Shown: positions 1 through 64,000 of the stretch, piece by piece | How the letters are laid out: the number at the start of each line of letters is the position of its first letter | Numbering within the stretch: position 1 is the first letter of the stretch | Source: an uncultured Gammaproteobacteria bacterium | Lineage (GTDB): Bacteria > Patescibacteriota > Patescibacteriia > S139-126 | Direction of reading: 5' to 3' | Length of the DNA stretch: 64,000 nucleotides | Assembly (NCBI GenBank): GCA_964540695.1 | Contig: CAZINS010000001.1 | Coordinates: forward strand, 156,826-220,825 | The notes under the pieces: model-generated | Database searches by the model: none | What the model was told of the DNA's origin: nothing | What the model saw: only the letters and a program-made list of their open reading frames with translations | Translations under genes and position numbers: made by a program

Positions 1-995
1 AGAATAATTGCTACTGGTATTGATATAATAGCTCCCACAGGGCCACCAATTTTAGCTCCAATTAAAATAGATAAAATTACAATTACTGGATTTAGTCCCA
101 CTGCCTTAGACATAATTTTTGGAGTTAAAAAACTATTTTCCATTTGCTGAATAAGAAAATAAATCAAAATAGTTACCACTCCAGTCCAAGGAGACATAGT
201 AAAACCAATTAAAACACCGGGGATAGCTCCCAAGAAAGGACCAACATAAGGAATAATTTCAGTAATTGCAGCAATTAAAGCCAAAACAAAAGCATATTTT
301 ATACCTAAAATTTTTAAACCTATGTAAACCAATAAACCAACGGCAAAACTAAGAATTATCTGGCCACGTAACCATTGCCCCATTCGTAAAGAAATACGAT
401 CCATTAATTCAACTAAATAAGTTTGATATCTTTTGGGACTAATTGAAGTAATAAATTTTTTAGTATTATCTTCTTCAATTATCATATAAAAAGTCATGAC
501 CAAAACGGAAAACAAAGAAATAATAGCCCCAAAAAATCCACCTACAAAAGTCAATACACTACCTGAACTCTTACCTAAATCAGTTTGCCAACCTGATAAA
601 GCCATTTTTATATTATTAATCATTTCAAAACCTACTGCTGTCGACCTAACATTAATTAACCATTGAGTAAACTGATTAATAAAATTTGGTAAATTTTTAA
701 TTAATTCATTGGTCTGTTCTATCACTACCGGTACCATTAAACCAATCGCTAAAGAAAAAATGCTTAAGATAACAATAAAAATACCTAAAATACTAATTGA
801 TCTAGGAATTTTTTTTGTTTGAAACCAATCTACCCAAGGATCAAAAGCAGCAGCAAGTACTAAAGCAATTAATAACAAAAATAAGATATCGCGCACAATC
901 CAAACAAAACCTAAAATTAAAAGTACTGTTATAACTTTAAAAAAGGTCAAAGTAGAAACTGTCACCGTAATTGGTTGTTTGTTTTCTCCGCTCAT
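1..995 (-). CDS. AI-2E family transporter (PerM/UPF0118-like permease), 5' portion; gene runs off window start
   Basis: Reverse translation from ATG at 993-995 gives MSGENKQPITVTVSTLTFFKVITVLLILGFVWIVRDILFLLLIALVLAAAFDPWVDWF followed by multiple TM segments. No stop in window, so it is absent from the ORF track. Confidence 0.55.
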   Translation of the reverse strand, partial: MSGENKQPITVTVSTLTFFKVITVLLILGFVWIVRDILFLLLIALVLAAAFDPWVDWFQTKKIPRSISILGIFIVILSIFSLAIGLMVPVVIEQTNELIKNLPNFINQFTQWLINVRSTAVGFEMINNIKMALSGWQTDLGKSSGSVLTFVGGFFGAIISLFSVLVMTFYMIIEEDNTKKFITSISPKRYQTYLVELMDRISLRMGQWLRGQIILSFAVGLLVYIGLKILGIKYAFVLALIAAITEIIPYVGPFLGAIPGVLIGFTMSPWTGVVTILIYFLIQQMENSFLTPKIMSKAVGLNPVIVILSILIGAKIGGPVGAIISIPVAII

Positions 996-1005
996 ATAAT
1001 TTAAA

Positions 1006-2277
1006 TTAAAAACTTAAAAATTTATTTAAATTTTTTTTATCAATCGCATCACCAATAATTGCTAGATTTAATTTTTTTGTATTAATTGTTTGTTGTAAAG
1101 CTGCTTGGACATCTTGTAATTTTACTGTTTCCAGTCGAGTTAAATATTTTTCTGGAGTTTCAATTTTCTGTCCACTCAACCAACGATCTGCATACCACTG
1201 TGCTATTTGTGAGCTATCTTCCAAAGCCAAAACTGTTTTGCCCCGAATAAAATCTTTGGCTTTTATAAATTCACTATTAGTTATACCTTGAGATTTAATT
1301 TTCTTATATTCTTTAACAATTAAACCAATTGCTTTTTGCAATCTGGTTTTATCAAGTCCAGCATAAACTACTAAACTTCCGGTATCATAATAAGTGTTTA
1401 CTCGAGAACGCACATAATAACACAAACCCTGCCTTTCTCTAATATTGATAAATAACCGTGAACTCATATTTCCTCCAAAAGCAACATTGGCAATTTTTAA
1501 AGGTAAAGTAGTGGCGCTCCGGTGATTAATATTAGCAACAAAACCAAGTGCCAAATGCATTTGTTCTGTCTTTTTTTCTTTCAATAAAATCTTGGGTTTA
1601 TTTTGCTTTATTTTTACTTTATTAGCTTGTCCAACTTTACCTTTTTTTGTTTGTCTAAACAATTTAGCAATATATTTTTGTGCTGATAGTTGATCTACTT
1701 TCCCGGCAATTACTACCAACATATTAGCAGCTGTGTAGTAACGCTCAATAAATTTAACAAAATCTTTTCTGGAAAATGAATTAACTGTTTCCTTGGTACC
1801 AGCTATATTCCTACCCAATTGACTTTCGGGATAGGCACAAGCATCAAATTCATCTTCCAACATCATCATGGGAGCATCTTCATACATATTTATTTCTTCA
1901 ACAATCACTCCTTTTTCCCTTTCAATTTCTTGTTCAGCTAACAAAGAATTATTCAACATATCAGCTAATATATCTAAAGTAAAAAATAAATGTTTGGCGT
2001 CGGCTTTAATATAATAACCAGTATACTCTTTACCAGTAAAAGCATTAAAATCAGCACCAATACTATCTAATTCTCTGGATATTAACAAAGTTGATGGCCG
2101 ACTTTTTGTACCTTTGAACATTAAATGTTCTGTAAAATGAGCTATGCCATTGTATTTACTTGGCTCAAAACGTGAACCAACTTTAACTGCTACTAAGACA
2201 GTCGTGGCATTAGTACCAATTTGTGGACTAATAATAGACGTTAGCCCGTTTTTATATTTATAAGTATAAAACATCAA
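1006..2277 (-). CDS. M16 family zinc peptidase (insulinase-like)
   Basis: HFTEHLMFKGT contains the inverted zinc motif HxxEH; length 423 aa fits M16. Confidence 0.7.
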   Translation of the reverse strand: MMFYTYKYKNGLTSIISPQIGTNATTVLVAVKVGSRFEPSKYNGIAHFTEHLMFKGTKSRPSTLLISRELDSIGADFNAFTGKEYTGYYIKADAKHLFFTLDILADMLNNSLLAEQEIEREKGVIVEEINMYEDAPMMMLEDEFDACAYPESQLGRNIAGTKETVNSFSRKDFVKFIERYYTAANMLVVIAGKVDQLSAQKYIAKLFRQTKKGKVGQANKVKIKQNKPKILLKEKKTEQMHLALGFVANINHRSATTLPLKIANVAFGGNMSSRLFINIRERQGLCYYVRSRVNTYYDTGSLVVYAGLDKTRLQKAIGLIVKEYKKIKSQGITNSEFIKAKDFIRGKTVLALEDSSQIAQWYADRWLSGQKIETPEKYLTRLETVKLQDVQAALQQTINTKKLNLAIIGDAIDKKNLNKFLSF

Positions 2278-3671
2278 TTAAACTTAGTTTTAAAATAATT
2301 TTCTAAATCTCCAATCGCCACTCTGGTTTGTTGCATGGTATCCCGATCTCTAACTGTTACCGCTTGATCATTAGCTGTAGCAAAATCAATGGTAATACAA
2401 TATGGTGTACCAATTTCATCTTGTCGGCGATAACGTCTACCAATTGAACCAGTTTCGTCGTATTGCACAGTATAAATTGAACTTAAATTCCTAGCAATAT
2501 TTTGAGCTGTAACCAATAATGGTTCTTTCTTAGCTAATGGTAGAATAGCTATTTTTATTGGCGCTAATTCATAAGGTAATTTCAAAACCACTTCGGTTTC
2601 TTTGGTTGCTTCTGTTGTAGTAGTACGACCACCTGTCACTTCAGTATAGGCTTCAAGTAAAACCACTAAAAAAGAACGATCGACTCCCAACGAAGGTTCA
2701 ATAATATGAGGAATAAACTTTTCTTTACTGACTGGATCAGTATATTCTAAATTTTGTCCACTGAATTTTTGATGTTGTTTTAAATCATAATCAGTCCGAT
2801 AAGCCAGCCCATAAAGTTCTTTACGCCCAAAAGGATATTCATATTCAAAATCTATTGTCCGTTGTGAATAAAAAGCTCGGTCACTCCTCTCGATTTCTTT
2901 TAAATATAAATTTTTTTCTTTAATTCCTAAAAATTTACACCAGGTTTTCATTAGCTCCAGCCAATCATTAAAATATTTTTCCCATTCTTTTGGATTTACA
3001 AAATATTCTACTTCCATTTGTTCAAATTCGCGGGTACGGAATATGAAATTTTCTACGGTTATTTCATTCCGAAAAGCTTTACCAATTTGACCAATTCCAA
3101 AGGGAATACGCATCCGCATACTATCAACTACATTTTTAAAATTTACAAATATACCACCTGCTGTTTCTGGTCTAAGATAAACTTTTCCCGCTGCTTCCTC
3201 CACCGGACCCATAAAAGTCTGAAACATCAAATTAAACTGTCTAACTTCAGTTAAATCACCCCCGCAGTCAGGACACTGGTAATCAGCAACAAAAAAAGGT
3301 TTCTCTTTATCATAGCCGGGACTTTTAGGATTAGCTGGCAATAAATGATCAGCTCTAAATCTTTTTTTACATTTTTTGCAATCTATCAAAGGATCAGTAA
3401 AATTCTGCACATGACCCGATGCTTCCCATACTTTGGGATGCATAATAATAGCAGCATCAAGACCAACCATATCAAGTTTATTTTGTACAAAAAATTTCCA
3501 CCAAGCACGTTTAATATTATTTTTCAATTCTACTCCCAAAGGACCATAGTCATAAGCGGCTTGCAAACCACCATATATATCTGAAGAAGGAAAAATAAAA
3601 CCGCGGCGCTTTAGTAAAGCCACCACTTTTTCCATCTTATTTTGTTTATCTTGATTTGTCATTTTTTCCAT
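2274..3671 (-). CDS. glyS: Glycyl-tRNA synthetase, dimeric archaeal/eukaryal type
   Basis: 465 aa, class II aaRS motifs (FRNEI, GxGxGxDR-like GVDRSFL), C-terminal anticodon-binding domain; single-chain GlyRS rather than the GlyQ/GlyS heterotetramer. Confidence 0.8.
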   Translation of the reverse strand: MEKMTNQDKQNKMEKVVALLKRRGFIFPSSDIYGGLQAAYDYGPLGVELKNNIKRAWWKFFVQNKLDMVGLDAAIIMHPKVWEASGHVQNFTDPLIDCKKCKKRFRADHLLPANPKSPGYDKEKPFFVADYQCPDCGGDLTEVRQFNLMFQTFMGPVEEAAGKVYLRPETAGGIFVNFKNVVDSMRMRIPFGIGQIGKAFRNEITVENFIFRTREFEQMEVEYFVNPKEWEKYFNDWLELMKTWCKFLGIKEKNLYLKEIERSDRAFYSQRTIDFEYEYPFGRKELYGLAYRTDYDLKQHQKFSGQNLEYTDPVSKEKFIPHIIEPSLGVDRSFLVVLLEAYTEVTGGRTTTTEATKETEVVLKLPYELAPIKIAILPLAKKEPLLVTAQNIARNLSSIYTVQYDETGSIGRRYRRQDEIGTPYCITIDFATANDQAVTVRDRDTMQQTRVAIGDLENYFKTKFN

Positions 3672-3742
3672 AAATCTAACTAATTATAATAATATTTTAG
3701 GTTTTTAGCAAATTTAATAAAAAATAGCCACTGGAGCAGTGG

Positions 3743-4291
3743 CTAAGCTTTGGCACCTAATTTTAATTGCTGCCAATTAAAATATTTTTTTATTTCTTCT
3801 GGTAACAATTTATAGTTGGATTGGGCTTTCAACCAAACAGAGGTTTTTTTATACCAACGGGAAAAATTTCTTTGTTTAATAAAACTAATTAATTTTCTAT
3901 ATATTGCATTGACCATTCTCACCTCACCCGATAAACCAAATTCACTGATAATAAAAAAATTATTAACTAATTTCTGTTCTTGTTTTTTTGTAAACAAAAA
4001 ATCTTGATAATTCATAAAATAAACAATTTCAAAATTTTTCTTATTGGGCTGCAAGACTCCTCTTCTCGTCTGTCTATATTGAGGTACTAAGTCTAAAACT
4101 TTATTCAATCCATATTTACTTGGTTGATTAGTAACATCGACAATGAAGTAAGTAATAATAGTATTCATAAATACTGCTAAAATCTTTTGTTCGTCTTGAT
4201 AGTCAACAAACTTATTTTTAGGAAATTTTAATACTTTTTTTAAATCAGCTAAAGAAAACATTTTTCTAATGTAACTTTCATTTGTTTTCAT
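3743..4291 (-). CDS. hypothetical protein
   Basis: 182 aa ORF, Lys-rich, no recognisable motifs; separated from the upstream helicase by a terminator. Confidence 0.4.
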   Translation of the reverse strand: MKTNESYIRKMFSLADLKKVLKFPKNKFVDYQDEQKILAVFMNTIITYFIVDVTNQPSKYGLNKVLDLVPQYRQTRRGVLQPNKKNFEIVYFMNYQDFLFTKKQEQKLVNNFFIISEFGLSGEVRMVNAIYRKLISFIKQRNFSRWYKKTSVWLKAQSNYKLLPEEIKKYFNWQQLKLGAKA

Positions 4292-4600
4292 AATCTTTTC
4301 TCCTTAAAGATATTGATAAATTTTTGGGTAAATATAAAACTTTTTTATGACCTGCATAAAATAAAAAACATTGTATATAGTATTGGTAAACTACCACTTG
4401 GGCAGTTAATTCCTACTTAACACCAGTTTATAAATCTTGGCGGCAATTATCACTGGTTTAAATTTTCAATGTGCTGTTCTAGAATTAATTCTAACTTCTT
4501 TCTATAACGTACATTATCATTTTATTCTCCTTATTTTTTTGCCACTCTAACATGTTTTTTTTATTTAGTCAATTATACTTAACTTGATAAAAATAAATTT

Positions 4601-4630
4601 AAAAACTCCGAAATTATTTCGGAGTTTTGT
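4601..4630 (-). terminator. Rho-independent terminator after helicase gene (palindromic, usable from either strand)
   Basis: aaactccgaaat / atttcggagttt stem with T-run on the minus-strand reading, immediately 3' of the 4631 stop. Confidence 0.6.
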
Positions 4631-6571
4631 TTAATTTATAGGGATAATTCCCTGCTTTTCAGTAAGATTAGAAACAAAAATATTCACTAATTTTTCTTGC
4701 CAAAAATTTTCCACTATTACTCTACCAGAAACAATAACTTTTTTACCCTCTAATTCTTTTAATTTTTTTATTTCTTCAATATTGTCTACTGGTAAAATCT
4801 GTTCTACATTGACAGTTTCATCATCTTTTAATGCCCGACCAAGGAATTTATAAGCCACCAATCTACTATTTTTGATAATTTCTATTAGTGTCACTTCTTG
4901 CATTAGAAATATATCTCTAATAATAGTATTGTGGCTAGCAATTAATTTTTTCTTGGGTTTATCTAAATCAACGTTATGTTGTTTGGTTTTTTTATTTGGT
5001 ACATAAACATCAGGTATGATTTTTATTTGTTTATACATTTGTTCACGTTTAGCTTCATTGGCATAATGCATTGCTTGATCAAATTGAGAAAACAATAAAT
5101 GCCATACTCTGCCTGGATTCTCACGCCCGACACGACCTTCAGCATTGGCTAAAAAATTAGGCGTATTGGGTTGACCGTACATCACTAAATTTTGTAAATT
5201 TTTTAAATGTAACCCTTCACTACCAACTGAAGAAATTTGCAAAACACCATCATTACGTTGATTGAATTCTTGTCTAACTTTTTTTCTATCCTTGGTATGC
5301 TGTAAATTGATATGACTTTTACCAATTAAAAGACTATTATCACTTCCCCAACTAGTTAAATAGTGACTGGCTATCTGTAACATCTCTATCGATGAATGAT
5401 AAATGGCTGTTTGTTGAGTTGAAAATAATTCACGTAACTCTTGTAATCGTAGTAATTTGGGATGTAATTTTTTTGGAATTTTTAAAATTTCGTCCCAACC
5501 ACTATAATGTTTGATGTCTTGATATAACTGTTTATTCTCTTTGGCTAACCTATTACCTGCCTTACTACCATCTTGAGCTAATCTATCATAATAAGAAAAA
5601 AACATTTCAAAAGAGTTTTGAAAAAGTTGTCTCATAAGGTGCAACATCTTTTGTACGCAGGCAAAATTATGTGATGCTCTTAAACCTTGTAAATTATCAA
5701 CTTCTTTCAACTCATTTATTTTACCAAGAATATCTTCGGTATCTTTTTGTGACAATAATCTAAATTTCTTTGGTAATAAATCTTCTAAATTAGCTTGATA
5801 AAAATTGTCAGTTAAATTGTTGTAATACATACCAGTACGATCAAACATTTGTTTCCATGTTTGTTCCCACCACTCATCAAAGGAAATATCAGCCATAATT
5901 CTTTCCATTGGTTGTTGCCAAGCCAGTTGTTCAGCTTGAGATGTTGTCCACCAACCACCGTGTAAACATAAAGCTTTAGCTGATTGTTCTCGGTCTGATA
6001 TAGTCCCGGGAACTGCTGTTTGAGCAATAATTTTGCCATAAGGATGACAACGAGCTGTTATGTCAGTGTAAGGAAATTTTTTTATCCCGTGATGAGCTTC
6101 ATCAATAATAATCAATTGAAAATAATTTGGGGAAATAATTTTTCTGGCTAAATCATTAGCAACATTATGCGGAGTAGAAATATAAACATGACAATTTTCT
6201 TTTTGCCACCATTCTTGACGTTTAACCTTATTGACACCTGCTAGTAAAACTATTTCATCATTGGAAAAATTATAATAATTTTGAAAATCTTGATAAATTT
6301 GTGCATTTAATTCTTCAGTTGGTGCTGTCACTAAAATTTTTTTCCAATCTTTATTTAAATAGTGATCTACTAACAATAAATCAATAATGGTTTTTCCAAA
6401 AGATGTTAAACAAACAAAACCATAATTTTTTTCATCTCTGGTTAACCAATGGACAATTTTTTCTTGAGTGGCACGCGGTTCAAGATTTTTGATTCGCTTA
6501 GATAAAGCTATGGCGAACATATCTGGAGTACCAGACAATAAAGCTTGGCGATATTTAGTTCTTTTGGCCAT
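4631..6571 (-). CDS. SF2 DEAH-box helicase with long insertion between motifs III and IV (Hef/RIG-I-like organisation)
   Basis: Q-like motif PRATQEKIV, motif I TSFGKT, motif II IIIDEAHH, motif III TAVPG, motif VI AEGRVGR; about 210 aa insert between the core RecA domains; 646 aa. Confidence 0.6.
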   Translation of the reverse strand: MAKRTKYRQALLSGTPDMFAIALSKRIKNLEPRATQEKIVHWLTRDEKNYGFVCLTSFGKTIIDLLLVDHYLNKDWKKILVTAPTEELNAQIYQDFQNYYNFSNDEIVLLAGVNKVKRQEWWQKENCHVYISTPHNVANDLARKIISPNYFQLIIIDEAHHGIKKFPYTDITARCHPYGKIIAQTAVPGTISDREQSAKALCLHGGWWTTSQAEQLAWQQPMERIMADISFDEWWEQTWKQMFDRTGMYYNNLTDNFYQANLEDLLPKKFRLLSQKDTEDILGKINELKEVDNLQGLRASHNFACVQKMLHLMRQLFQNSFEMFFSYYDRLAQDGSKAGNRLAKENKQLYQDIKHYSGWDEILKIPKKLHPKLLRLQELRELFSTQQTAIYHSSIEMLQIASHYLTSWGSDNSLLIGKSHINLQHTKDRKKVRQEFNQRNDGVLQISSVGSEGLHLKNLQNLVMYGQPNTPNFLANAEGRVGRENPGRVWHLLFSQFDQAMHYANEAKREQMYKQIKIIPDVYVPNKKTKQHNVDLDKPKKKLIASHNTIIRDIFLMQEVTLIEIIKNSRLVAYKFLGRALKDDETVNVEQILPVDNIEEIKKLKELEGKKVIVSGRVIVENFWQEKLVNIFVSNLTEKQGIIPIN

Positions 6572-6671
6572 TTCCTATTCTCCTTATTTTTATTTTAAAG
6601 TACAAAATTAATATAATAGTTTATAACAATTTTTTAGCTCCCGTCAAATAAGATTATGCTATAATTAAGCT

Positions 6672-7160
6672 ATGAGAAATAAAGGCTTTTCTTTAATTGA
6701 AATTTTAATATCCATTGCTATTATTGGATTAATTGGCACCATTACTTTGGTGGCCTTAGGAGGAGTTAGAGAAAAATCACGTGATACTAAAAGAAAAAAC
6801 GACATTGCTCAAATTGGCAGATTTCTGGCTTTATCTTGTTATGAGCCAACAAGCGGTACCGGAACTTATGATTTAGCCGACTTAATAGATGAAATTAAAA
6901 TAAAATTTCCTCAAGCTCAAAATTTTTTAACCCGGGCTCCCCGTGACCCAAAAATTGGCAACGATGAACAAACTTTTTATTTTTATCAATACAGAGCCAT
7001 AGATAAAAAATGTGCGCTTTATGCCAATCTGGAAAACCAGGACGAACCTATTACTTTGCCAAATTTAAACTCCCCCACACCTGGTGGTGGACAAGGTGTA
7101 CTCCAAGCTACTACCAATGGCCCTAACAATACAAACATCTATTTTCAATACTCAAATTAA
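6672..7160 (+). CDS. Type IV pilin-like protein (prepilin N-terminal methylation motif)
   Basis: MRNKGFSLIEILISIAIIGLIG has the G|F(S/T)LIE class III signal and hydrophobic helix; 162 aa. Confidence 0.75.
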   Translation: MRNKGFSLIEILISIAIIGLIGTITLVALGGVREKSRDTKRKNDIAQIGRFLALSCYEPTSGTGTYDLADLIDEIKIKFPQAQNFLTRAPRDPKIGNDEQTFYFYQYRAIDKKCALYANLENQDEPITLPNLNSPTPGGGQGVLQATTNGPNNTNIYFQYSN

Positions 7161-7190
7161 AAACAGCTCTTTGTCCAGAGCTGTTTTTTA
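7160..7190. terminator. Bidirectional rho-independent terminator between pilin (+) and rarA (-)
   Basis: aaaacagctct ttgtcc agagctgtttttt hairpin flanked by A/T runs on both sides. Confidence 0.65.
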
Positions 7191-8357
7191 GTTTAAATAT
7201 TTTTTTCCTTTTATCTCATCTGGCAAATAATCTTCTTCATCATAATTTTTATAGTCTTGGCCATATTTTAATTTTTTCATTAGTTTAGTTGGTGCATTCC
7301 TTATTTTTAAGGGTACGGGTAAATTGCCATATTTTTTTACATCTTGAGTGGCCATCATTAAACCCTCATAGGCTCGACGATCTTTTTTACAAGTAGCTAA
7401 GTAAACTGCACCGTGAGCTAGATTGATAGCACATTCTGGTAATCCAATTATTTCCACAGCACGAAAAACTTCATTAGCTACCACCAAAGCAGTTGATTGA
7501 GATAATCCAATGTCTTCACTGGCAAAAATTACCATTCGTCTAGCAATAAATTTTGGATCCTCCCCAGCTTCAATCATTCGAGCTAAATAGTATAGCGCGG
7601 CATTGGGCTGTGAAGCCCTCATACTTTTTATAAAAGCACTAATAGTATTATAATGTTCTTCCCCTTGTTTATCATAACGTAAAAATTTTGATTGTAATGT
7701 ATTTTTTAAATTGGCTAGAGTAATTTTTTGATACAACTGGCGAGTATTTTCAATCATAGTAATAGCTTGTCGGGCATCACCATTGGCCATTTTAACCAAC
7801 CAAGCCATCTCTAATTTTCCCAATTTATAACCAGTGCGACTAATAATTTTAATCATATCTTTTTCATCAAGCTCATTTAAAACAAACACTCGACAACGTG
7901 AAAGTAGAGGTGCAATTACTTCGAAGCTGGGATTTTCGGTGGTGGCACCAATTAAAGTCAACTGCCCGCTTTCTACATAAGGCAATAAGAAATCTTGCTG
8001 TGATTTATTGAAACGATGAATTTCATCTAAAAATAAAACTTTAGGCTGGTCGGATGAATCTTCTTTAATAATTTTTCTTATATCTTCTTTGCCAGCCGAA
8101 ACGGCTGATAACTCATATAGTTTTGCGGATAGGGCTTGTACATAAATACGTGCCAAAGTAGTTTTACCTGTTCCGGGGGGACCCCAAAGAATAAAAGAAA
8201 ATAAATGCTTTTTTAAAATAGCCACCCGTAGGGGTTTGTTTTTACCCACTAAATGTTCTTGGCCACAAAATTCATCTAGATTGGTTGGTCTTATTTTGTC
8301 TGCTAATGGTTGCATACTAATATTGTACCTGGGCTGAAAAATAAAAAAAAGCGGCAC
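7188..8357 (-). CDS. rarA: Replication-associated recombination protein A (MgsA/RarA AAA+ ATPase)
   Basis: Walker A GPPGTGKTT, Walker B LFLDEIHRFNK, sensor arginine, C-terminal MgsA helical domain. True start probably the internal MQPLADKIRP (about 8315). Confidence 0.8.
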   Translation of the reverse strand: MPLFFIFQPRYNISMQPLADKIRPTNLDEFCGQEHLVGKNKPLRVAILKKHLFSFILWGPPGTGKTTLARIYVQALSAKLYELSAVSAGKEDIRKIIKEDSSDQPKVLFLDEIHRFNKSQQDFLLPYVESGQLTLIGATTENPSFEVIAPLLSRCRVFVLNELDEKDMIKIISRTGYKLGKLEMAWLVKMANGDARQAITMIENTRQLYQKITLANLKNTLQSKFLRYDKQGEEHYNTISAFIKSMRASQPNAALYYLARMIEAGEDPKFIARRMVIFASEDIGLSQSTALVVANEVFRAVEIIGLPECAINLAHGAVYLATCKKDRRAYEGLMMATQDVKKYGNLPVPLKIRNAPTKLMKKLKYGQDYKNYDEEDYLPDEIKGKKYLN

Positions 8358-8402
8358 AAAATTTTATGTGCCGACAATATATTAAATGACTGGGAGTATT
8401 GA

Positions 8403-8723
8403 TTACCCGAGTAGTAAATGAAAAGCAATTTTTTGCTGTTGTTCTTTTATTTTAATACCTAATGATTGACTGGCGTCAACCAATCTATCTAACAATTCTT
8501 TACCTTTCTTTAGACAATCATACATTTCCCCTTCTTCGGTTTTTTTAACTGCAATGCTATGCATATCATCAGCTACACTGGTAATCAGTTCAGCTAATAC
8601 AGGTTCAGATAAAGGTATTGGTAAAAAATTATTCCAGATATTTTTTGGTATTTCGGTTATTTTCATATAACCTAACAAAATTTCCTCCGGTAATTTTTCC
8701 AGCAGACTAGCTATGGTTAACAT
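8403..8723 (-). CDS. hypothetical protein
   Basis: 106 aa ORF, no motifs recognised. Confidence 0.35.
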   Translation of the reverse strand: MLTIASLLEKLPEEILLGYMKITEIPKNIWNNFLPIPLSEPVLAELITSVADDMHSIAVKKTEEGEMYDCLKKGKELLDRLVDASQSLGIKIKEQQQKIAFHLLLG

Positions 8724-8795
8724 ATCTAACTCCTTTTATTTATGATTTAAAAGTTCATTTAATTAATTATTATAATTAAATTGGCAAAAAAGTCA

Positions 8796-8824
8796 ATGAC
8801 ATGATTCTTGTAATTTGTTATAAT
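8796..8824 (+). promoter_or_regulatory. Candidate sigma70-type promoter for the hydrogenase genes; -10 TATAAT ends 7 nt before the ATG (possible leaderless mRNA)
   Basis: -35 ATGACA (8796-8801), 17 nt spacer, -10 TATAAT (8819-8824); no Shine-Dalgarno before ATG 8832. Confidence 0.35.
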
Positions 8825-8831
8825 AAAATCA

Positions 8832-9329
8832 ATGAAAAAAACTTCTGTAAAAACTAAAAAATTGAAAGTCGGTTGGTTTACGTTTAGTTGTTGTGAAGAT
8901 AGTACTGTACTTTTTACTGAATTATTAAACGATCACTGGCAAGACTGGCTACCTTATTTGGATTTCAAACATGCTAAAGTATTAAAATCAAAAAACGAAT
9001 TAACTGAAATGGATGTGGTTTTTGTGGAAGGTGCTATTGCTTCTGAAGCCAAAGCCAAAGAACTAAAAAAAATCAGAGCTAAGGCTAAAATCTTAGTAGC
9101 TGTTGGCGCTTGTGCGGTAACTGGCATGCCTTCAGCTCAACGTAATGAATTCCCTGAAGAAGTTAGACAAGAAATAGATTTTTTACTTACTAAATTCAAC
9201 TACGGAGAAAAAGTAAAAAAACTCGAAGAAATAGTCACGGTTGATGCTAAAGTACCGGGGTGCCCGATGAATGAACAAAAATTCGTGGAACTAATGGAAC
9301 AAATGTTTAAACAATTTAACATCAAATGA
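8832..9329 (+). CDS. [NiFe]-hydrogenase small subunit, minimal NuoB-like form with a single proximal 4Fe-4S site
   Basis: Four conserved Cys contexts (FSCCEDS, GACAVTG, VPGCPMN) typical of NuoB/hydrogenase small subunit; 165 aa; immediately upstream of the large subunit. Confidence 0.7.
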   Translation: MKKTSVKTKKLKVGWFTFSCCEDSTVLFTELLNDHWQDWLPYLDFKHAKVLKSKNELTEMDVVFVEGAIASEAKAKELKKIRAKAKILVAVGACAVTGMPSAQRNEFPEEVRQEIDFLLTKFNYGEKVKKLEEIVTVDAKVPGCPMNEQKFVELMEQMFKQFNIK

Positions 9330-9333
9330 TTTT

Positions 9334-10623
9334 ATGCATTTAATTGATTTTGATTTAAATATCAATGAGATTACCAAAGTTGAAGGTTCGGCTGGACTGG
9401 ATGTTAAAGTGACCAATGGTAAGGTTGAGTATGTTAAATTTAAAGTTCAAGACTACAAAAGATTTTATACTCAAGCTATTCAAGGAAAGCCGATTGCGGC
9501 TGTACCACAACTATTATCTCGTATTTGTGGTACTTGTAGTATTGCTCATTTGATTGCCAGTATTGAAGCGGTGGAAAAAACTTTACAATATAAACCAAGT
9601 GAACAAACAAAAATTTTACGTGCTCTCACCTATCACGGACTAATTATCAGAGATCACGCTTTACATCTTTATGTTTTTGTCTTACCAGATTTATTTAATA
9701 AAGATTCTTTGCTTGATTTTGATGAAACAGACAAGATTCAACACCAACTACTTCATGATACTTTTGCGGTAAAAAGTGCTGGTAACAATTTAGCTAAATA
9801 TACTGCGGGACGCAGTGTCCATGCACCCTTCCCTGTTCCTGGTGGCTTTTTAAAAATACCTGACAATGCAGGTAAACAAGCTATCATCGAAGAAATGGAA
9901 AAAGTTAGACCAGCAGTTTTACGGCTGATTGAATTATTTTTAAATTCAACTGATTCCTTAATTAGGCCAACCAACTACGCGGCTTTAAAAAATGATGATT
10001 ATTCATATCTTGAAGGTAAACTCTGTGATATGAACGGCGTTATTGCTGAAGAAGCGGAATTTCGCAATCATCTTGAACACGTAGTATTGCCTTATTCTCA
10101 AGCCTCAGCCTATACTTTTGCCGGGCAACCATATCGAGTCGGTGCCTTGGCTAGAATAAATCTCAACCAACAGGCACTAAATGAAAGAACAAAAAAAGAT
10201 TGTACTCAAGCTTTAAAAATTTTCCCCTCACACAACGCTTATCATAATAATTTGGCCCAAGCCATTGAAATTCTTCACTCAATTGATGATACAATCACTA
10301 TACTAAAAAATAATGAATTCAAACCAGAAAAACCTGATAAACTTGACTTGCGTGCTGCCACTGGAGTGGGTGTAGTCGAAGCACCTAGAGGAACCCTGTA
10401 CCATAAACTTGAAATAGATGACAAAGGTATAGTTACCAAAGGTGAAGTAATAGTGCCAACGGGTCAAAATCAAATCACGATTGAACTTGATATTGCCGAG
10501 TATATACAAAAAAATTTAAACATGCCAAAAAAAGAGCTGGCTTTAGCTTGTGAAAAAATAATTCGCGCTTACGATCCCTGTATGAGTTGTGCTTCACACT
10601 TTTTGGAAGTTAACTGGCTATAA
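9334..10623 (+). CDS. [NiFe]-hydrogenase large subunit
   Basis: N-terminal RICGTCSIAH (RxCGxCxxxH) and C-terminal DPCMSCASH (DPCxxCxxH) nickel-ligating motifs; 429 aa with short C-terminal extension FLEVNWL after the cleavage His. Confidence 0.9.
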   Translation: MHLIDFDLNINEITKVEGSAGLDVKVTNGKVEYVKFKVQDYKRFYTQAIQGKPIAAVPQLLSRICGTCSIAHLIASIEAVEKTLQYKPSEQTKILRALTYHGLIIRDHALHLYVFVLPDLFNKDSLLDFDETDKIQHQLLHDTFAVKSAGNNLAKYTAGRSVHAPFPVPGGFLKIPDNAGKQAIIEEMEKVRPAVLRLIELFLNSTDSLIRPTNYAALKNDDYSYLEGKLCDMNGVIAEEAEFRNHLEHVVLPYSQASAYTFAGQPYRVGALARINLNQQALNERTKKDCTQALKIFPSHNAYHNNLAQAIEILHSIDDTITILKNNEFKPEKPDKLDLRAATGVGVVEAPRGTLYHKLEIDDKGIVTKGEVIVPTGQNQITIELDIAEYIQKNLNMPKKELALACEKIIRAYDPCMSCASHFLEVNWL

Positions 10624-10984
10624 TTTCCGCCACTTGCCGGGCAATTTTTTCCACTTCTCCTTGTGGTGGTACACCAACTATCTTGATAGTAATATCAGGA
10701 TATATTTTTTTTATTAGCTTTAATTCAGTTGCTAAATCATAATCATGTAAACTTACCCGTTTAGTATCTTTAATTTGATCTAAGTCAGAAATCAATTTAA
10801 CCACAGAAAAATTTCTTACTACATCGATAATCCACCAAATTGACTCACCTAGAGGTATAATTTGTTCTTGGGGATCCTGATGGATAAACTCAGCATGGGG
10901 CAAAAGCTTTTGTAAATGTGGCACTAAACGAAAAGCTAACGAATCTTGAGGTAGATTTGGGTTACCAAATACGGAAATTTTCAT
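10610..10984 (-). CDS. Hydrogenase maturation endopeptidase (HycI/HybD family)
   Basis: 124 aa, VFGNPN start, conserved D...HD (SLHDYD) metal-ligand pattern; convergent with and adjacent to the large subunit. Confidence 0.65.
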   Translation of the reverse strand: MKISVFGNPNLPQDSLAFRLVPHLQKLLPHAEFIHQDPQEQIIPLGESIWWIIDVVRNFSVVKLISDLDQIKDTKRVSLHDYDLATELKLIKKIYPDITIKIVGVPPQGEVEKIARQVAEIIAS

Positions 10985-11742
10985 TTTTGAAATTTAATTT
11001 TTCCTTGCTGAATGTCTTGAGGTTTTTTGATTGATTTAACTTTTTGGGGATGTAAAATATTATCCACTACATTTTGCTTAAAAATATTTTGATTTGTAAA
11101 ATCAATAATAATTTTTTTTCTAATTGTTTCTTTCTGCCACCCCACAGTATAAATATTATTGATCTGTTGTTTATAAATAATACTAGCTAGCTTATCTGAT
11201 TTATAATCAGTTGCGACCACTACCCCAAAATGGTGATACCCAAAATCATTTTCTGAAATTTTTAAAGATGATGGAATTAAAACTTTTTTAAAAACTATCT
11301 TTCCCCAAGGCAACCTACTTTCCAGGTCAGCAAATTTTTGTTGAGAAAAAAAATAAATTTTCTTAACTTGCGAAAAATTTAATAAATGAGCTAGGGCGTA
11401 AAAAGGATTATTTTTTGTAGCAATATTATTATTATGAATGTCAGTAGCATGATCTAAAGCAAAACACTGAAGAATATCAGCTTGAGTTAAGTGGAGTATA
11501 TTTTTTTGCTGAGCATATTTTGCTAAAGTAGCCGGTGCTGCGGTAATAATATGCTGACCTATATCTGAAAGTTTCAAAATTTTGCCAGGTAAACTAAATA
11601 AATCAATATCAGCTCGGCAATCTGGATTTAAAAATAAATAACTAATTAACCGTAAAGCTTCGCGGTCAAGGGTAATTTTATGATAATGAGGGAAAGTATT
11701 TTGCCTAACTTTTTGTAAAATATCAACTATGTTCGTTGGCAT
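10981..11742 (-). CDS. hypothetical protein
   Basis: 253 aa ORF between an EamA transporter and the hydrogenase protease; no motif recognised. Confidence 0.4.
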   Translation of the reverse strand: MPTNIVDILQKVRQNTFPHYHKITLDREALRLISYLFLNPDCRADIDLFSLPGKILKLSDIGQHIITAAPATLAKYAQQKNILHLTQADILQCFALDHATDIHNNNIATKNNPFYALAHLLNFSQVKKIYFFSQQKFADLESRLPWGKIVFKKVLIPSSLKISENDFGYHHFGVVVATDYKSDKLASIIYKQQINNIYTVGWQKETIRKKIIIDFTNQNIFKQNVVDNILHPQKVKSIKKPQDIQQGKIKFQK

Positions 11743-12625
11743 GTTTTTGCTGACCTAAATATTTACTACTAATCAAATAACCACTAGCAAAAATAATTAT
11801 TAAACCTATCATTTGTCCAATACCTAAAGCGGTACGAAAAAAACTAAAATTTAATAAAGCAGTAATTGGCACTGCTATGGTTAAAATAGTAGTCGCCGTA
11901 AAAGCTGGTATAAGTTTTAAACCTTGATAAAAAGTATAAACATAACCAAATAACAGTAGTGAGGTAATTATTACCCAACGCCATTCAATAAAACCAAAAC
12001 TGGTTAATTGTGCATATCCACCTTGCCAAACTAAATAAAACCAAATTAATGCCCCACCCAACAACATACGCGCTAAAGCAACAATATTGGCTGGCAAATC
12101 TTTTAATAATTTTTTGGATATTATTATTTCTACCGACCAAAATAAAGTGGCTATTAAAATTAAAACATCACCATAATTTAAAGAAAACGATTTCATTTTT
12201 AAAAATAAAACTAAACCAAGCATCATAAATACTAAAGAAAGAATATATTTTTTTGATAATTTTTCTTTAAGAAATATAATCCCTAAAAACGCAACATACA
12301 AAAATAAAGTTTTATGAATAAACCCGGCATTTAAACTACTGGTCAACTTTAAACCATGAAAAAATAGTAAAAATGGAATACTGCCACCAAATAAACCTAC
12401 TAACAATAACTTTGGCCATTGCCGTTTGGTAATATTTTTAAATGACAACCATTCTTTAGTAATAACTATAAGAATAAAAAACATAACACCAACTAAAATG
12501 TTTTTTAAGCCAGTAAATAAAGTTGCGTCAATATTATTGACTCCATATTTATTTAAAAAGATGGAAAAACCACTAATTAGTGCGGTAGCAGTGACAAATA
12601 AAACTCCTTGATAATATTTTTGCAT
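11723..12625 (-). CDS. EamA/DMT-family transporter (10 TM)
   Basis: 300 aa, two repeated 5-TM halves typical of the drug/metabolite transporter superfamily. Confidence 0.6.
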   Translation of the reverse strand: MQKYYQGVLFVTATALISGFSIFLNKYGVNNIDATLFTGLKNILVGVMFFILIVITKEWLSFKNITKRQWPKLLLVGLFGGSIPFLLFFHGLKLTSSLNAGFIHKTLFLYVAFLGIIFLKEKLSKKYILSLVFMMLGLVLFLKMKSFSLNYGDVLILIATLFWSVEIIISKKLLKDLPANIVALARMLLGGALIWFYLVWQGGYAQLTSFGFIEWRWVIITSLLLFGYVYTFYQGLKLIPAFTATTILTIAVPITALLNFSFFRTALGIGQMIGLIIIFASGYLISSKYLGQQKHANEHS

Positions 12626-12630
12626 ATTAA

Positions 12631-12813
12631 TTATTTATTATTATTTAATTGAGAAATAGGTACTTTTGCTACGGCAAATTTTTCAGCAATAAATAGCCAA
12701 TCATCTACTTGGCAATCTTCAGTCATTAAGCTTAAATCAACCCAATTACCATCTTCTAACTTAGCTCTATTCCCTTTAGTAGCTATGACTTTTTTTGGTA
12801 TTTGAAAACACAT
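12631..12813 (-). CDS. hypC: Hydrogenase maturation factor HypC/HupF
   Basis: N-terminal MCFQIPKKVIA (MCxxIP signature with Cys2), about 60 aa beta-barrel size, hydrophobic C-terminal FIAEKFAVAKV. Confidence 0.7.
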   Translation of the reverse strand: MCFQIPKKVIATKGNRAKLEDGNWVDLSLMTEDCQVDDWLFIAEKFAVAKVPISQLNNNK

Positions 12814-12854
12814 AAAAATAATTTAAAAATCAAAAAGTATAGTATAAAATATTT

Positions 12855-15512
12855 TCAAATATACTGTTGGGCTTTTTTTACATTGATTTTTCCGCCCACA
12901 TCGAAAACAACAATATCACGTCGACTAATCTTACCTGATAATAAATACTTAGCCAAAGCATCATCAATTTGTTCTTGGATAACTCGTCGCATGGGACGTG
13001 CACCAAATAAAGGGTCAAAACCACTGACTGCTAATTCATCTAAAGCAGCTGGAGTTATTTCCAAATGAATACCTTTTTGCAACAAACGTTGTTGCGATTT
13101 TTTTATCATCAATTTAGCAATGGCTGTAATATGCTCTTGAGTAAGTGGTGTAAAAACAACAATATTATCAAAACGATTTAAAAATTCTGGCCTAAATACC
13201 TCTTTTAACTTTTCTACCAATAACATTTCTTTAATAGCTGCTACTTGAGTACCGGCTCTTAATTGATCTTGAATAAACTGCGAACCAGCATTAGAAGTAG
13301 CAATAATTATTACATTGGTAAAATCAACTACTTGACCAGACCAATCAGTCAACCGACCATCGTCCATTACTTGTAAAAATATATTTAAAATATCTGTATG
13401 AGCTTTTTCAATTTCATCAAGTAACAATACGGCAAAAGGATTTTGTTTTATCCCTTCTGTCAATAACCCTCCCTTAGGATTTTTTTCTGTACCAAGTAAA
13501 CGACCAATTGAATCCTTATTTTGATATTCAGACATATCAAGCCTAATTAAATCATCACTACTGCCAAAATAGGTCAAGGCTACTGTTTTTGCTAATTCTG
13601 TTTTACCCACGCCAGTAGGCCCTAAAAATAACAAATTAACAATTGGTCTTTTTTCATCTCTCAACTCAGTCCGTGCCCGCCTTAAAGCAGAAGCTACGGC
13701 ATTTACTGCTTCTGACTGATTAATAATATATTGATGAATCTCTTCTTCTAAATTCAACAGTTTGCTTGACTCATCTTGAGTTATCTTAGTTAATGGTATA
13801 TTTATTTTTTGTGATACTAAGCTGGCTACATCTTCACTGGTAATTAAACTTTTTTCTCCTTTTTGTTTTAGAATATAAACCGCCACTTCCTCTAAAATTT
13901 TAATGGCTTTTTCTGGTAAATAATAATCGTGCATAAATCGATTGGACAACTCAATTGCTTTATTAAGTGCCCCTAGCGAAAAAAAGACTTTATATTTATA
14001 TTCATAATAATTTACCTTGGCAATCAATACAGCCATGGTTTGATCTTTGTTAGTTTCATTTATTTCAATTTTTTGTAACTTACTTCCTAAAGCCTTACCC
14101 GCAATACTACTACGATAATCAGTTGGATTGGAAGTGGTCAAAACTAAAAATCTATCATCACCAATTAAATCAGCCATCACTTCAGATAAATCAAGTCCTT
14201 CACCGCCCTTGGTATTAATGCCATAGATATCATGAATATTTTCTATTACTAAAACCACATTACCAGCTCTAATCATTTCTTGATGAATCCGCAATATTCT
14301 TTCTTCCAACATACCAGGTGAATTAGCACCAGCCACCAATCTAGATAAAGACAAAGAAACTATACGTTTGTCTTTAAGATTATTTGGTACATCCTCTGTT
14401 ACCATTAACTGAGCAACTCCTTCCACAATCGTTGTTTTACCAACACCTGGAAAACCTACTAAAACTACACTATTACTACCAGCCTCAATCACCCGAAAAA
14501 TTTCTTCAATTTCATTTTCTCTCCCAACACAAATTTCTAAATTTCCGTATTTTGCCGCTAAAGTTAAATCATAACCAAATCTATCCAAATAAGGAGTAGC
14601 CACTGCAGTCATAGACTTATTCATTGAATTTTTTGGTTTATAACGTGATAATTTTCGTTGTCGTTGATAAGTTTCATACAACCTATCATTAACATTAATC
14701 CAATCAATTACTTGGTGTAATTGATCAGTGCTTATTGACATATCATTGAATAAATCTTGTACATTAAAATCACTCATCACTAAAGCATCTAAAATTTGAG
14801 CTACTCCAACCCATGATTGATGACCTTTGACTGCTAAGAAGTAACTTTTAAATAAAATATTATAAACTTTCTTACTTACTGTTGGTAAATTACTATTACT
14901 TGCCTGACTAGTCATAACATTTCTCACTCGTAAAAGCACATCGTCACGACTAACACCCAGTCTCGCTAGTACTCCAACTAATTTTTTACTTTCTAAAATT
15001 GAAAATAACAGTGCCCAACTATTGACTTCAGTTTGATTAAAATTTTTGGCTACTTGCCAAGATCTTTCTATCAATAACAAAGTATCTAATCGAAAACTAA
15101 TAGCTAAATCAACAGGTTGATTGTCCAATTTATCTAAAAATTTTTTATCGATTTGTTTTGATGTTAAAACTGACTGTTTATTTTTTATGGAAATTAATCG
15201 AAAAAATAAATAAGATAAAGACAACCAGGCCACCCAAAAAACAAATAATTCTTGACGAAAGAAAAAATCAATCGAAAATTGCCAATTATATTGCCAGAAT
15301 AAGATAAAAAAACGAGTTAAACCGTGTAACCAAATCAAACTCAATAAAATATTTAAAGTATAATTAAAATAATTGTTTATTTTACTCTGCCACACACCAC
15401 TTGCATCAATCCTTTTATTCCAATAAAAAACCATTGAACCAAAATGATAATGCGCTCTTTGTTCTGTCACTTCAACTTCTAAATTATTTAAATCTGGAAA
15501 ATTTAAACTCAT
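12855..15512 (-). CDS. ClpB/ClpC-type double-AAA+ chaperone with unusual hydrophobic N-terminal extension
   Basis: Two Walker A sites (GFPGVGKTT; GPTGVGKTE), Clp_N-like repeats, sensor/arginine finger motifs. The first about 110 aa contain two strongly hydrophobic segments; start codon uncertain. Confidence 0.8.
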   Translation of the reverse strand: MSLNFPDLNNLEVEVTEQRAHYHFGSMVFYWNKRIDASGVWQSKINNYFNYTLNILLSLIWLHGLTRFFILFWQYNWQFSIDFFFRQELFVFWVAWLSLSYLFFRLISIKNKQSVLTSKQIDKKFLDKLDNQPVDLAISFRLDTLLLIERSWQVAKNFNQTEVNSWALLFSILESKKLVGVLARLGVSRDDVLLRVRNVMTSQASNSNLPTVSKKVYNILFKSYFLAVKGHQSWVGVAQILDALVMSDFNVQDLFNDMSISTDQLHQVIDWINVNDRLYETYQRQRKLSRYKPKNSMNKSMTAVATPYLDRFGYDLTLAAKYGNLEICVGRENEIEEIFRVIEAGSNSVVLVGFPGVGKTTIVEGVAQLMVTEDVPNNLKDKRIVSLSLSRLVAGANSPGMLEERILRIHQEMIRAGNVVLVIENIHDIYGINTKGGEGLDLSEVMADLIGDDRFLVLTTSNPTDYRSSIAGKALGSKLQKIEINETNKDQTMAVLIAKVNYYEYKYKVFFSLGALNKAIELSNRFMHDYYLPEKAIKILEEVAVYILKQKGEKSLITSEDVASLVSQKINIPLTKITQDESSKLLNLEEEIHQYIINQSEAVNAVASALRRARTELRDEKRPIVNLLFLGPTGVGKTELAKTVALTYFGSSDDLIRLDMSEYQNKDSIGRLLGTEKNPKGGLLTEGIKQNPFAVLLLDEIEKAHTDILNIFLQVMDDGRLTDWSGQVVDFTNVIIIATSNAGSQFIQDQLRAGTQVAAIKEMLLVEKLKEVFRPEFLNRFDNIVVFTPLTQEHITAIAKLMIKKSQQRLLQKGIHLEITPAALDELAVSGFDPLFGARPMRRVIQEQIDDALAKYLLSGKISRRDIVVFDVGGKINVKKAQQYI

Positions 15513-15516
15513 AAAC

Positions 15517-15885
15517 TCATGTATAAAGCAATAAACGTATTAACATAAATAAAGTTATTGGAATGATACTAACCCAAAACACCAATCCTAGACTGAGCAC
15601 AAAAGCCCATAAAATAAAAAATATAAACCGCCAAAAAATTATTAAGGTACGGAAAAAAAATGACAATATTCTTCCTTGCCAATCTGTTTGAGCATACATG
15701 GGTTTGAACCAATTTTTTAATAAAATATCTAAGGCTTGGTTGTGCCAGGTGGTTTTAATACGCAATTTATATGAATTTAAAAAATCAACCAATCCACGTC
15801 CATACCACCAGATTGGCCAATAACCTAAATTGGCTGCCAAATCCCAAGTAAATAATTTAAAAGTATTAAAAAAAAGCTGTATCAT
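15517..15885 (-). CDS. small integral membrane protein
   Basis: 122 aa, Trp-rich, two or three TM segments. Confidence 0.4.
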   Translation of the reverse strand: MIQLFFNTFKLFTWDLAANLGYWPIWWYGRGLVDFLNSYKLRIKTTWHNQALDILLKNWFKPMYAQTDWQGRILSFFFRTLIIFWRFIFFILWAFVLSLGLVFWVSIIPITLFMLIRLLLYT

Positions 15886-15923
15886 ACAGCCTTATTATAA
15901 CATTATATTAAATTTTTAAAAAA

Positions 15924-17051
15924 TCAGATTTTACTTAAAAAGATATGTTTCCTAATCTCAATCATTAATTGTAAATAAAATTCCAAATTATTTAATGTTG
16001 CCAAACGCAAAGCAGTTGGTTCGCCACTTCTAAATAAGTGATGTAAATAAGCTTTAGAAACAGACTTTAATTCTCTTGTTTTAGTGATGGGATTTAGTAG
16101 AGCTAAATCACGTCTATACTTTTTATTTTCAATATTAATAGTAGTATAAAAATCTTTCCTTTTTAAATTTTTATGTCGCCAAATATACAACCTACCATGT
16201 CGTGCTTCTCTAGTCGGAATTACGCAATCAAACATATCTACCCCTCTAATAACTGCTTCTAAAATATTGGTTGGCTTACCTACTCCCATCAAATATCTAG
16301 GTTTATTATTTGGTAAATAAGGTACAACTTCATCTAATACTTGATACATTTGTTTAGCGGTTTCACCAACTGCTAAACCGCCAATAGCGTAACCAGAAAA
16401 ATCTAGATTAACCAACTCCTTGGCACAATACTTTCTTAAATCAGAAAATACACTACCCTGGACAATACCAAAAACCAATGGCTTTTTTAAATGAGAGTGA
16501 TTTTTATCAAGCCACTGTTTTGCTTTTTTTGCCCAAGCTAAAGTAATCTTAACATCTGCTTTGGCTTGTTCGTAGGTAGCAGGATTGGCAGTACAAACAT
16601 CCAATACCATTTGTATGTCACTACCGATTATATTTTGTATTTGCAATGCTTTGACTGGACTTAAAAATTGACTACTACCATCAAGATGGGATTTAAAAAT
16701 TACTTTATTTTTTTCTATTTTTACTAAATTATTTTTTTGTTGTTTATTGCCAGCTAATGAAAAAATTTGATAACCACCGGAATCAGTCAAAATTGGTTTA
16801 TCCCAATTCATAAAATTATGTAAGCCTTTGCTTTGTTTTAATATTTTAATTCCAGGTCGTAAAAATAAATGATAAGTATTAGCCAGTAATATATCAGCTG
16901 ACAATTTATCTAAATCTTCACTAATTAATGTTTTAATCACCCCTTGAGTGGCAACTGGCATAAAAACAGGAGTTCTAATTTCCCCATGTTTAGCTTTAAT
17001 TAAACCTAATCGAGCTTGACTTTTTTTTGACTTCTTATAAAGTTTATACAT
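15924..17051 (-). CDS. tgt: Queuine tRNA-ribosyltransferase (tRNA-guanine transglycosylase)
   Basis: 375 aa, catalytic LTDSGGYQ motif and TIM-barrel length typical of Tgt. Confidence 0.8.
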   Translation of the reverse strand: MYKLYKKSKKSQARLGLIKAKHGEIRTPVFMPVATQGVIKTLISEDLDKLSADILLANTYHLFLRPGIKILKQSKGLHNFMNWDKPILTDSGGYQIFSLAGNKQQKNNLVKIEKNKVIFKSHLDGSSQFLSPVKALQIQNIIGSDIQMVLDVCTANPATYEQAKADVKITLAWAKKAKQWLDKNHSHLKKPLVFGIVQGSVFSDLRKYCAKELVNLDFSGYAIGGLAVGETAKQMYQVLDEVVPYLPNNKPRYLMGVGKPTNILEAVIRGVDMFDCVIPTREARHGRLYIWRHKNLKRKDFYTTINIENKKYRRDLALLNPITKTRELKSVSKAYLHHLFRSGEPTALRLATLNNLEFYLQLMIEIRKHIFLSKI

Positions 17052-17077
17052 CTTGTAAATTAAAAAAGGAATAAAAA

Positions 17078-17683
17078 ATGAATAAAATATTTATTGGCTT
17101 GCAAAACAGTTTAATGATATTCGACAAATTCTCGCAAAAAATATTTGGACCAATTTTAAGAAAATTTCCTACTTGGCTCACACCCAATCTCTTAAGCGGT
17201 TCGCGTATTATCTTACTTGGTTTAATTTTATATGTATATGTTCAATTAGAAAATATTTTTATTTATAACTGCTTAATTATTCTAGCTGGTTTAACTGATT
17301 ATTTTGACGGCTTATTGGCTCGAGTAAAAAATCTGGTGACTGATTTGGGAAAAATAATGGATCGCTCTATAGATAAAGTTTTTACTATACCTATTTTGAT
17401 ACTTTTCTTAAATTTTGAAAACTATTTTTCTTACTTAACCATTATTTATATAGTCGTCGATACTATTGCACTTATCAGTACACTACACGCTGCCTTATAT
17501 TTAAAAAAATTAACTCCAAGTAATGCTATCGGTAAAATAAAATTTATACTTATTTTTTTAGCCTTTTTATTTTACCCTTACAATAACTTCTATTTCGTCG
17601 AACTTTTTTTAATACTGCCCGCCACAATTATGGCTATTTGGTCACTACTAAATCACCAATGGCGCCAATCAACAACCGTTTAA
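17078..17683 (+). CDS. CDP-alcohol phosphatidyltransferase family protein
   Basis: DYFDGLLARVKNLVTDLGKIMDRSIDK matches D-G-x2-A-R-x8-G-x3-D-x3-D; multi-TM; 201 aa. Confidence 0.75.
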   Translation: MNKIFIGLQNSLMIFDKFSQKIFGPILRKFPTWLTPNLLSGSRIILLGLILYVYVQLENIFIYNCLIILAGLTDYFDGLLARVKNLVTDLGKIMDRSIDKVFTIPILILFLNFENYFSYLTIIYIVVDTIALISTLHAALYLKKLTPSNAIGKIKFILIFLAFLFYPYNNFYFVELFLILPATIMAIWSLLNHQWRQSTTV

Positions 17684-17695
17684 TACGGTTGTTTT

Positions 17696-19666
17696 TTATT
17701 CCACTACTTGACCTTTATTGGTATCATACAAGGCACCATTTAAGTTTGTGTTCAAGGCGGGATGAATTATTTGACTTTCCTCTCCTTGTTTGGTTACTTT
17801 AATTGTTTGAGAATTTAATAAATTTTTAACCTTACCTATATCACTACTTTGTGGTAATAAACTTACGTAAAAACGGGCGGTTACCAGTCCATCGGCTTCA
17901 TTAAGAGAATCTATTTGCCATATTAATTGCCTGGTAGCGGAATTATAATTAAGAGTACCTTTTTCAACTACTTGATTATTCTCCCAATTTACATCAACTG
18001 GTAATGAAGCAATCATCTCTACTTTTTCATAACTATTCTTTGTTTGTAATGTAAGATCAATAGGAAAAACTGTTTTTTCTCCTACCTGCGGTGGCAAAGG
18101 ACCGGTGCCAACCGGAAAACCTTCTTCATCTCTATACCAGGCGTAATTAAATACTTTTAAGGGCGATATTATTTTGGCCGATTGTACTGGCGTAGAAAAA
18201 CTTAAATTTGTTTGTTCTTTTTCTCCAACCTGACCAACTATTGCCTGGGCATAGGTTCTAAAATTATTTGATAAATTAGCTAGGTCATTTTTAATATTAA
18301 ATTCGTAATCTATTTTCAATTCCTGACCATTAGACAATTTCTGTAAAGAACTTAAGTTATCACCAGTTAATAAAATTTGACCATCATTGGTAACTGTTGG
18401 AGTAACTACTGTTTTTAAAGTATTCCAATCAATCATATCATGATTAACTTGTAAAATAACTTGCAAATCTTTTAAATCAGAACCAGAAATATTTTGTAAA
18501 ATAACCTGATAATTCAATTTTTGACCTGGTGTAATTTCATTTAAAGTCAATTGATTATTAATTGTCATTTGTAAAGCTAATTCTTCACCCAATATTACTA
18601 TATTTTTATCAGTTTCTTGTAAAATTTTTACGTTTTCTTCGCCACTACTAATTTCTAATTTAAATTTTTCTAGACCCGTGGCACCTGCTGAAAATTTACC
18701 TTTAAAATTAAAATTAATTTCTTGATTATTCATAAAATTTCTAGCTGGCCAAACGTAAGCTTTGCCTTCAGGCAGATCGACTATCTCAGCAATTTCTGGT
18801 CTAGGATTGGTCATAATAAAATTATTACTGGTGATTAAACGTATCCTCACAGCTGATATTTCCTGACCACTGATATTACCTATTCGCCAGGCCATATCTT
18901 TTTCAACTTCAGGTAATATCGATTCTGGCAATTCCCAATTAATAGCAAACTGAGAATGACCTAGTTTTACCAAATAAACAAATGATTCAATAAAATCAGA
19001 ACTAAAATTAACAGGTTGATAGACTGCTTCAACTTTGAATTCCTTATCAGTATTCTCTTCTCCATAAAGTTGGGCGTTTATTTTTATTTCGCCGACTCCA
19101 CCCTTTGGTAATTCTCCTAACTGCCAGCTAGTATTTAATAAATTATCAGCCGCTGGTTCTGTTGACTTAAGTTTTAAACCATCCGGATAACGGACCGATA
19201 TGTTCAATTTTTTAAAATCAACTCGACTAGTATTTTTATAACTAATAACCCAAGTTCCTTCCTGTCCAATAGCAACTGCATCCGGGCCACTTAGAGTTAA
19301 TTCAATATCTTCACGATTAGTAGGAGCACCACCAAAACGAAAAGCACTAAATAACAAAGTAGCTGAAGCTAACAATAAGAACCCAACTACCAACCAAAAA
19401 ACTCCATTCTTTACTTTTTTCTTAGTATGTTGTCTTGGGGATGAATGATATTTACTTTTTTTGTAGTGATTAGGTTTATTCATATTTAAATCATTTTTTA
19501 TTGTAGATTCTTTTTCTTCTAATTTCTCTTTTTCTAAATACATTTCTTCTATAGCAGAAATTAATTCAACCTGAGGTGATTGATCAACCACTGGATGTGG
19601 TTTAGCTTTTGTTTTTTGACGGCGTGATTTTTTTTTACTTAACTCTCGCCAAGACTTTATTTCCAT
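17696..19666 (-). CDS. Large secreted/surface protein with N-terminal TM anchor (hypothetical)
   Basis: 656 aa, Lys-rich N-terminus then TM (VFWLVVGFLLLASATLLF) then beta-rich extracellular region. Start uncertain; it overlaps the recO 5' end as called. Confidence 0.5.
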   Translation of the reverse strand: MEIKSWRELSKKKSRRQKTKAKPHPVVDQSPQVELISAIEEMYLEKEKLEEKESTIKNDLNMNKPNHYKKSKYHSSPRQHTKKKVKNGVFWLVVGFLLLASATLLFSAFRFGGAPTNREDIELTLSGPDAVAIGQEGTWVISYKNTSRVDFKKLNISVRYPDGLKLKSTEPAADNLLNTSWQLGELPKGGVGEIKINAQLYGEENTDKEFKVEAVYQPVNFSSDFIESFVYLVKLGHSQFAINWELPESILPEVEKDMAWRIGNISGQEISAVRIRLITSNNFIMTNPRPEIAEIVDLPEGKAYVWPARNFMNNQEINFNFKGKFSAGATGLEKFKLEISSGEENVKILQETDKNIVILGEELALQMTINNQLTLNEITPGQKLNYQVILQNISGSDLKDLQVILQVNHDMIDWNTLKTVVTPTVTNDGQILLTGDNLSSLQKLSNGQELKIDYEFNIKNDLANLSNNFRTYAQAIVGQVGEKEQTNLSFSTPVQSAKIISPLKVFNYAWYRDEEGFPVGTGPLPPQVGEKTVFPIDLTLQTKNSYEKVEMIASLPVDVNWENNQVVEKGTLNYNSATRQLIWQIDSLNEADGLVTARFYVSLLPQSSDIGKVKNLLNSQTIKVTKQGEESQIIHPALNTNLNGALYDTNKGQVVE

Positions 19667-20429
19667 ATGAATATATTTTTTCTAAATAACTAAAGCTATT
19701 AATTTTTCTCTCAATTATATTTTCTGTATATTTACTTAAAATTTTCATAAACTCAAACTCTTCTTGTTTAGTTATTCTAAAACGATAAACATCTGGTAAG
19801 ACTTGCCAAAAATTCCCTCTGTATAAATAACGTAATATTTTCAAAATATTTAGAGATAATATTAAATCAGAATTAATAGCCTTATCTTTTTTTATTACTC
19901 CACCTTCAGTCACTGAAAAAAAACAATTTTCTGCTAATAATTTTTGACCACTCCGCACACACTCCTTAAGTTGAGGTTTAAATCCAATCAATGATACAAA
20001 CTGCCAAATAACTAAATATACAATTAACTTATTTCTATTTACATTTGGTTTTAAATTTTTTTGTAAAAACTTTGCCCAATTTATTAATAATTCATAAACT
20101 TCATCTTCTGTATTATCTGGGACAGTTGAAAAATTAACTACTTCCAACAATGCCTGCCACAATAATAATGCTTCTAAATTCTGACGAATTAAAAAATGAC
20201 TATCAACCGTTTCCCCACCAGCCACATGAATTTGGTTTTTACCTGGTGCCAACATTATCTTTACTTCATTGCCAACTTCCAAAAAACCTCTTAACTTTGC
20301 CTGTGGTTTTCTCGCTCCCTTGGCTTTGGCAATAATTTTTCCTTTTTCTCTAGTAAAAGCTGTTATCAATAAATCATTTTCACCTTTAGGCTGATGACGT
20401 AAGATAATCGCTTGTAAAATTACTGTCAT
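19635..20429 (-). CDS. recO: DNA repair protein RecO
   Basis: 264 aa, N-terminal OB-fold region MTVILQAIILRHQPKGENDLLITAFTREKGKI typical of RecO; placement next to ileS. Confidence 0.6.
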   Translation of the reverse strand: MTVILQAIILRHQPKGENDLLITAFTREKGKIIAKAKGARKPQAKLRGFLEVGNEVKIMLAPGKNQIHVAGGETVDSHFLIRQNLEALLLWQALLEVVNFSTVPDNTEDEVYELLINWAKFLQKNLKPNVNRNKLIVYLVIWQFVSLIGFKPQLKECVRSGQKLLAENCFFSVTEGGVIKKDKAINSDLILSLNILKILRYLYRGNFWQVLPDVYRFRITKQEEFEFMKILSKYTENIIERKINSFSYLEKIYSYGNKVLARVK

Positions 20430-23425
20430 GTTTTTTCAATACCCAACCAAATTTTTTCCTCAGCAAATTTTATTTCTTTGCTGTCTAAATTATCCTTATG
20501 TGCAAATACTATTTGTTTACTTAAAGTAGAGCTATTAATCATCTCTTCTACTTCTGCAATTGACTGTTCTAACTGATTGGAAACATCTATGTATAAAATA
20601 ATCTTATCCGTAATAGTCAAACCCGCTTGTTTACGTAAATTATTGACAGTTCTAACCAATTCTCTCACCAAACCTGCTTTAGCTAAATTTTCATCAATCG
20701 TAGTATTTAATTTTATTTCACTAGCACCCAAACTAACATTAATTACATTTACCTCTTGTCGCAAAATTTCAAGATATTGTTCAGAAAAATCTTTTTGTTT
20801 AATAAACAACTCTGCCAATGGTTGCCTAACTTTTATTTTAGCTTCCGCCCGTAAAGCTAAAGCTTGGGTAACAATATCTCTTACTTGATTCATGGTCTGT
20901 AACATTTCAGTTTCAGCCGCGGTTTTTTCATTGACTTGCGGCCAAGCAGATAAATGGACTGAAAAAGCAAATTCGTTTTCTTTAACTGGACAATCTTTTA
21001 TTAATTCTTGATAAATTTTTTCTGCTAAAAATGGTGTAAAAGGTGCTAATAATTTAGTTAATTCCAATAACACAAATCCTAATGTTTTTACAGCTTGTGC
21101 TTGTGTTTCTCCACCAGCTTTAAAACGATCACGACTGCGTCTCACATACCAAGTAGATAAATCATTGATAAAATCAGATAACATTCTCGCCGCAGATGTA
21201 ATATCATAATTATCTAAATAATTGGTGACAATTCTTGTTACCTCTCGTAAATAAGTTAATATCCACTGATCCAAAAGATCTGGAGAAGGTTCAGTTGGCA
21301 CTGTTTTTACAGCCGGCTTATATAGACTGTAGAAACTAAAAACATTCCATAAAATTAACCAGTTTTTTTTCAATACTTCTTCAACTTGTTGTGGGTCAAA
21401 GTTTTTTGGTTCACCTGGTTGATTGATTGTATAAAAATGCCAACGCAGTGCATCTGCACCATAAGAATTCATAATTTCCCATGGATCAACAATATTCCCC
21501 TTGCTTTTAGACATTTTCTTACCGTGTTTATCATTTATATGTCCTAAACAAATCACATTTTTATAAGGACTTTCCTGATCAAGTAAAGTGGCAACAGCCA
21601 GTAAAGTATAAAACCAACCACGGGTTTGATCGATGGCTTCACAAATAAAATCAGCTGGATACCATTTTTTATTATCAATCAAATCTTTATTGTCAAAAGG
21701 ATAATGAATTTGAGCAAATGGCATAGCCCCAGAGTCAAACCAACAATCAAGTACTGCAGTGTCTCGTACCATTTCCCCACCACACTGATCACATTTTATT
21801 TTAATATCATCAACAAAAGGACGATGAGCATCGGTAATTTTTTGTCCACTCAATTTTTCTAACTCGTCAAACGAACCAATTACTTTGATACTTCTGCATT
21901 CTACTTGATTCTTAATTCTCAATTCTTTATTCTGATTGGCTTGGCACTTCCAAATTGGCAATGGCGTTCCCCAATACCGTTCCCGGGATATGGCCCAATC
22001 CTTAACCCCCTCTAACCATTCACCAAACCGACCAAATTTAATATGATCAGGTAGCCAATTAATATTTTGATTATTTGTTTTTAACTGTTCACGTAACGAA
22101 GACATTTTAATAAACCAAGAATCCTTAGCATAATATAAAAGCGGAGTATCGCAACGCCAACAAAATGGGTAATCATGCTGATAAGACTCTTGACCAAACA
22201 ATAATTTTTGTTCTTGTAAATAATTAATAATTATTTTTTCTGTCTCAGAATCTTTGACAAATCTGTTTTGTAAAATTTCTAGAATCTTAAATTTTGAATT
22301 TTGAATCTGAAAAGAAAAATTACCGTTTTCATTGACTGTATGTACTTTGGGTAGTCCCACTGCTTCACCTAAGTTATAATCATCCTCACCATACATTACT
22401 GCTGTGTGTACTACTCCTGTACCATCCTCAGTAGTAACAAAATCAGCTGGATATATTTTATATGCATTTTTATAATTCTCTACTGTTTCTGAAATCGCAC
22501 CCGGAAATAGAGGTTCATATTCTACTCCAACCAATTCACTACCTTTAAACTCTTCTAAAATCTCAAACTCAGTCTGACCTAATATATTCAATCTCGCTTT
22601 GGCAATAATCAAATCTTCCTTAATTCTTAATTCGTCATTCTTAATTCTAATTTTGACATAGTCAAAATCATTACCGATTGCCAAAGCCACATTACCCGGT
22701 AAGGTCCAAGGAGTAGTTGTCCAAGAAAGAATATAGAGCGGAACATCACTATTATCTTCACCTTTAATTCTTACTTCGTCATTCTTAATTCTGAATTTTA
22801 TATAAACAGATTCATCCTTAACCTCCCGATACCCTTGAGCGACTTCATGGCTAGAAAGAGCGGTGCCACAACGTGGACAATGTGGAACTACTTTATGACC
22901 CAAATATAATAATTGTTTATCATGAACCTGTTTGATTATCCACCACAACGTTTCAATATAATCATTGGTATAAGTTATATAGGGTTTATCCATATCAATC
23001 CAAAAACCCATTCTCCTGGTCAATTTTTCCCATTCTTCTTTATATTGCCAAACTGATTCCTGACACTTGGCATTAAAAAACTTTATTGACTCAGCTACTG
23101 AACTTTGTAAAGCTTCAATTTGTGGTTTACCTGATATTCCTAAATGCTTTTCCACCGCTAGCTCCACTGGCAAACCATGAGTATCCCATCCTGCTTTTCT
23201 ATTTACATGAAAACCTTGCATGGTTTTATAACGAGGTATCAAATCTTTAAATGCTCGAGCCAAGACATGATGAATACCAGGACGACCGTTGGCAGTTGGT
23301 GGGCCTTCATAAAATACAAACTCACCCTTAGGAGAATCTTTCTCCAGGGACTTAGTAAATATTTTTTCTTTTTCCCAAAATTCTAAAATTTCTTGTTCTA
23401 ATTCGGGAAAATTTATTTGAGTCAT
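20426..23425 (-). CDS. ileS: Isoleucyl-tRNA synthetase
   Basis: Class I HIGH-like PTANGRPGIHH, KMSKS, WTTTPWTLP editing-domain motif, zinc-knuckle Cys pairs. ATG start MTQINFPELEQ at 23423-23425 preferred over the TTG at 23476 used by the ORF track. Confidence 0.9.
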   Translation of the reverse strand: MTQINFPELEQEILEFWEKEKIFTKSLEKDSPKGEFVFYEGPPTANGRPGIHHVLARAFKDLIPRYKTMQGFHVNRKAGWDTHGLPVELAVEKHLGISGKPQIEALQSSVAESIKFFNAKCQESVWQYKEEWEKLTRRMGFWIDMDKPYITYTNDYIETLWWIIKQVHDKQLLYLGHKVVPHCPRCGTALSSHEVAQGYREVKDESVYIKFRIKNDEVRIKGEDNSDVPLYILSWTTTPWTLPGNVALAIGNDFDYVKIRIKNDELRIKEDLIIAKARLNILGQTEFEILEEFKGSELVGVEYEPLFPGAISETVENYKNAYKIYPADFVTTEDGTGVVHTAVMYGEDDYNLGEAVGLPKVHTVNENGNFSFQIQNSKFKILEILQNRFVKDSETEKIIINYLQEQKLLFGQESYQHDYPFCWRCDTPLLYYAKDSWFIKMSSLREQLKTNNQNINWLPDHIKFGRFGEWLEGVKDWAISRERYWGTPLPIWKCQANQNKELRIKNQVECRSIKVIGSFDELEKLSGQKITDAHRPFVDDIKIKCDQCGGEMVRDTAVLDCWFDSGAMPFAQIHYPFDNKDLIDNKKWYPADFICEAIDQTRGWFYTLLAVATLLDQESPYKNVICLGHINDKHGKKMSKSKGNIVDPWEIMNSYGADALRWHFYTINQPGEPKNFDPQQVEEVLKKNWLILWNVFSFYSLYKPAVKTVPTEPSPDLLDQWILTYLREVTRIVTNYLDNYDITSAARMLSDFINDLSTWYVRRSRDRFKAGGETQAQAVKTLGFVLLELTKLLAPFTPFLAEKIYQELIKDCPVKENEFAFSVHLSAWPQVNEKTAAETEMLQTMNQVRDIVTQALALRAEAKIKVRQPLAELFIKQKDFSEQYLEILRQEVNVINVSLGASEIKLNTTIDENLAKAGLVRELVRTVNNLRKQAGLTITDKIILYIDVSNQLEQSIAEVEEMINSSTLSKQIVFAHKDNLDSKEIKFAEEKIWLGIEKT

Positions 23426-23566
23426 AAGCAAATAAATATAATTGGAATGTATAAATTGTATTGAAAAAACAAGCAAAAGTCAATTTTACTATCCTAAACA
23501 ACAAAATAAATAAAGTCCGCACTAAGTGCGGACTTTACTGTAAATTCAAAAATTATATATTCTCTC

Positions 23567-24058
23567 TTACTGCTGTGAATTCTTATAATTGGTAATTGCT
23601 TCCACGACTCGACTATCAGCTTTTAAATCTTCTACAAACAGTACATGGGCACCATTTATTCGCATTTCATCTTTTGGACCATGCAACTCATTACCCAGTT
23701 TCACCAAAGACAATTCATTCTGTACTTGGGCTTGTTGTTGTTGATCTCCAGATGTTTGCAAAGGTTGGGTTACTTGTAAATAATAAATGTCCCTTAATAA
23801 TACACTCTTACTATTTTCTTTAACCACTTTACCAAAATAAACTTGGCCATTGGTTAAAAAGACTGCTTGCCAATTATTGTTGCTGCCAGATAGCCCCAAA
23901 ACATTGAAACGGCTGTATTTAGAAATAAAATACAAACCCAAAACTATGATTAGAGCAATTACTACAACCACAATAACCCATTTAACAAAACTACCACCAG
24001 AACTAGCTGGTTTTTGAAAAGCAGCACTCTCTCCTGCTTTGGTTGTGTTTGGTTCCAT
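23567..24058 (-). CDS. membrane-anchored hypothetical protein
   Basis: 163 aa, N-terminal TM (WVIVVVVIALIIVLGLYFI) then soluble domain; terminator hairpin aaagtccgcac...gtgcggacttt downstream. Confidence 0.45.
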   Translation of the reverse strand: MEPNTTKAGESAAFQKPASSGGSFVKWVIVVVVIALIIVLGLYFISKYSRFNVLGLSGSNNNWQAVFLTNGQVYFGKVVKENSKSVLLRDIYYLQVTQPLQTSGDQQQQAQVQNELSLVKLGNELHGPKDEMRINGAHVLFVEDLKADSRVVEAITNYKNSQQ

Positions 24059-24163
24059 AATTTCTATGTCCTTTCCCTAAAATTAATTATTAGGATGTTA
24101 ATATTTATAATTTAACTTAAAACTAGTATACCACCTAATTAACAAACAAAGCAAATACTTTTT

Positions 24164-24487
24164 TCACAAAAATTTAGTCATATCTACTTCTTGCCAATCA
24201 TCGTTAGTAGATGATTTTTCATAAAATTTAGCAAATTCTACTGTTTCATCATCTGCATAAACAAATTCTTCTCTGACTCCACTACCAATTCGATTACTAT
24301 AAAAAGTTTTTTTATCCAATACTTTTGGCTTCAGATGCAACTCCGCCCGCATTTCTTTATCACCTGTTTCCCATTCGATAAATTTTATTACCTCACCCGG
24401 TATATCAGTATTAGTTTCACCTTCTGCAATTACGGTAAATTTATTTTTCACCATCTCAATAAAAGTTGGCCATTTTGACTGATTCAT
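24164..24487 (-). CDS. hypothetical protein
   Basis: 107 aa acidic ORF directly downstream of argS. Confidence 0.4.
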   Translation of the reverse strand: MNQSKWPTFIEMVKNKFTVIAEGETNTDIPGEVIKFIEWETGDKEMRAELHLKPKVLDKKTFYSNRIGSGVREEFVYADDETVEFAKFYEKSSTNDDWQEVDMTKFL

Positions 24488-24490
24488 AAG

Positions 24491-26209
24491 TTACATTTTA
24501 TCAACTGGTTTGATATTAAGCAAATCAAGACCACTGGCAATAATTTTAGCTGTTGCTTGAATCAACAATAAACGTTGATTTCTTATTTGTTTTTCTGCTT
24601 TTAACACTGGCACATTTTGATAATAATTATTAGCTAAACTTGCCAATTGATATAAATATTCAGCTAAATGATTGGCTTGTTGTTTTTCATAGTAATGTAA
24701 TGCCACCAGTGGCCACTGACATATTTTTCTTACCAAAATATTTTCTTGTTCAGAAAAATTATACTGCTTGACTTTAGTATTTTTGGCTTTTTGTAAAATA
24801 CGTTTTAACCTCACCAAAGTATACAAAAGATAAGGCCCGGTATTACCTTCTAAACTCAAGGAGGCCTTAGGATCAAAAGTTATGGTAGACTTGGGATTGG
24901 TTTTTAAAAACCAGTATTTAATAGCAGCGATAGCTATAGTTTGAGCTAATTTTTTTTGTTGGTTTAATTTTAATTTTGGTTGCCGTTGTTTTACTTCCTG
25001 CCATGCTTCTTCGGTTAGTTCATTTATTAAATCATCAGCATCAACCACCGTACCCTCACGTGATTTCATTTTCCCTTGGGGTAATAACACTTGCCCGTAA
25101 GGATAATGCTGGCACTTAACTTGCCAATCATAACCTAAAATTTCCAATAACTTAAATAAGACTTTAAAATGATATAGTTGCTCATCACCCACCACATATA
25201 TCATTTTTGTAAAATTATAATCTTTAAATCTTTTAACAGCCAAATATATATCCTGGGTAATATAAACCGTGGTACCATCAGCTCTTAGTAAAATTTTTTC
25301 TCCACTATCACGTCCCCCTAAACCATAAGTACTTAAATCTACCACCATGGCACCAGCGGAATTACTTTTTACTAACCCTTGCTTAGCTGCTTGAGTAATT
25401 ATTTCTCTACCCTGATTATAAAGTTTACTTTCATAATAAATCTGATCAAACTCTGAGCCATATACTCTATACGTCTCTGTCCAGCCTTTTATAACCCAAG
25501 AATTCATTTTCCGCCATAAAGAAATTATTTTTTTATCTTTCTTCTCCCAAGCTTGTAATAATCCTCTGGCTTCAGTAATTAAATCAGGGTTAGTTTTTTC
25601 CTCTTGATTATATTTAACATACAGATCACCAACAAACTTATCTCCTTTAATCTGTACACTTTGTGGAGTTTTATTATTTCCCCATTTAAGATAAGCCAGC
25701 AAACTTTTCATAATATGAATACCGCGGTCATTGATAACTTCTGTTTTTATTACCTGGTAACCGAAAAATTCATAAATTTTTGCCAAACTCATACCTATAG
25801 CATCATTACGTAAATGTCCCAAGTGTAAGGGTTTATTGGTGTTGGGTGATGAATATTCTATAACTACTTTTTTCTTACTACCTATATTTATTTGACCGAA
25901 TTTTTTTTCCTGAGCTGCTTGATTAACATATTTGATCAGTTGTTGTGGTGATAAGAAAAAATTGATAAATCCTTGGCCGGCAACTTTTACTTCTATATTA
26001 TTTTCTCTTAACCAACTAGTTTGCGATAATTTCTCAGCTAAATCTGTAGCTACTTGCTGGGGATTTTTTTTCTCTTGACGAGCAATGATTAAAGCTATAT
26101 TTGTACTTAAATCACCAAAATCATTGGTGGGAGGAGTCTCCAAAACAAACTCCTCTTGCCCAGTCAAAAGTTTAATTTCATTTTTCAATTGTGAGTAAAA
26201 TGTAATCAT
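24491..26209 (-). CDS. argS: Arginyl-tRNA synthetase
   Basis: 572 aa, HLGHLRN (HIGH-class motif), Arg_tRNA_synt N-domain and DALR anticodon-binding region ending in M. Confidence 0.85.
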   Translation of the reverse strand: MITFYSQLKNEIKLLTGQEEFVLETPPTNDFGDLSTNIALIIARQEKKNPQQVATDLAEKLSQTSWLRENNIEVKVAGQGFINFFLSPQQLIKYVNQAAQEKKFGQINIGSKKKVVIEYSSPNTNKPLHLGHLRNDAIGMSLAKIYEFFGYQVIKTEVINDRGIHIMKSLLAYLKWGNNKTPQSVQIKGDKFVGDLYVKYNQEEKTNPDLITEARGLLQAWEKKDKKIISLWRKMNSWVIKGWTETYRVYGSEFDQIYYESKLYNQGREIITQAAKQGLVKSNSAGAMVVDLSTYGLGGRDSGEKILLRADGTTVYITQDIYLAVKRFKDYNFTKMIYVVGDEQLYHFKVLFKLLEILGYDWQVKCQHYPYGQVLLPQGKMKSREGTVVDADDLINELTEEAWQEVKQRQPKLKLNQQKKLAQTIAIAAIKYWFLKTNPKSTITFDPKASLSLEGNTGPYLLYTLVRLKRILQKAKNTKVKQYNFSEQENILVRKICQWPLVALHYYEKQQANHLAEYLYQLASLANNYYQNVPVLKAEKQIRNQRLLLIQATAKIIASGLDLLNIKPVDKM

Positions 26210-26293
26210 CTTGATTTTATAGTAATGATTTTAGGTAAAATCAGCAAGCTGGCTAAGTTTGTTAGCCAGGTAATATTCCTATACAATAAAGTT

Positions 26294-26740
26294 ATGGAAA
26301 TATTAACCAACAAACAAGCTTTATTCAATTATCTACCTTTACAAAAAATAGAGGCGGGGCTTGTTTTGACCGGGCCGGAAGTAAAATCAGTTAAAATGAA
26401 AAGAGTTGATTTTAAAGGTAGTTATGTGACTATCAAAGATAATCATGCCTGGCTGGTAGGACTACATGTTGCCCCATATCAACCAGCTGGTGGTGTACAA
26501 AAAAACTATGAACCAAAAAGACAAAGAAAACTACTTTTAACTAAAAAAGAAATTAATCTCATCCGGGGACAACTGACCAATAAAGGATTGACAGTTGTCC
26601 CTTTGCGGCTATATACTACCAGGGGTCTGGTGAAACTGGAACTAGCAATAGTCCGTGGTAAAAAACAATTTGATAAAAAAGAAACAATAAAAAAAAGAGA
26701 TACCGACCGCGATATCAGACGCACTTTGAAAGAATACTAG
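26294..26740 (+). CDS. smpB: SsrA-binding protein SmpB
   Basis: MEILTNKQALFNYLPLQKIEAGLVLTGPEVKSVK...matches the SmpB fold; basic C-terminal tail. The ORF-track start 26225 adds 23 non-conserved residues, so the internal ATG is preferred. Lies directly upstream of tmRNA. Confidence 0.8.
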   Translation: MEILTNKQALFNYLPLQKIEAGLVLTGPEVKSVKMKRVDFKGSYVTIKDNHAWLVGLHVAPYQPAGGVQKNYEPKRQRKLLLTKKEINLIRGQLTNKGLTVVPLRLYTTRGLVKLELAIVRGKKQFDKKETIKKRDTDRDIRRTLKEY

Positions 26741-26744
26741 CTTA

Positions 26745-26760
26745 ATTACTAATTAGTAAT
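26745..26760. repeat. Perfect 16 bp palindrome ATTACTAATTAGTAAT, 5 bp after the smpB stop
   Basis: Self-complementary on inspection; possible protein-binding site between smpB and ssrA. Confidence 0.5.
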
Positions 26761-26769
26761 GACTAATAT

Positions 26770-26840
26770 CTAATGAATTTTCTAATTAGTTAATTAATAA
26801 ATTAAATCATTTATTAATAATTAGTTATTAGTAATTTTAT
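26770..26840 (+). repeat. AT-rich direct repeat copy A (partner at 28669-28737)
   Basis: ctaatgaatt...ttaaatcatttattaataattagttattagtaattttat aligns at about 85 percent identity with the copy downstream of rplT. Confidence 0.6.
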
Positions 26841-26842
26841 CC

Positions 26843-27218
26843 GGGGATGTCATCTATTCGCTAAGAAAGTAGAGACGTATGTTCAAGCTGAGCGGCAACT
26901 CATTAAACTACCACAACTATAAGTGCCAATACACTTATGAGCAAAATTAGGAACGCTTTTGCGCTACCTAACTTTGCACTTGCTGTTGCCTAATTAGGCC
27001 ACAGCCATCGCTGAAGTCTGGCTCCAAGATTTCTTAAGCGGTGTCATAACTGGAGCTTGAACGCCGATACGCTGACTATTGTCGTTTGAAATATTGCTCA
27101 GCACCACCAAAAAGTTTTCGCCTGATTTTATCTTTTTGGTTTACCAATCAGGCTAAGTTTGTAAATCATGCGTTAAAACTTTTTTACCACGTGGGTGCAA
27201 AGCCCACCATCTCCACCA
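26843..27218 (+). ncRNA. ssrA: tmRNA (SsrA), one-piece
   Basis: 5' GGGGAUG pairs with 3' CAUCUCC, including a G3:U wobble (alanine identity element). T-arm GUGGG-UGCAAAG-CCCAC, discriminator A, encoded CCA at 27216-27218. Internal tag ORF ends ...PNFALAVA-UAA at 26991-26993. Immediately downstream of smpB. Confidence 0.8.
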
Positions 27219-27379
27219 AACTAAGCTTGGTAATTGGGGAGCTTAACTTCCCACCATCAAATTTTTAATTTTATAATTTTTAATTTTATAATTTTTAAAC
27301 TACTCTTCATATATAAGTACTCTGGCCACAAATACTTAAATTTTATATAATATAATTATAATCATTAACCCTCAAATTT

Positions 27380-27886
27380 ATTCAAAAATTTAGAATCAAT
27401 CAACAAATAAACCTACCAGAAGTCCGTCTAGTAGGAGCCGACGGAGAACAGTTAGGCGTAGTTTCTACGGTAGAAGCCCTACGTCAAGCCAGAGAAGCGG
27501 GACTGGATTTGGTTGAAGTATCACCTAAAGCAGAAATACCTGTCTGTCGTATCTTAGACTACGGTCAATGGATTTATAACCAAAATAAGCTACAACAAAA
27601 AGCTAAGGTCAAAAGCAGAAAATCAGAAATTAAAGGAGTAAGACTTACTTACAATATGGGAAGCCACGACTTAGAAGTCAGAGCCAACCAGGCAAGTAAA
27701 TTTTTAAATCAAGGCGATCGAGTCAAAACTGAAATTATTCTTAAAGGTAGACAAAAGGCTCATCCTGAAAAAGTAAAAGAAATAATGATGAAATTTCAAT
27801 CTATGCTTGGTACAAATATTAGAGTGGACCAAGAACCTACACGCGAAAGCAATAAATTTACAGCCCTTTACTCCTTAAAAAAATAA
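27380..27886 (+). CDS. infC: Translation initiation factor IF-3, probable AUU start
   Basis: Upstream of the ORF-track segment the frame stays open to a TAA at 27359-27361 and encodes the conserved IF3 N-terminus INQQINLPEVRLVGADGEQLGVVSTVEALRQAREAGLDLVEV. No in-frame ATG exists, so the in-frame ATT at 27380 matches the AUU start known for infC. Confidence 0.7.
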   Translation: MQKFRINQQINLPEVRLVGADGEQLGVVSTVEALRQAREAGLDLVEVSPKAEIPVCRILDYGQWIYNQNKLQQKAKVKSRKSEIKGVRLTYNMGSHDLEVRANQASKFLNQGDRVKTEIILKGRQKAHPEKVKEIMMKFQSMLGTNIRVDQEPTRESNKFTALYSLKK

Positions 27887-27897
27887 AGCTTTATTGC

Positions 27898-27926
27898 TTG
27901 ACACTATTTATTTAATACTTTATTAT
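27898..27926 (+). promoter_or_regulatory. Candidate promoter for rpmI-rplT (TTGACA-17-TATTAT) followed by a leader hairpin
   Basis: -35 TTGACA 27898-27903, 17 nt spacer, -10 TATTAT 27921-27926. An imperfect hairpin aaatcctgtcccac/gtgggattt at 27929-27962 precedes ATG 27972. Confidence 0.4.
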
Positions 27927-27971
27927 AAATCCTGTCCCACTATTTTGGGTGGGATTTATTCATAAAAAAAG

Positions 27972-28169
27972 ATGCCAAAATTAAAAACACACAAAACAAC
28001 CAATAAGAGAATTAGAGTAAGTAAGAATAAAAAACTGACCCAAAGAACTTCCGGTCAGGATCATTTTAATTCCAGAGAAACTGGCAAAGTAACTCGCAAT
28101 AAAAGACGTGACCATAAAGTAGCCAAGGTAAACGAAAAAAACATTCGCACTCTCCTACCTTATCATTAA
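27972..28169 (+). CDS. rpmI: 50S ribosomal protein L35
   Basis: MPKLKTHKTTNKRIRVSKNKK...65 aa, highly basic, canonical L35 start. Confidence 0.85.
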   Translation: MPKLKTHKTTNKRIRVSKNKKLTQRTSGQDHFNSRETGKVTRNKRRDHKVAKVNEKNIRTLLPYH

Positions 28170-28208
28170 TATCTTAATTCTTAATTCTAGATTCTAAATT
28201 CTAATCAT

Positions 28209-28559
28209 ATGGCCAGAGTTAAAAGAGGCACAACTCATACTAAAAAAAGAAGAAAACTTAGAAAGGCTGTTAAAGGCTATCGCTGGACTCGTAAAAGTGG
28301 TATCCGACAAGCCAAAACTGCTGTGGTTAAAGCCGGAGCATATGCACTAAGAGATAGACGAGCAAAAAAGAGAATTAATCGATCTTTATGGTTGATTAGA
28401 TTGAATGCCGCCGTCCGTGAACGTGGAACTAGTTACTCTAAATTTATCGGGGCAATGAAAAAGAAAAATATTGAACTAGATCGTAAAGTACTATCTGAAC
28501 TAGCAATGAATCACCCACAAATATTTGATCAGATTTTTAAACAAGTAATGGCTGAATAA
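28209..28559 (+). CDS. rplT: 50S ribosomal protein L20
   Basis: MARVKRGTTHTKKRRKLRKAVKGYRW canonical L20 N-terminus; 116 aa; infC-rpmI-rplT order conserved. Confidence 0.9.
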   Translation: MARVKRGTTHTKKRRKLRKAVKGYRWTRKSGIRQAKTAVVKAGAYALRDRRAKKRINRSLWLIRLNAAVRERGTSYSKFIGAMKKKNIELDRKVLSELAMNHPQIFDQIFKQVMAE

Positions 28560-28582
28560 TTTTTTTAAAAACAGAGAGTATA

Positions 28583-28610
28583 AAACCCCGAATCACTTCG
28601 GGGTTTTTTA
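28583..28610 (+). terminator. Rho-independent terminator after rplT
   Basis: aaaaccccgaa tcac ttcggggtttttt. Confidence 0.75.
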
Positions 28611-28668
28611 ATAACCAATTTCCAAGAAACAAGATACTAATAAATTATTAATTTCTAATAACTAATTA

Positions 28669-28737
28669 CTAATGAATTACTAATTATTAAATTAAATCAT
28701 TGATTAATAATTAATAATTAGTTATTAGTAATTTTAT
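28669..28737 (+). repeat. AT-rich direct repeat copy B (partner at 26770-26840)
   Basis: ctaatgaatt...ttaaatcattgattaataattaataattagttattagtaattttat. Confidence 0.6.
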
Positions 28738-29151
28738 GTTCTAATAAATACAATCTTATTATTCAAACATCCAAACTTTTAACAGCTAAAAACAAATCAA
28801 CTATTCCCCCACAACCTTACCCGGTTTTCACTTCTTCTATTACTATAATTCAAATTAAGTCCACGTAAATTTATCGGCTGAATATTTTTCTTATTTCTTT
28901 TCCAAGTAAAAATATTTTGTTTTTTTTCTGACATAAAAATTATTTAAGTTATTTAAACTTAAAATAAAAAGCAGTACGCGCTTAGCGTACTACCCTAATT
29001 TTTATTGCCTGCACTTTATCTTGACAAGATACTTTGATTTTCATATTTTTGTTTTTAATTTTTATTTTTGTGAATTTTATTTAAATTGTTTTATAATTTA
29101 CAATTTTAAATTTATAATTTTTATTACTATATCTTCATTATACAGCATTTT

Positions 29152-29180
29152 TTGCTTTTTGTCAAGAAAAAAGGTATAAT
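29152..29180 (+). promoter_or_regulatory. Candidate promoter for the 29205 gene (TTGCTT-17-TATAAT)
   Basis: -10 TATAAT at 29175-29180 preceded by GG; ATG 25 nt downstream without a Shine-Dalgarno. Confidence 0.4.
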
Positions 29181-29204
29181 AATTTATATAAATAAATTAA
29201 ATTT

Positions 29205-29567
29205 ATGAAAAACAAACTACTACTTGTATTTTTAATATCATTTTTATTTATTCCGATTCTAACTTATGCAACTACTACACAATCTCAAAACACCCAATCA
29301 TCTGACAATACGGTAAAACTAACCAATCCCCTAAGCAGTGACGACCCAGCAATTATTATTGGCAATGTCATAAAAGGTATTTTAGGGCTAACTGGAGTTT
29401 TAGCACTAGCAGCTTTTATAGCTGGTGGAGTAATGTGGATGACTTCAGGTGGTAATGCTGATCGAGTGAAAAAAGGTAGGGATATTCTGGTCTGGGCAAT
29501 TATTGGGCTATTTATAGTCTTTTCCAGCTACAGTATCTTAAAATACGTGTTTGATATTTTAGCCTAA
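29205..29567 (+). CDS. TrbC/VirB2-like small membrane protein (signal peptide plus two TM helices)
   Basis: 120 aa: cleavable signal MKNKLLLVFLISFLFIPILTYA, polar linker, TM1 IIGNVIKGILGLTGVLALAAFIAGGVMWM, short basic loop, TM2 ILVWAIIGLFIVFSSYSI. Same architecture as T4SS pilins. Paralog at 35265-35621. Confidence 0.45.
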   Translation: MKNKLLLVFLISFLFIPILTYATTTQSQNTQSSDNTVKLTNPLSSDDPAIIIGNVIKGILGLTGVLALAAFIAGGVMWMTSGGNADRVKKGRDILVWAIIGLFIVFSSYSILKYVFDILA

Positions 29568-29593
29568 AAAATTAATCAAATTACTTGCTCAAT

Positions 29594-29618
29594 AACCCGC
29601 CCAAACTGGCGGGTTTTA
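29594..29618 (+). terminator. Rho-independent terminator
   Basis: acccgcc caaact ggcgggtttt. Confidence 0.65.
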
Positions 29619-29642
29619 CTTATATTTTAAAAGTGAATAGTA

Positions 29643-29671
29643 TTGACTTTTTCTTAAAAATATGCTATATT
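29643..29671 (+). promoter_or_regulatory. Near-consensus sigma70 promoter with extended -10
   Basis: TTGACT (29643-29648), 17 nt spacer ending TGC, TATATT (29666-29671). Confidence 0.6.
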
Positions 29672-29736
29672 GGCTAGTTATAGATTAATATATAGTGAAC
29701 TTTGACAATTTAATAACTTATATTTTATTTATAAAA

Positions 29737-29789
29737 TTAGTTAGTTGGTTTAGATTGAGATTTTTTCTTTATTTAAACCAACTAACTAA
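29737..29789 (+). promoter_or_regulatory. Perfect 16 bp inverted repeat (TTAGTTAGTTGGTTTA ... TAAACCAACTAACTAA) with 21 nt loop in the 5' UTR of the 29820 operon
   Basis: Arms at 29737-29752 and 29774-29789 are exact reverse complements; located between the promoter and the AAGGAG RBS (29808-29813). Confidence 0.6.
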
Positions 29790-29819
29790 CAATAAATAAA
29801 TAAAATAAAGGAGTCAATC

Positions 29820-30563
29820 ATGGCAATCTTTGGTAATTTCTTCAATAAACTAAAAAATGTTTTTGGAGGAGAATTGATCGGTACCGCAGCTGGTACTGTT
29901 AGCGGAAAAATGATTAGTGAGTTAATTGGCATGCCTGCCAAAAAAATCACTGAAATTGCACTTGATAAAATGTTTCAAGTGCCCCCGCGCGCAGAACTGC
30001 AAAAAGTTCTATTAGGTTTAAACGACACCCAGAGAAAATTTTGGGAAGCTAGATTTGAGGAAGCTAAAAAATACTGGGAAAAAAGACTTGGGGAAGATAA
30101 TAAAAACCTTCCTCACCGTCCTTCAGAAAATGAAGTGGTGACAGCCTGGTGTAAACCGCTGTTACTAAAAAAAGTCAAAGTTCTTTTGAAGAAAAGTGAC
30201 GGCACTCCTATATTAAATAAAGGGGTACCTGTATTTGCCGAATCAGAGTCTGACTTAGTCAGTGACGATGATCTTCGTGCTTATATCTACGGCAAAGTCG
30301 CTGACATTGGCGAGAAAGAATTTTGGATCTGGACAGATTTGCTAATCCACGATAAGTGGAATCAGATCTTCCAAATTTGGGGAGATAAATTTAAAATAAA
30401 AATTTTAAACCCAATTATAAAAAGGTTGCAAGAAACATTTGAAGTAATTGTAAAATACTCTGCTATTGCAACCGCTGCAGGGAAAGTTAGCTTAGAAAAA
30501 GCTGACACCATGACCGAAGAAATGATCGCAGAATCAAAAAACAAGAAATTAAATATTTTTTAA
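29820..30563 (+). CDS. hypothetical protein with Gly-rich amphipathic N-terminus
   Basis: 247 aa; MAIFGNFFNKLKNVFGGELIGTAAGTVSG then a charged helical region; strong RBS; 12 nt before the next gene. Confidence 0.5.
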   Translation: MAIFGNFFNKLKNVFGGELIGTAAGTVSGKMISELIGMPAKKITEIALDKMFQVPPRAELQKVLLGLNDTQRKFWEARFEEAKKYWEKRLGEDNKNLPHRPSENEVVTAWCKPLLLKKVKVLLKKSDGTPILNKGVPVFAESESDLVSDDDLRAYIYGKVADIGEKEFWIWTDLLIHDKWNQIFQIWGDKFKIKILNPIIKRLQETFEVIVKYSAIATAAGKVSLEKADTMTEEMIAESKNKKLNIF

Positions 30564-30575
30564 AGGAGTTTAAGA

Positions 30576-31868
30576 ATGCAACTATTCGTAGTTTATGTGT
30601 TAATCATCATCGCGTCTTTGTGGATGCTTTACTATCTGCTCTTTCATACCTCAGCTACGGGGTTCAACTTACTCGGCAGAGTCAGGGAATTAGAGTTAGG
30701 ACTTATCAATCAAGTATCCCAAGCATTGGGAAGAATATTGGCAGTCCTAGGATATCCACTTGGAGAGATAGAGATGATTCAAAACAGAATTGTTAACGAA
30801 GGCGTTAATTTCGCCCAAAACCTAATCAGACAAATTGCCAGGCAATCATTCTTTATCGCCTGTGGAATAAGTGGAATGCTACTTATATTACTAATTGGAG
30901 TAATATTCCATTCAAATCTGATTATGATCATTATTCTGATTGCTGCTGTGGTATGGTCGTTCTTGACCATGGTAATTTATGATCCAATTATTGGATCAAT
31001 CGCTCAGGGCAAAAAAATAAGAAGAAGTATCCGACCAATTTCGCTTCTCCTTGCTTACATAGGGATATTGACCTTACTGTGGTTAAACTTCAATGGAACA
31101 TCATTCTTTAATGAAGTTCTGGGAATATTTGTGATTCTTTCACTAGTACTAATGATATTTTCATTTAGATCTTATTATCTGATGAGAATAACAAACACAG
31201 CTGGGTATGCCTTGGGAACTATATTAACTGTTTTACTTATTCTGTTTATTTTCAAAAGCTCAAGCCCGAGCTTATATGGAAACCTGGTTGACACTAGGAC
31301 AGAATTTGAACAAACAAATAAAGTAAAGTATGTTACCCAACAGACTCCCTTATACGCTATTATAATCACTAATGAAGATACAACAATTGTAAAGGTTAAT
31401 TCCCAAGAAGGAATTCCAACTATCAAAAAAGGTGAACAAGTAGTTCGTGGTGATAATACAGTAGTTTATAAGCAAGAAGTTTTTGGCGATATTTGGTTAG
31501 CAGATGATAATGGTTTATATGTTTTAGGACCATTCTGGATACCACTTAGATGGTTATCTAATAATGACCTAAACCCAAAAAATATACTAACTGATAATCA
31601 AAATCAGTCAGTACAACCACCTATTGATACTCCTACCGATCCAAATACTTTTACCCTCCCCCCTCATACCAGGGTAAAGGTGATGGATATCCCAGCTGGT
31701 CGGGAAAATATAGTTTTCCGATCAACTGGAAAATATCGAATTATTGAAAGAGACGGACCAAAATTGGTCCTCTCGAAAGTTTTCAAATACAATACCAATG
31801 TTGCCGGAGGCACTTTGGAAATTGAAAACATTAATGATTTTCCAATTGAGTTCAAAGTAGAACTCTAA
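30576..31868 (+). CDS. polytopic membrane protein with C-terminal soluble beta-rich domain (hypothetical)
   Basis: 430 aa; about 7 hydrophobic helices in the first 230 aa, then a soluble Thr/Asn/Val-rich domain; RBS AAAGGAG upstream. Confidence 0.5.
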   Translation: MQLFVVYVLIIIASLWMLYYLLFHTSATGFNLLGRVRELELGLINQVSQALGRILAVLGYPLGEIEMIQNRIVNEGVNFAQNLIRQIARQSFFIACGISGMLLILLIGVIFHSNLIMIIILIAAVVWSFLTMVIYDPIIGSIAQGKKIRRSIRPISLLLAYIGILTLLWLNFNGTSFFNEVLGIFVILSLVLMIFSFRSYYLMRITNTAGYALGTILTVLLILFIFKSSSPSLYGNLVDTRTEFEQTNKVKYVTQQTPLYAIIITNEDTTIVKVNSQEGIPTIKKGEQVVRGDNTVVYKQEVFGDIWLADDNGLYVLGPFWIPLRWLSNNDLNPKNILTDNQNQSVQPPIDTPTDPNTFTLPPHTRVKVMDIPAGRENIVFRSTGKYRIIERDGPKLVLSKVFKYNTNVAGGTLEIENINDFPIEFKVEL

Positions 31869-31881
31869 ATTATTACATAAC

Positions 31882-31913
31882 AAGCCGTTGGTTAACATAC
31901 CAACGGCTTTTTC
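31882..31913 (+). terminator. Rho-independent terminator, followed by TTGACA promoter-like hexamer at 31914-31919
   Basis: aagccgttgg ttaacatac ccaacggcttttt. Confidence 0.65.
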
Positions 31914-31983
31914 TTGACAAAAATATAAATTTGTAGTAATTTATATCATTCTATACATTAAAAAATAAATAAAAGGAGTATCT

Positions 31984-32592
31984 ATGGCACCGCTTATACC
32001 AAAAAAAATAGGTGATTTTTTTATAAAAATACCTGTTTTAATCAGGAACAACCATAAATTTTTTCTAACTGGTCTTATCACTTTTTTGCTTTCCTTTATT
32101 ATCATGATAATAATAATTTTACTAACCACCAATAGTGCATCAAACTATATTGATAAAAAAAATTTAGAAATAAAACAACAATTACAAGACCAAATACAAG
32201 TTATCAGCACTACTATTGCTGACACAGTACTGCCATACATTTCATTCCTCAATCAGGAAAGAAAATTTGTTGATTCGTCATTATTGGCTTTGTCTTTTCG
32301 AGTAGACTCTACTCAAAACAGGTTAACTAAATTTGAAAAAAAATATAAGCATGATAATAAATTTCTAACTTCCTACATTGCCACCCGAGATGGTTTCTCT
32401 AATCCAGACAGTTTGTCTAATTATGCCGCTAATATTTGTATGAACGTATATGGTAGAATGCTTGACGAACTACAAAGTAGAATACCCCCCCAAGAACCGT
32501 CGCAACAATGTGATGAAGAAACCAAAGTCAAATTTGACAATCGGCCGGAAATTAAAAAAGGTATCTCCATCAGAATTGATGAAAAAAAATAA
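31984..32592 (+). CDS. membrane-anchored coiled-coil protein (hypothetical)
   Basis: 202 aa; TM FLTGLITFLLSFIIMIIIILL then helical region; RBS AAAGGAG at 31973-31979. Confidence 0.45.
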   Translation: MAPLIPKKIGDFFIKIPVLIRNNHKFFLTGLITFLLSFIIMIIIILLTTNSASNYIDKKNLEIKQQLQDQIQVISTTIADTVLPYISFLNQERKFVDSSLLALSFRVDSTQNRLTKFEKKYKHDNKFLTSYIATRDGFSNPDSLSNYAANICMNVYGRMLDELQSRIPPQEPSQQCDEETKVKFDNRPEIKKGISIRIDEKK

Positions 32593-32595
32593 ACT

Positions 32596-32628
32596 AAAAA
32601 CCCGTAACAATTACGGGTTTTATTTTTT
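32596..32628. terminator. Bidirectional terminator between convergent genes
   Basis: aaaacccgtaa caa ttacgggtttt with A/T runs on both sides. Confidence 0.7.
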
Positions 32629-32631
32629 ATT

Positions 32632-33339
32632 TTAATAATTTATTCCCAAATTACTAGCCAACTCTCCTATCAATATACCAGCACCAAGAGCAAGAGTACC
32701 TATTAACAATACTTTTAATCCGGATTTGAACCAAGATTTTTTTGTATAAATTGAAGTAAACACGCCTACTAAAAATAGTCCCAATAAAGTAGCCGCAATT
32801 GATATAGGCATAGCAACTTTGACTGATAAAAATAAATATGGAGTTAGTGCAACCAGTCCACCAAGAGTATAAGAAAAAAACATAAACACACCAGTTATTT
32901 TAGGGCTATTGTTTTGATCAGGTAAAACACTAAGTTCATGTAAAGCTTTTTCTTTGAGCATCAACTTTTTATTCTGACTAACTACTTCCGCCATTTGTTT
33001 TGCTAAGTCATTAGGCCAGCCATCTTTTTGATATATCGCCAATAAATCTTTTTTTTCTATTTCCATTTGATTTACTAAATCTTTTTTTTGTTCATGCAAT
33101 TGACTAATATCACGATCACGATTTGATTGATTGGAAACATATGAACCTATGCCCATAGAAATAGATTCAACTGTAATAATTACAAAACCGGATAAAAGCA
33201 CTGTGAAATGATTTTGACTACCGATAGCAATACCGGTTATTGCTCCTAAAGTTGAAACCATACCATCTTCCAATCCAAAAACTACATCCCGTAGTGATTG
33301 GACAAATCTTGAATTTTTATTGTTGAAAAAATTATTCAT
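32632..33339 (-). CDS. VIT1/CCC1-family iron/manganese transporter
   Basis: LRDVVFGLEDGMVSTLGAITGIAIG N-terminal motif of the VIT family, central coiled-coil loop, 235 aa. Confidence 0.65.
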   Translation of the reverse strand: MNNFFNNKNSRFVQSLRDVVFGLEDGMVSTLGAITGIAIGSQNHFTVLLSGFVIITVESISMGIGSYVSNQSNRDRDISQLHEQKKDLVNQMEIEKKDLLAIYQKDGWPNDLAKQMAEVVSQNKKLMLKEKALHELSVLPDQNNSPKITGVFMFFSYTLGGLVALTPYLFLSVKVAMPISIAATLLGLFLVGVFTSIYTKKSWFKSGLKVLLIGTLALGAGILIGELASNLGINY

Positions 33340-33916
33340 GGTTTATAAAGGGATTAGGGTCAGAAAAAGTAAGACGAGGTATTTGTTCATGAATTAGATG
33401 CGGTTTTATACCATAAGTTTTTTCGTATAAAGTACCAACATTACCAAATAGAGCTTTAGAATAATCAAAACCAATTTTGGTGGCTACTGCTTTTACAGCC
33501 TGTTCACTCTTACCTTCAATTTCTACAAAAGACGGTAAATACGGCCACTCATCAAGACAAATTTCTACGCCAGCAAGTAGCCATAATTCCCTGGTTGATT
33601 CTTGATAAGCTTTTATTTTGCAACCAATTTTTTCTAAAAACTCTAAGGTCTTGGCAAAATTATCCACTACCAAACATATTTCTTTTTGGTCTTCTATTTT
33701 GTCACCGTCAATTACTTTGTAAGTTAAAGTGACTCTATCACCTTCATCACGCAATCTTATCCAAGCCTTTTCATTTTTCATAAATTCAGGCGGATTGATA
33801 ATCACTCTAGTTTGTAAAAACTTTGGTCTAATTAAAACCGCCCCAACATTTTTTAAACTTTGTCTAATAGCCGTCTTATCAATATTCGGAAAAGTGGCTT
33901 CAAATTCAATTTCCAT
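33332..33916 (-). CDS. CYTH-domain protein (class IV adenylyl cyclase / triphosphate-tunnel metalloenzyme fold)
   Basis: N-terminal EIEFE (ExExK-like), WIRLRDEG (R-x-R strand), TLTYKV, FVEIEGKS (ExE) in the order expected for CYTH; 194 aa. Confidence 0.6.
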   Translation of the reverse strand: MEIEFEATFPNIDKTAIRQSLKNVGAVLIRPKFLQTRVIINPPEFMKNEKAWIRLRDEGDRVTLTYKVIDGDKIEDQKEICLVVDNFAKTLEFLEKIGCKIKAYQESTRELWLLAGVEICLDEWPYLPSFVEIEGKSEQAVKAVATKIGFDYSKALFGNVGTLYEKTYGIKPHLIHEQIPRLTFSDPNPFINHE

Positions 33917-33918
33917 AA

Positions 33919-34410
33919 TTATAATTTTTTATTTAGTTCAATTTCTGCTTGTTTAGCTAAACCGATTAAAGTAGCTATATCATCCAAAGCAAATTTTCTT
34001 GGTCTATTATCTTTGATGCACAAAACACCAACTGGCAAACGAGAATTTTCTTCGCGTAAAGCCACACCTGCATAAAATCTGATATAAGGCTTACCTTTGA
34101 CATAAGGATTATCAAAAAATCTTGGATCTTGCCAAGTATCCTCAATCACAAAAATATAATCTGCATACATAGCGTGCCCACAAAAAGATATATCTCTTGC
34201 CCCTTCACGAACATCAAGTCCCCAACACGATTTATACCATTCCCGTTTTCCATTGATAATAGAAATAGTTGAAATAGGGACTTTAAATTTTTGGCAAGCT
34301 TGCTTGGTAATAATATCAAATCTGGCTTCAGGTTCGGTATCTAAAATAGCCAAAGAATAAACTGCTGTTAGTCTTGCTTGTTCATTGATTTGTACCGGAG
34401 CACTAATCAT
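33919..34410 (-). CDS. stand-alone GAF-domain protein
   Basis: RLTAVYSLAILDTEPEARFDIITKQACQKFKVPISTISIINGKREWYKS...RFYAGVAL resembles the GAF sensor-domain consensus (RYxILDTxPExxFD ... xFYAGxPL); 163 aa. Confidence 0.6.
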   Translation of the reverse strand: MISAPVQINEQARLTAVYSLAILDTEPEARFDIITKQACQKFKVPISTISIINGKREWYKSCWGLDVREGARDISFCGHAMYADYIFVIEDTWQDPRFFDNPYVKGKPYIRFYAGVALREENSRLPVGVLCIKDNRPRKFALDDIATLIGLAKQAEIELNKKL

Positions 34411-34430
34411 ACTTAAATCTTAGACCTAAA

Positions 34431-35240
34431 TTACAATAAACGCAAAAGTGATTCAATATTTTTTTCCATCTCAACTTCACCAATTTTAACAATCTCTGTA
34501 CCAATTTCTTCTCGAAAATAACTCCGCCAACTTGAAAAACCTATAGCAGGAAAAATTGGTTCTAAAATTATATCTGAACTTTGCAACGAATACTTTGCTA
34601 AATGATGGCGCATGATGTCAAAACTGCGATTAGCAACTTTTTTAAACGAATAATCATCCAGCTCCACTGGGCGATATTTTTCATAATTATCAAGATTGAC
34701 ACTGATAACTATATCGGCTCCCATTTGTCTGACTACATTATCGGGAACTGGATTACTTGAACCACCATCTATCAATAATTGATTATTTAAAGTCACTGGT
34801 TTAAATAAAGTAGGAATAGACATGCTGGCTCTAACAGCTTGGGATAAACTGCCTTTATTTAAAACTACTGAACCGCCACTAATTAAATCAGTGGCCATGG
34901 CCGCCACTGGAATTTTGGTATCCAAAAAACTAGCCCCTGCAAACCACTCAGCTAAAAGTTTCTCTAACTTATCACCCTTAATAAGCCCCCCTTGCAAAGT
35001 TGGTTCTAAAAATATATAAAATTTATCTCGACGTTTATTGACCGTATAATCCTCTAGTTTGGCAACGTCCCAAAATAAACCAAAAAAACACGCCACCCAG
35101 GCGCCAATACTTGATCCAGCAATAAAATCAATAGGAATCTGATGTTTAAGTAAAGTTTTAATAACTCCAACATGGGCTAGTCCTTTGACTCCACCACTAC
35201 CCAAAGCTAAGCCTATCTTTTTATTTGTTTGCACTTTCAT
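34431..35240 (-). CDS. Patatin-like phospholipase
   Basis: Oxyanion GSGGVKGLAHVG, nucleophile elbow GSSIGA (GxSxG), catalytic Asp in LIDGG; 269 aa. Confidence 0.8.
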   Translation of the reverse strand: MKVQTNKKIGLALGSGGVKGLAHVGVIKTLLKHQIPIDFIAGSSIGAWVACFFGLFWDVAKLEDYTVNKRRDKFYIFLEPTLQGGLIKGDKLEKLLAEWFAGASFLDTKIPVAAMATDLISGGSVVLNKGSLSQAVRASMSIPTLFKPVTLNNQLLIDGGSSNPVPDNVVRQMGADIVISVNLDNYEKYRPVELDDYSFKKVANRSFDIMRHHLAKYSLQSSDIILEPIFPAIGFSSWRSYFREEIGTEIVKIGEVEMEKNIESLLRLL

Positions 35241-35264
35241 ATTAGTACCAATATTTAATCAAAC

Positions 35265-35621
35265 TTATGATGTTGCATCTAAAATTACTCTGAAAACAAA
35301 GGTACTAATAGCATAAGCTACAATAATTATTAAAAGACCAATCACCCCAGCAACAATTGTTTTTCTAGCAGTTTCCCCCCGATCAGTACCATAACCACTA
35401 GCTGCCCCCACTACACCATAAATTATAATCAAAACCATTAGTAATCCTAAGATACCTAAGGCAATATTAATTATCCTGGCAATTGTCTCTCTAATATCCC
35501 TCGTCCCCAAACCAATTGCACTACCATAACCCAAACCAAAATCAACTTGAGCAAGAGTGGCTAGGGGTATTAAAAATAAACTTAAAATAGCTAAACCTAA
35601 TATTTGTTTATTTATTTTCAT
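35265..35621 (-). CDS. TrbC/VirB2-like small membrane protein (paralogous architecture to 29205-29567)
   Basis: 118 aa: signal MKINKQILGLAILSLFLIPLATLA, TM1 IINIALGILGLLMVLIIIYGVVGAA, short loop, TM2 IVAGVIGLLIIIVAYAISTFVF. Confidence 0.45.
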   Translation of the reverse strand: MKINKQILGLAILSLFLIPLATLAQVDFGLGYGSAIGLGTRDIRETIARIINIALGILGLLMVLIIIYGVVGAASGYGTDRGETARKTIVAGVIGLLIIIVAYAISTFVFRVILDATS

Positions 35622-35650
35622 AAAATAATTATAACAAAATTCAAAAAAAT

Positions 35651-36127
35651 TTACGATTTTTTCATTAGAGGTAAAAGCTTTTTATATTTATCAAAAATTA
35701 AATATATAATTACTAAATCTATTAGAGTTAAACAAATTAATAACCAGGAATAACTATAAAAAATTCTGAATATTTGATAAATAACCATAAAAATCAGAGC
35801 ATAACCGGTAACCGGATAAGCCCATAATTTATTTCTTAGCAACATAATCATTAAAAATATTTTTAAAATACCATTAATAAATAAATAAAACGCAATAAAT
35901 GTTTGAGTAGATAAAGATAATATATTAAGCCAAGAAAAAACTTTATTAATAAAAAAATCAGTTGGGTCTTCGGTTAACTCATGTTGGAATAACCAATAAA
36001 TTAAATTAATTACTCTATCTTTTTTAACAAAATAAACCGTTATTCCTGCTAATGTTCCTAGAATCCCATCAAACAGTTTTAGCAGTACGGTGTAATTAAA
36101 AATGGTATTATTCAAATCTTGTTTCAT
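35651..36127 (-). CDS. integral membrane protein (hypothetical, 4 TM)
   Basis: 158 aa hydrophobic ORF. Confidence 0.4.
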   Translation of the reverse strand: MKQDLNNTIFNYTVLLKLFDGILGTLAGITVYFVKKDRVINLIYWLFQHELTEDPTDFFINKVFSWLNILSLSTQTFIAFYLFINGILKIFLMIMLLRNKLWAYPVTGYALIFMVIYQIFRIFYSYSWLLICLTLIDLVIIYLIFDKYKKLLPLMKKS

Positions 36128-36295
36128 TTTATTTTATTATATTTGTTTTTTTATTTTTTAAACGACTTTGCGATAAACTAGTCCAACTCAATACACCAAT
36201 AGCTATAAGAATAGCCTTTTCTTCTTTACCTTTAAAAATTTTTTTATTTATTAATTTTATGAGAGTATTAGCTGCTTCTTTGTGGTCCATATAAT

Positions 36296-37501
36296 TTATG
36301 GTAACAATTTTTGAATAATATCATTTCTTTGTTTCATACTTAAAGCGTGTAAAACAACTACTATCAAATCGTCTTTTTTTAATACCACTGTGCGTTGGGC
36401 TTCAACTAAAAAACCAGTTTTAACTGCCTGGGGATTGAACGTATGTAAACTATAATTTCGATCAATTATTTTTACTAATCTATTCTGACCATTTATATCA
36501 ACAATTTGAGCTGTATAATCTTTAACCGCACTGGGCGCTGCTATATCTGATTTAGCAAAAGCAGTTTGTCCAATTACTGCCATTTCTTTAGCGGTGGTAA
36601 CATTATGAGCATCGAGTCCGGTCATTTCAAACCATAAAGTTTTCTCGAGTCCTAAATCTTTGGCTTTTTGATTCATAGCGGTAACAAATTCAACCCGCGT
36701 TAAACCGCTGTTATCCACCAAAGCGATGGTAGCTTGATTGGAAGAAGCAATCAACATTGCTAACCACAAATCATAAAATGACAATTTATCACCCACTTTT
36801 AAATCAACCTCGCTAGTTGTATCTTCACCAACCAAACTTTTAGGATAATCAAGCTGATCTTGAGTGATGGTAATTGTTTTTTGCCAATTGGGACTGGCAT
36901 CAAGTAAAACAAGAGCAGTCATTAATTTAGTTAAACTAGCTGGTGGCAGTATTGTATCGGCATTGTAGCTTTGACTAAAATTTTTACCATCATAACGCAC
37001 ATAAGCCACATCATTGAAGGTAGTATCATGAATTATCTGTTTAGAGTTGGTTCTAATTTGTCGTAAATTGTCATTAGTTATTCCCAGTCCGAATTGACGT
37101 AACAAATTGAAAGCTGCCTCCCGGTCGGGAAAATAATAACGTAAACCATCAACTGGATTAACATACCAGGCTTCACCATGACTTTCTACTTGCAGTAAAA
37201 TCCTCCCCTGCAAACGCTTGGTCAATTTTTGGTCACCTATTTCACCTTTGCTAGTGGGAATCTTAGCTAAATCACGGTTTGAGATACCAAGTCCCAAGGA
37301 ACGCATGATAGCAAAAGCTTCATCACCATCACGCAAATAATATCTTTCCTGACTAACTGGGTCTACATACCAAGCTCGGCCATAACTTTCCACTTGCAAC
37401 AAAATCCGACCTGACAATCTACTGGCTAAACTATCAGCCGCTTTTAACTGATATACAGGTAAAAAAGTAAAAACTAAAATTAAATATAATATTTTCTTCA
37501 T
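36296..37501 (-). CDS. D-alanyl-D-alanine carboxypeptidase (serine PBP5-like) with N-terminal tandem-duplicated about 55 aa domain
   Basis: SxxK (ASLTKLM), SxN (ASSNQAT), KTG (VKTGFL). The N-terminus has two copies of RILLQVES(Y/H)G(R/E)AWYV(D/N)PV...YY...FGLGI(S/T)N. Confidence 0.75.
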   Translation of the reverse strand: MKKILYLILVFTFLPVYQLKAADSLASRLSGRILLQVESYGRAWYVDPVSQERYYLRDGDEAFAIMRSLGLGISNRDLAKIPTSKGEIGDQKLTKRLQGRILLQVESHGEAWYVNPVDGLRYYFPDREAAFNLLRQFGLGITNDNLRQIRTNSKQIIHDTTFNDVAYVRYDGKNFSQSYNADTILPPASLTKLMTALVLLDASPNWQKTITITQDQLDYPKSLVGEDTTSEVDLKVGDKLSFYDLWLAMLIASSNQATIALVDNSGLTRVEFVTAMNQKAKDLGLEKTLWFEMTGLDAHNVTTAKEMAVIGQTAFAKSDIAAPSAVKDYTAQIVDINGQNRLVKIIDRNYSLHTFNPQAVKTGFLVEAQRTVVLKKDDLIVVVLHALSMKQRNDIIQKLLP

Positions 37502-37740
37502 AGAAATTAATTATAACAAAAAATCACCTAATTGGCGATTTAATTATAATGGCGGGGCCGAATTAATAAGGGACTTCCGCCTCACCGCGCCTTCGTAAAG
37601 CGGCGCGGTTCGTTGCCCGGGACAGCGTCCAGTCCTACGCTCGCTCGGACTGTCCGACATTCGGCTTGCTCATAATTTCTTCCGAAATTATTCGCGCCTC
37701 ACTCCTGTCCGTTCGAGTCACTTTTGACTCACAAATAAAA

Positions 37741-37770
37741 AATCTCTTGACAAAGTCAAAAGATTTTTTA
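37741..37770 (-). terminator. Rho-independent terminator downstream of tRNA-Asp
   Basis: On the minus strand: AATCTTTTGAC TTT GTCAAGAGATT followed by TTTTTATTT. Confidence 0.6.
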
Positions 37771-37847
37771 TGGCGGGGCCGAAGGGACTCGAACCCTCGA
37801 CCTCCTGCGTGACAGGCAGGCGTTCTAACCAACTGAACTACGACCCC
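37771..37847 (-). tRNA. tRNA-Asp (anticodon GUC), CCA encoded
   Basis: Minus-strand sequence GGGGTCGTAGTTCAGTTGGTTAGAACGCCTGCCTGTCACGCAGGAGGTCGAGGGTTCGAGTCCCTTCGGCCCCGCCA folds as a cloverleaf: D-stem GTTC/GAAC, anticodon stem CCTGC/GCAGG with loop CTGTCAC, T-loop TTCGAGT. Confidence 0.9.
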
Positions 37848-37896
37848 GTAATTAATAAAAGACAATAAAACTATTATACTCTAACTAATAAATAAA

Positions 37897-38694
37897 TCAA
37901 GACTTTACTGTCTGACGATTAAATTTAAAATATAGAATAATTACTATTAAAATAGATAACCCGCTAAAAATAATTGGCCAACGGATATCAAATATCATCA
38001 GCGCTGGATCCAAACGAATAAACTCTAAAACTAGTCGCAATAAAGAATATAGTCCAAGATAAAGCAAAGTGATTTGGCTGTCAAACCTTTTTTTCTTAAG
38101 TAGCCAGAATAAAACTATAAAAATAACTAAATTACCAATTGACTCATACAAAAAAGTCGGGTGAAAATAAGAGTAATCTATAAATTCAGGCAGACGGTTT
38201 TTCACAGCAATAAAAATTCCCCAAGGCAAATTTGTAGGTAATCCGTATAATTCCTGGTTAAAATAATTTCCCCACCGACCAATGGCTTGTCCCAAAGGTA
38301 ATACTAAACAAATAGCATCAGTCAAAGTCCATAATGACCTTTGCCATTTTTTACTATACAACCACAATACTACCAGCCCTCCGAGCCAAGCCCCGTGAAT
38401 AGCCAGTCCTCCTTGCCAAATTTTTATAATCTGCCCAGGGTTAGTAAAATAAAAAGCAGGTTCTACCAGTAATACCTCATAAATCCTAGCCCCCAAAATA
38501 CCACCAATCACCAACCAGAATAATAAATCCCAAACTTGTTCACTGGTCAAAGAAAAAACTTTGGCTTTTTTTAGTAAAACAAAAAAAGCAGCTAAAATAC
38601 TTACCAGCATCAATAAACCATACCAATGTATTTGGATAAAACCAAAATTGACTAAAATCGGTGCAGGACTAAAAGTGTGAAACCAGGAAAACAT
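37897..38694 (-). CDS. lgt: Prolipoprotein diacylglyceryl transferase
   Basis: 265 aa, conserved HWYGLLM and GGILGARIYE signature, multi-TM. Confidence 0.8.
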   Translation of the reverse strand: MFSWFHTFSPAPILVNFGFIQIHWYGLLMLVSILAAFFVLLKKAKVFSLTSEQVWDLLFWLVIGGILGARIYEVLLVEPAFYFTNPGQIIKIWQGGLAIHGAWLGGLVVLWLYSKKWQRSLWTLTDAICLVLPLGQAIGRWGNYFNQELYGLPTNLPWGIFIAVKNRLPEFIDYSYFHPTFLYESIGNLVIFIVLFWLLKKKRFDSQITLLYLGLYSLLRLVLEFIRLDPALMIFDIRWPIIFSGLSILIVIILYFKFNRQTVKS

Positions 38695-38784
38695 ATTATT
38701 AATAAATTTTATAATTTTTAATTTTTAATTTTATAAATATTAATATAATTTTAAAAATTACAAAATTACAAAATTAAAAATTTT

Positions 38785-39390
38785 TTATTGTTCTCCCAAC
38801 GCGGCGGAGATGATATCACTCAATTGATTCCAATTTTGCACAATTTGACCATTAACATAAAAAGTTGGAGTGGCATTTACCTGACGACTACTAGCTTCGG
38901 CCATATCAGCCCGCACCACATCATTTTTTGCCCTGGAATCTAAACAAGCTGAAAAAGATTCTTTATCAAGACCTAAACCCTCAGCATAAGATACCAGTTC
39001 ACTGGGAGAAAAATTTGGCTGATTCATAAACAATAAATCATGGTATTCCCAAAATTTACCCTGGTCATTGGCACATTCGGAAGCGAGTGCCGCCCTAAAT
39101 GCTTGCGGATGAATTGTAGTTAAAGGAAAATGTTTAAATTCAAATTTAATTCTATCACCAAACTCACTGGTTACCCGCTTAACTGTATCTTGAGCAGACT
39201 TACAAGCTGGGCATTGAAAATCAGAAAATTCCTCTACTACTACAGTAGCTTCGGCACTACCTTTAAATGGTCTGCCACTGTCTACATTTTCATAAGTAGG
39301 GACATCACCCATACTTAACCAAATACCAATACCCCCAATGACTACTACTACCCCAGCGATTATAAAAAATAAGTTTGTTTTGTTATTCAT
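38785..39390 (-). CDS. DsbA-like thiol:disulfide oxidoreductase (thioredoxin fold, membrane-anchored)
   Basis: N-terminal TM anchor; FQCPACKS CxxC active site; 201 aa. Confidence 0.7.
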   Translation of the reverse strand: MNNKTNLFFIIAGVVVVIGGIGIWLSMGDVPTYENVDSGRPFKGSAEATVVVEEFSDFQCPACKSAQDTVKRVTSEFGDRIKFEFKHFPLTTIHPQAFRAALASECANDQGKFWEYHDLLFMNQPNFSPSELVSYAEGLGLDKESFSACLDSRAKNDVVRADMAEASSRQVNATPTFYVNGQIVQNWNQLSDIISAALGEQ

Positions 39391-39426
39391 ATTTTATAAT
39401 TTAAAATTTAATATTTATAATTTTTA

Positions 39427-39801
39427 TTATAACATATCAGGATCTTGTCCTTGACTAGTGATACTGCAGGCCTCAACAGTAGGTAAATTCAATTTTTCCG
39501 CCATACTTCTCACAATATCATCTGCACTACCAGGATTTAAATAAATTTTTTTAACCGGATAATCAACCAGTGACTGTAATATACCAATAGTTAAATAAGG
39601 TGGCACATAAATACTTATCTCATCTACTTTCATAGGTAAATCTTCTAAGTCACCATAACATTCTAATTCACCTATTTTCGAAGCATGTGGATTAACAGGA
39701 TAAACTTTATAACCACTTTTTAAAAAAGCAGTAATAGCTTTGTTAGAATATTTTTTAACATCTCTTGAGGCGCCAACAATGGCAACAGTTTTTTGGGACA
39801 T
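39427..39801 (-). CDS. CoA-binding domain protein (YccU-like)
   Basis: TVAIVGASRDVKKYSNKAITAFLKSGYKVYPVNP Rossmann-like CoA-binding signature; 124 aa. Confidence 0.65.
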   Translation of the reverse strand: MSQKTVAIVGASRDVKKYSNKAITAFLKSGYKVYPVNPHASKIGELECYGDLEDLPMKVDEISIYVPPYLTIGILQSLVDYPVKKIYLNPGSADDIVRSMAEKLNLPTVEACSITSQGQDPDML

Positions 39802-40781
39802 TATTTTGGTAATAAATAATTATATATTTCAAGTACCGCCTTTGCTCCTTCGCCGGCGGCAATGATTATTTGTTTTTGTGTAACGCTGGAAACATCACCA
39901 GCAGCATATATACCAGGCACCGAAGTACGATTACGTTCATCAATAATAATTTCTTTTTTACTGTTTAATTTTACCAAATTGGCAAAATTGGCACTATTTG
40001 GTTCATAACCAATTTCTTCAAAAACACCATCAACTTCAAGCCATTCTTCCTGTAAAGTTTTTTTATTTTTAATTTTTATTTTTTCTAACTTACCATCGCC
40101 GGCCATAGCTAACGTATCAGTATTATTTTTAATAGTAACATTTTCCAGTTTATCGATGGCTTCAGCTAAAGTAGTTTCCCCCCGAAAATTTTCATTGATA
40201 TTTATAATATAAATGGCTTTAGCAATTTTAGTTAGATATAACACTGCTTCCATAGCACTATTCCCCCCGCCAATGATAGCAATTACTTTATCCCGATAAA
40301 GCGGTCCGTCACAAGTGGCACAAAAAGTCACCCCATGACCAATCAATTCTTTTTCACCCGGTATATTTAAATTGCGTGGCTTAGCACCAGTAGCAATTAA
40401 CACCGCTCGCGATCTAAATATTTTATTGCTTTGGGTGGTTACAATAAATTCATTATCTTCAGGTTCTATTTTTATTACTGGGTCATTTTCTATAAGCTCC
40501 AAATCAAAAATGGCATTATCATCATCAATTTTTTTTACATGTCCATAAAATTTTTGTGATAATTCATAACCAGACATAAACTCATAACCTAAATAATTTT
40601 CTACCTCAGCTGACCAATTGGTTTGACCACCGATATCATTGGTTATCACTAAGGTATCAAGTTTACGTCGCGAAGAATAAACTGCTGCACTCATACCTGC
40701 TGGCCCCCCACCAGCAATAATTAAATCTAAGGTTCTGGCTTGTAATTTATCTAGGGATGGATGTAAATTATTATTTGTCAT
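39801..40781 (-). CDS. trxB: Thioredoxin reductase
   Basis: FAD motif GGGPAGMSAA, redox-active CATCDG, NADPH motif GGGNSAMEA; 326 aa. Confidence 0.85.
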   Translation of the reverse strand: MTNNNLHPSLDKLQARTLDLIIAGGGPAGMSAAVYSSRRKLDTLVITNDIGGQTNWSAEVENYLGYEFMSGYELSQKFYGHVKKIDDDNAIFDLELIENDPVIKIEPEDNEFIVTTQSNKIFRSRAVLIATGAKPRNLNIPGEKELIGHGVTFCATCDGPLYRDKVIAIIGGGNSAMEAVLYLTKIAKAIYIININENFRGETTLAEAIDKLENVTIKNNTDTLAMAGDGKLEKIKIKNKKTLQEEWLEVDGVFEEIGYEPNSANFANLVKLNSKKEIIIDERNRTSVPGIYAAGDVSSVTQKQIIIAAGEGAKAVLEIYNYLLPK

Positions 40782-40788
40782 ATGATTA

Positions 40789-41208
40789 TTAATCTAAATT
40801 TAAACCTAACTCGTTCATAGCTTGAGCAAAACTTTTTATAGCTCGCTCAGCTTCATTATTTTTTAATTTATAATTACTTTCATGAACTAAACGATTACGT
40901 AACAAATGAGCCGGCCAAACTTGACGTAAAGCCGGATAACGACCTTGTATTATTTTCAACCTCTCTCCTAAAGTCGATCCACCTATACCTTTGTGTTTCA
41001 ACAATCTATCAAATAAATTATCGGCTTCAATCACAGCTTGCCTTTGAGCAAATTCATCTTGACTTTTGGCTAATTGTTTTATTTTTTGCCAACTATCACG
41101 CCAAGTACTTAAATCAAACTCATCATAATCCATTTTTCCCCTGGAGGCAAAAATGACAATTAGTACTATTGTTACAAGTAACAATAAAGCTCCTAAAAAA
41201 ATTATCAT
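40789..41208 (-). CDS. membrane-anchored hypothetical protein
   Basis: 139 aa, N-terminal TM, helical soluble part. Confidence 0.4.
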   Translation of the reverse strand: MIIFLGALLLLVTIVLIVIFASRGKMDYDEFDLSTWRDSWQKIKQLAKSQDEFAQRQAVIEADNLFDRLLKHKGIGGSTLGERLKIIQGRYPALRQVWPAHLLRNRLVHESNYKLKNNEAERAIKSFAQAMNELGLNLD

Positions 41209-42659
41209 ATTTTTGGTAAATCAATTTTTTCTCTAACCTCTTCCACTGCCAAACCAATTTTAAATAATATTTCTTCGTTAAAACGTGGTGCCATCAATTG
41301 TACTCCTATTGGCAAACCATTTATCATACCAGCTGGCACTGATAATCCTGGCAATCCCGCTAAATTGGCAGATACCGTATAAATGTCAGATAAGTACATT
41401 TGCAAAGGATCGCTTACTTTTTCACCTAATTTAAAGGCGGTCGAGGGCGTGGTCGGCGTCAATAAAACATCGACTTGAGAAAAAACTTTAACAAAATCTT
41501 GATAAATTTTGGTTCTTACTTTTTGCGCTTGTAAATAATAAGCATCCACATAACCAGCTGACAAAACATAGGTACCAATCAAAACTCTTCTTCTAACTTC
41601 ACCGCCAAAACCTGTCCCCCTAGTTTGAGCATAATATTCTAATAAGGTTTTTTGTTCACCACCCCGCTTACCAAAACGTAAACCGTCAAATTTAGCTAAA
41701 TTGGAACTTACTTCCGCTGGCATAATAATATAATAAACTGGCAGAGCATATTCTGTTAAAGGTAAATTAACATCAATTATTTCCGCTCCCATTTTTTGTA
41801 ATTTCTTAACTAATTGCATGATTTTTAACTTAACATCCTTATCTAAACCCTGCACAAAATATTCCTGTGGTAAGCCAATTTTTAAACCTTTAATATCGGC
41901 TGATAATTTACTATGATAATTTGTATCTTTTTTAGCTTGAGTAGTGGCATCATAATCATCATGACCTGCCAGAGATGATAAAACCGCAGCTGATTCAGCC
42001 ACAGTCCTGGTAAATGGACCGACACAATCAAGTGATGAAGCCATGGCAATTAAACCAAATCGAGACACCAAACCATAAGTAGGTTTCAACCCCACAACTC
42101 CACAAAAAGCGGCTGGTTGTCTAATAGACCCACCGGTATCAGTGCCTAAAGAATAAACCACCTCGCCAGCAGCTACCGCGGCGGCACTACCACCCGATGA
42201 ACCCCCTGGGACGCGAGTTAAATCATACGGATTTTTAGTAGAATAAAATGCAGAATTTTCTGTACTAGATCCCATGGCAAATTCGTCACAATTATTTTTA
42301 CCCACCATGACAAAATCTTGTTGTTTCAATTTCTTAATTACCGTGGCATCATAAACAGCGGTATAATCGTTTAAAATTTTTGAACCAGCCGTAGTCCTTA
42401 AACCTTTGGTCATTAGTACATCTTTAATACCAGCTGGGATTCCTGCCAGTAAGGAAATTTTTTCACCTTTGGCAATTTTAGTATCAACTAATTTAGCTTG
42501 TTTTTTGGCACCGGCAAAATCCAAAGTTAAAAAAGCTTGTATTTTTTTATCCAAACTTTCTATCTTAGTAATGTAAAAATCTAGAATTTCTTCAGCACTA
42601 ATCTCCTTTTTTACCAATTTATCGTGCCAAGAAAAAATTGTTTCAACAGATGTATTCAT
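41205..42659 (-). CDS. gatA: Glutamyl/aspartyl-tRNA amidotransferase subunit A
   Basis: Amidase signature GGSSGGSAAAVAAG with catalytic Ser and Lys context; 484 aa; follows gatC. Confidence 0.9.
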   Translation of the reverse strand: MNTSVETIFSWHDKLVKKEISAEEILDFYITKIESLDKKIQAFLTLDFAGAKKQAKLVDTKIAKGEKISLLAGIPAGIKDVLMTKGLRTTAGSKILNDYTAVYDATVIKKLKQQDFVMVGKNNCDEFAMGSSTENSAFYSTKNPYDLTRVPGGSSGGSAAAVAAGEVVYSLGTDTGGSIRQPAAFCGVVGLKPTYGLVSRFGLIAMASSLDCVGPFTRTVAESAAVLSSLAGHDDYDATTQAKKDTNYHSKLSADIKGLKIGLPQEYFVQGLDKDVKLKIMQLVKKLQKMGAEIIDVNLPLTEYALPVYYIIMPAEVSSNLAKFDGLRFGKRGGEQKTLLEYYAQTRGTGFGGEVRRRVLIGTYVLSAGYVDAYYLQAQKVRTKIYQDFVKVFSQVDVLLTPTTPSTAFKLGEKVSDPLQMYLSDIYTVSANLAGLPGLSVPAGMINGLPIGVQLMAPRFNEEILFKIGLAVEEVREKIDLPKI

Positions 42660-42937
42660 GAAAATATTTTAGGAGTCTTTAGTAAACCGTCTTTTTTTTC
42701 TGGCATAGCTGCTAAAATATCATTTTTATCAAATGAAACTTTAACATCATCAGTACGTGTTTGTGACTTTTCATCTAAATAAAACCCTGGTTTTATACCT
42801 TCAGTATCAACTTTTTGCAACGAGGAAACAAAGCTTAAAATATCATCTACCTGATGGGAAAATGACTCTTGCTCTTGTTTAGATAAACTAATACGGGAAA
42901 GTCTAGCTAAATGCTCAATTTGTTTTTTATCAATCAT
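42656..42937 (-). CDS. gatC: Glutamyl/aspartyl-tRNA amidotransferase subunit C
   Basis: 93 aa, LARLSRISLSKQEQESFSHQVDDILSFV typical GatC; overlaps the gatA start. Confidence 0.8.
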   Translation of the reverse strand: MIDKKQIEHLARLSRISLSKQEQESFSHQVDDILSFVSSLQKVDTEGIKPGFYLDEKSQTRTDDVKVSFDKNDILAAMPEKKDGLLKTPKIFS

Positions 42938-43154
42938 AATCTTATTTTAACAGATAACCAAAAAATGCCAACATTATTGAAGTTTGAATATAGAATCTTG
43001 AATTTGACAAATTTTCCAATATTCTTTAATATAAAAACCTAAACTTTTAACGGCGGGGCGCAATCTTCCGTGAGGATGAATAATCCTTATAAGATTGGCA
43101 CCACCACCCATGCCAGCCCTGCCGTATATTTTGTTCTTTATCTCTAAAAAAATT

Positions 43155-43192
43155 TAAAAATTAAGCTGTCAAAAGACAGCTTTTTAATTTTA
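43155..43192 (-). terminator. Rho-independent terminator after ligA (palindromic)
   Basis: agctgtc aaaa gacagc with T-runs both sides. Confidence 0.65.
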
Positions 43193-43213
43193 AATTAAAA
43201 TTTCTTTAAACCT

Positions 43214-46077
<2,864 letters not shown>

Positions 46078-46108
46078 AACTTAATCCTATATACTTATTA
46101 ATATCAAA

Positions 46109-46705
46109 TTAAAATCTCTTATAAACTCGTGAGGAAACTGTAGTTTGTAAATTCTGAATATTTTTTTCCGCTTGTTTGATGGTAATATTCTCTGATACTA
46201 AAATTATAGTTACCCGAGGGGTACTACTTGCAGTAAAACGGTCATTGACAATAGCGTAAGGATCAGCATCGGGATAAATATAAAAATCTGATCGCAATAC
46301 ATTTACCCCTCTGGGGGTAACACTCGCCCAAGCCGAATCATTTTGTTTAACTGCCAAACAGCTAGTAGTACCTGGTTCACAAATAGCTGGTGATGAAGTG
46401 GTCATAAACACCAAACGGTTACCAGCCGGATCAACTAAAGGTAAATAATCAAGAGCCGGACTAAAATCAGTCGGATCAATAGCCGTATAATCAATTAAAC
46501 TCATTCTTATTTCCCGCGCCAAAACTTCCATCACAAATCTGGCATCAGCCTGAATTCTGGTCTCACCTACCAATTTGTTTTGGGTGGTTTGTGACAGTAA
46601 ATAAATATCCGTCAAAGCAATCAAAGCCACTCCAAAAAGTGCTAGTCCCACCACTATCTCCATCAAGGTAAAACCTTGTTGATTTTTTTTACTAATAAGC
46701 ATCAT
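46109..46705 (-). CDS. pseudopilin / minor pilin (prepilin-type N-terminus)
   Basis: QQG|FTLMEIVVGLALFGVALIAL canonical class III signal with Glu+5. Confidence 0.7.
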   Translation of the reverse strand: MMLISKKNQQGFTLMEIVVGLALFGVALIALTDIYLLSQTTQNKLVGETRIQADARFVMEVLAREIRMSLIDYTAIDPTDFSPALDYLPLVDPAGNRLVFMTTSSPAICEPGTTSCLAVKQNDSAWASVTPRGVNVLRSDFYIYPDADPYAIVNDRFTASSTPRVTIILVSENITIKQAEKNIQNLQTTVSSRVYKRF

Positions 46706-47318
46706 GCCAATTATATAAATTTTCTTCTAACCGATAAGTTTTGGTTTGACCTTTTTCTTGCCATTGCACTTGAGAAATAACTTTAATACCCACCGCATTC
46801 CAAGCTGCATAATTTTGACAATTACCAGCTACTACTACGATATTATTACGATTATTTTTAAACTGACACATGGTCACTCTGACTTCAATATTACGCCAAT
46901 AAGGTGTGATGGTACCGGTATTAGAATGGCTATAAACACCATCACTATCTAAATATAACCGACCGGCACTGATTCCGTTTGGTGTCAAATCAAGATTCCA
47001 ACGTTTTGTGGCTTTATCAAAATTTATATTACCATCGTAATCCGTAGTATTACTGGTAGTATTTTTTAAACCAAAAATCCATGAGTTTCCTTGTAACCAA
47101 TTTTCATCTCGGATATTTCTCACTACCTCTAAACCTTCTCTGGCCAAATTGGCCGCAATAATCTGGTTGATTGAGGTTTCATTACCTCGCAAATTGGAAT
47201 AAGTCAAAGTAACTGTGCCGGTAATACCAGTTGTTATAATCGCAATTGCCACAATCACTTCCATCATTCCTTGGCCCCATAAATTTTTACTTATCTTTTT
47301 CATACTAATTAATAACAT
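46692..47318 (-). CDS. pseudopilin / minor pilin (divergent N-terminus)
   Basis: GQGMMEVIVAIAIITTGITGTVTL hydrophobic pilin-like helix; 208 aa. Confidence 0.55.
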   Translation of the reverse strand: MLLISMKKISKNLWGQGMMEVIVAIAIITTGITGTVTLTYSNLRGNETSINQIIAANLAREGLEVVRNIRDENWLQGNSWIFGLKNTTSNTTDYDGNINFDKATKRWNLDLTPNGISAGRLYLDSDGVYSHSNTGTITPYWRNIEVRVTMCQFKNNRNNIVVVAGNCQNYAAWNAVGIKVISQVQWQEKGQTKTYRLEENLYNWHDAY

Positions 47319-47955
47319 CAGTAGTGGTAATTTTACCGGAAATCCAATTGATTTCTATATTGATACTGCGACCAGTGGGCAGATACTTTAAATTCACCCA
47401 CCCAGGGTTATAATCACCACAAGTGCCAACTTCGGAAGCACTCAGGGGTTGCACACCATTAAAGTATGTTTGTCCAGCCGGCACAGTAAAAACAATATCC
47501 ATAACACCATTATTAACTTTGGTTCCACAGGGATTTTCCGGATCATTCATTGCGGAAATTATGAACTTAGTGGGTAAATTGACAGTTTGTACGGCTTCAC
47601 CGGCATTGTAACGAAAATTGTAATTAGCGGTACCAATACTTTCACTAAAAATAATATACTGTTTACTACTACTAACAAAATGAATACCCCAATTACCAGG
47701 TATAGTTCCATTAGCAAGGGGCAAGGCTACCAACGCATTATTTTGCACACGTCTAATATCATTGGCCACTTCCAAAGCCTTAAGTCTAAGGGTATTAGTA
47801 TCATTACCTTGTTTTAAATTGGCCATGGTTATTCCCAAAATTATCAAAAAAATTGCCATTGACACTAATAATTCTGGTATAGTGAAACCATTATTTTTTA
47901 AAAATTCTTGCTTCATAGCTGACCTAAATACCATTTTAAAATAATCTCTCCCCAA
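47305..47955 (-). CDS. pseudopilin / minor pilin (prepilin-type N-terminus)
   Basis: NNG|FTIPELLVSMAIFLIILGITMA with Glu+5; 216 aa. Confidence 0.7.
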   Translation of the reverse strand: MGRDYFKMVFRSAMKQEFLKNNGFTIPELLVSMAIFLIILGITMANLKQGNDTNTLRLKALEVANDIRRVQNNALVALPLANGTIPGNWGIHFVSSSKQYIIFSESIGTANYNFRYNAGEAVQTVNLPTKFIISAMNDPENPCGTKVNNGVMDIVFTVPAGQTYFNGVQPLSASEVGTCGDYNPGWVNLKYLPTGRSINIEINWISGKITTTDVIN

Positions 47956-48698
47956 AGCAAAGCGATAAAAGTACCAATCGTTAAAAAAGTACCAAACGGA
48001 ATTTGTTCACCCCAGTGTTTCTTTTTTAATAATACCATACCTATGGCTACGACCGCACCGATTATATAAGACAGCATCATGGCAACTAGTACCTGGGGCC
48101 AACCTAAAATCAGACCCATCAACACCCCCAAGCGTATATCCCCACCGCCTATCCATTTACCCTTGGATACTAAAAACTGTAATAAAAAAAACCCACCACC
48201 CAACATCGCTGCCAACAGAATATTCAAGAAATGCCCTAAAGAAAAATTCATTATCATTTGCCACCCTAAAGCCAGTACCATAGCCGGCAGAGTAATTTTG
48301 TCTAATATTAAATAGTACTTAAAATCATAAACAAAAATTATCACCAGCCATACAGTAAAAACAAATAAGCCAACTAAATAAACAATTTCTGGAAAATTTG
48401 GTAAATGAAACTGCGGACCAATAATATGCGTTTGGTAAATGATAACAAATAAAAAACCAACCAATATTTCAACTATCGGGTATTGCCAAGAAATTTTTTG
48501 CTGGCAACTGGTGCAGCGACCCCGTTGCCACAAAAAACTGATAACTGGAATTAATTCATGCCAAGTCAAGGTATGTTGGCACTTAGGGCAGTGCGAACGG
48601 GCTAACACAAAACTTAAATTATGATGGAGTCGATAAACCAAAGCATTGATAAAACTGCCAAAAAAAGTCCCAATAATAAAAATAAATAGTGTATTCAT
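47913..48698 (-). CDS. pilD: Prepilin peptidase (A24 family)
   Basis: Zinc-binding Cys tetrad CPKCQH...CTSCQ in the cytoplasmic loop, 8 TM, conserved GGGDIRLG region; 261 aa. Confidence 0.85.
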   Translation of the reverse strand: MNTLFIFIIGTFFGSFINALVYRLHHNLSFVLARSHCPKCQHTLTWHELIPVISFLWQRGRCTSCQQKISWQYPIVEILVGFLFVIIYQTHIIGPQFHLPNFPEIVYLVGLFVFTVWLVIIFVYDFKYYLILDKITLPAMVLALGWQMIMNFSLGHFLNILLAAMLGGGFFLLQFLVSKGKWIGGGDIRLGVLMGLILGWPQVLVAMMLSYIIGAVVAIGMVLLKKKHWGEQIPFGTFLTIGTFIALLWGEIILKWYLGQL

Positions 48699-48818
48699 CT
48701 GAGGTTATTATAACATTTTTTTCTTATTATATAAAAAATATAAATTAATAATTATAATAAAAATAATCTTCCTTTAATTAAATAAAGGAAGATTATTAAT
48801 ATAAATTAACACTTAAGT

Positions 48819-49298
48819 TTATGGGAAAACACAAGCAGCAGAAGTAATACCAGACGGGGTCGCACAATGACTACCAGCGGCTAATTCCCCAGTAGCAGCT
48901 CCTAAACAAAAATTCAACTTATAAGATGCACAATCTGCAGCTGCACAAGCTGCTCCAGCATTTGTTTCTGATTGATACCAATATTGATTGGAGTTAGCTC
49001 CAGTTGCAGCGCAAGTACCGTCAGCTGGTGATGGTGCGGTTGGAATTGTAACCATAAAATTTGGCATTAAAGTAGTACTTCCCTGAATTGATGCCTCTGC
49101 TCCTAAAACCGGATAACCATTATTATCATTATAATATAATTCTAAAGCTGTTTGAATTTGTTTAACATCAGCAATTCTTTTGGCGTCACGTGATTTGGCT
49201 CTGGCATTGTTTAAAGAAACTACCGCTAGAGTTGACAATAAACCAATAATAGCAATAACCACCAAAAGTTCGATTAAAGTAAAACCTTTTTTATTCAT
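48819..49298 (-). CDS. Type IV major pilin
   Basis: MNKKG|FTLIELLVVIAIIGLLSTLAVVSL canonical prepilin; C-terminal Cys pairs; 159 aa. Confidence 0.85.
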   Translation of the reverse strand: MNKKGFTLIELLVVIAIIGLLSTLAVVSLNNARAKSRDAKRIADVKQIQTALELYYNDNNGYPVLGAEASIQGSTTLMPNFMVTIPTAPSPADGTCAATGANSNQYWYQSETNAGAACAAADCASYKLNFCLGAATGELAAGSHCATPSGITSAACVFP

Positions 49299-49501
49299 AA
49301 ATTCACCTCTCTTTCTATATTAGTGAAAATGACTTTTGCCACAGGACAAGCCGCGGTAACAAAAATCATTTTATAGTTAGATTTTTAAATATTATTTAAT
49401 AAATCTAGCATATTTATGCCCGACCTTTTAACTATAAATAATTATAGCACATTTTCAAAAAAACTACAAGTTAAATTATTTCTTAATCAAATACTAAACC
49501 T

Positions 49502-49532
49502 CCTTAATTCTTAATTCGTTATTCTTAATTCT
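49502..49532. repeat. 31 bp heptamer-based repeat element (TTAATTC units), intergenic copy between pilC and the pilin gene
   Basis: ccttaattcttaattcgttattcttaattct is 30/31 identical to 22618-22648 inside ileS. Confidence 0.6.
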
Positions 49533-49535
49533 ATT

Positions 49536-50741
49536 CTAAAAACTACTAGCCAGCTGATACATTGGTAGTATTATAGCTGCCACCATCAGCCCAACCCCCA
49601 CACCCATCAGTACCATAATCAAAGGTTCAATCAAACTCACCATATTGGCCACCAAATTTTCAATTTCTCTGGCATAAAAATCTGTTATTTTTGCTAAAAT
49701 CTGTTCCAGTCTACCAGTTTGTTCCCCGACTGACATCATTTGTGATACCATGGGTGGTACTTCTTTACTTTTTAAAAACAAAGTAGCGACACTATTACCA
49801 TCTTCTACCTCTTTGATGGTTTGTTTGATTAACGAGCTATAGAGGTCATTACCCACCACATCTGCGACCACTTCCAAAGCCGCAGTTAGTGGCACCCCGC
49901 CCACTATCAAGGTGGATAAGGACCTAGTCAGCCGGACCAAATATATCCTTTGCCACAATTTACCAAAAATCGGAACTTTCAATTTCATGCGGTCATACAA
50001 AACCTTACCAGGACCACTTCTTGTCAATTTAAACAGGGTAAAAAACCCGCCACCAACCAAACCTATCAGTATATACCAATAATTTTTCATAAAATCAGAT
50101 ACTAAAATCAAAATCCTGGTAGCTAATGGCAACTCTGCCCCTGATTCGGAAATAATACCAGTCAATTTTGGTACCACAAACACCATCATCACAATACCCA
50201 CTACGGTTAAACCACTTAAAATAAATATAGGATAAATCATGGCACCCTTTATTTTGGAAGTAAGGTCATAATCTTTTTCTTGTTGATCAGCTAAATAATT
50301 TAACACTTCATCCAATTTACCACTGGTTTCACCTGACCTAATCATAGCCACATAAAAATCAGAAAATACTTTACGGTATCTACCCAAAGCTTGAGAAAGT
50401 TTAGCACCACCATCTACTTCATCGGCCACTTCGGAAATTATCACTTTGAGCCTGGGATTATGAGTTTGGTTAACCAAAATTTTAAGAGCCTGCACAATCG
50501 GTACAGAAGCGGAAGCCATCACCGCTAGTTGCCGAGAAAAAACTACGACATCTTTATTTTTTATCCGATTTAAAAATGGTAAATCAATATTTAGTGAACT
50601 TTTTTCTTTTTCTATTAATGACAAAATAATCAAGCCCCGATCAACCAAAATTGATGAAGCTACATTTTCTGAAGGCGCATCAACCGACCCTTGCACTATT
50701 TCACCTCGAGAATTTCTGGCACGGTATTGAAAAAAAGACAT
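49536..50741 (-). CDS. pilC: Type IV pilus assembly platform protein PilC (GspF family)
   Basis: 401 aa, two T2SS-F repeats, 3-4 TM. Confidence 0.85.
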   Translation of the reverse strand: MSFFQYRARNSRGEIVQGSVDAPSENVASSILVDRGLIILSLIEKEKSSLNIDLPFLNRIKNKDVVVFSRQLAVMASASVPIVQALKILVNQTHNPRLKVIISEVADEVDGGAKLSQALGRYRKVFSDFYVAMIRSGETSGKLDEVLNYLADQQEKDYDLTSKIKGAMIYPIFILSGLTVVGIVMMVFVVPKLTGIISESGAELPLATRILILVSDFMKNYWYILIGLVGGGFFTLFKLTRSGPGKVLYDRMKLKVPIFGKLWQRIYLVRLTRSLSTLIVGGVPLTAALEVVADVVGNDLYSSLIKQTIKEVEDGNSVATLFLKSKEVPPMVSQMMSVGEQTGRLEQILAKITDFYAREIENLVANMVSLIEPLIMVLMGVGVGLMVAAIILPMYQLASSF

Positions 50742-50744
50742 AAC

Positions 50745-51815
50745 TTATGATCTTAATATTCTTTTTAGATTTTCTGGATCATTTACTTCTTGCAGAGCAA
50801 CATTTTGATCAATTTGCCCTGATCTGACCAGCTCAGCAATATATCTATCCATAGAAATCATACCTTGCTCACGTGAAGTCAGTAAAATACTTGATAGCTG
50901 AGATAATTTATTTTCTTTGATAGCTGAGGCAATCACGGGGCTAGAGAAAACTATTTCCATTGCCAGCACCATCCCCCCGCCAATACTCGGTAACAATTTT
51001 TGAATAATTGCCCCCCGAAATACTTTGGACAATAAATACTGTGAGTGTTCACGATTTTCCGCTGGACAATCTTCAATGACAGTATGTAAAAGTTGACCAA
51101 TGCTATTGCCTTCCAGGGGCATAAATACCAGTACCCCACTATTGGCAATCTCCAGTAAGCGGTACATAATCCGCGGACTATTGACCCTGGTTACCATCAG
51201 GACATCAACATCTTCTTCGCGGATCTCCAAAGCTTCCAACCAGGACTCCACATCATTACCAACTTCTTTTTGTTGAATTAAACTTTTATTGCCAATTAAA
51301 ATATGCTCAATCGGCGCTTCCAGTGTCAAAATATTTCTTCTTTGTGTACGATTAATACTTTCAATAAAGCCAACCATAGTGGTAGTTTTACCTGCCCGAT
51401 AAGGACCACCAATCAAAACCAAGCCACTTCTTTCTTCAGTCAATTTTTCTACACTCTTAGGAAAACCAAGTTCAGCCAATGGTCTCACAATAACTGGAAT
51501 ATAATGAAAAACCAAAGAAGGAAATCCTTTTTGATAAAACACGTCCACTCGAAAACGGGCGCGGTCGCCAAAATCATAAGCAAAAATAATTTCTCGCCTG
51601 CTACCCAGTAACTGCTTTTGTTCTTCGGTAAGTAATATATCAACTACTCCTTGAATAAAATCTTTGGTCATAATTTCCTCTTCTGATAACTCTATCAACT
51701 CTTCGTGCAATCTCATCATCGGTCGAGAACCCACCACTAAATGCAAATCTGAACCTTGACGTTCAGCTAAAATAGTAAGGACACGATTTAATGTAATATT
51801 GAGAGTCGTTTGCAT
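50745..51815 (-). CDS. pilT: PilT-type retraction ATPase
   Basis: 356 aa, PilT_N, Walker A variant GGPYRAGKTT, Asp box, His box. Confidence 0.7.
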   Translation of the reverse strand: MQTTLNITLNRVLTILAERQGSDLHLVVGSRPMMRLHEELIELSEEEIMTKDFIQGVVDILLTEEQKQLLGSRREIIFAYDFGDRARFRVDVFYQKGFPSLVFHYIPVIVRPLAELGFPKSVEKLTEERSGLVLIGGPYRAGKTTTMVGFIESINRTQRRNILTLEAPIEHILIGNKSLIQQKEVGNDVESWLEALEIREEDVDVLMVTRVNSPRIMYRLLEIANSGVLVFMPLEGNSIGQLLHTVIEDCPAENREHSQYLLSKVFRGAIIQKLLPSIGGGMVLAMEIVFSSPVIASAIKENKLSQLSSILLTSREQGMISMDRYIAELVRSGQIDQNVALQEVNDPENLKRILRS

Positions 51816-52195
51816 TAGTTTTTTGTTAGATAACTTTTTACCTTTTGTATTAGTTCATCAGGATCAATATTTATTTTTACAAAATAATCTTTAATAATAT
51901 CCGGCAATGGTTGATTCTCTTGAGCAGTTGCTCGGTCGTAATTTGATAACACAACACAAATAGGTTTGGGTAATATACCGACGGCTATCATCTCCAATAA
52001 ATCCCAACCAGACAATTCGGGGATATTTAAATCTACAATCACCACCTGGGGTTTGTATTTTTCCAAATTTCGTAAAGCGGTCATACCATCTCTGGCCGAA
52101 TAAACAATAAAATTGGCGTTACTAAATTTCTTGGCATACAAAGACAACAAATATTGGTCATCTTCTACTATCAAAACTGTAGGTTGATTTGCCAT
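51815..52195 (-). CDS. Stand-alone CheY-like response-regulator receiver domain (PilH-like)
   Basis: VLIVEDD acidic pocket, phospho-acceptor in VVIVDLNIP, 126 aa, embedded between pilB and pilT. Confidence 0.75.
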   Translation of the reverse strand: MANQPTVLIVEDDQYLLSLYAKKFSNANFIVYSARDGMTALRNLEKYKPQVVIVDLNIPELSGWDLLEMIAVGILPKPICVVLSNYDRATAQENQPLPDIIKDYFVKINIDPDELIQKVKSYLTKN

Positions 52196-52196
52196 A

Positions 52197-53957
52197 TTAC
52201 TCTTTAGAAACTCTTAAAACTTCTTCCATCGTGGTTTTACCTTGCAGGACTTTGATTACGCCATCTTGTTGCATGTTAGGTAGTCCTTGCTCAATAAACA
52301 CTTTTTCAATTTCTTCCAATTTGCCATTTTCTAAAACTTTTTTTAAATCATCATTCATGGAAAGTATTTCCACAATAGCAATTCTACCTTGGTAACCAGA
52401 ATCACCACACCGTGGACAACCCCGCCCTCGATAAAACTTATAATCCTCACGGTGAATCATATCTTGTAATTCTTTCGGTAAATGAATGGGGTTTACTTCA
52501 ATAATAGTCTTTTTCACCTGATCGATAATTTTTTCTGGAATATCATTGACTTCTTCTTTACAAAATTCACAAATTTTACGAACCAATCTCTGAGCAATCA
52601 CTACGTTCAAAGTAGAACCTAGTAAAAATGGTTCAATATGCATATCAATCAAACGAGGGATAGCACCAATGGCGTCATTGGTATGCAAGGTAGATAATAC
52701 CATATGCCCGGTTAGAGCGGCATGAATTGCTAGTTCTGCCGTTTCATTGTCCCGCACCTCTCCCACCATGATAATATCTGGATCCTGACGCAGGGCTGCC
52801 CGCAAACCATTGGCAAAACCATAACCTACCTCTGTATTTACCTGGGATTGATTAATACCATCCAAATAGTATTCAATTGGGTCTTCCAGAGTAAGAATAT
52901 TCACTCCTTCTTTATTGACTAAATTCAAAACCGCGTACAGGGTAGTTGATTTACCACTACCGGTAGGCCCTGTCACCAAAAACATCCCAGTTGATTTATC
53001 AATATTTTCATATAAAATCTCAAGTCCCCTGCCCCAAAAACCTAGTTCTTCCAAGGTAATCACTTTATTACTGACATCCAAAATTCTCAATACTACTTTT
53101 TCCGCATTGAAAAGTGGCAAAAAAGATATACGTAAATCTATTTTTTGTCCGCCCACTTCTACCCGAATACGCCCGTCTTGCGGAACTCTGGTTTCATCTA
53201 TTTTTAAATTGGAAATAACTTTTAAACGGCTAATTAAAGAATTATGTAAATGTTTTGGCAAACGTAGTGAAGTATGTAAAACACCATCAATACGATATCT
53301 GACTCTGGTACTATCTTCAGCTGGTTCGATATGGATATCGGAAGCATTGCCTTCAACCGCATGTTTTAAAATCGATTCCACCATCTTGGAAACTGGAGCG
53401 GACTTGATAACTTCTTCAAAATCTTTTTCTTCCTCTTCTTCTTTTTTTTCCGCCATCTTCTTTTGGTATCTATCTTCTACTATGTCCAAAGCTTTCTTGA
53501 CTTCAGTTTTCAAAGATTCATAATTTTTAACTGTGTGTTTGAAAGCGGTTTGGGTAATAACAAAATATTCAACGCGATAATTGTTTTTGCGCGCCAAAAA
53601 CTCTACTGCCTCAATCGCCTTAAAATCACCCGGGTCGACTATACCTACTTTTAAATGTTGAGTATTTTTTTCGTACTCAAATGGCACTAATTGATAATTT
53701 TCTGCTAACTCTTTGGGAATCAAATTTAAAATATCATTGGATACTTTTTGGTTATAGAGATCTATATAAGGTAAGTTAAAAAACTCACCTTGAGCTTGAG
53801 CAATTGCTTCCTCACTAATACCCATAGCTTTAGCCACTGACTCAAAATCCTTACCTTGTGATATTTGTGTTTTAAAAGCAGCCAGCTGATCACTTTTAAG
53901 CTGGTTATTTTTAATTAATATTTCTATTATATTTTCGGAAAATCTAGCTGTAGACAT
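52197..53957 (-). CDS. pilB: Type IV pilus assembly ATPase PilB (GspE family)
   Basis: 586 aa, N-terminal GspE_N domain, Walker A GPTGSGKSTTL, tetracysteine CEFC...CPRC motif. Confidence 0.9.
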   Translation of the reverse strand: MSTARFSENIIEILIKNNQLKSDQLAAFKTQISQGKDFESVAKAMGISEEAIAQAQGEFFNLPYIDLYNQKVSNDILNLIPKELAENYQLVPFEYEKNTQHLKVGIVDPGDFKAIEAVEFLARKNNYRVEYFVITQTAFKHTVKNYESLKTEVKKALDIVEDRYQKKMAEKKEEEEEKDFEEVIKSAPVSKMVESILKHAVEGNASDIHIEPAEDSTRVRYRIDGVLHTSLRLPKHLHNSLISRLKVISNLKIDETRVPQDGRIRVEVGGQKIDLRISFLPLFNAEKVVLRILDVSNKVITLEELGFWGRGLEILYENIDKSTGMFLVTGPTGSGKSTTLYAVLNLVNKEGVNILTLEDPIEYYLDGINQSQVNTEVGYGFANGLRAALRQDPDIIMVGEVRDNETAELAIHAALTGHMVLSTLHTNDAIGAIPRLIDMHIEPFLLGSTLNVVIAQRLVRKICEFCKEEVNDIPEKIIDQVKKTIIEVNPIHLPKELQDMIHREDYKFYRGRGCPRCGDSGYQGRIAIVEILSMNDDLKKVLENGKLEEIEKVFIEQGLPNMQQDGVIKVLQGKTTMEEVLRVSKE

Positions 53958-53959
53958 AT

Positions 53960-54277
53960 TTATCTAATGGGTATAAAAGGATTGGCTCTACTTTTTGATT
54001 TAGTATCAGGCACATAGTCACGCATATCTTCCAATTCTTTGAAACGTTGATCTTGTTCTAAGCCTTGATCAAAAATTTGTTTACTAGGAAGTTTCTGAGT
54101 TTCTATTTGACTGGTTGGAATATTGGTAGTAAAAATATCGGTAATTTTAGTATCACTTTCGCCTTGACCAAACAAAACCCATAGAGTTATCGCCGCCACT
54201 ACGGCCAAAATTGAAAGCATTATTATATTTTTCTTTTTTTGTTTACTCATGGTTTTGTAAATAATATGTTCTGGCAT
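53960..54277 (-). CDS. small membrane-anchored protein in the T4P operon (PilP-like?)
   Basis: 105 aa, single TM. Confidence 0.4.
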   Translation of the reverse strand: MPEHIIYKTMSKQKKKNIIMLSILAVVAAITLWVLFGQGESDTKITDIFTTNIPTSQIETQKLPSKQIFDQGLEQDQRFKELEDMRDYVPDTKSKSRANPFIPIR

Positions 54278-54866
54278 TAAAAGAAAAACTGGCTAAAGTC
54301 GGCGAGAAAGAAATGTATTGAATATCAAATAACCTAATATTTTTTTCAATTGCTCCCACCAACTGTTTAAAATAAGGATAACTATCATTGCCAACTTTAC
54401 CCAAAAAATCAGCGGTCACATCAATTATTTTTAAATCTTTAGGTGTAGTCACACCTTCAGTTACAAAAACAGTAGTTAAATCTTTTTCCCCCAATTCACT
54501 AGCTGATACATTTAGTAATACCGTATCATTGGCTTTGGCTAAACCAGATAAATGCGTAAATAGTATTGGTGCTTCATTGGCATGAGGCAATAACTCATTT
54601 ATCTTGGCAAAATGACTATTGGGTAACTTTTTATAATCAGTAATTAAATTGTTTAACTGTTGAACTTTTTCCTGCCGTTTATTTAAAATTTGTTGCTGAT
54701 ACTCTAAGGTTAATTCTGGGGTATTTTTATATTTAGAAATTTTTGGCTGTAAAACAAAAACGTATCCCGCCACCACTAAAGCAATAGCCAACAACGAAGC
54801 TACCCAATAGATATAACGGGATAAAATTTTCAGGAAAATATTATTTTTTGGTTTTTCAATTGGCAT
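54243..54866 (-). CDS. PilO-like membrane protein
   Basis: 207 aa, N-terminal TM, coiled coil, position after PilN-like. Confidence 0.55.
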   Translation of the reverse strand: MPIEKPKNNIFLKILSRYIYWVASLLAIALVVAGYVFVLQPKISKYKNTPELTLEYQQQILNKRQEKVQQLNNLITDYKKLPNSHFAKINELLPHANEAPILFTHLSGLAKANDTVLLNVSASELGEKDLTTVFVTEGVTTPKDLKIIDVTADFLGKVGNDSYPYFKQLVGAIEKNIRLFDIQYISFSPTLASFSFNARTYYLQNHE

Positions 54867-54868
54867 AT

Positions 54869-56092
54869 TTATTTATCACGATAAAATATAGTAGTATCAA
54901 ATTGTAGATTAACCTGGGAACTAACCGGCAAAGTTTTGTAATAATCAAGCACCACGGCTCGTAAATCATATTCTTGATTATTGGTAGAAGTGGCGGTTGA
55001 GGTTGCTTGATTTACCAAATCTAAATCTGGTTCCAGGATAGATAATGCCGTAGGAGCTGAAGTAGTTTCATCATCTTCATTTAATGAAGCAGTGTTTATA
55101 TCTATGGCTATAATCTCAGGTGCTTGCTTAAAAATTTGATATTGATTGGCTAACGCCTCATAGCTTTTAGCTACCATACTCATACTAACTAAACCGTTTT
55201 TATCAGCTGTTACATTTAAAAAATAGACATCATCAGCTACATTTTGCTCTAAAAAGTTGAATAACTTATCCCAATAAATATGAGAATCAAGCAATAAATT
55301 GATATTGTCGTAAGTTTGCTGATAACCAATTAAAGCCTTTAAATCATCTGATTTGGAAATAAACTCATTTTCCGCTTGCTGAATATCTTGTTGTAATTTT
55401 TTAATCTTTTTAGCTTCTTGAAATTGAGTAAACTGGATAGCCAAATACCCCCCTACCAAAATAACCACACTAATAAGTACTGCATACAGTAAAGTAAATA
55501 AAATCTTTTTTTCATTGACGACCGATACCATATCTTCTGGTATCAAATTGACACCAAATTGGTCACTATCGTCGCCATCATTTTCTGCTAAACGTAAACC
55601 CCGCTGTAATTGTTGATCTATTTTTTCCAACATACTCAAGGGTTTACCCATATCACTATTTTGTTCAAGTGGTAAACTGCTGGCTGGTGGTTTAGTAACT
55701 GAAGCAGTCGATTGATTGGGAGAAACGGGTTTATTTACCACTTGAGGAGTTGGCGGTAAATTATTAGCAATTCTATTGTTTGTTTTATTGTCAGTCTGTC
55801 TAATATCTTGAGCATATAATTTTTGCAATGGCGTCGCTTGGTTTAAATTGCGGTTAACTGGTAAATCTGACTTTGATTTATTTTTACCACCCAAACTACC
55901 TAATAACTTTTGCCACCAGGAAATTTTTTCATAACCGACTGGGGTTGAGAGACCACTCGGTGTAGTGTAACGTGTCTGTTCTTGACCAGTATTAACTGGC
56001 TTAGGTTGTGGTTTTAAGCGCATTTTTTCTGGCAATAAATTTATATCTTTATCTAAATTGCCGTTATTTGGTTGTTGCTTGTCATCAAACAT
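54869..56092 (-). CDS. PilN-like membrane protein with long low-complexity N-terminal extension
   Basis: 407 aa; about 190 aa Pro/Gln/Asn-rich region, TM FTLLYAVLISVVILVGGYLAIQF, then PilN-like domain; immediately downstream of pilM. Confidence 0.55.
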   Translation of the reverse strand: MFDDKQQPNNGNLDKDINLLPEKMRLKPQPKPVNTGQEQTRYTTPSGLSTPVGYEKISWWQKLLGSLGGKNKSKSDLPVNRNLNQATPLQKLYAQDIRQTDNKTNNRIANNLPPTPQVVNKPVSPNQSTASVTKPPASSLPLEQNSDMGKPLSMLEKIDQQLQRGLRLAENDGDDSDQFGVNLIPEDMVSVVNEKKILFTLLYAVLISVVILVGGYLAIQFTQFQEAKKIKKLQQDIQQAENEFISKSDDLKALIGYQQTYDNINLLLDSHIYWDKLFNFLEQNVADDVYFLNVTADKNGLVSMSMVAKSYEALANQYQIFKQAPEIIAIDINTASLNEDDETTSAPTALSILEPDLDLVNQATSTATSTNNQEYDLRAVVLDYYKTLPVSSQVNLQFDTTIFYRDK

Positions 56093-56097
56093 AAAAA

Positions 56098-57216
56098 TTA
56101 ATCAATATCCCTCATTGCCAGTCCCGTGGCGACAGCCAATCTGGAACCAACTTCATCTAAAACTAATTTCAAATCTTCTGGATAAGCTACGCGAAACCAA
56201 GGATCACCCACAAAAACATTTAGATTTAAAACTTGGGATAAATAATCAGTTAAATTGGGTAAAAAAGCACTACCACCAATAAGAATCGCTTTTTCTACAC
56301 TAATAGCAGTCTGGCTTTGATACAAATTTAAAGAATATTTCACTTCATTGATTACTGGATTTAAAGCTCTTTCAATTACTTTGGGGATACCACTGGCAGC
56401 GTTGGTTTGAGCAATACCTATATCACGCTTAAACTGTTCCGCCCGCCTACGATCAATATTTAAACTGGTAGCAATAGCTTGGGTTAAGGTAGCGCCACCC
56501 ACATCTAAACTACGATTCAAAATTGGCACACCATCTTCCACAATACTGATAGCAGTAGTCAATGAACCAATATCAATAATCATGATGGGTAATTTTGATC
56601 CAAAAAATAAACTTCTCGCCAAGGCAAAAGATTCGGTTTCTAAACTAATCAACTTAAGACCGGCTCTTTTAAAAATTTCTAAATAACGAGCCACTAAATT
56701 TTTGGGCGCAGCCGTTATTAGTACACGGCGATTTTGTTTTGTATCCGGTGCTTTGATTTCTGCAATATTATTTTCTTCATTATCTTTATTCTCGACTGGT
56801 GGGGTCTGCTCACTGTTCACCTCTTCAACATTACGCAACAATTTCCAATCTAAAATCATTTCATCAAGGGGCATAGGAACAAATTTTTTAGCTTCCCACT
56901 TAACTGCCTGAGCTAAATCACTTTTGGGCATAGGTGGCAAAGATAAAATAGAGCTAAATACAGAAAAAGCTGGTAGCGCCGCTACCGCTAAATCAGTTGT
57001 TACTCTTGATTTTTTGGTAATTTCTTGTAGTAATTCAACTACTTTATTGACTGTTTCTGGAGCATTACTGCGAACAATATCACCGCTGCTCTCCACAATA
57101 CCGTAAGTCAACAAGGTAGCATGTCCCTTGGTATTAGCTAGTTCTACCACTTTGATACCAGCTGTACCTAAATCAACCCCAAGATAACTTTTAGTTTTTT
57201 TGTTAAAAAATGGCAT
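56098..57216 (-). CDS. pilM: Type IV pilus assembly protein PilM (actin-like ATPase)
   Basis: YLGVDLGTAGIKVVEL phosphate-1 motif, DIGSLTT, 372 aa. Confidence 0.85.
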   Translation of the reverse strand: MPFFNKKTKSYLGVDLGTAGIKVVELANTKGHATLLTYGIVESSGDIVRSNAPETVNKVVELLQEITKKSRVTTDLAVAALPAFSVFSSILSLPPMPKSDLAQAVKWEAKKFVPMPLDEMILDWKLLRNVEEVNSEQTPPVENKDNEENNIAEIKAPDTKQNRRVLITAAPKNLVARYLEIFKRAGLKLISLETESFALARSLFFGSKLPIMIIDIGSLTTAISIVEDGVPILNRSLDVGGATLTQAIATSLNIDRRRAEQFKRDIGIAQTNAASGIPKVIERALNPVINEVKYSLNLYQSQTAISVEKAILIGGSAFLPNLTDYLSQVLNLNVFVGDPWFRVAYPEDLKLVLDEVGSRLAVATGLAMRDID

Positions 57217-57271
57217 GAATTAATGTTGGTTGCTTGACTAAATTATACCACATTTTTAATTTTTTATGAAA

Positions 57272-58933
57272 TCAGTTTGGTGCTACTTGTGACCAAACAG
57301 GTAAACCCTTAGCAAAGTCTTGTAAACCTGGCGGAGTATTGATTAAAAGCCTGCCATCATAAATTACCTGTTCAGCAGGATCTTTTAAAACCGAGGCATA
57401 AGTTCTTTGAAAGACAAATTTTTTAGCCATCATAATACCATTGACCTTTAAGGTATTGGTTTCACTAGCACCTGTATAAATCGCCCCACAACCAGGAGTA
57501 TCACAATTTACTCCATCCTTACCTAAAACAATAAAATTTCCAGCAATTTCAGTTACATCAGGAGAGATATAAACATCGCCTCTGACAATATAAGCCACTG
57601 ATGGTAAATCTGTAAATTTTGTTACTGGATCTTGTGAATAAGTAATATTTTTTACAATATAAAGATCGCCATCAACCACAAAAGTGGTATTACCTCTAGT
57701 ATACCTTGTGGTTCCCGGATCACCAGAAGCTGATCCAATAGTTAAATCACCATTATCAATTATATATCTGGTATTGGGCCAAGAAAAATCACCATTGATC
57801 GGCCAATTACCACTAATATAATTCACTTGACCGTATTTATTGGTTCTATTTTCTGAAATACCAGGGATATCTAAATAACCAAGTACGTTGAAAAAATTGG
57901 TACTAGCTTTTGGTAAAGAAATATTATATGGAAAATTTGGCATCACGTATTCTCCTCGACCAAAGGTTGAGTCCTTTTCTTCGCTACTAAAATTTTGAAT
58001 ATTACCTCCCGCCATAATCAAATACGTAGCATTAAACTTACCACTGGGGGCATTTAAATCTGGAGAAATATTTGTTTGAGCATAAACATCGCCGTCAACT
58101 GTTTGAATATAGGGCACGGCAATTTGTACGCCAGTACTTGGACAAAGTCCGCGATTGGTAAAAACCGGATTGGGAGGACCGTTATATTCCTCATTGATAC
58201 ATAACCAGCCATAACCAACATAAGGCATACCACTACCATCATTATTTATAAAACCAGAATCATTCAATCCTCCCCAACCTAAACCTCTTATTTCCAAAGT
58301 GCTGGTTGAAAATCTTAAACCGTATTCTGTACCATCATCCGTTGTAACTCCACGCAAAGAAACCCAACCTATTTGCCCATCACCTAAACCGCTCCAACCA
58401 ACAATCTTGGCCCAACCTGAAATCGGAGCAGGATCTTGATCAGCTGGATAGGTAACATTTAAGTTTGGATTTGCTGGTTCCCAAGTACTACCTCTAAAGT
58501 CAGTAGTATAATCAATCCTTCCATTGCGACAACTTTCTCCAAAACAAATCCACCCTGCTCCTTGACTCCAAATCCAACCAGTAATTTGCCTTGATTGTAA
58601 ATCAACCCGCAGTCCATAAGGAGCATAACCCAAACCTTTATCACTCACACAAGGTTCATCTATATTTACTCGACAAATTAACCCGGCTGAAGCTTGGGAA
58701 TAAAAACAATAACAATCATTAAATGAAGTTAGACCAAAACCCGAGCCAGTATAACTACCCAAAGTTCCTGATAATAAAGGCGACCAACCCCAACCAGAAA
58801 TATTGTCATTCAAGGCACTTTGGGAGCTAGGGACAAAAGTTACTAAAATAAAAAACAAAGCAAATATAAAAGTTGCTAAAATTCCCAGCCAAGCAAACAA
58901 TGGTGATATATTTTTATTTTTATCAATACTCAT
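57272..58933 (-). CDS. large Gly/Trp/Asn-rich secreted protein with N-terminal TM (candidate pilus-associated adhesin)
   Basis: 553 aa, TM ISPLFAWLGILATFIFALFFILVTFV, repeated GW and Cys-containing segments; adjacent to the T4P operon. Confidence 0.45.
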   Translation of the reverse strand: MSIDKNKNISPLFAWLGILATFIFALFFILVTFVPSSQSALNDNISGWGWSPLLSGTLGSYTGSGFGLTSFNDCYCFYSQASAGLICRVNIDEPCVSDKGLGYAPYGLRVDLQSRQITGWIWSQGAGWICFGESCRNGRIDYTTDFRGSTWEPANPNLNVTYPADQDPAPISGWAKIVGWSGLGDGQIGWVSLRGVTTDDGTEYGLRFSTSTLEIRGLGWGGLNDSGFINNDGSGMPYVGYGWLCINEEYNGPPNPVFTNRGLCPSTGVQIAVPYIQTVDGDVYAQTNISPDLNAPSGKFNATYLIMAGGNIQNFSSEEKDSTFGRGEYVMPNFPYNISLPKASTNFFNVLGYLDIPGISENRTNKYGQVNYISGNWPINGDFSWPNTRYIIDNGDLTIGSASGDPGTTRYTRGNTTFVVDGDLYIVKNITYSQDPVTKFTDLPSVAYIVRGDVYISPDVTEIAGNFIVLGKDGVNCDTPGCGAIYTGASETNTLKVNGIMMAKKFVFQRTYASVLKDPAEQVIYDGRLLINTPPGLQDFAKGLPVWSQVAPN

Positions 58934-58993
58934 ATGTTTTCAGCTTTAGCACCTGCTTAATTAAAAATAACTTAAACCGATTATTTTTTCAAT

Positions 58994-59611
58994 TTAAAAA
59001 CTGCTACCAACTAATAGTTGATATAACCACTGAATAATTGGCGCAATTAAATTCCAAAGAAAAAAAACAAAAAATAAAACTAATACCATACCATAGCGCT
59101 CGGTATTGATTTTAAATTGCCACCAAAACTTATTATCAGGGAGTAAGGCGAACAAAATTTTTGAACCGTCAAGTGGCGGAATGGGTATTAAATTAAAAAC
59201 TGCTAGTAGTATATTAATATAAACAATCAAGGAAAGAAAAGCAGTAAAAACAGATGGTGCTAAAAATTTGATTATGAGACCAAGAACAATAGCAATAAAT
59301 AAATTAACTGCCGGCCCGGCTGCCGCCACTAAAGCTGGCCCCCAACGACGATTGCGTAGATTGAAAGGATTGTATGGTACGGGTTTTGCCCATCCAATCA
59401 AAAAATTCCCCGGCAATAATAAAAGTAATAAAGGTATAAAAATTGTGCCCATAGGGTCAATATGCGGTATGGGATTCAAAGTCAATCGCCCCGCTAATCT
59501 TGCGGTATCATCACCCTGACGTTCAGCCGCCCAACCATGCATATACTCATGAATAATGGCCGAGGCGATTATGATTAAAAAAAAGAAAATAGAAGTTACG
59601 ATATCTGTCAT
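58994..59611 (-). CDS. M50-family (site-2 protease-like) zinc metallopeptidase
   Basis: HEYMHG (HExxH in TM helix) and NLIPIPPLDG (LDG motif); 205 aa. Confidence 0.75.
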   Translation of the reverse strand: MTDIVTSIFFFLIIIASAIIHEYMHGWAAERQGDDTARLAGRLTLNPIPHIDPMGTIFIPLLLLLLPGNFLIGWAKPVPYNPFNLRNRRWGPALVAAAGPAVNLFIAIVLGLIIKFLAPSVFTAFLSLIVYINILLAVFNLIPIPPLDGSKILFALLPDNKFWWQFKINTERYGMVLVLFFVFFLWNLIAPIIQWLYQLLVGSSF

Positions 59612-59619
59612 GTTTTAAT

Positions 59620-60168
59620 TTAAAATTTAAAATGCTCAGTTATAAGTTCAGCACATTTTTCAGCACTCAATACTGTATTATCAAGTTTTAAATAGTTTTT
59701 ATTAGAAAAATAATCAACGTTGGAAACAAAATCTTTATCTTTTTCCAAAGCTTCCAGCCCTTTGATGGTGGCTACTTTTTTCATTTCCTTTCTGGTGGAA
59801 CTAGTCACTCTGGCCTTTCTTTCCGATTCGCTTGATTGCAACTCTACAAAATAAACCTCAATTTTTTTCTTTTTAGCCAATTTCAACATCCGCTCTACAA
59901 AACCCATATCACGTTCATCATTGAATGCCCAGACAAAAGTCATAACTAGTCCGGAAAAATGTTTTAGGTTGGCAGCCGTAGAGATTATCAATTCTCTAAT
60001 CCCTTCATCCGCCAATCTATACTCCTTAGTACCAAAAAAGAAAAAATCATCTAGTAAATCAAAAATTTCTTGCTTATGTAGGATTCTAAATCCGCATTTT
60101 TTAGCAAGTTCCCGTCCGACTGTAAGTTTGCCTACTGCGGGTGGTCCAAATATTATTACCAATTTCAT
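59620..60168 (-). CDS. P-loop NTPase / small kinase-like protein
   Basis: MKLVIIFGPPAVGKLTVGRELA Walker A at the extreme N-terminus; 182 aa. Confidence 0.5.
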   Translation of the reverse strand: MKLVIIFGPPAVGKLTVGRELAKKCGFRILHKQEIFDLLDDFFFFGTKEYRLADEGIRELIISTAANLKHFSGLVMTFVWAFNDERDMGFVERMLKLAKKKKIEVYFVELQSSESERKARVTSSTRKEMKKVATIKGLEALEKDKDFVSNVDYFSNKNYLKLDNTVLSAEKCAELITEHFKF

Positions 60169-60219
60169 AAGTAATAAAAATAAGATATTATATATTTATT
60201 ATAACACAAGCAAAAATTT

Positions 60220-60801
60220 ATGTACCAACCAAACGATAAATACGCCCAGAAAGCAAAAGCACAAGGCTACCGTTCCCGTGCTATTTATAAATTGGAAGAA
60301 ATAAACCAAAAATTTAAGTTAATTAACAAGGGACAAACTGTATTGGATTTGGGTGCTGCCCCAGGCTCTTGGTTACAATATGGTGCACAAATAGTAGGCT
60401 CTAAAGGCTTAGTCATAGGGGTCGACACCAGCCCGATTGCCAATTATTCTCAACCTAATATAAAAACTATTGAACAGGACATTTTTGCCTGGGATGAACT
60501 AATAAAAAAACTAGATTTAAATTTTGATGTGGTTTTATCTGACGCGGCTCCGGCTACCAGTGGTATTAGCCTAACTGACTCCAGTCGCTCCTTGGCTTTG
60601 GTTGAACAGTCCCTAAAAATAGCTATCTGGTTGCTAAAACCCAAAGGTAATTTTTGTGCCAAAATATTTATGAGTCCGGAAGCTGAAAACTTATATTTAC
60701 AAATGAAAAAATACTTTTCCTCTTGTTATCGCTTTAAGCCGCACGCCAGTCGTAGTAACAGTAAAGAGATGTATTTTATCGGTCTAAGAAAAAAAAATTA
60801 A
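60220..60801 (+). CDS. rlmE: 23S rRNA 2'-O-ribose methyltransferase RlmE (FtsJ)
   Basis: YRSRAIYKLEEI, SAM motif VLDLGAAPGSW, catalytic K-D-K-E context (VLSDAAP); 193 aa. Confidence 0.85.
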   Translation: MYQPNDKYAQKAKAQGYRSRAIYKLEEINQKFKLINKGQTVLDLGAAPGSWLQYGAQIVGSKGLVIGVDTSPIANYSQPNIKTIEQDIFAWDELIKKLDLNFDVVLSDAAPATSGISLTDSSRSLALVEQSLKIAIWLLKPKGNFCAKIFMSPEAENLYLQMKKYFSSCYRFKPHASRSNSKEMYFIGLRKKN

Positions 60802-61175
60802 TTTTCTAAAAAAATATTACCGGCTAAGATTGAATTGGTACCAATAAATTTAACCTCAATTCTAATTTTTTGATCTACCGGTAAATCAGCCAGAGACGTT
60901 TCTTGACTGTTTTGGTTGAAAATTTTTGCCTCCGGTAACAAACCAACAATAACATCTTGTTCGGCATGATAATTCACCACCAAGGCCCGAGAAGAAATGT
61001 GTACTTGTTTAACAGTGGCACTAATATAATACTTTTCAACTTGCGGATTGGGTGGATAATTATTTAATGCTTTATCTCTAGACTGCAATATAAAATACCC
61101 TAACGTCATAATAAGCATAGCCACTAAACCAATATAGGTGCTAAGTAAAATAAAATTACGTCGATGACCGTGCAT
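60798..61175 (-). CDS. membrane-anchored hypothetical protein
   Basis: 125 aa, single N-terminal TM. Confidence 0.4.
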   Translation of the reverse strand: MHGHRRNFILLSTYIGLVAMLIMTLGYFILQSRDKALNNYPPNPQVEKYYISATVKQVHISSRALVVNYHAEQDVIVGLLPEAKIFNQNSQETSLADLPVDQKIRIEVKFIGTNSILAGNIFLEN

Positions 61176-61176
61176 A

Positions 61177-61647
61177 TTAAAATTTATCTACAATATTAAT
61201 AACTTGCTTGATAATTTTATTGTCGGTGGGGCTTGATAATAAAAAATTAGCTTTTACTTTTTTATTATCAAGTACGAGTGGTAACCAATATTTATCATCT
61301 ACCCACATTTGGTCATAGGGAATTTCTGACAGATTAAACCAAGCGGGTCTCATTTCGTCAGTTTCAATAATTTCTCCTTTGTAAGCTTGAACAAAAAATA
61401 TATGAACCAGCAATTTTTCTTCACTGCTAGTAAAACTAAAATCAATTTCCCCTACCTTGTCTAATACTTTAGCCTCAATACCAGCTTCTTCAAGAAGTTC
61501 ACGTTTGGCCGCTGACAATAAATCTTCACCTTCTTCAACTTTACCCCCAAATCCATTCCACCGCTTCTTACCAAAACCTCTTTTTTTATAACCTAACAAT
61601 AACTGATTAGCTTGTCTGACAAAGCATAAGGTTAAATTTTTTGTCAT
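61177..61647 (-). CDS. NUDIX hydrolase
   Basis: Nudix box GGKVEEGEDLLSAAKRELLEEAGI (Gx5Ex7REUxEExGU); 156 aa. Confidence 0.8.
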   Translation of the reverse strand: MTKNLTLCFVRQANQLLLGYKKRGFGKKRWNGFGGKVEEGEDLLSAAKRELLEEAGIEAKVLDKVGEIDFSFTSSEEKLLVHIFFVQAYKGEIIETDEMRPAWFNLSEIPYDQMWVDDKYWLPLVLDNKKVKANFLLSSPTDNKIIKQVINIVDKF

Positions 61648-61651
61648 AAAA

Positions 61652-62128
61652 TTAATTTTTTTTCAATATGCTATAAATTTGCCAACCCAACAATAAAGAC
61701 AACAGAAAAAAACTGGCTCCATAAAGACAAGATGAATCAAAGATTGAAGTCATTAGCCCACTACAACCTACAACTGGTTGACCGGCAGCTTGTTTGATCT
61801 TCCACCACTCCCAAGCTACTACTCCCCAAGCAAACAACGTACCCCCGAATAAAAATAAAGTGTGTTTAAAACGAGCTTTTATTTGCTTAGTTTTATCATT
61901 TATCTTCAATAAATAAAATACCCAACCTAAAGCTACTAAAAAACCTAGTCCCCCATAAAAGCATGGGGTGGTGACTGGATTAGTATAAACACAATCTGCT
62001 ACTTTAAAAATCGTACCTTCATTGGCATAAAAATTGATAAATTCTCTAACAATAATATACCAAGCAAATAAGGAACCACAGATTAAAAAAAATATCTGCC
62101 CGCCTATTAACAATTTTGTTTTGTTCAT
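61652..62128 (-). CDS. 4-TM membrane protein with two extracytoplasmic Cys pairs (DsbB/VKOR-like?)
   Basis: 158 aa; Cys pairs DCVYTNPVTTPC and GCSGLMTSIFDSSC in predicted loops. Confidence 0.35.
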   Translation of the reverse strand: MNKTKLLIGGQIFFLICGSLFAWYIIVREFINFYANEGTIFKVADCVYTNPVTTPCFYGGLGFLVALGWVFYLLKINDKTKQIKARFKHTLFLFGGTLFAWGVVAWEWWKIKQAAGQPVVGCSGLMTSIFDSSCLYGASFFLLSLLLGWQIYSILKKN

Positions 62129-62194
62129 ATTTTTTGATTAATAATTAATTTTATTATAGCTTTTTCCCTTAAATATTGAAATTAATATTTAACC

Positions 62195-62222
62195 TTGACA
62201 AATTCAGAAAAAAATGTATAAT
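62195..62222 (+). promoter_or_regulatory. Near-perfect sigma70 consensus promoter (TTGACA-16-TATAAT)
   Basis: TTGACA 62195-62200, 16 nt spacer ending TG, TATAAT 62217-62222. Confidence 0.6.
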
Positions 62223-62270
62223 AGATGAATTAATTCTTTAAAAAAACTCATAAAAACTTAAGGAGATGGC

Positions 62271-62414
62271 ATGAAACATAAAAAAATTTTTTGGTTACCA
62301 ATATTTATCACTGTTTCAATTTTTTCTGCCTATAAATGGCATAAAAAATTTTCTACTCCAAAATTTCCCCAACTAGTTGGGGCCCACGAAATTCTTGATG
62401 ACACAATCAATTAA
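62271..62414 (+). CDS. small (47 aa) membrane protein not in the ORF track
   Basis: RBS AGGAG at 62261-62265, 5 nt before the ATG. MKHKKIFWLPIFITVSIFSAYKWHKKFSTPKFPQLVGAHEILDDTIN has one TM helix flanked by basic residues. Terminator follows directly. Confidence 0.55.
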   Translation: MKHKKIFWLPIFITVSIFSAYKWHKKFSTPKFPQLVGAHEILDDTIN

Positions 62415-62422
62415 AAATTTTA

Positions 62423-62450
62423 AAACCCTGATTAATTTCAGGGTTTTTCT
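62423..62450. terminator. Rho-independent terminator shared by the small ORF (+) and the convergent nuclease gene (-)
   Basis: aaaccctga ttaatt tcagggttttt. Confidence 0.65.
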
Positions 62451-63193
62451 TTGACTACTTTTTGGACTGCTTGATTATACAAACAATAATTACATTTTTT
62501 TGACTCAGATGGAATTTTGGTACTCGCTAAACATTTATAAGCTTTTTCAATGATACCACTTACCCAACTATCATCACCTTGATAAGGAATAATCTGCACA
62601 TCAAAATCTAGACGTCCATCAAAGGCTTGTCGGTCTCTTTGACCGTTGGCATAAACAAAATAACCAGTATTTGAAACCTTAAAACCATTTTTTCTAAATA
62701 ACCACTGGTAGATTTCCATTTGCCGCTTGTAACCTTGTCGATAATCAGCTTCCAAAGTAATTTCATTGTCAGTGGCGGTTGCCTTATAATCGACTATCAG
62801 TAATTCTTTTTTTGGATTTATCCAAACATCATCAACTGCGCCATAAATAAGTATATTCTTTTCCTTATCTAAATATTGTATACCAGTAAAATTGTGGCGC
62901 CATTTATTCATCTCTGGATGAGAAAAAGGCACAGCGTCTATACCATAAGCAGCCATCATGGGGTGAGTTTGATTTTTTACCCGGTGAATATCAAACTCTT
63001 TTTTCAATAAAGCATCAACTGCGTTGTTTAAAGTAAAAGGAAAAGATGCGGGTCGGGATACGCCTAATTTTCTGTCTAAATAAAAACAGCGCGGACATTC
63101 TATGTATAATTCCAATTTAGAACGAGATAATTTAAATAATTCGTTCTTATCACTTGACCATAAATTTTTTTTTCTAAAACTATTATCTATCAT
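62438..63193 (-). CDS. Cas4/RecB-like PD-(D/E)xK nuclease with four-Cys cluster (DUF83-like), stand-alone
   Basis: N-terminal CPRC, GAVDDVW...LLIVDYKAT (D...D/E-x-K), QxxxY (MEIYQWLF), C-terminal C-x9-C-x2-C; 251 aa; uses a UGA stop. Confidence 0.6.
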   Translation of the reverse strand: MIDNSFRKKNLWSSDKNELFKLSRSKLELYIECPRCFYLDRKLGVSRPASFPFTLNNAVDALLKKEFDIHRVKNQTHPMMAAYGIDAVPFSHPEMNKWRHNFTGIQYLDKEKNILIYGAVDDVWINPKKELLIVDYKATATDNEITLEADYRQGYKRQMEIYQWLFRKNGFKVSNTGYFVYANGQRDRQAFDGRLDFDVQIIPYQGDDSWVSGIIEKAYKCLASTKIPSESKKCNYCLYNQAVQKVVKEKP

Positions 63194-63234
63194 ATTTTTA
63201 AATTAATAACCCCGACGCTAGTCGGGGTTATAGG

Positions 63235-64000
63235 TTATTCTTCAACTACTAAATTACCAACCATACCCATGGTACGATGTTGTCCGACGCTACAGTAATA
63301 TTCAAATGTGCCGACTTGATCAGCTATAAATTCTACTGAGGTGCTACCGCCGGTATTTACCTTTTCGGTAGCGGCGTTGAACTCATCTATTACCCAATCA
63401 TGAAACCCATCTGTAGAAGTAAAATCTATTTTTACCCTGTCTCCCTTTTTTACTCTGATTTCTTTTTGCGAAAAAGTAAAATTTTTACCAGAAATAGCAA
63501 AAGTTTTTATTTCCTCAACCGGTTCTTCTGTAGTCAATTCTCTATCAGCTTGTACTGCTGTAAAACTTGTCGCCACTATTTGATTATTAACTAACAAGGG
63601 TAAATCGACTCCATCGGGAAATTCAAATTTACCAACTTCCCCCTCATCAACATGAATAATTGCCCATAAAACACTACTGCTAGTAGTAGTACTTATTGGA
63701 ACTGATAAATCACTAAATAAACCAGAAGTTAGAGCTAAATTTCCTATAACCTCTTTGGGCATACCACTTTCATCACTATTATAAATAACCAACCAACTGG
63801 GTTGAGTGGTGTATAAATTATCAACAATTACCTTTCCGTCTGCAATTGACTGAGCTGACAACTGAATAAATGGCTGTTGGTCATTGGTTGTATCAAGGGG
63901 CAAAACGCCAACTTGATTATTATTTGTTAATGGAGTAACTGTTTCATCTTTTGGTTGCTGATTGATTACCAATACAACCGCAAGTAAAACTAAAATGGCT
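63235..64000 (-). CDS. Cupredoxin (plastocyanin/amicyanin-like type-1 copper protein), N-terminus beyond window end
   Basis: C-terminal FHDW...YYCSVGQHRTMGM supplies the His...Cys...His...Met ligand set. Reading frame remains open past 64000 into a hydrophobic signal/TM region. Confidence 0.65.
   Translation of the reverse strand, partial: AILVLLAVVLVINQQPKDETVTPLTNNNQVGVLPLDTTNDQQPFIQLSAQSIADGKVIVDNLYTTQPSWLVIYNSDESGMPKEVIGNLALTSGLFSDLSVPISTTTSSSVLWAIIHVDEGEVGKFEFPDGVDLPLLVNNQIVATSFTAVQADRELTTEEPVEEIKTFAISGKNFTFSQKEIRVKKGDRVKIDFTSTDGFHDWVIDEFNAATEKVNTGGSTSVEFIADQVGTFEYYCSVGQHRTMGMVGNLVVEE

Follow-up and report, generated by a model that had tools for sequence, protein, structure and literature searches.

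In canonical group 3 [NiFe] hydrogenases, the C-terminal ferredoxin-like domain of the small subunit holds a medial and a distal cluster that connect the proximal one to the β subunit. The δ subunits of Pyrococcus furiosus SH1 and SH2 and of Thermococcus kodakarensis Hyh carry three clusters. HoxY and the small subunit of HydABCSL retain the proximal cluster alone, and their enzymes pass electrons to Fe-S and flavin subunits of the same operon (HoxFU and HydABC, respectively) in a stable complex. A further type, hyd2, was named by Jaffe et al. (2020, BMC Biol 18:69; PMC7304191); the relevant passages of that paper describe a clade that is specific to CPR and related to 3b, with a small subunit truncated to 164 aa on average, a hypC-like gene in the vicinity, neither β nor γ subunits, and an uncertain function.

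The stretch of DNA analyzed here (the window, 64 kb of a Patescibacteria genome) contains a locus that the initial annotation had read as a two-subunit [NiFe] hydrogenase with a protease and HypC but no electron-transfer partner subunits. Its gene positions were all borne out by our gene map, in which positions 8832 to 10623 of the plus strand encode both subunits and the opposite strand carries a four-gene operon:

8796 to 8824, plus strand: sigma-70-like promoter match, ATGACA-17-TGTTATAAT, with an extended −10 (prediction only)
8832 to 9329, plus strand: [NiFe]-hydrogenase small subunit of the hyd2 type, 165 aa (PF01058, 74.5 bits)
9334 to 10623, plus strand: [NiFe]-hydrogenase large subunit, group 3b-related, 429 aa (PF00374, 104 bits)
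10610 to 10984, minus strand: putative, divergent HycI-like maturation endopeptidase, 124 aa (family HMM, 141 bits)
10981 to 11742, minus strand: unk253, a 253-aa protein of unknown function with an N-terminal helical domain and an OB barrel
11723 to 12625, minus strand: EamA/DMT-family membrane transporter of unknown substrate, 300 aa (PF00892, 128 bits)
12631 to 12813, minus strand: HypC-like chaperone variant, 60 aa (PF01455, 28.1 bits; cut-off, 28.5)

The two-subunit [NiFe] hydrogenase is confirmed as real and intact, and the earlier structural reading is supported overall. The same locus, identical and with intact ORFs, was present in four independent assemblies, and the short small subunit is common to 78 family members; together these observations exclude an assembly artifact. 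Given the 165-aa small subunit, the nearby hypC-like gene, and the absence of β and γ subunits, we assign the locus to the hyd2 type, as a probable soluble [NiFe] hydrogenase heterodimer related to group 3b. Among small-genome uncultivated lineages, its match is CPR hyd2, and from hyd2 as the passages of PMC7304191 describe it the window locus shows no essential difference: both combine a Patescibacteria genome, a 3b-related large subunit, and a hypC-like gene with no co-located β or γ genes, and the small subunit of 165 aa compares with a mean of 164 aa. Thus, the question of the partner and of the maturation machinery is a real one but not new, since the whole configuration has been published, at least in those passages, as CPR hyd2.

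We compared 80 species loci, of which 56 had at least 3 kb on both flanks (hereafter, well-flanked loci). This hyd2 clade comprised CPR/Patescibacteria and, in addition, some loci labeled as DPANN archaea. PF07992 flavoproteins and Fe-S proteins lay near some members, in agreement with the passages of PMC7304191. What our comparison adds to those passages is a putative NuoB-like tandem-Cys ligand set in the small subunit, a near-universal divergent HycI-like protease, an accessory protein (DUF6390 or the 253-aa protein) that shows signs of a HypC-like OB domain, an EamA gene at hyd2 loci, and the hyd2 type in DPANN-labeled loci.

The large subunit has all the sequence features of a working Ni-Fe site. 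Both Ni-binding Cys pairs that had been claimed for it are intact, in complete L1 (RICGTCSIAH) and L2 (DPCMSCASH) motifs that were invariant in 16 relatives, as were E17-G18 and EAPRG; the aligned relatives are 56 to 79% identical and keep every catalytic motif. More than 6,000 homologues were found, the best 120 all being 427 to 461 aa long. The C-terminal extension, correctly described as short, consists of the 7 residues after L2 (FLEVNWL). Because the solved 3b large subunits extend only about 2 to 4 residues beyond the aligned His, such a short extension is normal for group 3b. Classification likewise placed the protein nearest to group 3b: the top NCBIfam models were ShyA (232 bits) and HydA (210 bits), with scores far under the equivalog cut-offs (232 versus 700), and the nearest solved relatives were the 3b enzymes PDB 5yxy and 9nez. 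The best-scoring characterized relatives, P. furiosus SH1 and SH2 and T. kodakarensis Hyh (PDB 9nez, 9e15, and 5yxy), aligned over the full length at 191 to 196 bits and share both the L1 and L2 Cys pairs and the very short extension. However, these enzymes are αδβγ tetramers, whereas the window locus has no β or γ gene, and their δ subunits are 256 to 266 aa long, compared to 165 aa and one cluster in the window.

The small subunit matches HydD, VhuG, and FrhG over their N-terminal part alone. Exactly four Cys residues are conserved across 78 sequences (C20, C21, C94, and C144), and the family terminates about 22 to 25 aa past the GCP motif, so that no more than one [4Fe-4S] cluster can be accommodated. 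The claim of a small subunit with a single cluster thus holds, and the protein is reduced to its proximal [4Fe-4S] domain, with a NuoB-like tandem Cys-Cys pair and two more Cys as the predicted ligands. In an alignment with the single-cluster PF01058 proteins NuoB (complex I, cluster N2) and HycG of Escherichia coli, all four Cys columns were invariant, and the tandem CC matches NuoB LSCCYVE; the N-terminal ligand pair of SH1, SH2, and Hyh is instead CxxC, as seen in VhuG. Two characterized small subunits of similar length, group 3d HoxY (PDB 5xf9_C, 189 aa; E = 1.6e-9) and that of Acetomicrobium HydABCSL (PDB 7t2r_E, 179 aa; E = 7.8e-7), are weakly similar to it, but no Fe-S and flavin subunits of the HoxFU or HydABC type are encoded at the window locus.

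The tandem-Cys single cluster, aligned as it is with NuoB and HycG, could be read as the mark of a group 4-like energy-converting module, and NCBIfam NuoB models do give weak matches at the small-subunit C terminus. We consider this extremely improbable. In related loci, phmmer gave about 26 bits or less for the large subunit against E. coli HycE, compared to 232 bits for ShyA; membrane subunits are absent from the window and from the recurrent neighbors; and, the tandem Cys aside, the small subunit best matches group 3 small subunits. In place of NuoD or HycE, its catalytic partner is a large subunit of the soluble 3b-like kind, and the membrane arm is missing.

Kinship with ShyA/HydA and with the solved 3b enzymes would also fit a conventional group 3b (sulf)hydrogenase of four subunits, with its β and γ diaphorase genes elsewhere and NAD(P)H as the direct partner. 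CPR bacteria do have four-subunit enzymes, termed hyd1 in the passages of PMC7304191, and the window shows only 64 kb of the genome. The 165-aa, four-Cys small subunit, however, has no C-terminal ferredoxin-like domain, either here or in the 78 sequences, and the model scores fall well under the equivalog cut-offs given above. Moreover, no β- or γ-like family was found among the recurrent neighbors of the 80 loci, and Jaffe et al. (PMC7304191), in the passages concerned, place β and γ beside hyd1 only. We therefore hold a four-subunit enzyme to be quite unlikely.

The absence of partner subunits and of hypABDEF from the window, as first annotated, was upheld by both searches made. Among the remaining ORFs of the window, Pfam detected no hypA, -B, -D, -E, or -F, no HydB/HydG-like or diaphorase subunit, and no membrane or cytochrome subunit, and a phmmer search that used the Hyp proteins of E. 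coli as queries found no hypA/B/D/E/F in any window ORF. An ordinary group 3 or 4 enzyme with its partners in the same operon was not seen on the nearest long contig either (716,806 bp; large subunit 92% identical to that of the window), where 10 kb on each side contained no partner or hyp genes. Ferredoxin, ferredoxin reductase, and 2-oxoacid oxidoreductase genes were likewise not found in the 64-kb window, and neither these genes nor hypABDEF lay within 10 kb of hyd2 in two same-genus loci (L009 and L010).

In relatives, the neighbors include a ferredoxin with a single cluster (Fer4_13/15) and a flavoprotein (Pyr_redox_2/Reductase_C). The top NCBIfam models for the flavoprotein are PadH together with HcaD and AndAa, both of them ferredoxin-NAD+ reductases. 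The ferredoxin or the reductase occurs near hyd2 in half of the well-flanked loci (28/56). At 11 loci the gene immediately 5′ of the small-subunit gene, on the same strand, is that of the reductase, and the ferredoxin gene usually comes before it; tight fd-fdr-hydS-hydL junctions are found in, e.g., L046, L071, and L076; L029 has the unk253-type accessory set of the window with a ferredoxin directly upstream. The α and β subunits of a 2-oxoacid:acceptor oxidoreductase and an ADP-forming acyl-CoA synthetase are encoded at 17 loci, and at 26 of the 56 well-flanked loci none of these partners (ferredoxin, reductase, or 2-oxoacid oxidoreductase) lies nearby. For the window's own lineage, these neighborhoods of other lineages are circumstantial evidence.

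We consider it probable, from the sequence comparisons, that the hyd2 of the window is a ferredoxin-coupled soluble hydrogenase whose partner and remaining hyp genes lie elsewhere in the genome. Since the enzyme lacks an electron wire of its own, the most likely partner for direct electron exchange with its exposed single cluster would be a small and soluble ferredoxin of the 4Fe-4S type. Because relatives carry fd and fdr in the hydrogenase operon, often beside 2-oxoacid:ferredoxin oxidoreductase and ADP-forming acyl-CoA synthetase, the physiological role would most likely be disposal of fermentative reductant as H2, tied reversibly to NAD(P)H via the reductase. The ferredoxin, reductase, and hypABDEF genes of the window genome are presumed to lie on the chromosome outside the 64 kb.

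The same fd-fdr-hydS-hydL arrangement and the affinity of the reductase to ferredoxin-NAD+ reductases and PadH might instead indicate an NAD(P)H-linked hydrogenase, with the separate reductase and ferredoxin acting as a detachable diaphorase and NAD(P)H as the main partner, much like a class I P450 redox chain directed at a hydrogenase. This seems unlikely, as neither gene is near the locus in the window's lineage and many loci with both also have a 2-oxoacid:ferredoxin oxidoreductase, that is, a direct ferredoxin feed; it is, in any case, a variant of the ferredoxin-coupled reading and not exclusive of it.

The genes on the opposite strand bear on maturation. The protease ORF converges on the large-subunit gene, with an overlap of 14 nt at the 3′ end of the latter. 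A HycI-like protease had been proposed here, and family-level evidence upholds the proposal. The family was found in 66 of the 80 loci and in 54 of the 56 well-flanked ones, nearly always adjacent to the hydrogenase; 21 of 26 members match PF01750 HycI (best E = 3.8e-5); and the invariant residues G7, N8, D14, D54, and H80 coincide with the GN..D, D, and H positions of E. coli HycI, a pattern shared with the HycI/HybD endopeptidases. The window protein itself is highly divergent from these enzymes and its own assignment is weak: it had no Pfam match and reached only E = 0.009 with the NCBIfam NiFeSe maturation protease model. The window-type protease aligned with E. coli HycI collinearly at a low score (hhalign probability, 0.2%), and a PDB search with the family profile gave no match.

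The HypC-like gene is present as annotated, though as a variant that falls just below the PF01455 cut-off and lacks the conserved His. Compared to canonical HypC/HupF, the protein keeps the N-terminal Met-Cys (MCFQIP) but is highly divergent, scoring 23.1 against a cut-off of 48 with TIGR00074. The His of E. coli HypC VHVGF is replaced (FIAEKF); in an alignment of E. coli HypC with 11 locus copies, this His was absent from EamA-adjacent copies and kept in those beside hypDEF.

A further departure from the canonical Hyp pathway is an extra, longer protein in the operon with a HypC-like OB domain, either unk253 or DUF6390. unk253 sits in the gene slot held by DUF6390 in most relatives, and one or the other is present in 40 of the 56 well-flanked loci. 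The N-terminal helical domain of unk253 has conserved Cys/His in NPDC, ITAAPxT, CFxxDH, and YALxH, and its OB barrel contains a HypC-like xxHHFGVV segment; DUF6390 aligned with HypC at 64.5% hhalign probability (E = 6.3e-5), and 5 of its 31 members match PF01455. There are thus signs of a HypC-like OB domain in both. The EamA gene, which shares the minus-strand operon with the protease, unk253, and HypC-like genes, lies near hyd2 in 36 of the 80 loci (29 of the 56 well-flanked ones), and accessory gene order is conserved among the compared loci. Given this frequent presence and conserved order, the convergent operon (hypC-like, eamA, unk253, and protease) serves the hydrogenase as a dedicated accessory set. 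In the proposed scheme, the HypC-like protein and unk253 would serve as chaperones, and the protease would cut off the 7-residue C-terminal tail once the metal is inserted.

The altered HypC also bears on whether the enzyme works at all. Without hypDEF the large subunit would receive no cofactor, and the locus could then be a decaying or noncatalytic remnant in a reduced genome or serve a nonhydrogenase role such as H2 sensing or scaffolding. In keeping with this, hypABDEF are missing from the window and from the same-genus flanks, and, although a CPR/DPANN HypD clade exists, none of the best 120 HypD matches was attributable to the window's lineage. Nevertheless, the catalytic motifs are all invariant among the relatives, many phyla have retained the genes for the protease, the HypC-like protein, and the accessory proteins in synteny, and the ORFs are intact in all four assemblies. 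Furthermore, hypD, hypE, and hypF adjoin hyd2 at two loci, L012 and L019, the latter with a hypC as well, and sensor kinase or regulator genes were not among the recurrent neighbors. A relic or a nonhydrogenase role is thus very unlikely.

Finally, a promoter that would make the transcript leaderless had been suggested upstream of the small-subunit gene. The match itself stands, with 11 of 12 consensus positions and the TG present, 7 nt before the ATG and with no Shine-Dalgarno motif. Its reading as a promoter remains that of a consensus match. The AT-rich region shows no enrichment of matches of this kind (28 found versus 23.1 expected), and several other window genes have a TGnTATAAT box 6 to 9 nt 5′ of the start codon. 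Shine-Dalgarno-like motifs precede only 13 of the 64 window genes; if real, leaderless starts would be a genome-wide habit and not peculiar to the hydrogenase operon.

The hydrogenase locus lies in a window of ~33% GC with the content of a Patescibacteria-type genome, including tRNA synthetases, type IV pilus genes, and small open reading frames (ORFs). The hydrogenase genes and the minus-strand genes facing them are as follows.

8832-9329, plus strand: small subunit gene hydS, 165 aa (PF01058)
9334-10623, plus strand: large subunit gene hydL, 429 aa (PF00374)
10610-10984, minus strand: HycI-like protease, 124 aa (family-level evidence)
10981-11742, minus strand: unk253, a 253-aa protein without family match
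11723-12625, minus strand: EamA/DMT transporter, 300 aa (family match)
12631-12813, minus strand: HypC-like protein, 60 aa (near miss to PF01455)

hydS and hydL are co-oriented and nearly touch each other, and the four minus-strand genes form a tight operon convergent with hydS-hydL. The large-subunit protein is identical, with the same gene order and gene lengths, in four independent assemblies. The identity of the locus in these assemblies, together with the same length of the small subunit in 78 relatives, rules out that the short small subunit is an artifact.

The large subunit matches PF00374 at 104.2 bits (cutoff, 25.8). Both Ni/Fe-binding Cys pairs of the two-subunit [NiFe] hydrogenase described in the initial annotation are intact, in the L1 motif RICGTCSIAH (C65 and C68) and the L2 motif DPCMSCASH (C416 and C419). 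L1, L2, the N-terminal E17-G18, and an EAPRG segment are invariant in 16 relatives with 56-79% identity, and L1 and L2 align with the same motifs of 5yxy and 9nez. Among NCBIfam models, ShyA ranked first (232 bits), followed by HydA (210), VhuA (137), and FrhA (120), and the top solved relatives are Thermococcus kodakarensis HyhL (5yxy) and the Pyrococcus furiosus SH1 alpha subunit (9nez and 9e15). The scores fall under the equivalog cutoffs (700 and 880), and the protein is therefore not a 3b orthologue; its group assignment is based on this similarity ranking and on the tree published by Jaffe et al. The very short C-terminal extension noted earlier is indeed present as a 7-residue tail, FLEVNWL, after the L2 His, and a protease-like gene adjoins; cleavage of the tail is predicted. 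Since solved 3b enzymes carry ~2-4 residues past the aligned His, such a short tail is normal for group 3b. Altogether, these data show that hydL encodes an intact 3b-related catalytic subunit. It is most similar to characterized group 3b (sulf)hydrogenases; however, in contrast to those enzymes, the beta (Fe-S) and gamma [FAD/NAD(P)] diaphorase subunits were not found in the window or among the recurrent neighbors of 80 related loci. A group 4-like module is disfavored by the affinities of the large subunit and the absence of membrane subunits from the window, and the possibility that the locus is a nonfunctional relic is disfavored by the strong conservation of its motifs and accessory genes.

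The small subunit belongs to the PF01058 family, yet its match to the HydD model (261 positions) is confined to positions 3-150, and its matches to the VhuG and FrhG models are likewise limited to the N-terminal 150 positions. Its median length in 77 related loci is 168 aa. Exactly four Cys residues (C20, C21, C94, and C144) are conserved among 78 family members, and the protein ends ~22-25 aa past the GCP motif; therefore, there is space for the proximal cluster only, as was proposed from the window sequence. By comparison, the delta subunit of group 3b enzymes is ~240-260 aa long, with medial and distal clusters in addition to the proximal one. In the hyd2-type small subunit, the first two Cys ligands are adjacent (FSCCED), and this tandem pair is kept in 71-74 of the 78 sequences (alignment A4); all four Cys columns are invariant in an alignment with Escherichia coli NuoB and HycG. 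The tandem pair is the same as that of NuoB of complex I (LSCCYVE), whereas group 3 VhuG and group 4 HycG have CxxC. These results show that the small subunit is a one-cluster protein with NuoB-type ligands. Because the small subunit has lost the domain for the medial and distal clusters, a canonical tetramer whose beta and gamma subunits are encoded elsewhere in the genome is disfavored.

A comparison with hydrogenases of small-genome uncultivated lineages placed the locus in a published type. According to Jaffe et al. 2020 (PMC7304191), the 3b-related hydrogenases of Patescibacteria (CPR) are divided into hyd1, in which beta and gamma subunits are present, and hyd2, in which the small subunit is consistently truncated (mean, 164 aa). 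In that study, hyd2 is reported with a hypC-like gene in its context and without co-located beta and gamma subunits, PF07992 flavoproteins and an Fe-S family are mentioned near some hyd2 loci, and the "function remains uncertain." The window likewise comes from a CPR genome and has a 165-aa small subunit beside a 3b-related large subunit, with a hypC-like gene in its context and no co-located beta or gamma gene. Judged by sequence features, the locus fits every point of the hyd2 description. Because the configuration is the published hyd2 type, the window adds one more member of a known, still uncharacterized kind and not a new kind. Our literature search found no later paper characterizing hyd2; a study from 2024 addresses CPR 3b enzymes that have four subunits.

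The window was further searched by Pfam annotation of the other ORFs, by phmmer with E. coli HypA to HypF, and with HMMs built from neighbor families. No hypA, hypB, hypD, hypE, or hypF, no HydB- or HydG-like subunit, and no ferredoxin, 2-oxoacid oxidoreductase, NifU, or NifS gene was detected in the 64 kb, and the Pfam results confirmed that partner, membrane, and cytochrome subunits are missing from the window. Its sole flavoprotein is encoded by a thioredoxin-reductase-like gene 29 kb from the hydrogenase. The initial annotation had allowed for partner or hyp genes just outside the window. In a 92%-identical relative on a 716,806-bp contig (CAZUKA010000001.1), none of these gene sets (hyp, HydB/HydG, ferredoxin, 2-oxoacid oxidoreductase, and NifU/NifS) occurs within 10 kb of the locus.

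A scan of species-representative genomes yielded 80 hyd2 loci from many CPR lineages, with large subunits 54-92% identical; the nearest named relatives of the window hydrogenase are Patescibacteria, including Candidatus Paceibacter. Neighbors were counted by ORF clustering and HMM labeling in the 56 loci whose flanks reach 3 kb or more in both directions.

Gene neighbors of hyd2 in 56 related loci
Protease: 54/56
Next slot, DUF6390 (38 loci) or unk253 family (2 loci): 40/56
EamA: 29/56
HypC-like: 9/56
Ferredoxin or ferredoxin reductase: 28/56
2-Oxoacid:acceptor oxidoreductase: 13/56
Without ferredoxin, ferredoxin reductase, and 2-oxoacid:acceptor oxidoreductase: 26/56

The neighboring ferredoxin (fd) is a single-cluster Fer4_13/15 protein, and the neighboring reductase (fdr) is a Pyr_redox_2/Reductase_C flavoprotein that, among NCBIfam models, best matches PadH and two ferredoxin-NAD+ reductases, HcaD and AndAa. 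fdr lies directly upstream of hydS on the same strand in 11 loci, and placement of fd in front of fdr creates tight fd-fdr-hydS-hydL junctions (e.g., L046, L071, and L076). A locus with the same unk253/EamA/HypC accessory set as the window (L029) has a ferredoxin gene directly upstream of hydS. In 17 loci, genes for the alpha and beta subunits of 2-oxoacid:acceptor oxidoreductase and for an ADP-forming acyl-CoA synthetase are found nearby, mostly between fd-fdr and the hydrogenase, and NifS and NifU genes flank 17-20 hyd2 loci. The recurrent module consists of nifS-nifU-fd-fdr, a divergent ADP-forming acyl-CoA synthetase gene with the 2-oxoacid:acceptor oxidoreductase beta and alpha genes, and then hydS-hydL (L037, L043 to L050, L054, L061, L067, L069, L075, L077, and L083). 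From its gene content, this module is a compact, putatively fermentative "pyruvate to acetate + ATP + H2" gene island.

The presence of fd, fdr, and a ferredoxin-reducing 2-oxoacid oxidoreductase alongside hyd2 in many lineages points to H2 production from fermentative reductant. We propose that the hydrogenase would act as a soluble heterodimer, whose single cluster would exchange electrons directly with a diffusible ferredoxin; fermentation would supply the reductant for H2 evolution, and the system would be reversibly linked to NAD(P)H. This two-subunit, one-cluster [NiFe] hydrogenase, which occurs in many CPR lineages and in some DPANN-labeled loci, is probably one of the main routes by which these ultra-small fermenters dispose of reductant. 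As a minimal scaffold, hyd2 is also attractive for enzyme engineering. hyd2 has been on record since 2020, and the comparative results make its uncertain function experimentally addressable through the ferredoxin partner and the maturation factors. The most interesting remainder is the ferredoxin-partner hypothesis together with the accessory set of DUF6390/unk253, the His-less HypC, and EamA.

The accessory operon includes the gene for the protease, whose family is present in 66 of the 80 loci, almost always directly downstream of and convergent with the large-subunit gene. The 124-aa window protein has no Pfam match at an E value of ≤1, and its NCBIfam match to the NiFeSe maturation protease has an E value of 0.009; however, PF01750 (HycI) is matched by 21 of 26 members of its family, with a best E value of 3.8e-5. 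G7, N8, D14, D54, and H80 are invariant in the 26 sequences, and all five are collinear with the GNSMMGDD, IVDA, and THN motifs of E. coli HycI, in which we take the D/D/H positions to be metal-binding ligands (an acidic/acidic/His triad). A PDB profile search with the family retrieved neither HycI nor HybD, hhalign against E. coli HycI gave a probability of 0.2%, and a single-sequence AF2 model (pLDDT, 47.7) was unusable for fold comparison. We accept the 124-aa protein as a putative, very divergent HycI-like endopeptidase.

The window HypC-like protein is a near miss that stays under both cutoffs (PF01455, 28.1 versus 28.5 bits; TIGR00074, 23.1 versus 48). It retains the N-terminal Met-Cys motif MCxxxP as MCFQIP, with Cys2, but lacks the His of the VHxGF segment (VHVGF in E. 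coli, His51 of E. coli HypC), where the window reads FIAEKF. This His is absent from every EamA-adjacent HypC-like copy (window, L009, L010, L029, L040, L052, L053, L081, and L088), all of which keep Cys2. It is retained in the HypC next to hypDEF (L019) and in plus-strand copies of Moranbacteria loci (L022 and L025). By these residue patterns, HypC proteins in hyd2-bearing lineages appear to fall into two functional classes. Thus, of the protease and HypC originally assigned to the opposite strand, both genes were recovered, the former as HycI-like at the family level only and the latter in a His-less form under the cutoffs. The EamA/DMT transporter gene is a conserved member of the accessory operon, occurring in 36 of the 80 loci; we know of no nickel transporter in the EamA/DMT family.

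In 44 of the 80 hyd2 loci (L014 to L086; e.g., L082:20280-21071 and L046:11633-12724), the gene directly after the protease encodes a DUF6390 protein, which is absent from the window; there, unk253 holds this slot. All 31 sampled DUF6390 members match PF19927, and five of them also weakly match PF01455. The C-terminal third of DUF6390 aligns over the whole length of HypC (hhalign probability, 64.5%; E value, 6.3e-5), such that the invariant CRISWG falls on the HypC MCxxIPG motif, with an invariant Cys at HypC Cys2, and GDxISIHW falls on GDyVxVHxG. DUF6390 has four invariant or near-invariant Cys residues and several His residues. No paper mentioning DUF6390 was found in our literature search. 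Its slot after the protease and its HypC-like alignment make DUF6390 a candidate new hydrogenase accessory factor.

unk253 has no Pfam or NCBIfam family match and belongs to a very small family of 23 proteins, with 17 clusters at an E value of <1e-10 among 1.84 billion representatives in an exhaustive profile search. An identical protein (P0121) is encoded on a 286,565-bp contig. The confident model of unk253 (pLDDT, 86.5; pTM, 0.84) predicts an OB barrel (residues 122-179) that follows a helical domain at the N terminus and precedes helices at the C terminus, and three weak relatives from the exhaustive search match PF01455 (HupF_HypC) exactly at the OB-barrel region. That unk253 is a divergent DUF6390 (PF19927) is unsupported: hmmsearch gave no match, hhalign probabilities were 1.7%, 16.8%, and 2.5%, and the exhaustive search led to the tiny family and weak HypC-domain relatives, not to DUF6390. 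The gene slot and a GDxxxxHxG segment resembling HypC are all that the two proteins have in common.

Altogether, these data show that the accessory operon is conserved and dedicated to the hydrogenase. A further-reaching reading, which we regard as possible but rather doubtful, is that DUF6390/unk253 is an unrecognized [NiFe]-hydrogenase maturation factor combining a HypC-like OB domain with a Cys/His-rich domain. Along with the divergent protease, the His-less HypC, and EamA (possibly for metal supply), such a factor would make up a streamlined set of maturation proteins that is specific to the lineage and serves a minimal hydrogenase, maybe replacing part of HypA/B or other Hyp functions in ultra-small cells. 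No natural ferredoxin-dependent [NiFe] hydrogenase would then be smaller than this enzyme, whose cluster would be of the NuoB type.

Searches of the related loci by phmmer with E. coli Hyp proteins found hypD, hypE, and hypF beside hyd2 in L012 (16-3725; labeled Moraniibacteriota) and in L019 (2630-7523; labeled Bdellovibrionales), the latter also with hypC, while hypA and hypB were not detected in any of the 80 loci. Therefore, with canonical hypDEF adjoining hyd2, some hyd2 carriers use the standard cyanide/CO-ligand machinery.

hyd2-type loci were also found under archaeal labels, namely, Woesearchaeota (L041) and Nanoarchaeia (L088), and two further loci (L053 and L070) and the Micrarchaeota-named hyd2-type protein P0101 are among the set labeled Woesearchaeota, Nanoarchaeia, Micrarchaeota, or "Methanosarcinales." In these five, with labels as deposited, the large subunit is 53-57% identical, and the short small subunit and the protease are alike. 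HypD relatives form a mixed CPR/DPANN clade. The occurrence of hyd2 in DPANN-labeled records and the mixed HypD set suggest that hyd2 may have been exchanged between these two ultra-small groups.

The candidate promoter of hydS, ATGACA-17-TGTTATAAT (8796-8824), ends 7 nt 5' of the hydS ATG, and no Shine-Dalgarno (SD) motif is present. The initial annotation had proposed that this promoter would make the transcript leaderless. The site and its spacing hold, but the AT-rich region shows no enrichment of matches to the promoter consensus (28 versus 23.1 expected), and several other start codons (e.g., 6672, 15885, 35621, 37501, and 48698) have a similar TGnTATAAT-like box 6-9 nt before them. SD-like motifs precede only 13 of 64 window genes. 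These patterns suggest that leaderless or near-leaderless transcripts may be widespread in this genome; hydS could plausibly start without a leader, although it would then share a habit of the whole genome.

Several other features were observed in the window. A tmRNA gene (26843-27218, plus strand; Rfam RF00023, 84 bits) that was missed by ARAGORN lies immediately 3' of smpB (26225-26740). Two small proteins (29205-29567, plus strand, and 35265-35621, minus strand) match PF18895/TrbC-VirB2, a pilin family of type IV secretion systems, and these PF18895-type pilin genes are far from the main type IV pilus cluster (~45-58 kb in the window). Finally, the gene at 63235-63972 (minus strand) encodes a fusion of a DUF7282 domain with a copper-binding domain that is cupredoxin/plastocyanin-like, an unexpected protein for a presumably fermentative ultra-small bacterium.

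Follow-up and report, generated by a model that had tools for sequence, protein, structure and literature searches.

How does one 31-nt sequence come to be translated in frame twice within a single essential gene and to stand, nearly letter for letter, in non-coding DNA as well? The question is raised by ileS, the gene for isoleucyl-tRNA synthetase (IleRS), in a 64-kb stretch of DNA analysed here as a whole (the window), for which a first-pass annotation had proposed either a small mobile or recombinogenic repeat or a DNA-level motif under selection. Tandem heptamer repeats are already known in bacteria, mainly as intergenic curiosities. In form, the repeat described here is one of the (GAATNNN)n long simple-sequence repeats (LSSRs) found in many bacteria; here, its 7-nt units lie within conserved cores of essential enzymes, where they are translated after loss of the in-frame stop codon.

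Results

A mismatch-tolerant search of the window bore out the repeat, noted earlier as twice in frame in ileS and once intergenic: the 31-mer matched exactly at 22618–22648, with one mismatch at 49502–49532 (the 30/31 identity previously given for the intergenic copy) and with two mismatches at 22762–22792, against zero copies expected from 100 shuffles of the window. The last copy had been placed at 22761–22792; it is real, with a corrected boundary, as the 32-nt version has one extra T and the 31-mer starts at 22762. Allowing at most one mismatch, TTAATTCTTAATTC was found at 6 places in the window versus 0.23 expected, among them 21905–21925 and 28174–28187. The former lies in the ELRIKN-coding variant reported near 21910–21934 (ELRIKN is aa 503–508, 21908–21925); the latter is the shorter rpmI–rplT copy reported at 28173–28187, which is genuine and is part of a five-unit array filling the whole spacer. 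Three 31-mers and two shorter copies, far above chance expectation, are confirmed (Table 1). On the gene strand, the 31-mer consists of approximately 4.4 tandem GAATTAA units, and TRF reported head-to-tail 7-nt units (4.3–5.1 copies) at all five sites, with period-7 arrays at 21904–21933, 22619–22652, 28166–28204 and 49503–49532 (period 7 in 17 of the 78 TRF rows of the window). That the repeat is a tandem heptanucleotide simple-sequence repeat had been overlooked in the first-pass annotation. Copy counts for the source genome refer to the 64-kb window, which holds five heptamer arrays, three of them in ileS; a DNA uptake sequence, which would be lineage-specific and occur about once per kb, was rejected on this density and on the presence of the unit in many phyla.

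Table 1. Features of the window that carry or adjoin heptamer arrays.
Feature	Position	Strand	Basis
ileS, isoleucyl-tRNA synthetase, 999 aa from MTQ start; hosts three in-frame heptamer arrays	20426..23425	-	ORF
ileS site 2 array, AGAATTAAGAATGACGAATTAAGAATTAAGG, encoding RIKNDELRIK(E), aa 260-270	22618..22648	-	search, TRF, relatives
ileS site 1 array, AGAATTAAGAATGACGAAGTAAGAATTAAAG, encoding RIKNDEVRIK, aa 212-221	22762..22792	-	search, relatives
ileS site 3 array, AAAGAATTGAGAATTAAGAAT, encoding KELRIKN, aa 502-508	21904..21931	-	search, TRF, relatives
rpmI–rplT spacer, all heptamer units: TTAATTC TTAATTC TAGATTC TAAATTC TAATCAT	28170..28208	+	search, TRF
Non-coding array AGAATTAAGAATAACGAATTAAGAATTAAGG(A); begins 3 nt after pilC stop codon, upstream of pilin gene	49502..49533	-	
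Lineage-specific ~60-nt insertion, including pilC stop codon, bearing the non-coding array	49479..49538	-	alignment of relatives
Conserved pilin promoter region, TTGTAG ... TGCTATAAT extended -10; downstream of array	49441..49469	-	invariant alignment columns

The ileS product (100% match to P0001; Pfam tRNA-synt_1, Anticodon_1 and DUF5915) matched IleRS proteins in the PDB at E = 5 × 10−248, and structural modelling places its arrays in three apparently tolerant surface elements: a strand–loop junction, the hairpin that follows WTTTPWT and a loop modelled as disordered. Sites 1 and 2 flank the WTTTPWTLP segment, as had been described, with RIKNDEVRIK (aa 212–221) on one side and RIKNDELRIK (aa 260–269) on the other. 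Site 1 is the strand–loop entry to the CP1 editing domain, site 2 the tip of the β-hairpin (predicted strands 255–263 and 268–275), and site 3 falls within a clade-specific 13-aa insertion between two cysteines, where the model is disordered (pLDDT <50 at residues 498–507). Whether these peptides are insertions, as suggested earlier, depends on the site: an ortholog alignment supports this for site 2, which is 7 aa longer than in the shortest homologs, and for site 3, where one relative (L122) lacks exactly 21 nt, or three heptamers, and not for site 1, where array and family consensus (KVxKGNxxVK) align without a difference in length. The arrays are old. All three sites are also occupied in L121 and L122 (79–80% amino acid identity), site 2 persists as a degenerate array in L124 (68% identity), and IleRS genes just 42–46% identical carry an array at the same site 1.

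The arithmetic of the unit explains how such a repeat can be read at all. Three units, (GAATTAA)3, read GAA TTA AGA ATT AAG AAT TAA, and because seven is not a multiple of three, each reading frame yields the same seven-residue peptide, ELRIKN plus one. In a perfect array, every frame meets a TAA once in 21 nt; coding copies have had that single codon replaced, here by GAC or AAC, and their product is RIKN-x-ELRIK. That the variant unit serves to remove a stop codon is a point that the first-pass annotation missed. In a metagenome scan, the central codon was TAA in 59 of the 124 copies, these being non-coding, and copies within ORFs of 150 aa or longer encoded RIKNxELRIK. The central codon was one step from TAA in 21 of the 29 coding groups, versus 22.6% expected (P = 1.7 × 10−8); in two further coding groups, the TAA of the array is the gene's own stop codon.

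Identity between copies could in principle reflect the peptide, if selection favoured RIKNxELRIK as a basic β-hairpin or nucleic-acid contact and AT-rich codon preference did the rest. AGA, ATT, AAT, GAA and TTA are indeed the preferred codons of the genome, many host proteins bind tRNA or DNA, and at the hairpins, loops or helices that act as host sites the native sequence follows a similar pattern. However, lysine in the arrays is encoded by AAG, whereas AAA makes up 81–84% of lysine codons in the genome, and codon context does not account for this, as AAG precedes AAT in only 6 of 86 cases (7%), 3 of those 6 being arrays. A relaxed peptide pattern sought in 710,000 ORF residues returned only matches encoded by near-exact arrays, with no copies of the peptide in alternative codons; at the free central codon, the strong excess is of one-step neighbours of TAA, not of turn-forming residues; non-coding copies are 30–32 nt identical to coding ones; and a rough calculation puts the exact 31-mer under independent codon choice at ~1 × 10−15 per site. 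Selection for the peptide is, on these grounds, highly improbable, and the earlier view that the identity lies at the level of DNA holds, on codons contrary to the bias of the genome, near-identity of coding and non-coding copies and the synonymous-site conservation described below.

The two non-coding arrays differ in persistence. Between rpmI and rplT, the five units constitute the entire 39-nt spacer and abut the rplT ATG, with no Shine–Dalgarno sequence in the spacer array, and an array is present in five of five relatives with varying unit number and unit sequence. The ~60-nt pilC–pilin insertion is diverged in L125 and L126 and absent in L127, L128 and L129, and in a relative with a 98% identical PilC approximately 6 of the 31 array positions have decayed, diverging unit by unit. 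The suggestion that intergenic copies might coincide with promoters was not upheld: a predicted promoter-like match for the pilin gene lies at 49458–49431, downstream of the array, with no overlap between array and hexamers. A role as part of the pilin promoter fails because relatives without the array retain the same promoter (promoter conserved in six relatives; array absent in three and decayed in one). Both spacer copies are ordinary members of the heptamer-array class, with no demonstrated regulatory role. Unit-step variation at the rpmI–rplT spacer, ileS site 3 and the intergenic array is that of a tandem heptanucleotide LSSR.

The phenomenon extends far past this genome, which the first-pass annotation did not note. 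Public scans recovered (TTAATTC)n arrays at more than 120 loci across Cyanobacteria, Bacteroidota, Spirochaetes, Clostridia and Patescibacteria; perfect arrays reached ~17 units in many phyla, and 96 of 96 perfect-array matches lay outside ORFs. The stop-edited 31-mer was found in frame in many housekeeping genes, and those hosts that carry names are Patescibacteria (CPR), bacteria with very small genomes. Pfam confirmed as host proteins ValRS, RecR, RF1, UvrC, an amidase, MnmA, a class-V aminotransferase, an ATP-dependent DNA ligase, RmlD and a Glu/Leu dehydrogenase, and conserved motifs, cluster names and alignment to the PDB identified further hosts as LeuRS, IleRS and the CCA-adding enzyme. 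The LeuRS array takes the place of a native hairpin, gap-free and at equal length (PVEGKEVRIP versus RIKNEELRIK), and other lineages show 7-aa periodic peptides at the same place: in L250 the DNA there consists, as predicted, of four perfect GAATCAG units in frame, and L251 has a degenerate GAATNNN array. The apparent in-ORF arrays of non-CPR genomes were rejected as true internal copies, since they sit at gene edges: that of L025 lies in a C-terminal tail, and that of L031 immediately precedes the start codon.

In relatives ~80% identical at the protein level, the ileS arrays keep the heptamer register at synonymous sites: among three related genomes picked by protein homology, the identical-codon rate was 15/17 to 19/22 within arrays versus 0.58–0.63 in the rest of the gene (P = 0.006–0.02). 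The LeuRS loci were set aside as a second conservation test, their positions and flanks alone being informative; because the exact-match scan guarantees array identity there and at the other metagenome loci, ileS is the only unbiased test. Such conservation, which runs contrary to codon bias, could be expected if the arrays were functional nucleic-acid motifs, for instance sites for a protein that reads 7-nt repeats (a cold-shock or S1-like protein in the case of RNA, a nucleoid protein in that of DNA), kept by selection even in coding regions and joining translation genes in a regulatory network. The array that reaches the rplT ATG in all five relatives, an identical copy 5 nt from the 5′ end of a tRNA-Ser gene, and the translational regulation proposed for TAACTGA arrays (MacGregor 2015, PMC4679880) point the same way. 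Against this, the units at the LeuRS hairpin differ by lineage (GAATTAA, GAATCAG, GAATTTA/GAATCCA), which means that no single sequence is conserved; the pilC–pilin array is missing or decayed where the promoter is retained; the window holds only five arrays; and the repeat forms no RNA structure (z = −1.4) and matches no Rfam family. We consider a functional motif unlikely.

Copying between loci is suggested by a rare variant. The AAC central codon occurred in 1 of the 124 copies in the metagenome scan and is common to site 1 of the L122 ileS (AGAATTAAGAATAACGAATTAAGAATTAAGG, identical to the window's intergenic copy), the pilC–pilin spacer of the window and the tRNA-Ser leader of L133, a sharing that points to recombinational copying between loci. 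The L133 copy, the one 5 nt from tRNA-Ser, is 32/32 identical to that of the window; L133 may be of the window's lineage, being part of one assembly with it and close to it in GC content, but outside the arrays the two share no sequence. Of the earlier proposal of a small mobile or recombinogenic repeat, the recombinogenic part is thus consistent with the AAC variant, and a discrete mobile element is unsupported.

Such an element, a very small one akin to cyanobacterial small dispersed repeats or Rickettsia palindromic elements that survives where it is in frame, would explain 31–32-nt copies identical at unrelated loci, the AAC variant at several loci in one lineage, the same bounded 31-mer across many genes and several Patescibacteria lineages, the pilC–pilin copy inside a lineage-specific insertion and the 7 aa added at ileS sites 2 and 3. 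However, no terminal inverted repeats, target duplications or flank homology were found around copies: flank alignments against shuffled sequence gave p < 0.05 in 2 of 36 tests, as chance gives, so homology is confined to the array, and a fragment of ileS copied into the pilC–pilin spacer was rejected on the same result. The bounded 31-mer had zero matches in 2.9 million viral contigs, and a phage-borne origin was rejected. The repeat is direct and tandem, with neither palindrome nor hairpin and an unremarkable fold; an RNA structure pairing two ileS copies was likewise rejected, as only tmRNA and one tRNA reached the Rfam gathering score in the window. Like MITEs and Rickettsia palindromic elements, the repeat occurs in frame in housekeeping genes; insertion with target duplication was not found, even though sites 2 and 3 add residues. 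In addition, LeuRS and ileS site 1 are equal-length segments rather than insertions, positions are stable across ~20% protein divergence, three of the five window copies lie in one gene, and other unit sequences behave alike. Taken together, these observations make a mobile element decidedly unlikely.

Discussion

The explanation that we judge probable is a frame-independent heptanucleotide microsatellite, produced by a process at the DNA level, sifted by selection and to some extent copied between loci; on our best reading, the repeat is not a classical mobile element, a promoter site or a selected peptide. As to molecular mechanism, we infer that slipped or misaligned replication and repair may spread the 7-nt period into adjoining sequence and that gene conversion may act between dispersed ~31-nt arrays, such that a DNA-level process would both create arrays and hold their heptamer register. 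Selection would then purge copies with a stop codon or in an intolerant location, and the RIKNxELRIK peptide may suit strand–turn–strand or loop positions. Because simple slippage of 7 nt would put an essential gene out of frame, overwriting at equal length would require a more elaborate event. Conservation of the synonymous register over ~20% protein divergence could also mean purifying selection on a nucleic-acid function, which speaks against this explanation; were it to reflect selection, it would point towards a heptamer-reading factor, as yet unknown, in organisms that are hard to study.

A more far-reaching possibility, held tentatively, is that in Patescibacteria (GAATNNN)n arrays systematically overwrite surface hairpins, loops and helices of essential enzymes in frame, with the register actively maintained at the nucleotide level by an unrecognised repair or recombination process that homogenises it, or through use of the sites by a heptamer-reading factor. 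Among the hosts would be class I aminoacyl-tRNA synthetases, affected where the chain enters the editing domain, as well as RF1, RecR, UvrC and the CCA-adding enzyme, and this would be a previously undescribed mode of protein evolution driven by frame-independent DNA repeats. The array is found again at one structural hairpin of IleRS and LeuRS in lineages with identity below 50%, its units differing by lineage, and so offers a concrete case of a DNA-level repeat process writing protein sequence regardless of reading frame. It accounts for some lineage-specific loop sequences of CPR proteins, and RIKNxELRIK-type peptides, being repeat-derived, should not be taken as homology signals or functional motifs.

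Comparison with known systems

No relevant literature was retrieved for the peptide strings or the unit sequences; several known systems offer parallels. The closest are LSSRs with 7-nt units (Mrazek et al. 2007, as summarised in PMC4679880; also PMC4692102) and the STRR heptamers of cyanobacteria, for which an origin by polymerase slippage has been proposed. Like these, the arrays consist of head-to-tail 7-nt units, are mostly intergenic, vary in unit number and sequence between relatives and are scattered over phyla, with many matches in Cyanobacteria and Bacteroidota. These surveys (PMC4679880, PMC4692102) expect repeats in coding sequence to have unit lengths divisible by three. Unlike LSSRs, the arrays described here are also found as short, stop-edited copies in frame in conserved domains of essential genes, where they persist across species.

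The TAACTGA direct repeats of Beggiatoaceae, Cyanobacteria and Bacteroidetes (MacGregor 2015, PMC4679880) are heptamers too, placed directly upstream of start codons, including those of ribosomal-protein operons without a Shine–Dalgarno sequence, and no stop editing of them is described (PMC4679880). They share with our arrays stops in all frames of one strand and an occasional presence in ORFs, and the rpmI–rplT spacer resembles them in preceding a start codon without a Shine–Dalgarno sequence. The unit differs, however, and their ORF cases are mostly protein ends or hypothetical proteins rather than aminoacyl-tRNA synthetase cores.

Rickettsia palindromic elements were reportedly presented by Ogata et al. 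in 2000 as in-frame selfish DNA in protein-coding genes. They are discussed in PMC1779305 and PMC10969869. As with the heptamer arrays, repeated DNA lies in frame in housekeeping genes of a reduced genome, at surface positions that tolerate it; the palindromic elements are ~100–150 bp, palindromic and true insertions, whereas the arrays are 21–31 nt, direct and often equal-length replacements. The small dispersed repeats of Nostoc are reportedly associated with tandem heptamer repeats. They are 21–27 nt long and, in the account of Elhai et al. 2008 quoted in PMC3116915, have no known mobility mechanism. Dispersal and very short length are common to both systems; the sequences differ, and the shared hairpin described for the Nostoc repeats is not seen in the heptamer arrays. 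Finally, Ohno is said to have proposed coding sequences made of oligomer repeats, with unit lengths not divisible by three, for primordial genes. The arrays embody the same principle, in that all three frames encode the same periodic peptide and the product is robust to reading phase, but they do so as a present-day microsatellite embedded in modern enzymes.

Results

The first-pass annotation had placed three copies of a 31-mer in the window, two of them in frame in ileS around WTTTPWTLP; a window search and ORF translation bore out both claims (Table), with RIKNDELRIK and RIKNDEVRIK flanking that motif and ELRIKN further along the gene. The 14-mer TTAATTCTTAATTC, at up to one mismatch, occurs six times in this ~33% GC window versus 0.23 expected. 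Tandem Repeats Finder gave period 7 at 5 of 5 sites (4.3-5.1 copies) and in 17 of its 78 rows for the window, and on the criteria tested the feature is a tandem heptanucleotide simple-sequence repeat, the gene-strand 31-mer being A-GAATTAA-GAATGAC-GAATTAA-GAATTAA-GG. Perfect (GAATTAA)3 is read as GAA TTA AGA ATT AAG AAT TAA; because 7 and 3 have no common factor, the peptide is the same in whichever frame the array is read, and TAA comes up once every 21 nt. GAC in ileS and AAC in the spacer copy stand precisely in place of that TAA, and it is this codon that makes the 'variant' unit of the 31-mer.

Repeat copies and neighbouring features, in window coordinates
Feature	Position	Setting	Remarks
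31-mer (ileS site 2)	22618-22648	ileS, minus-strand gene	exact match; none expected in shuffles
31-mer (ileS site 1)	22762-22792	ileS, minus-strand gene	2 mismatches; none expected in shuffles
31-mer (spacer copy)	49502-49532	3 nt past pilC stop codon, upstream of pilin gene	1 mismatch; none expected in shuffles
ileS site 3 array	21904-21931	ileS	14-mer occurrence at 21905-21925
14-mer occurrence	28174-28187		
Clade-specific 13-aa insertion	21890-21950	IleRS aa 494-510	
AT-rich imperfect palindrome	26740-26836	between smpB and tmRNA gene	
AT-rich imperfect palindrome	28635-28740	after rplT terminator	
tmRNA gene	26843-27218		
Tandem 15-mer AATTTTTAATTTTAT	27260-27298	between tmRNA gene and infC	perfect, 2.6 copies
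Open IF3 frame	27380-27510	upstream of first canonical start (TTG 27509)	...INQQINLPEVRLVGADGEQ

Stop avoidance extended well beyond this genome. A metagenome scan with the bounded 31-mer, central codon left free, returned at least 124 copies; among the matches listed, 59 of 124 are non-coding copies with TAA, and 30 of 124 fall, in the GAATTAA sense, within ORFs of 150 aa or more, always as RIKNxELRIK. For 21 of the 29 coding groups among these matches, the central codon and TAA were one step apart (22.6% expected; P = 1.7e-8), and in two further groups the array's own TAA is the gene's stop codon. Pfam-confirmed hosts were ValRS, RecR, RF1, UvrC, amidase, MnmA, class-V aminotransferase, ATP-dependent DNA ligase, RmlD and Glu/Leu dehydrogenase, with LeuRS, other IleRS and CCA-adding enzyme recognised via conserved motifs, PDB alignment and cluster names; all named hosts are from Patescibacteria. 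Species-representative genomes held at least 120 loci (Cyanobacteria, Bacteroidota, Treponema, Clostridia, Patescibacteria and others); most of the matches listed were perfect (TTAATTC)n, often beside other heptamer arrays, and no perfect array among them lay in an ORF. In two Bacteroidota loci, a GAATTAA-class array directly precedes a start codon (L031:1836-3098; the ORF by eye is peptidase T) or forms an ORF's C-terminal tail (L025:2-745), placing 'in-ORF' copies outside Patescibacteria at gene edges in this sample.

The first-pass annotation asked whether the ileS peptides are lineage-specific. IleRS homologs of graded similarity were compared, with DNA from four syntenic relatives: the same three sites are occupied in L121 and L122 (79-80% amino acid identity), the site 2 array of L124 (68%) is degenerate (RIMNNELGIKE), and L123 has none. 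An array at site 1 is also found in IleRS genes with as little as 42-46% identity to the window's. The site 1 array and the family consensus KVxKGNxxVK are of equal length in the alignment, site 2 adds 7 aa relative to the shortest homologs, and exactly 21 nt are missing at site 3 in L122. An AlphaFold model (mean pLDDT 80) predicts a beta-hairpin whose tip carries site 2 and a disordered loop for site 3, while site 1, modelled with lower confidence, falls where a strand meets a loop; array residues were absent from solved IleRS structures among PDB matches. The 13-aa insertion holding the ELRIKN array parts two cysteines that form CxxC in other IleRS. Among proteins P0269, P0034 and P0107, two distant IleRS show ELRIKN immediately behind the conserved RQPLxEL motif, which makes a fourth array site in IleRS, and one LeuRS has RIKNxELRIK arrays twice, at aa 267 and aa 828. 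Many Patescibacteria IleRS in the homolog lists are fused to His_Phos (PF00300), and many LeuRS to NUDIX (PF00293), Ham1 (PF01725) or alpha/beta hydrolases.

Selection on the peptide itself would explain part of these data and conflicts with specific results at the DNA level. Array identity within scan-derived loci is forced by how the loci were found; the relatives in the ileS synonymous test were picked by protein homology, so that test is unbiased. Identical codons made up 15/17 to 19/22 of the ileS arrays versus 58-63% of the rest of the gene (P = 0.006-0.02), and the array Lys codon is AAG, whereas AAA accounts for 81-84% of Lys codons in this genome; before AAT, AAG is used in only 6 of 86 cases, three of them the arrays themselves. 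The heptamer register is thus maintained at synonymous positions in the ileS arrays.

A functional heptamer motif likewise covers part of the data and conflicts with specific results, at LeuRS and in the pilC-pilin spacer. The LeuRS array lies at the homologous hairpin and aligns gap-free to T. thermophilus (PVEGKEVRIP versus RIKNEELRIK), indicating equal-length overwrite, not insertion. A set of 120 LeuRS homologs, selected on protein similarity, often shows a period of 7 residues at this hairpin, with differing residues (GIRNQESGIR, RIQNSEFRIP, SIFNFQFSID), and the arrays of other units so predicted were confirmed in DNA: four perfect in-frame GAATCAG units encode GIRNQESGIR before VFTTRPDT in a 49% GC Patescibacteria LeuRS (L250:201-2672), and L251 has a degenerate GAATNNN array. 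Such differing units at one hairpin speak for a process generating 7-nt periodicity rather than for recognition of one particular sequence.

Comparison of PilC orthologs and their contigs placed the pilC-pilin array inside a ~60-nt insertion between the pilC stop codon and the conserved pilin promoter TGCTATAAT, which does not vary among six relatives. L125 and L126 carry a diverged form of the insertion, and L127-L129 lack it. The idea that this intergenic copy is part of the promoter failed, the array having no overlap with the promoter hexamers. In 5 of 5 relatives, heptamer units make up the rpmI-rplT spacer, in varying number and sequence, and run up to the rplT ATG, where there is no Shine-Dalgarno sequence.

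The AAC central codon, found in one of the 124 metagenome matches listed, comes from L133:6300-6425. The array there agrees with the window's spacer copy at 32/32 positions and is separated by 5 nt from a tRNA-Ser(cga) gene, on that gene's 5' side; L133 is from the same metagenome assembly as close relatives of the window and may belong to the window's lineage. The variant recurs at ileS site 1 of L122, which matches the spacer copy at 31/31 positions. The presence of one rare variant at both kinds of locus, coding and non-coding, suggests that arrays have exchanged sequence by ectopic gene conversion. Copying of larger fragments was ruled out by absent flank homology between array copies. A tiny mobile element would also explain part of the data, and conflicts with specific results.

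The two palindromes (~100 bp, ~85% identical), built of heptamer-phased units (TAATTAC, TAATTAG, TAATGAC and similar), are a second repeat family with 7-nt phasing. Nearby, the IF3 frame open upstream of TTG 27509 indicates that infC probably starts at a non-canonical codon; called genes in relatives are 135-154 aa versus 125 aa here. Non-canonical start codons are known for infC of other bacteria.

Discussion

On the evidence gathered, the repeat is best read as a frame-independent heptanucleotide microsatellite. Arrays would be produced and homogenised at the DNA level, and selection would then filter for stop-free copies where the protein tolerates them; the molecular mechanism by which they spread at equal length is inferred. 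Within the literature searched, whose coverage is incomplete, we found no description of stop-edited heptamer arrays in conserved enzyme cores. The feature lacks the structure of Rickettsia palindromic elements and resembles their in-frame copies in outcome (PMC1779305, PMC10969869); it also resembles TAACTGA arrays (PMC4679880), which have the same placement as the rpmI-rplT spacer array.

Follow-up and report, generated by a model that had tools for sequence, protein, structure and literature searches.

A putative recombining envelope gene module beside a T4SS_pilin gene in a Paceibacter-like CPR clade

Replacement-type flexible genomic islands encode exposed surface structures (O-antigen, capsule and pilin-modification loci). 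CPR/Patescibacteria are thought to be host-attached, and the surface determinants of attachment are known hardly anywhere beyond the Saccharibacteria. In Patescibacteria, VirB2-like pilins occur widely and are in some cases essential, and many of their genes sit apart from virB4 (PMC12102498). VirB6 and VirB8 are reported to be mostly undetectable in the same bacteria, 'suggesting extreme sequence divergence' (PMC12102498).

Here we analyse a locus (29152-32628) within a stretch of 64,000 nucleotides, referred to in full as the window, in which a gene of this pilin type is constantly paired with two adjacent orphan genes, B and C. We found no description of such an association in PMC12102498 or in the literature searched. 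The locus offers a concrete, testable candidate for the partners of a pilin where virB4 is not nearby.

Genes and transcription signals of the locus

The original prediction placed four plus-strand open reading frames, of 120, 247, 430 and 202 aa, in this interval, and all four were recovered at the coordinates proposed. The 247-, 430- and 202-aa proteins are termed B, C and D, the window locus W, and related loci carry L numbers. The features are as follows.

29165 to 29137, minus strand: perfect divergent promoter abutting the -35 of the pilin promoter, conserved in L001, L004, L007, L009 and L019
29152 to 29180, plus strand: pilin promoter TTGCTT-17-TATAAT, read from the sequence and conserved in the same loci
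29205 to 29567, plus strand: T4SS_pilin-family protein (VirB2/TrbC-type), 120 aa, by profile match to PF18895
29594 to 29615, plus strand: intrinsic terminator of the pilin gene (terminator scan)
29643 to 29671, plus strand: B-C operon promoter TTGACT-17-TATATT with extended -10 (TGn), from a promoter scan, conserved
29697 to 29708, plus strand: boxA-like leader motif GAACTTTGACAA, with a single exact occurrence in the window and found at every locus examined
29718 to 29808, plus strand: putative extended 5'-UTR hairpin of the B1-type cassette (RNA fold and comparison)
29820 to 30563, plus strand: B, 247 aa, predicted cytoplasmic, with a Gly-rich amphipathic N-terminus (ORF, hydropathy)
30576 to 31868, plus strand: C, 430 aa, predicted six-TM membrane protein (ORF, hydropathy, models)
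31882 to 31909, plus strand: intrinsic terminator 3' of C, 11 pairs of which six are G-C, position kept in relatives
31914 to 31942, plus strand: D promoter with -35 TTGACA (31914-31919), read from the sequence
31984 to 32592, plus strand: D, 202 aa, predicted bitopic membrane protein (ORF, hydropathy)
32597 to 32621, both strands: bidirectional terminator common to D and the convergent VIT1-family gene (scan of both strands)
32632 to 33339, minus strand: VIT1-family gene, convergent with D, annotated via its orthologue

The 120-aa protein had been described as TrbC-like. Its membership of the pilin family holds, since it scores 36.2 bits against PF18895 (T4SS_pilin), above the cut-off of 26.6; TrbC itself (PF04956) gives 21.4 bits, under its cut-off of 27.9, and the NCBIfam Mbov_0395 pilin-like model gives 17 bits, under a cut-off of 40. 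Hydropathy segments at residues 5-23, 59-77 and 94-112 correspond to a signal peptide and two TM helices. A short charged loop, SGGNADRVKKGRD, lies between the two conserved hydrophobic helices, and alignment of orthologues reveals a variable Q/N/S-rich stretch. The gene is monocistronic. A second, weaker pilin copy lies close by at 35265-35621.

No homologue had been obvious from motifs, and after exhaustive searches this is still the case for three of the four proteins: B, C and D gave zero family matches in Pfam, NCBIfam, PHROG, PADLOC and PDB sequences. As none of the three has an annotated relative, any function given to them is one that we infer. The three families are limited to a small Paceibacter-like clade, and the immediate reach of these observations is therefore narrow; C is represented by merely 11 clusters in 1.84 billion representative proteins.

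The cluster was also proposed to consist of secreted or membrane proteins, which agrees with the pilin, C and D but not with B, where hydropathy identifies zero TM segments. For C, hydropathy gives five to six TM segments followed by a C-terminal part of 200 aa. A six-TM model obeys the positive-inside rule, with six, five and two K+R residues in loops 1, 3 and 5 and none in loops 2 and 4, and this orientation is consistent with family members having an extra N-terminal TM and with a natural B::C fusion protein. The model includes a predicted cytoplasmic helical hairpin (residues 24-90) and the signature loop YDPII..KKIRRSIRP, and the beta domains at the C-terminus are predicted to be exposed at the surface. 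Structure models of C are of low confidence (pLDDT 51 and 55.5), with a beta-rich C-terminal part; the last ~75 residues, the only usable part (pLDDT 60-74), are modelled as a small double-stranded beta-helix or cupin-like barrel. D has a basic N-terminus, a single TM at residues 28-46 and, in its C-terminal part, a predicted ectodomain with two conserved cysteines, so that its N-terminus is predicted to be inside and its C-terminus outside. It had been described as a TM coiled-coil protein; the one TM stands, whereas the coiled coil comes only from a sub-threshold match to DUF2205 (E 2e-4). Membrane topology throughout the module is predicted from hydropathy and charge.

The idea that these envelope genes form a coherent cluster carrying its own transcription signals is supported by conserved promoters and three terminator hairpins, and the three transcription units expected each have a conserved promoter and a terminator. 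Promoter-like hexamers are unenriched in this AT-rich DNA (25 found versus 28 expected); the three specific promoters are nonetheless held at orthologous positions in diverged loci. The B-C promoter is near-identical in W, L001, L004, L007, L009, L015 and L024 and recognisable in L011 and L019. At the D promoter, the -35 directly follows the T-tract of the preceding terminator and is conserved in L001, L004, L007, L009 and L011, and the candidate -10 (TAATTT at 17 nt) is weak and of uncertain assignment. Terminator-like sites number 10 in 6 kb versus 3.3 expected, and the three hairpins are G+C-rich; relatives have a hairpin at the same spot as the pilin terminator, with different stem sequences. 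Strong AGGAG ribosome sites were claimed for these units. These occur as AAAGGAG upstream of B, C and D, but the pilin gene has no Shine-Dalgarno site, its leader being short and A/T-only.

The leader of the B-C operon

The leader motif has the consensus GAACTTT(G/A)A(C/A)AA and occupies a fixed place after the promoter in all loci examined. It agrees with boxA (GYTCTTTAANA; PMC5725501), a consensus that may not be this organism's own, at 8-9 of 11 positions. As in boxA leaders of the rrn/suhB type, which are NusB-NusE sites (PMC5725501), a hairpin precedes the motif in four loci, but positions 2-3 of the motif deviate from the boxA consensus, and the hairpin that precedes it in the window is a weak one. 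The motif also marks, on the left, the boundary of homology at which cassettes are exchanged, since the identity between the window and L024 stops at 29717.

Downstream of it lies a palindrome originally thought to be operator-like. The palindrome is real, with perfect 16-nt arms (29737-29752 and 29774-29789) that are unique in the window, but an operator is not the favoured reading. It is located ~65-120 nt downstream of the -10, within the transcribed leader, and folds as RNA at -38.5 kcal/mol (z = -6.9). The consensus structure of 24 pairs contains one compensatory change from G-C to A-U, G.U pairs are retained on the plus strand, and the hairpin accompanies only one cassette type (B1), being absent from loci of the A+B2 type. 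Because of this location, pairing pattern and cassette-bound occurrence, a cassette-specific 5'-UTR RNA hairpin fits better than an operator.

Linkage, mosaicism and breakpoints

The gene order pilin-(A)-B-C-(D), where A is an extra gene, is repeated in more than 15 loci of a single Paceibacter-like CPR clade and is found at all loci with an orthologous pilin (L001, L004, L007, L009, L011, L014, L015, L019, L021, L023, L024 and L025-L030). The slot is flanked on the left by smpB-tmRNA-infC-rpmI-rplT and on the right by VIT1/CYTH/GAF/patatin genes. Every sampled genome of the clade has the B-C pair, and the allele alone varies; A and D are dispensable in some loci. Co-occurrence of the genes starting at 29820 and 30576 had been suggested as a check, and the pair is indeed conserved in other genomes: one relative (P0017/L019) has the two genes fused, and a second, L011, in which the adjoining infC-rplT block is inverted, has the pair twice in tandem. 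In L016, a remote C homologue (hhalign probability 87%, E 4e-6) adjoins a T4SS_pilin gene in the unrelated context rpsL-fusA-PBP. Synteny is broken only in L011 and L016, and because most loci share ancestry and synteny, adjacency is weakly independent evidence. In L015, 5 kb separate the pilin gene from B-C, and B-C genes are not found beside more distant T4SS_pilin genes. By linkage, fusion and co-variation, three orphan protein families are tied to one pilin orthologue.

Sequence divergence is concentrated within the slot. In L021, L007 and L009 the flanking proteins are 77-93% identical to those of the window, whereas identity falls to 27-30% for C and B cannot be detected; a further comparison puts the flanks of loci with C at 27-30% at 85-93% identity. 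Comparison of C with that of L004 gives three regions of 76, 67 and 80% identity, indicating that variability is spread over the whole protein and not focused in the exposed part. An exchange is seen in L024, whose DNA is 98.4% identical over 5.1 kb, up to 29717. In place of the window's 762 bp (29718-30479, hairpin and B1 body), L024 has 1472 bp encoding A301 and a B2 body, and identity is back at 30480, at 93%. The B protein of the window is a mosaic that joins a body of type B1 to the kind of tail found with alpha-type C, the tail breakpoint being at 30480 (profile comparison of B1 with B2 gives E 9e-5). The type of the B tail and the type of D track the type of C, not that of the B body. 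The locus offers a clean case from nature of recombination with one breakpoint within the leader of an operon and the other within the tail of a protein.

Mobility genes are absent from the slot and, in line with a non-mobile locus, searches of phage and plasmid collections (tblastn) and of viral contigs returned no matches. By these comparisons the cluster is a hypervariable slot, flanked on both sides by conserved housekeeping genes, in which cassettes recombine.

Possible function and comparison with known systems

On balance we lean towards reading the region as one allele of an envelope module that is lineage-specific, recombines and forms a surface complex partnering the pilin. A conserved VirB2/TrbC-type 'pilin' gene, transcribed alone, would be followed by an exchangeable cassette made up of the B-C operon and D, the cassettes of other strains having the extra gene A and a different B type. 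B would be a cytoplasmic adaptor that binds the cytoplasmic helical hairpin of C, probably with its own C-terminal tail, and C would present two beta domains outside, the distal one a small cupin-like or lectin-like barrel. D would be the bitopic partner, with a disulfide-bonded ectodomain matched to the C allele. Together with the constant pilin, the three proteins may build a surface complex for contact or recognition, directed at host or partner cells or, incidentally, at phages. Very divergent alleles would be maintained in the population by diversifying or balancing selection, and homologous recombination would swap them between near-identical strains, with the conserved promoter/leader as one anchor and the 3' end of B as the other. 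The swapping of cassettes by near-identical strains suggests a cell-surface recognition device, as genes that determine specificity would be expected to show such exchange among near-clonal strains. The comparisons directly show the linkage, the fusion, the mosaicism, the breakpoints and the conserved transcription signals; that the proteins physically form a complex, that it serves surface recognition and that the pilin has any part in it are points that we infer. Counting against this view are the low confidence of the C models, the spread of variability over all of C, the separate transcription of the pilin gene and its 5-kb distance from B-C in L015, and the lack of B-C beside remoter T4SS_pilin genes. 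More speculatively, and in our estimation unlikely, B-C-D could represent a kind of surface recognition apparatus not described before, strain-specific and belonging to episymbiotic CPR, with a constant VirB2-like pilin and no dedicated T4SS ATPase locus. Which host or partner is recognised, or how susceptible the cell is to phages, would then depend on the cassette, and B would link the exposed lectin-like domains of C with the inside of the cell.

We are doubtful that the genes instead encode a highly diverged type IV secretion or pilus platform, in which C would be a VirB6 analogue forming the base for polymerisation of the VirB2-like pilin, D a VirB8 analogue and B a cytoplasmic accessory, with VirB4 and the others encoded elsewhere (in Paceibacteria usually near dnaA). 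The pilin is a member of PF18895, and the architecture resembles VirB2 plus a polytopic and a bitopic protein: C is polytopic with at least 5 TM, like VirB6/TrbL (PF04610), and D has the N-in/C-out layout of VirB8 (PF04335). The reported undetectability of VirB6 and VirB8 and the VirB2-like genes away from virB4 (PMC12102498) also agree with it, as does the association of C with a pilin in the second context of L016. However, none of 15 C-family members matches TrbL/VirB6 at E<=0.1, nor does the window C at E<=1, and profile searches with D proteins (W_D202, L007_D203, L011_F291) gave no VirB8 match even at E<0.1-1. VirB4, VirD4 and VirB3 domains are absent from the 10 largest ORFs of the window and from the Pfam lists for +/-8-10 kb around the relatives' loci. 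The large loop of C is predicted to be cytoplasmic rather than periplasmic, and core machinery is not normally exchanged as 27%-identical alleles between 98%-identical strains.

The same hypervariability could be driven by an arms race with phages or competitors, the pilin being a bystander, if the cassette were a polymorphic defence, exclusion or toxin-immunity system, for instance a cytoplasmic sensor acting with an abortive-infection effector in the membrane, or a determinant of superinfection exclusion or kin exclusion. Cassette replacement in near-identical strains and mosaic alleles recall defence islands and polymorphic toxin loci, and a cytoplasmic plus a membrane protein is a common abortive-infection layout. 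We regard this as quite improbable: the pilin, A, B, C and D have no match in PADLOC or PHROG at E<=0.01, profile searches found no nuclease, NTPase or toxin domain, and the Gly-rich N-terminus of B, in an alignment read by eye, lacks a GxxxxGK[ST] P-loop. The pair is, moreover, universal in the sampled clade genomes, its slot lies among housekeeping genes without mobility genes, and the predicted ectodomains with conserved cysteines point to extracellular work. It is highly improbable that there is no functional module at all, and that four unrelated lineage-specific envelope genes have gathered in a fast-evolving intergenic 'junkyard' beside rplT. Three separate transcription units, synteny by descent in most loci and the dispensability of A and D would be in keeping with this, but the B::C fusion, the tandem B-C duplication beside an inverted infC-rplT block, the adjacency of C and a pilin in another context and the co-variation of B tail and D with C all argue against it.

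Returning to the favoured surface module, its constant component resembles other T4SS_pilin proteins of Patescibacteria (PF18895; PMC12102498) in its signal peptide and two-helix layout and, like many VirB2-like genes reported there (PMC12102498), is chromosomal. Unlike T4SS pilin genes, it adjoins no virB4 or other T4SS gene, and unlike pilin arrays it stands in no array. C resembles VirB6 and 'extended VirB6' in being polytopic, encoded beside a VirB2-type pilin and predicted to have an extra exposed C-terminal domain, and it differs from VirB6 in the lack of a family match, the predicted cytoplasmic loop, the absence of a T4SS ATPase nearby and the extreme divergence of its alleles. The likeness to extended VirB6/TraG-type proteins is a lead, not a test.

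The slot resembles replacement-type flexible islands. Its place between conserved flanks is constant and mobility genes are lacking, its alternative, barely homologous cassettes are found in strains with ~98% identical flanks, and the products of the window cassette are predicted, from topology, to be surface-exposed. Unlike such islands, the cassette is small (2-4 genes) and encodes membrane and adaptor proteins, not enzymes of glycan synthesis, and its breakpoints, in the leader of the operon and within a coding tail, give rise to mosaic proteins.

Gene order and expression signals

An ORF listing of the window contained all four of the predicted plus-strand genes, which encode a VirB2/TrbC-type pilin and the proteins termed here B, C and D. 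They lie in DNA of ~30–35% G+C from a Paceibacter-like member of the CPR/Patescibacteria, directly downstream of smpB, the tmRNA gene and infC-rpmI-rplT, and are followed by VIT1, CYTH, GAF and patatin genes convergent to the cluster.

Features of the cluster and its upstream region
26843–27218: tmRNA gene, between smpB and infC-rpmI-rplT, 5' of the pilin gene
29047→28795, minus strand: divergent region with 20-aa and 45-aa ORFs
29152–29180, plus strand: pilin promoter, TTGCTT-17-TATAAT
29205–29567, plus strand: pilin gene, 120 aa
29594–29615: pilin gene terminator, G+C-rich hairpin with T-tail
29643–29671, plus strand: B-C promoter, TTGACT-17-TATATT, extended −10
29820–30563, plus strand: B, 247 aa
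30576–31868, plus strand: C, 430 aa
31882–31909: terminator of C, G+C-rich hairpin with T-tail
31914–31919, plus strand: −35 of the D promoter, TTGACA, immediately 3' of the C terminator
31984–32592, plus strand: D, 202 aa
32597–32621: terminator of D, G+C-rich hairpin with T-tail

Only 13 nt separate the stop of B from the start of C, and we therefore take the two to be co-transcribed. The terminators predicted 3' of the pilin gene, C and D are present, and this stretch has more terminator-like sites than expected (10 seen against 3.3 ± 2.0). Promoter-like hexamers in general show no such excess (25 seen, 28 expected), so the assignment of promoters rests on conservation among relatives: the pilin and B-C promoters and the TTGACA element recur at orthologous positions in loci where the neighbouring intergenic DNA has diverged. 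To this extent the predicted promoters stand, but the −10 element of the D promoter is weak and its assignment uncertain. Likewise, the expected AGGAG ribosome sites precede B, C and D (AAAGGAG, 6–8 nt before the ATG) but not the pilin gene, where, as in its relatives, ~24 A/T-only bases separate the −10 element from the ATG.

The pilin promoter has an immediate divergent neighbour, a perfect TTGACA-17-TATAAT promoter on the minus strand (29165→29137) that is conserved in all relatives. Downstream of this minus-strand promoter are a conserved 20-aa ORF, MKIKVSCQDKVQAIKIRVVR, whose stop lies inside a terminator-like hairpin (28996→28968), and a conserved basic 45-aa ORF, MSEKKQNIFTWKRNKKNIQPINLRGLNLNYSNRRSENRVRLWGNS, called as a gene at three related loci in other genomes (L001, L019 and L024). 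Such an arrangement resembles that of a leader peptide with an attenuator; the region and its ORFs had no match in Pfam, NCBIfam or Rfam, and the intergenic regions of the cluster gave chance-level Rfam matches below threshold only. Just past the rplT terminator there is also an AT-rich inverted repeat (28650–28733; 42-nt arms, 79% complementary, no spacer), a position occupied by other AT-rich sequence in relatives.

The palindrome in the B-C leader

The palindrome described as operator-like is present, with perfect arms at 29737–29752 and 29774–29789 that occur nowhere else in the window. It widens to an imperfect hairpin with 43-nt arms (29718–29808) that ends one base short of the ribosome site and folds as RNA with −38.5 kcal/mol (z = −6.9; none of 200 shuffles was equally stable). 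Located 65–120 nt downstream of the −10 element, it is inside the transcript. The hairpin is carried by the window, L007/L014, L009 and L015, whose B proteins are just 48–77% identical, and across these four sequences 24 pairs are preserved although the surrounding leader differs. There is one compensatory change, from G-C to A-U, with an A.C intermediate in L009, and the G.U pairs and one-sided changes to G.U are tolerated on the plus-strand RNA only. Covariation, plus-strand pairing and transcribed position, as seen in four sequences, are together suggestive of an RNA hairpin in the 5'-UTR rather than an operator, which might perhaps act in stability, processing or translation control.

An integron attC-like site was considered and dropped, because the arms misfit what we take to be the R'/R'' consensus and the gene lists examined contain no integrase. 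A pattern scan of metagenomes for the palindrome returned no match. Upstream of the hairpin, a leader motif, GAACTTTGACAA (29697–29708), is kept in every related locus and is preceded by a stable hairpin in L001, L004, L011 and L019 and a weak one in the window. Its sequence is close to the boxA NusB/NusE site, with a match at 8–9 of the 11 positions of the consensus GYTCTTTAANA (PMC5725501), from which the boxA of this organism's rRNA operons may differ.

Protein families and their association

The 120-aa protein, predicted to be TrbC-like, scored above threshold for the T4SS_pilin family (PF18895) and is an already known kind of protein, in which two conserved helices follow a signal peptide and a variable low-complexity stretch. 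The original remark that no homologue is obvious holds for B, C and D, which belong to no annotated family. These three had no match in Pfam, NCBIfam, PHROGs, PADLOC or PDB sequences, nor among phage records, plasmid records and viral contigs. When the first four of these collections were applied to all components and 15 C-family members, the pilin match was the only one, and profile searches of PDB sequences with C and B gave noise. A prophage, plasmid or mobile-element origin was rejected, given the lack of matches in those collections and of mobility genes.

The B and C families are tiny. A word-index search of 5.8 billion proteins returned seven matches for each, and a further word-index search with a wider C profile added one protein only. 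Among 1.84 billion representatives, searched exhaustively by profile, C has 11 clusters. Against the genome collection, the C profile found none and the pilin profile three loci.

B had been grouped with secreted or membrane proteins, which is contradicted by its having neither a TM segment nor a signal peptide. Its Gly-rich N-terminus is not a Walker A NTPase motif either, as GxxxxGK[ST] is missing and the Lys is not conserved in the B alignment. For C, hydropathy and charge predict six TM segments, with 6, 5 and 2 Lys+Arg in loops 1, 3 and 5 and none in loops 2 and 4. This would make the helical hairpin 24–90 and the signature loop YDPII..KKIRRSIRP cytoplasmic and expose the 200-residue C-terminal region, beta-rich in low-confidence models, outside the cell; C-family members with an extra N-terminal TM after a Lys-rich tail are consistent with the same orientation. 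In D, a basic N-terminus precedes a single TM and an ectodomain. Two cysteines of this ectodomain recur in each of the five D-family homologues compared; the analogous F291 protein of L011 has one only.

B and C do occur together in other genomes, as the pair follows every orthologous pilin found (at least ~55% identity), with D after C and an additional gene, A, before B both optional. The loci are L001, L004, L007, L009, L011, L014, L015, L019, L021, L023, L024 and L025–L030. In L019, B and C are merged in one 718-aa protein, in which the N-terminal 200 residues match B (E 1e-17) and an extra TM separates them from C. Such a Rosetta-stone fusion would also put B on the cytoplasmic side. In L011 the pair is tandemly duplicated 3' of the pilin gene, next to an infC-rplT block that is inverted. 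L016, a distant genome of higher G+C, has a remote C homologue between unrelated genes (rpsL-rpsG-fusA and one PBP gene) and a convergent T4SS_pilin gene (hhalign probability 87%, E 4e-6, against a profile built without the L016 protein).

More distant pilin homologues (L031–L036; 42–55% identity in the core) have a conserved housekeeping context of SMC, a ComM-like Mg-chelatase ATPase, a solute-binding protein, the pilin, a RodZ-like HTH_25 protein and RecA. Neither B-C nor T4SS genes are nearby, indicating that the association is specific to this pilin orthogroup. Genes of 889–892 aa beside these homologues, considered as VirB4, are SMC.

The window also encodes a second VirB2-like protein of 118 aa (35265–35621, minus strand; PF18895 25.3 bits, slightly below the cut-off) between patatin and DUF2127 genes. 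It is 88–92% identical in relatives and hence far more conserved than the nearby cassette. Separate from both VirB2-like genes, a gene for a PilB-type T2SSE ATPase carrying an MshEN domain (52197–53957, minus strand) lies ~20 kb to the right and may be the sign of a type IV pilus gene cluster there. The L013 and L015 MAGs are labelled 'uncultured Gammaproteobacteria bacterium' despite a CPR-type locus; from gene content and contigs of 0.56–0.72 Mb this is probably an automated-submission mislabel.

Allelic exchange and a possible surface complex

Flanking proteins of L004, L007, L009 and L021 share 77–93% identity with those of the window, whereas the proteins of the cassette (the B-C operon and D, with or without A) form discrete alleles: two body types of B, and alpha and beta types of C and D.

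Allele combinations (identities are to the window unless stated)
Window: no A; B1; C alpha; D alpha
L004: A; B2; C alpha (75%); D alpha (70%)
L007 / L009: no A; B1 (77% / 70%); C beta (29–30%); D beta (23–28%)
L001: A; B2; C with beta-like N-terminal part and alpha-like C-terminal barrel (64%); D 31% identical to L007-type D, no match to window D
L021: A; B2; C 27%; no D

The right flank closest to that of the window is from L021 (patatin 93%). L024 DNA is 98.4% identical to window positions 24597–29717; identity ends at 29717/29718, just 3' of the conserved leader motif, and resumes at 30480 (93%), 28 codons short of the end of B. Between these breakpoints the window has 762 bp (the 5'-UTR hairpin and a B1 body) and L024 has 1472 bp (A, of 301 aa, and a B2 body). 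The breakpoint at 30480 accounts for the C-terminal tail of window B, which is of a type otherwise found on B2 proteins. B1 and B2 are probably homologous over their entire length (hhalign E 9e-5, probability 59%).

Among six loci compared, the type of B tail tracks the C allele and not the B body, and D likewise tracks C. Contacts of the B tail and of D with C would lead one to expect this pattern, although simple linkage could also account for it.

Other genes also occupy the slot. Some strains encode, immediately 3' of C or D, a Por_Secre_tail protein (T9SS C-terminal sorting; 339–344 aa) that is absent from the window, so the variable island holds further optional surface-protein genes. 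The positions of this gene, and of a different insertion in L015, are as follows.

L001, 7188–8222, minus strand: Por_Secre_tail gene
L015, 17536–18555, minus strand: Por_Secre_tail gene
L021, 4204–5223, minus strand: Por_Secre_tail gene
L015, 10451–14782, minus strand: gene for a 1443-aa protein and a 114-aa gene, an insertion that separates the pilin gene from B-C

By eye, the C-terminal part of the 1443-aa protein looked glycosyltransferase-like.

We lean, with modest confidence, towards a membrane or surface complex of the pilin with B, C and D, kept diverse by selection at the cell surface. We observe the linkage, the fusion, the mosaic alleles and the conservation of strong signals; together with the predicted topology, these are the basis from which we infer function. 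The VirB2-like pilin would be the constant component, C a six-TM scaffold displaying beta domains at the cell surface, D a bitopic partner matched to the C allele, and B a cytoplasmic adaptor, joined in some strains by A. Selection could come from the need of an episymbiont to recognise hosts or partners, or from phages.

As the main rival to such a complex, the genes may encode a highly diverged T4SS membrane platform in which C would be the VirB6 and D the VirB8 analogue. These subunits are reported to be mostly undetectable in Patescibacteria, and many VirB2-like genes to lie away from virB4, itself near dnaA in Paceibacteria (PMC12102498). However, C and D have no profile matches, the large loop of C is predicted to be cytoplasmic, and no T4SS ATPase was found in the 64-kb window or any ±10 kb flank of relatives; allelic replacement of this sort would also be unusual for core machinery. 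Less likely are a system for defence or exclusion and a grouping of the genes by chance.

In the literature searched we found no description of the A, B, C and D families or of their obligate pairing with one pilin orthologue, and the narrow taxonomic range of the families limits the reach of the finding. The swapping of the cassette is itself of a known category, resembling the replacement genomic islands that carry surface structures, but the content of this cassette differs and is new.

Follow-up and report, generated by a model that had tools for sequence, protein, structure and literature searches.

We found that a tRNA-Asp gene in a stretch of a Patescibacteria (CPR) genome is followed by a second, interrupted copy of its own 3' end, and we favour, with slightly better than even confidence, the reading that the segment carrying this copy is the footprint of a tiny mobile-DNA insertion at the gene, lacking an integrase and representing either a remnant or a non-autonomous element. 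The DNA analysed, hereafter the window, is 64 kb long with a GC content of 33.5%, and the best matches of the proteins flanking the tRNA gene came from MAGs labelled as Buchananbacteria, Komeilibacteria and Paceibacter. All genes local to the feature lie on the minus strand. Read in that direction, the order is lgt, tRNA-Asp, a hairpin (T1), a small hairpin (H1), a GC-rich body, the distal copy of the tRNA end, a terminator (T2), and the promoter and gene of a serine hydrolase.

The upstream neighbour lgt occupies 37897-38694 on the minus strand, and its stop codon overlaps the -35 hexamer of the tRNA-Asp promoter (37873..37900, minus strand), which consists of TTGATT, a 16-nt spacer and TATAAT, with 10/12 matches to the consensus. 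The tRNA gene (37771..37847, minus strand; anticodon GTC) was found intact by ARAGORN and scored 72.4 bits against the Rfam tRNA model; its last 19 nt form the proximal copy of the repeat. Abutting the tRNA 3' end is T1 (37735..37771, assigned to neither strand), which is composed of an A-tract, an AT-rich hairpin with 17-nt arms (94% complementary) and a T-tract, and which looks like a two-way terminator. We refer to the 185-base segment after T1 as the cassette. H1 (37715..37730, minus strand; GAGTCA AAAG TGACTC), which appeared in both the minimum-free-energy and the centroid folds, marks its 5' edge. The body of ~135 nt (37576..37710, minus strand) is GC-rich and hairpin-rich according to GC, fold and repeat analysis, and leads to the distal copy of the tRNA-Asp 3' end (37550..37575, minus strand). 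The intrinsic terminator T2 (37511..37541, minus strand), an 8-bp stem followed by a T-run, begins 9 nt past the distal CCA, is conserved in the related loci L003 and L005, and is presumably the original terminator of the tRNA gene. The feature is bounded by the promoter of the downstream gene (37510..37538, minus strand), with a TCCGCA-type match reported as TCGCCA, a 17-nt spacer and TATAAT with TG; the gene itself, encoding a serine hydrolase or DD-carboxypeptidase, lies at 36296-37501 on the minus strand. A leader or riboswitch of this gene was rejected, since its -10 hexamer is kept in all relatives and stands at the same distance in those without the cassette, and since T2 intervenes.

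On the minus strand, positions 37550-37575 read AGTCCCTT-ATTAAT-TCGGCCCCGCCA (the full distal string, from 37575 down to 37550, is AGTCCCTTATTAATTCGGCCCCGCCA), and the tRNA 3' end also contains exact copies of the 8-mer AGTCCCTT and the 12-mer TCGGCCCCGCCA. In the tRNA, the repeat is uninterrupted and corresponds to AGTCCCTTCGGCCCCGCCA, 19 nt from the T-loop to CCA. Because the 8-mer and the 12-mer overlap there by one T, the interruption of the distal copy is 7 nt, not 6; the copy therefore consists of AGTCCCT, the interruption TATTAAT and TCGGCCCCGCCA, and represents tRNA positions 58-76 with the interruption placed exactly at the junction between the T-stem and the acceptor stem. An earlier reading of these letters without database searches (the sequence-only reading) had described a duplicated T-loop/acceptor 3' end split by 6 nt. 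The duplication was confirmed by a repeat search and by shuffling, and the copy is indeed split, by 7 nt rather than the number claimed.

The repeat, its extent and its orientation are plain. The distal fragment lies 195 nt downstream of the tRNA gene on the same strand, and the two copies are 221 bp apart. A split repeat of this pattern occurred in 0/100 dinucleotide shuffles of the window, and the 12-mer, for which 0.04 occurrences were expected at no more than one mismatch, was seen twice in the window; the duplication is not a product of chance. Upstream of the identical 19-20-mer, similarity to the tRNA was at shuffle level (p = 0.57 and 0.73). As nothing tRNA-like precedes the block of identity, the block starts in the T-loop (tRNA positions 57/58-76). 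By the same measure we rejected a decayed tRNA-Asp copy, in which the last 65 nt would correspond to tRNA positions 22-76, as local alignments and the covariance model had hinted: once the 19-20-mer is set aside, the similarity is that of shuffled sequences. We examined 26 tRNA genes in ~850 kb of fetched Patescibacteria DNA, and this tRNA-Asp was the only one with such end duplications.

We compared the interval in three further assemblies: the NCBI MAG GCA_013328955.1, the JGI metagenome contig 3300009868 and the Logan contig SRR23375769. Across the four assemblies, the interval from the tRNA to the downstream gene, including the 7-nt interruption, is identical except for one T in the T-run of T2. 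This identity among independent assemblies, three of them from other projects, indicates neither an artefact nor polymorphism in the sampled population; an assembly artefact, which the sequence-only reading had named as a finding that would undo its interpretation, is thus excluded, the duplicated segment being the same in all four. Logan contigs of two species pass unbroken through the cassette, yet break in the tRNA. With regard to a multi-copy miniature repeat of the MITE or REP type, a search of the 64 kb window found no second copy of the cassette.

A tRNA gene followed by a co-oriented downstream fragment of its 3' end is an accepted signature of site-specific integration, in which the incoming DNA carries the 3' part of the tRNA, restoring the gene and displacing the end that it originally had (PMC4383910). 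Damaged tRNA fragments are also known at such islands (PMC4383910). In the model that we propose for the present locus, a small foreign DNA would have recombined with the tRNA gene in its T-loop/acceptor region. The incoming DNA would have supplied its own version of the tRNA's final 19-20 nt, completing a working gene, with the cassette following, and the original 3' end of the gene would have been displaced by ~220 bp, where it would still stand just before its old terminator T2. The terminator in fact begins 9-12 nt past the distal CCA in the window and in L003, as it does after a real tRNA gene. The limits of the putative mini-insert would then be 37550-37770, ~220 bp comprising the new 3' end of the tRNA and the displaced old one, and the 7-nt interruption at the T/acceptor junction would mark the place where crossover damage is expected. 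The recombinase would be gone; the segment would then be what is left of a larger island, or else a mini-element relying on a recombinase encoded elsewhere. We infer that a recombinase made this insert, and both its class and the choice between an element that lost its genes and one that never had any belong to the same inference. This reading draws on the co-oriented downstream 3' fragment, on the block running from the T-loop to CCA, on T2, and on other displaced fragments at the same gene, which are described below. Against integration stands the length of ~220 bp, tenfold under the floor of 2 kb used for calling islands (PMC4383910).

To place the locus among relatives, we collected eight related species through searches with the neighbouring genes (protein identity 77-89%). 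A scan of a genome collection returned two close relatives and a scan of a metagenome collection one, the clade being thinly sampled. The sequence-only reading had proposed an alignment against related genomes, and this comparison revealed a tRNA flank that is occupied in some genomes, occupied by other contents in some and unoccupied in others. The predicted exact empty site, with tRNA-Asp followed directly by T2, appeared in no relative examined.

The locus most similar in layout is L003 (GCA_964493305.1), in which the promoter, tRNA-Asp, a T1-like hairpin, a small hairpin, ~130 nt of further sequence, a distal copy and T2 follow one another as in the window. Its distal copy, GAGTCCCTTCGGCCCCGCCA, comprises 20 nt, is unbroken and stands in the same place. 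Identity between the two loci was ~88% in the promoter, 100% in the tRNA and ~80% in T2. Neither MAFFT nor BLASTN (word size 7) could align the interiors, and the L003 interior also escaped a covariance model of the window cassette searched with filters off. In these genomes, the ordinary dsbA-lgt spacer showed a mean identity of 78%. Since this spacer aligns and the interior does not, the L003 interior has been replaced and has not merely diverged; neutral drift is insufficient. A third arrangement was found in L005/L168, where an insert of 0.8 kb, carrying one ORF, separates the intact tRNA-Asp from a decayed fragment spanning T-loop to CCA that it has displaced; beyond this fragment lie a T1-like hairpin and a GC-rich segment of a third, unrelated type (62% GC). 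Homology among the three cassettes and the insert of the related locus L001 was detected by none of BLASTN (word size 7), MAFFT and cmsearch. By eye, we spotted a 14/16 match between L001 and L003 (CCAAGGCTTCGGAGGA against CCCAGGCTTTGGAGGA). The distal copies are free of substitutions in two lineages, and that of L005 is decayed.

In five other relatives (L002, L006, L166, L167 and L169), the unit of promoter, tRNA and hairpin is reversed and the cassette is absent. The closest relative, represented by L001 and L176 from a single sample, also has the inverted unit; judging from a neighbour-joining tree built on the flanking protein, the unit was reoriented more than once. In this closest relative, a 9 kb island is bracketed by the intact tRNA and a displaced tRNA 3' fragment of 9-10 nt, which stands beside a T1-like hairpin. 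Its genes encode a SpoVG-like protein, an HTH_17 protein, an N6/N4 methyltransferase, a ResIII helicase and a large serine recombinase, whose ORF of 505 aa runs into the tRNA. On the other side of the tRNA is an insert of 100 bp with a 13-16-nt duplication of the tRNA 5' end at its borders, and the uninterrupted form of this insertion site was found in L002 and L166. Occupancy of the flank is thus variable, and other integration events have occurred at the same tRNA. Judged by these sequences, the tRNA-Asp flank is a recombination hot spot in active use as an attachment site in this clade. L003 and L175 have hairpins related to T1 after tRNA-Asp or after the displaced fragment of it. As T1 resembles the hairpin beside the displaced fragment in L175, it may have come with the insert or be the host's own, and any assignment of the hairpin to one side is inferential.

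The flipped units, together with an inverted motif in the cassette, are the grounds for an alternative that dispenses with a recombinase. An inverted copy of the T-loop and the 3' strand of the T-stem, AAGTGACTCGAAC, is located at 37711..37723 (minus strand), 51 nt past the tRNA, and matches the antisense tRNA at 12/13 positions (p = 0.04 compared with shuffles). It is mirror-placed across T1. L003 has a corresponding copy, GGACTCGAA, with 9/9 nt matching, at +54 from the tRNA as compared with +51 in the window. The arms flanking T1 are 71% complementary over 31 nt. In this alternative, the T1 palindrome would cause the tRNA 3' end to be copied by snap-back or template switching, and one inverted and one direct partial copy would remain after subsequent deletions and the gain of filler DNA; the flipping of the promoter-tRNA-hairpin unit, which happened more than once in the clade, would be explained as well. 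We nevertheless regard it as quite improbable. Local alignment of the cassette with the antisense tRNA gave nothing significant beyond the T-loop motif of 9-13 nt, for which reason an antisense tRNA copy was also rejected as a candidate. Moreover, rearrangement leaves unexplained the direct copy from T-loop to CCA followed by a terminator, the unrelated GC-rich DNA between the copies, and the other displaced fragments at tRNA-Asp, one of which is accompanied by a recombinase.

We then analyzed the composition of the cassette. The GC fraction was 0.65 in 37550-37649, compared with 0.17-0.45 in the surroundings, and the maximum over 80 nt (0.70) was the top value in the 64 kb window (mean 0.335), above those of the tRNA (0.625) and the tmRNA. 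The GC scan, ARAGORN and Rfam thereby bear out the description of a GC-rich segment on an AT-rich background beside tRNA-Asp. Stable hairpins, which had been reported with it, were likewise recovered by inverted-repeat analysis: an 8-bp GC hairpin, ACCGCGCC/GGCGCGGT, at 37584-37591/37602-37609, and an 8-bp AU hairpin with a GGAA loop, ATAATTTC/GAAATTAT, at 37672-37679/37684-37691. Compared with dinucleotide shuffles, the body folded with z = -3.7 on the tRNA strand and z = -3.35 on the opposite strand; the two strands fold about equally, so the structure could act as RNA or as DNA. The bodies of the three cassettes are as GC-rich as tRNA in three AT-rich genomes, the islands of L003 and L005 reaching 62-64% GC at the same place, and the z values on folding were -3.7 for the window, -4.7 for L003 and -0.24 for L005. 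The GC richness of the bodies, together with the folding of those in the window and L003, suggests selection on structure or a very recent arrival. A plain scar fails to account for these GC-rich, hairpin-rich bodies.

These observations raise the possibility that the segment is a gene for a functional small RNA, possibly the cargo of the insert, whose transcription would start at the tRNA-Asp promoter, read through T1 and end at T2. The tRNA-derived 3' end of such an RNA would serve its stability or its processing (RNase P/Z, CCA), and the inverted motif would be a pairing site for the T-arm of tRNA-Asp or of its precursor. The segment is the highest GC island of the window and has equivalents in L003 and L005, the bodies of the window and L003 fold better than shuffles, and a proper terminator follows CCA. 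The anti-T-loop motif (9-13 nt) and the 19-20-mer are the only sequences common to the window and L003 cassettes, all four assemblies carry the segment without variation, and the 3' end of L003 can be folded as a small acceptor/T-stem-like hairpin with a free GCCA. However, no promoter of its own was found between T1 and the body, although the promoters of this organism are canonical, and neither sequence nor structure common to the bodies of the window, L003 and L005 could be detected. In addition, the L005 body is no more structured than shuffles, the near-equal folding of both strands allows the hairpins to act as DNA, and the cassette is absent from five close relatives. The tRNA mimicry is also incomplete: the 5' partner of the acceptor, GGGG(U/C)CG, occurs nowhere in the cassette, ARAGORN and the Rfam tRNA model saw no tRNA-like structure there, and in the window the mimic is broken by the 7 nt that split the T-stem from the acceptor, its distal end pairing instead as GGCGG/CCGCC; the distal end of L003 folds differently. 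We therefore hold a small RNA to be rather unlikely. The sequence-only reading had offered both an attachment-site scar or miniature element and a small structured RNA: the relatives favour the former, and conservation lends no support to the latter. Conservation with compensatory changes, which it had set against a scar, did not emerge, since the alignable copies came from the same species and were identical, the L003 interior could not be aligned, and cassettes were present in three species.

With Rfam 15 at the gathering threshold, the window yielded only the tRNA and the tmRNA; at E values up to 10, nothing credible was obtained on the segment (a 451-nt slice) or on its counterparts in L003 and L005, so that the Infernal/Rfam comparison proposed by the sequence-only reading matched no family in the window or the two relatives, and even E = 10 gave the small RNA no match. 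Several known RNAs were judged by eye, namely SRP RNA (GGAA tetraloop with AGCA), RNase P, 6S and tmRNA-like RNAs, as well as domain V of group II introns and self-cleaving ribozymes; none fitted and no model matched. Among ORFs lying wholly inside the interval, none exceeded 38 aa, and the only two, of 38 and 12 aa, were rejected as a small protein: L003 conserves neither of them, and a hairpin sequesters the start of the 12-aa one.

The search for a recombinase gave no Pfam match in 20 mid-size ORFs of the window, and the neighbours are lgt and the serine hydrolase gene; the statement that no integrase is present holds for these neighbours and ORFs. Similarity to phages or plasmids was absent from 50,697 phage and 72,556 plasmid records, and exact-word scans of IMG/VR with the cassette returned nothing or one chance-level 18-mer. 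The 19-mer of the tRNA 3' end was found in IMG/VR only in the attP of one high-GC phage unrelated to the host lineage. This attP, which carries the exact tRNA-Asp 3' sequence, adjoins an ORF of 412 aa that is integrase-sized by length alone, and it illustrates the principle only. We also considered Tn7-like ends, target duplication of the casposon type, mini-elements of the IS200/605 type and the integron attC, none of which fits a repeat of 19-20 nt; terminal TGT...ACA, terminal inverted repeats and a GTTRRRY core were absent from the sequence.

Islander-type islands consist of a tRNA gene and a displaced fragment with an integrase inside, and measure 2-200 kb (PMC4383910). The present locus has an intact tRNA and a fragment, the latter being a co-oriented 3' end downstream, and occupancy is variable (L003, L005 and L176 compared with five relatives without an insert); the interval holds no integrase, and its length is 221 bp. 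Like islands and prophages integrated at tRNA genes, it thus shows the co-oriented 3' fragment, the block from T-loop to CCA and alternative contents in relatives, and the decayed older fragment further out in L005 resembles a tandem array of islands. Unlike them, it is only ~220 bp long, lacks an integrase and any credible ORF, and has an interior of nothing but GC-rich hairpins. An identity that begins in the T-loop and ends at CCA is that of the class of attachment sites in the T-stem region.

The closest parallels are CIME-like remnants. CIMEs (cis-mobilizable elements), described in the literature on ICEs of Streptococcus thermophilus, are stretches of DNA flanked by att sites that lack a recombination module; those known are several kb long and carry genes. 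The cassette shares the flanking att repeats and the absence of an integrase, and its movement would depend entirely on a recombinase acting in trans or on accretion with an element that arrives. It is, however, much smaller than a CIME and wholly non-coding. In both the window and L003, T1, the small hairpin, the inverted T-loop copy at +51/+54, the hairpin-rich body and the distal copy recur in the same arrangement, and independent or random decay of two large islands would not yield this shared architecture. The presence in two species of non-coding units of the same size and layout thus points to a defined mini-unit rather than to random decay. The features that a scar leaves unexplained suggest that a defined small unit was acquired recently and repeatedly, or that the unit is under selection. 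The body itself would be either cargo, such as a small RNA, or foreign DNA not yet worn toward AT. Our confidence in an integration footprint is no higher because an integrase is lacking, the insert is tiny, T1 could belong to either party, no empty site was found, the architecture is shared, the bodies are GC-rich and the copies are unsubstituted.

As a more specific and tentative proposal, to which we give a low probability, the window and L003 could be members of a family of ~200-bp non-coding cassettes without an integrase, inserted at the T-loop/acceptor junction of tRNA-Asp, with conserved ends, an exchangeable body and a recombinase provided in trans. The conserved ends may be the terminator-like hairpin, the inverted T-loop core and the direct copy of 20 nt, and if the family exists, the exchangeable GC-rich hairpin body is probably a small RNA. 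Unrelated interiors in units of the same layout in two species would then represent tiny cassettes, perhaps small-RNA genes, exchanged at a tRNA attachment site. If true, such cassettes would be the smallest tRNA-targeting mobile units known and a non-coding analogue of integron cassettes. If the segment is a mere scar, it provides a clean, small-scale case of recombination hot spots at tRNA genes in CPR bacteria, whose mobile elements are poorly charted. Standard island finders, whose criteria include an integrase and a length of 2 kb or more, would miss the cassette.

Two kinds of RNA associated with tRNA genes were also compared. The E. coli 3'ETS-leuZ is an sRNA derived from the trailer of a tRNA precursor, short and unstructured and located before the terminator. 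As with 3'ETS sRNAs, the cassette is directly downstream of the tRNA on the same strand, and its transcription would use the tRNA promoter; unlike them, it lies beyond an intervening terminator-like hairpin, is ~185 nt long and highly structured, and ends in a copy of the tRNA end. The second kind are the delocalized homing crRNAs, which send CRISPR-associated transposons to tRNA genes (PMC11656645). Like these and the omega-RNAs of TnpB, the cassette has an RNA-like scaffold followed by ~20 nt matching a tRNA gene, and one could imagine an orphan guide RNA, the relic of a lost element, composed of a scaffold and a 3' guide of 20 nt directed at the tRNA-Asp gene. The architecture would be fitting, with a structured scaffold of ~160 nt, a tRNA match of 19-20 nt and a terminator, and homing guides to tRNA-adjacent sites are documented (PMC11656645). 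Nevertheless, we consider this very improbable: no gene for TnpB, Cas12 or another effector, or for a Tn7-like transposase, is nearby, the neighbours being housekeeping genes; Rfam gave no match of the omega-RNA type; no CRISPR-like repeat or transposon end was found; the guide of the window is broken after 8 nt; and the window and L003 have unrelated scaffolds.

With regard to integration at this gene more generally, an island with a large serine recombinase in a tRNA gene was stated to be unknown in 2014 (PMC4383910). The island of the closest relative supplies this combination of a large serine recombinase and integration into a tRNA gene.

In the closest relative (L001 and L176, from one sample), we found a 9 kb island at tRNA-Asp (L176:1456-10379), bracketed by the intact tRNA-Asp and a 9-10-nt displaced fragment of the tRNA-Asp 3' end; the locus also includes L001:1-31 and L175:1420-1470, the latter lying in the sequence that carries the displaced fragment and a hairpin resembling T1, the AT-rich hairpin directly 3' of tRNA-Asp in the window. 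The island encodes SpoVG-like and HTH_17 proteins, an N6/N4 methyltransferase, a ResIII helicase and a 505-aa large serine recombinase (domains Resolvase, Recombinase and Zn_ribbon_recom), the ORF of which runs into the tRNA-Asp gene. According to the Islander paper of 2014, tyrosine recombinases were then the only ones known to target tRNA genes (PMC4383910).

A second relative (L005, GCA_964620905.1, 1636-1870; = L168:5424-5660) has a decayed fragment of the tRNA-Asp 3' end, GTTAGTCC...GTCCCGCCA; next come a hairpin resembling T1 and a 62% GC segment, at the end of which AAGCACCA stands twice. The fragment is separated from the intact tRNA-Asp by a 0.8 kb insert that contains a single ORF of 237 aa and no integrase. 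In a high-GC IMG/VR phage contig (L085:4700-5400), the 3'-terminal 47 nt of a tRNA-Asp are present as an attP-like copy, the last 25 nt of which are identical to the CPR tRNA-Asp of the window; a 412-aa ORF, a putative integrase, adjoins this copy. A tRNA 3' end that is identical across very distant hosts would allow unrelated elements to use one common target.

The 5' end of the gene is duplicated as well in the closest relative, in which tRNA-Asp is separated from its old promoter by an insert of ~100 bp (L001:31-134). Directly repeated copies of 13-16 nt of the tRNA-Asp 5' end (AACTACGACCCCGTAA) bound this insert, within which there are two hairpins rich in GC and a stretch that resembles a new promoter; the uninterrupted form of the site is present in two relatives lacking the cassette (L002 and L166). 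One 14/16 match between this insert and the cassette of L003 (GCA_964493305.1), which shares the window's layout, was noted by eye (CCAAGGCTTCGGAGGA against CCCAGGCTTTGGAGGA).

The unit of promoter, tRNA-Asp and hairpin is opposite in orientation in L001, L002, L006, L166 and L169 to that in the window (37735-37900), L003 and L005, and in these close relatives the flipped unit keeps the same two neighbours, lgt and the serine hydrolase gene. The final codons of lgt vary in step with this orientation, and a protein tree implies that the unit flipped more than once. In the window, the tRNA-Asp T-loop/T-stem sequence GTTCGAGTCCCTT (37782-37794) and a near-perfect inverted copy (37711-37723; 12/13 match) sit symmetrically on either side of the T1 hairpin, lengthening it to a 31-nt palindrome with 71% complementarity. 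A 9-nt version of the motif occurs at the same place in L003, amid wholly different surroundings.

Elsewhere in the window, the tmRNA gene (26843-27218) is directly followed by a hairpin, GGGGAGCTTAACTTCCC, and then by CCCACCATC (27219-27270), in which 9 nt from the 3' region of the tmRNA (GCCCACCATCTCCACCA) recur. This repeat could reflect chance, a terminator or a further small displaced fragment. The window also carries a gene for queuine tRNA-ribosyltransferase (TGT; 15924-17051), an enzyme whose substrates include tRNA-Asp(GUC); a link between this gene and the feature at 37550-37770 is not apparent.
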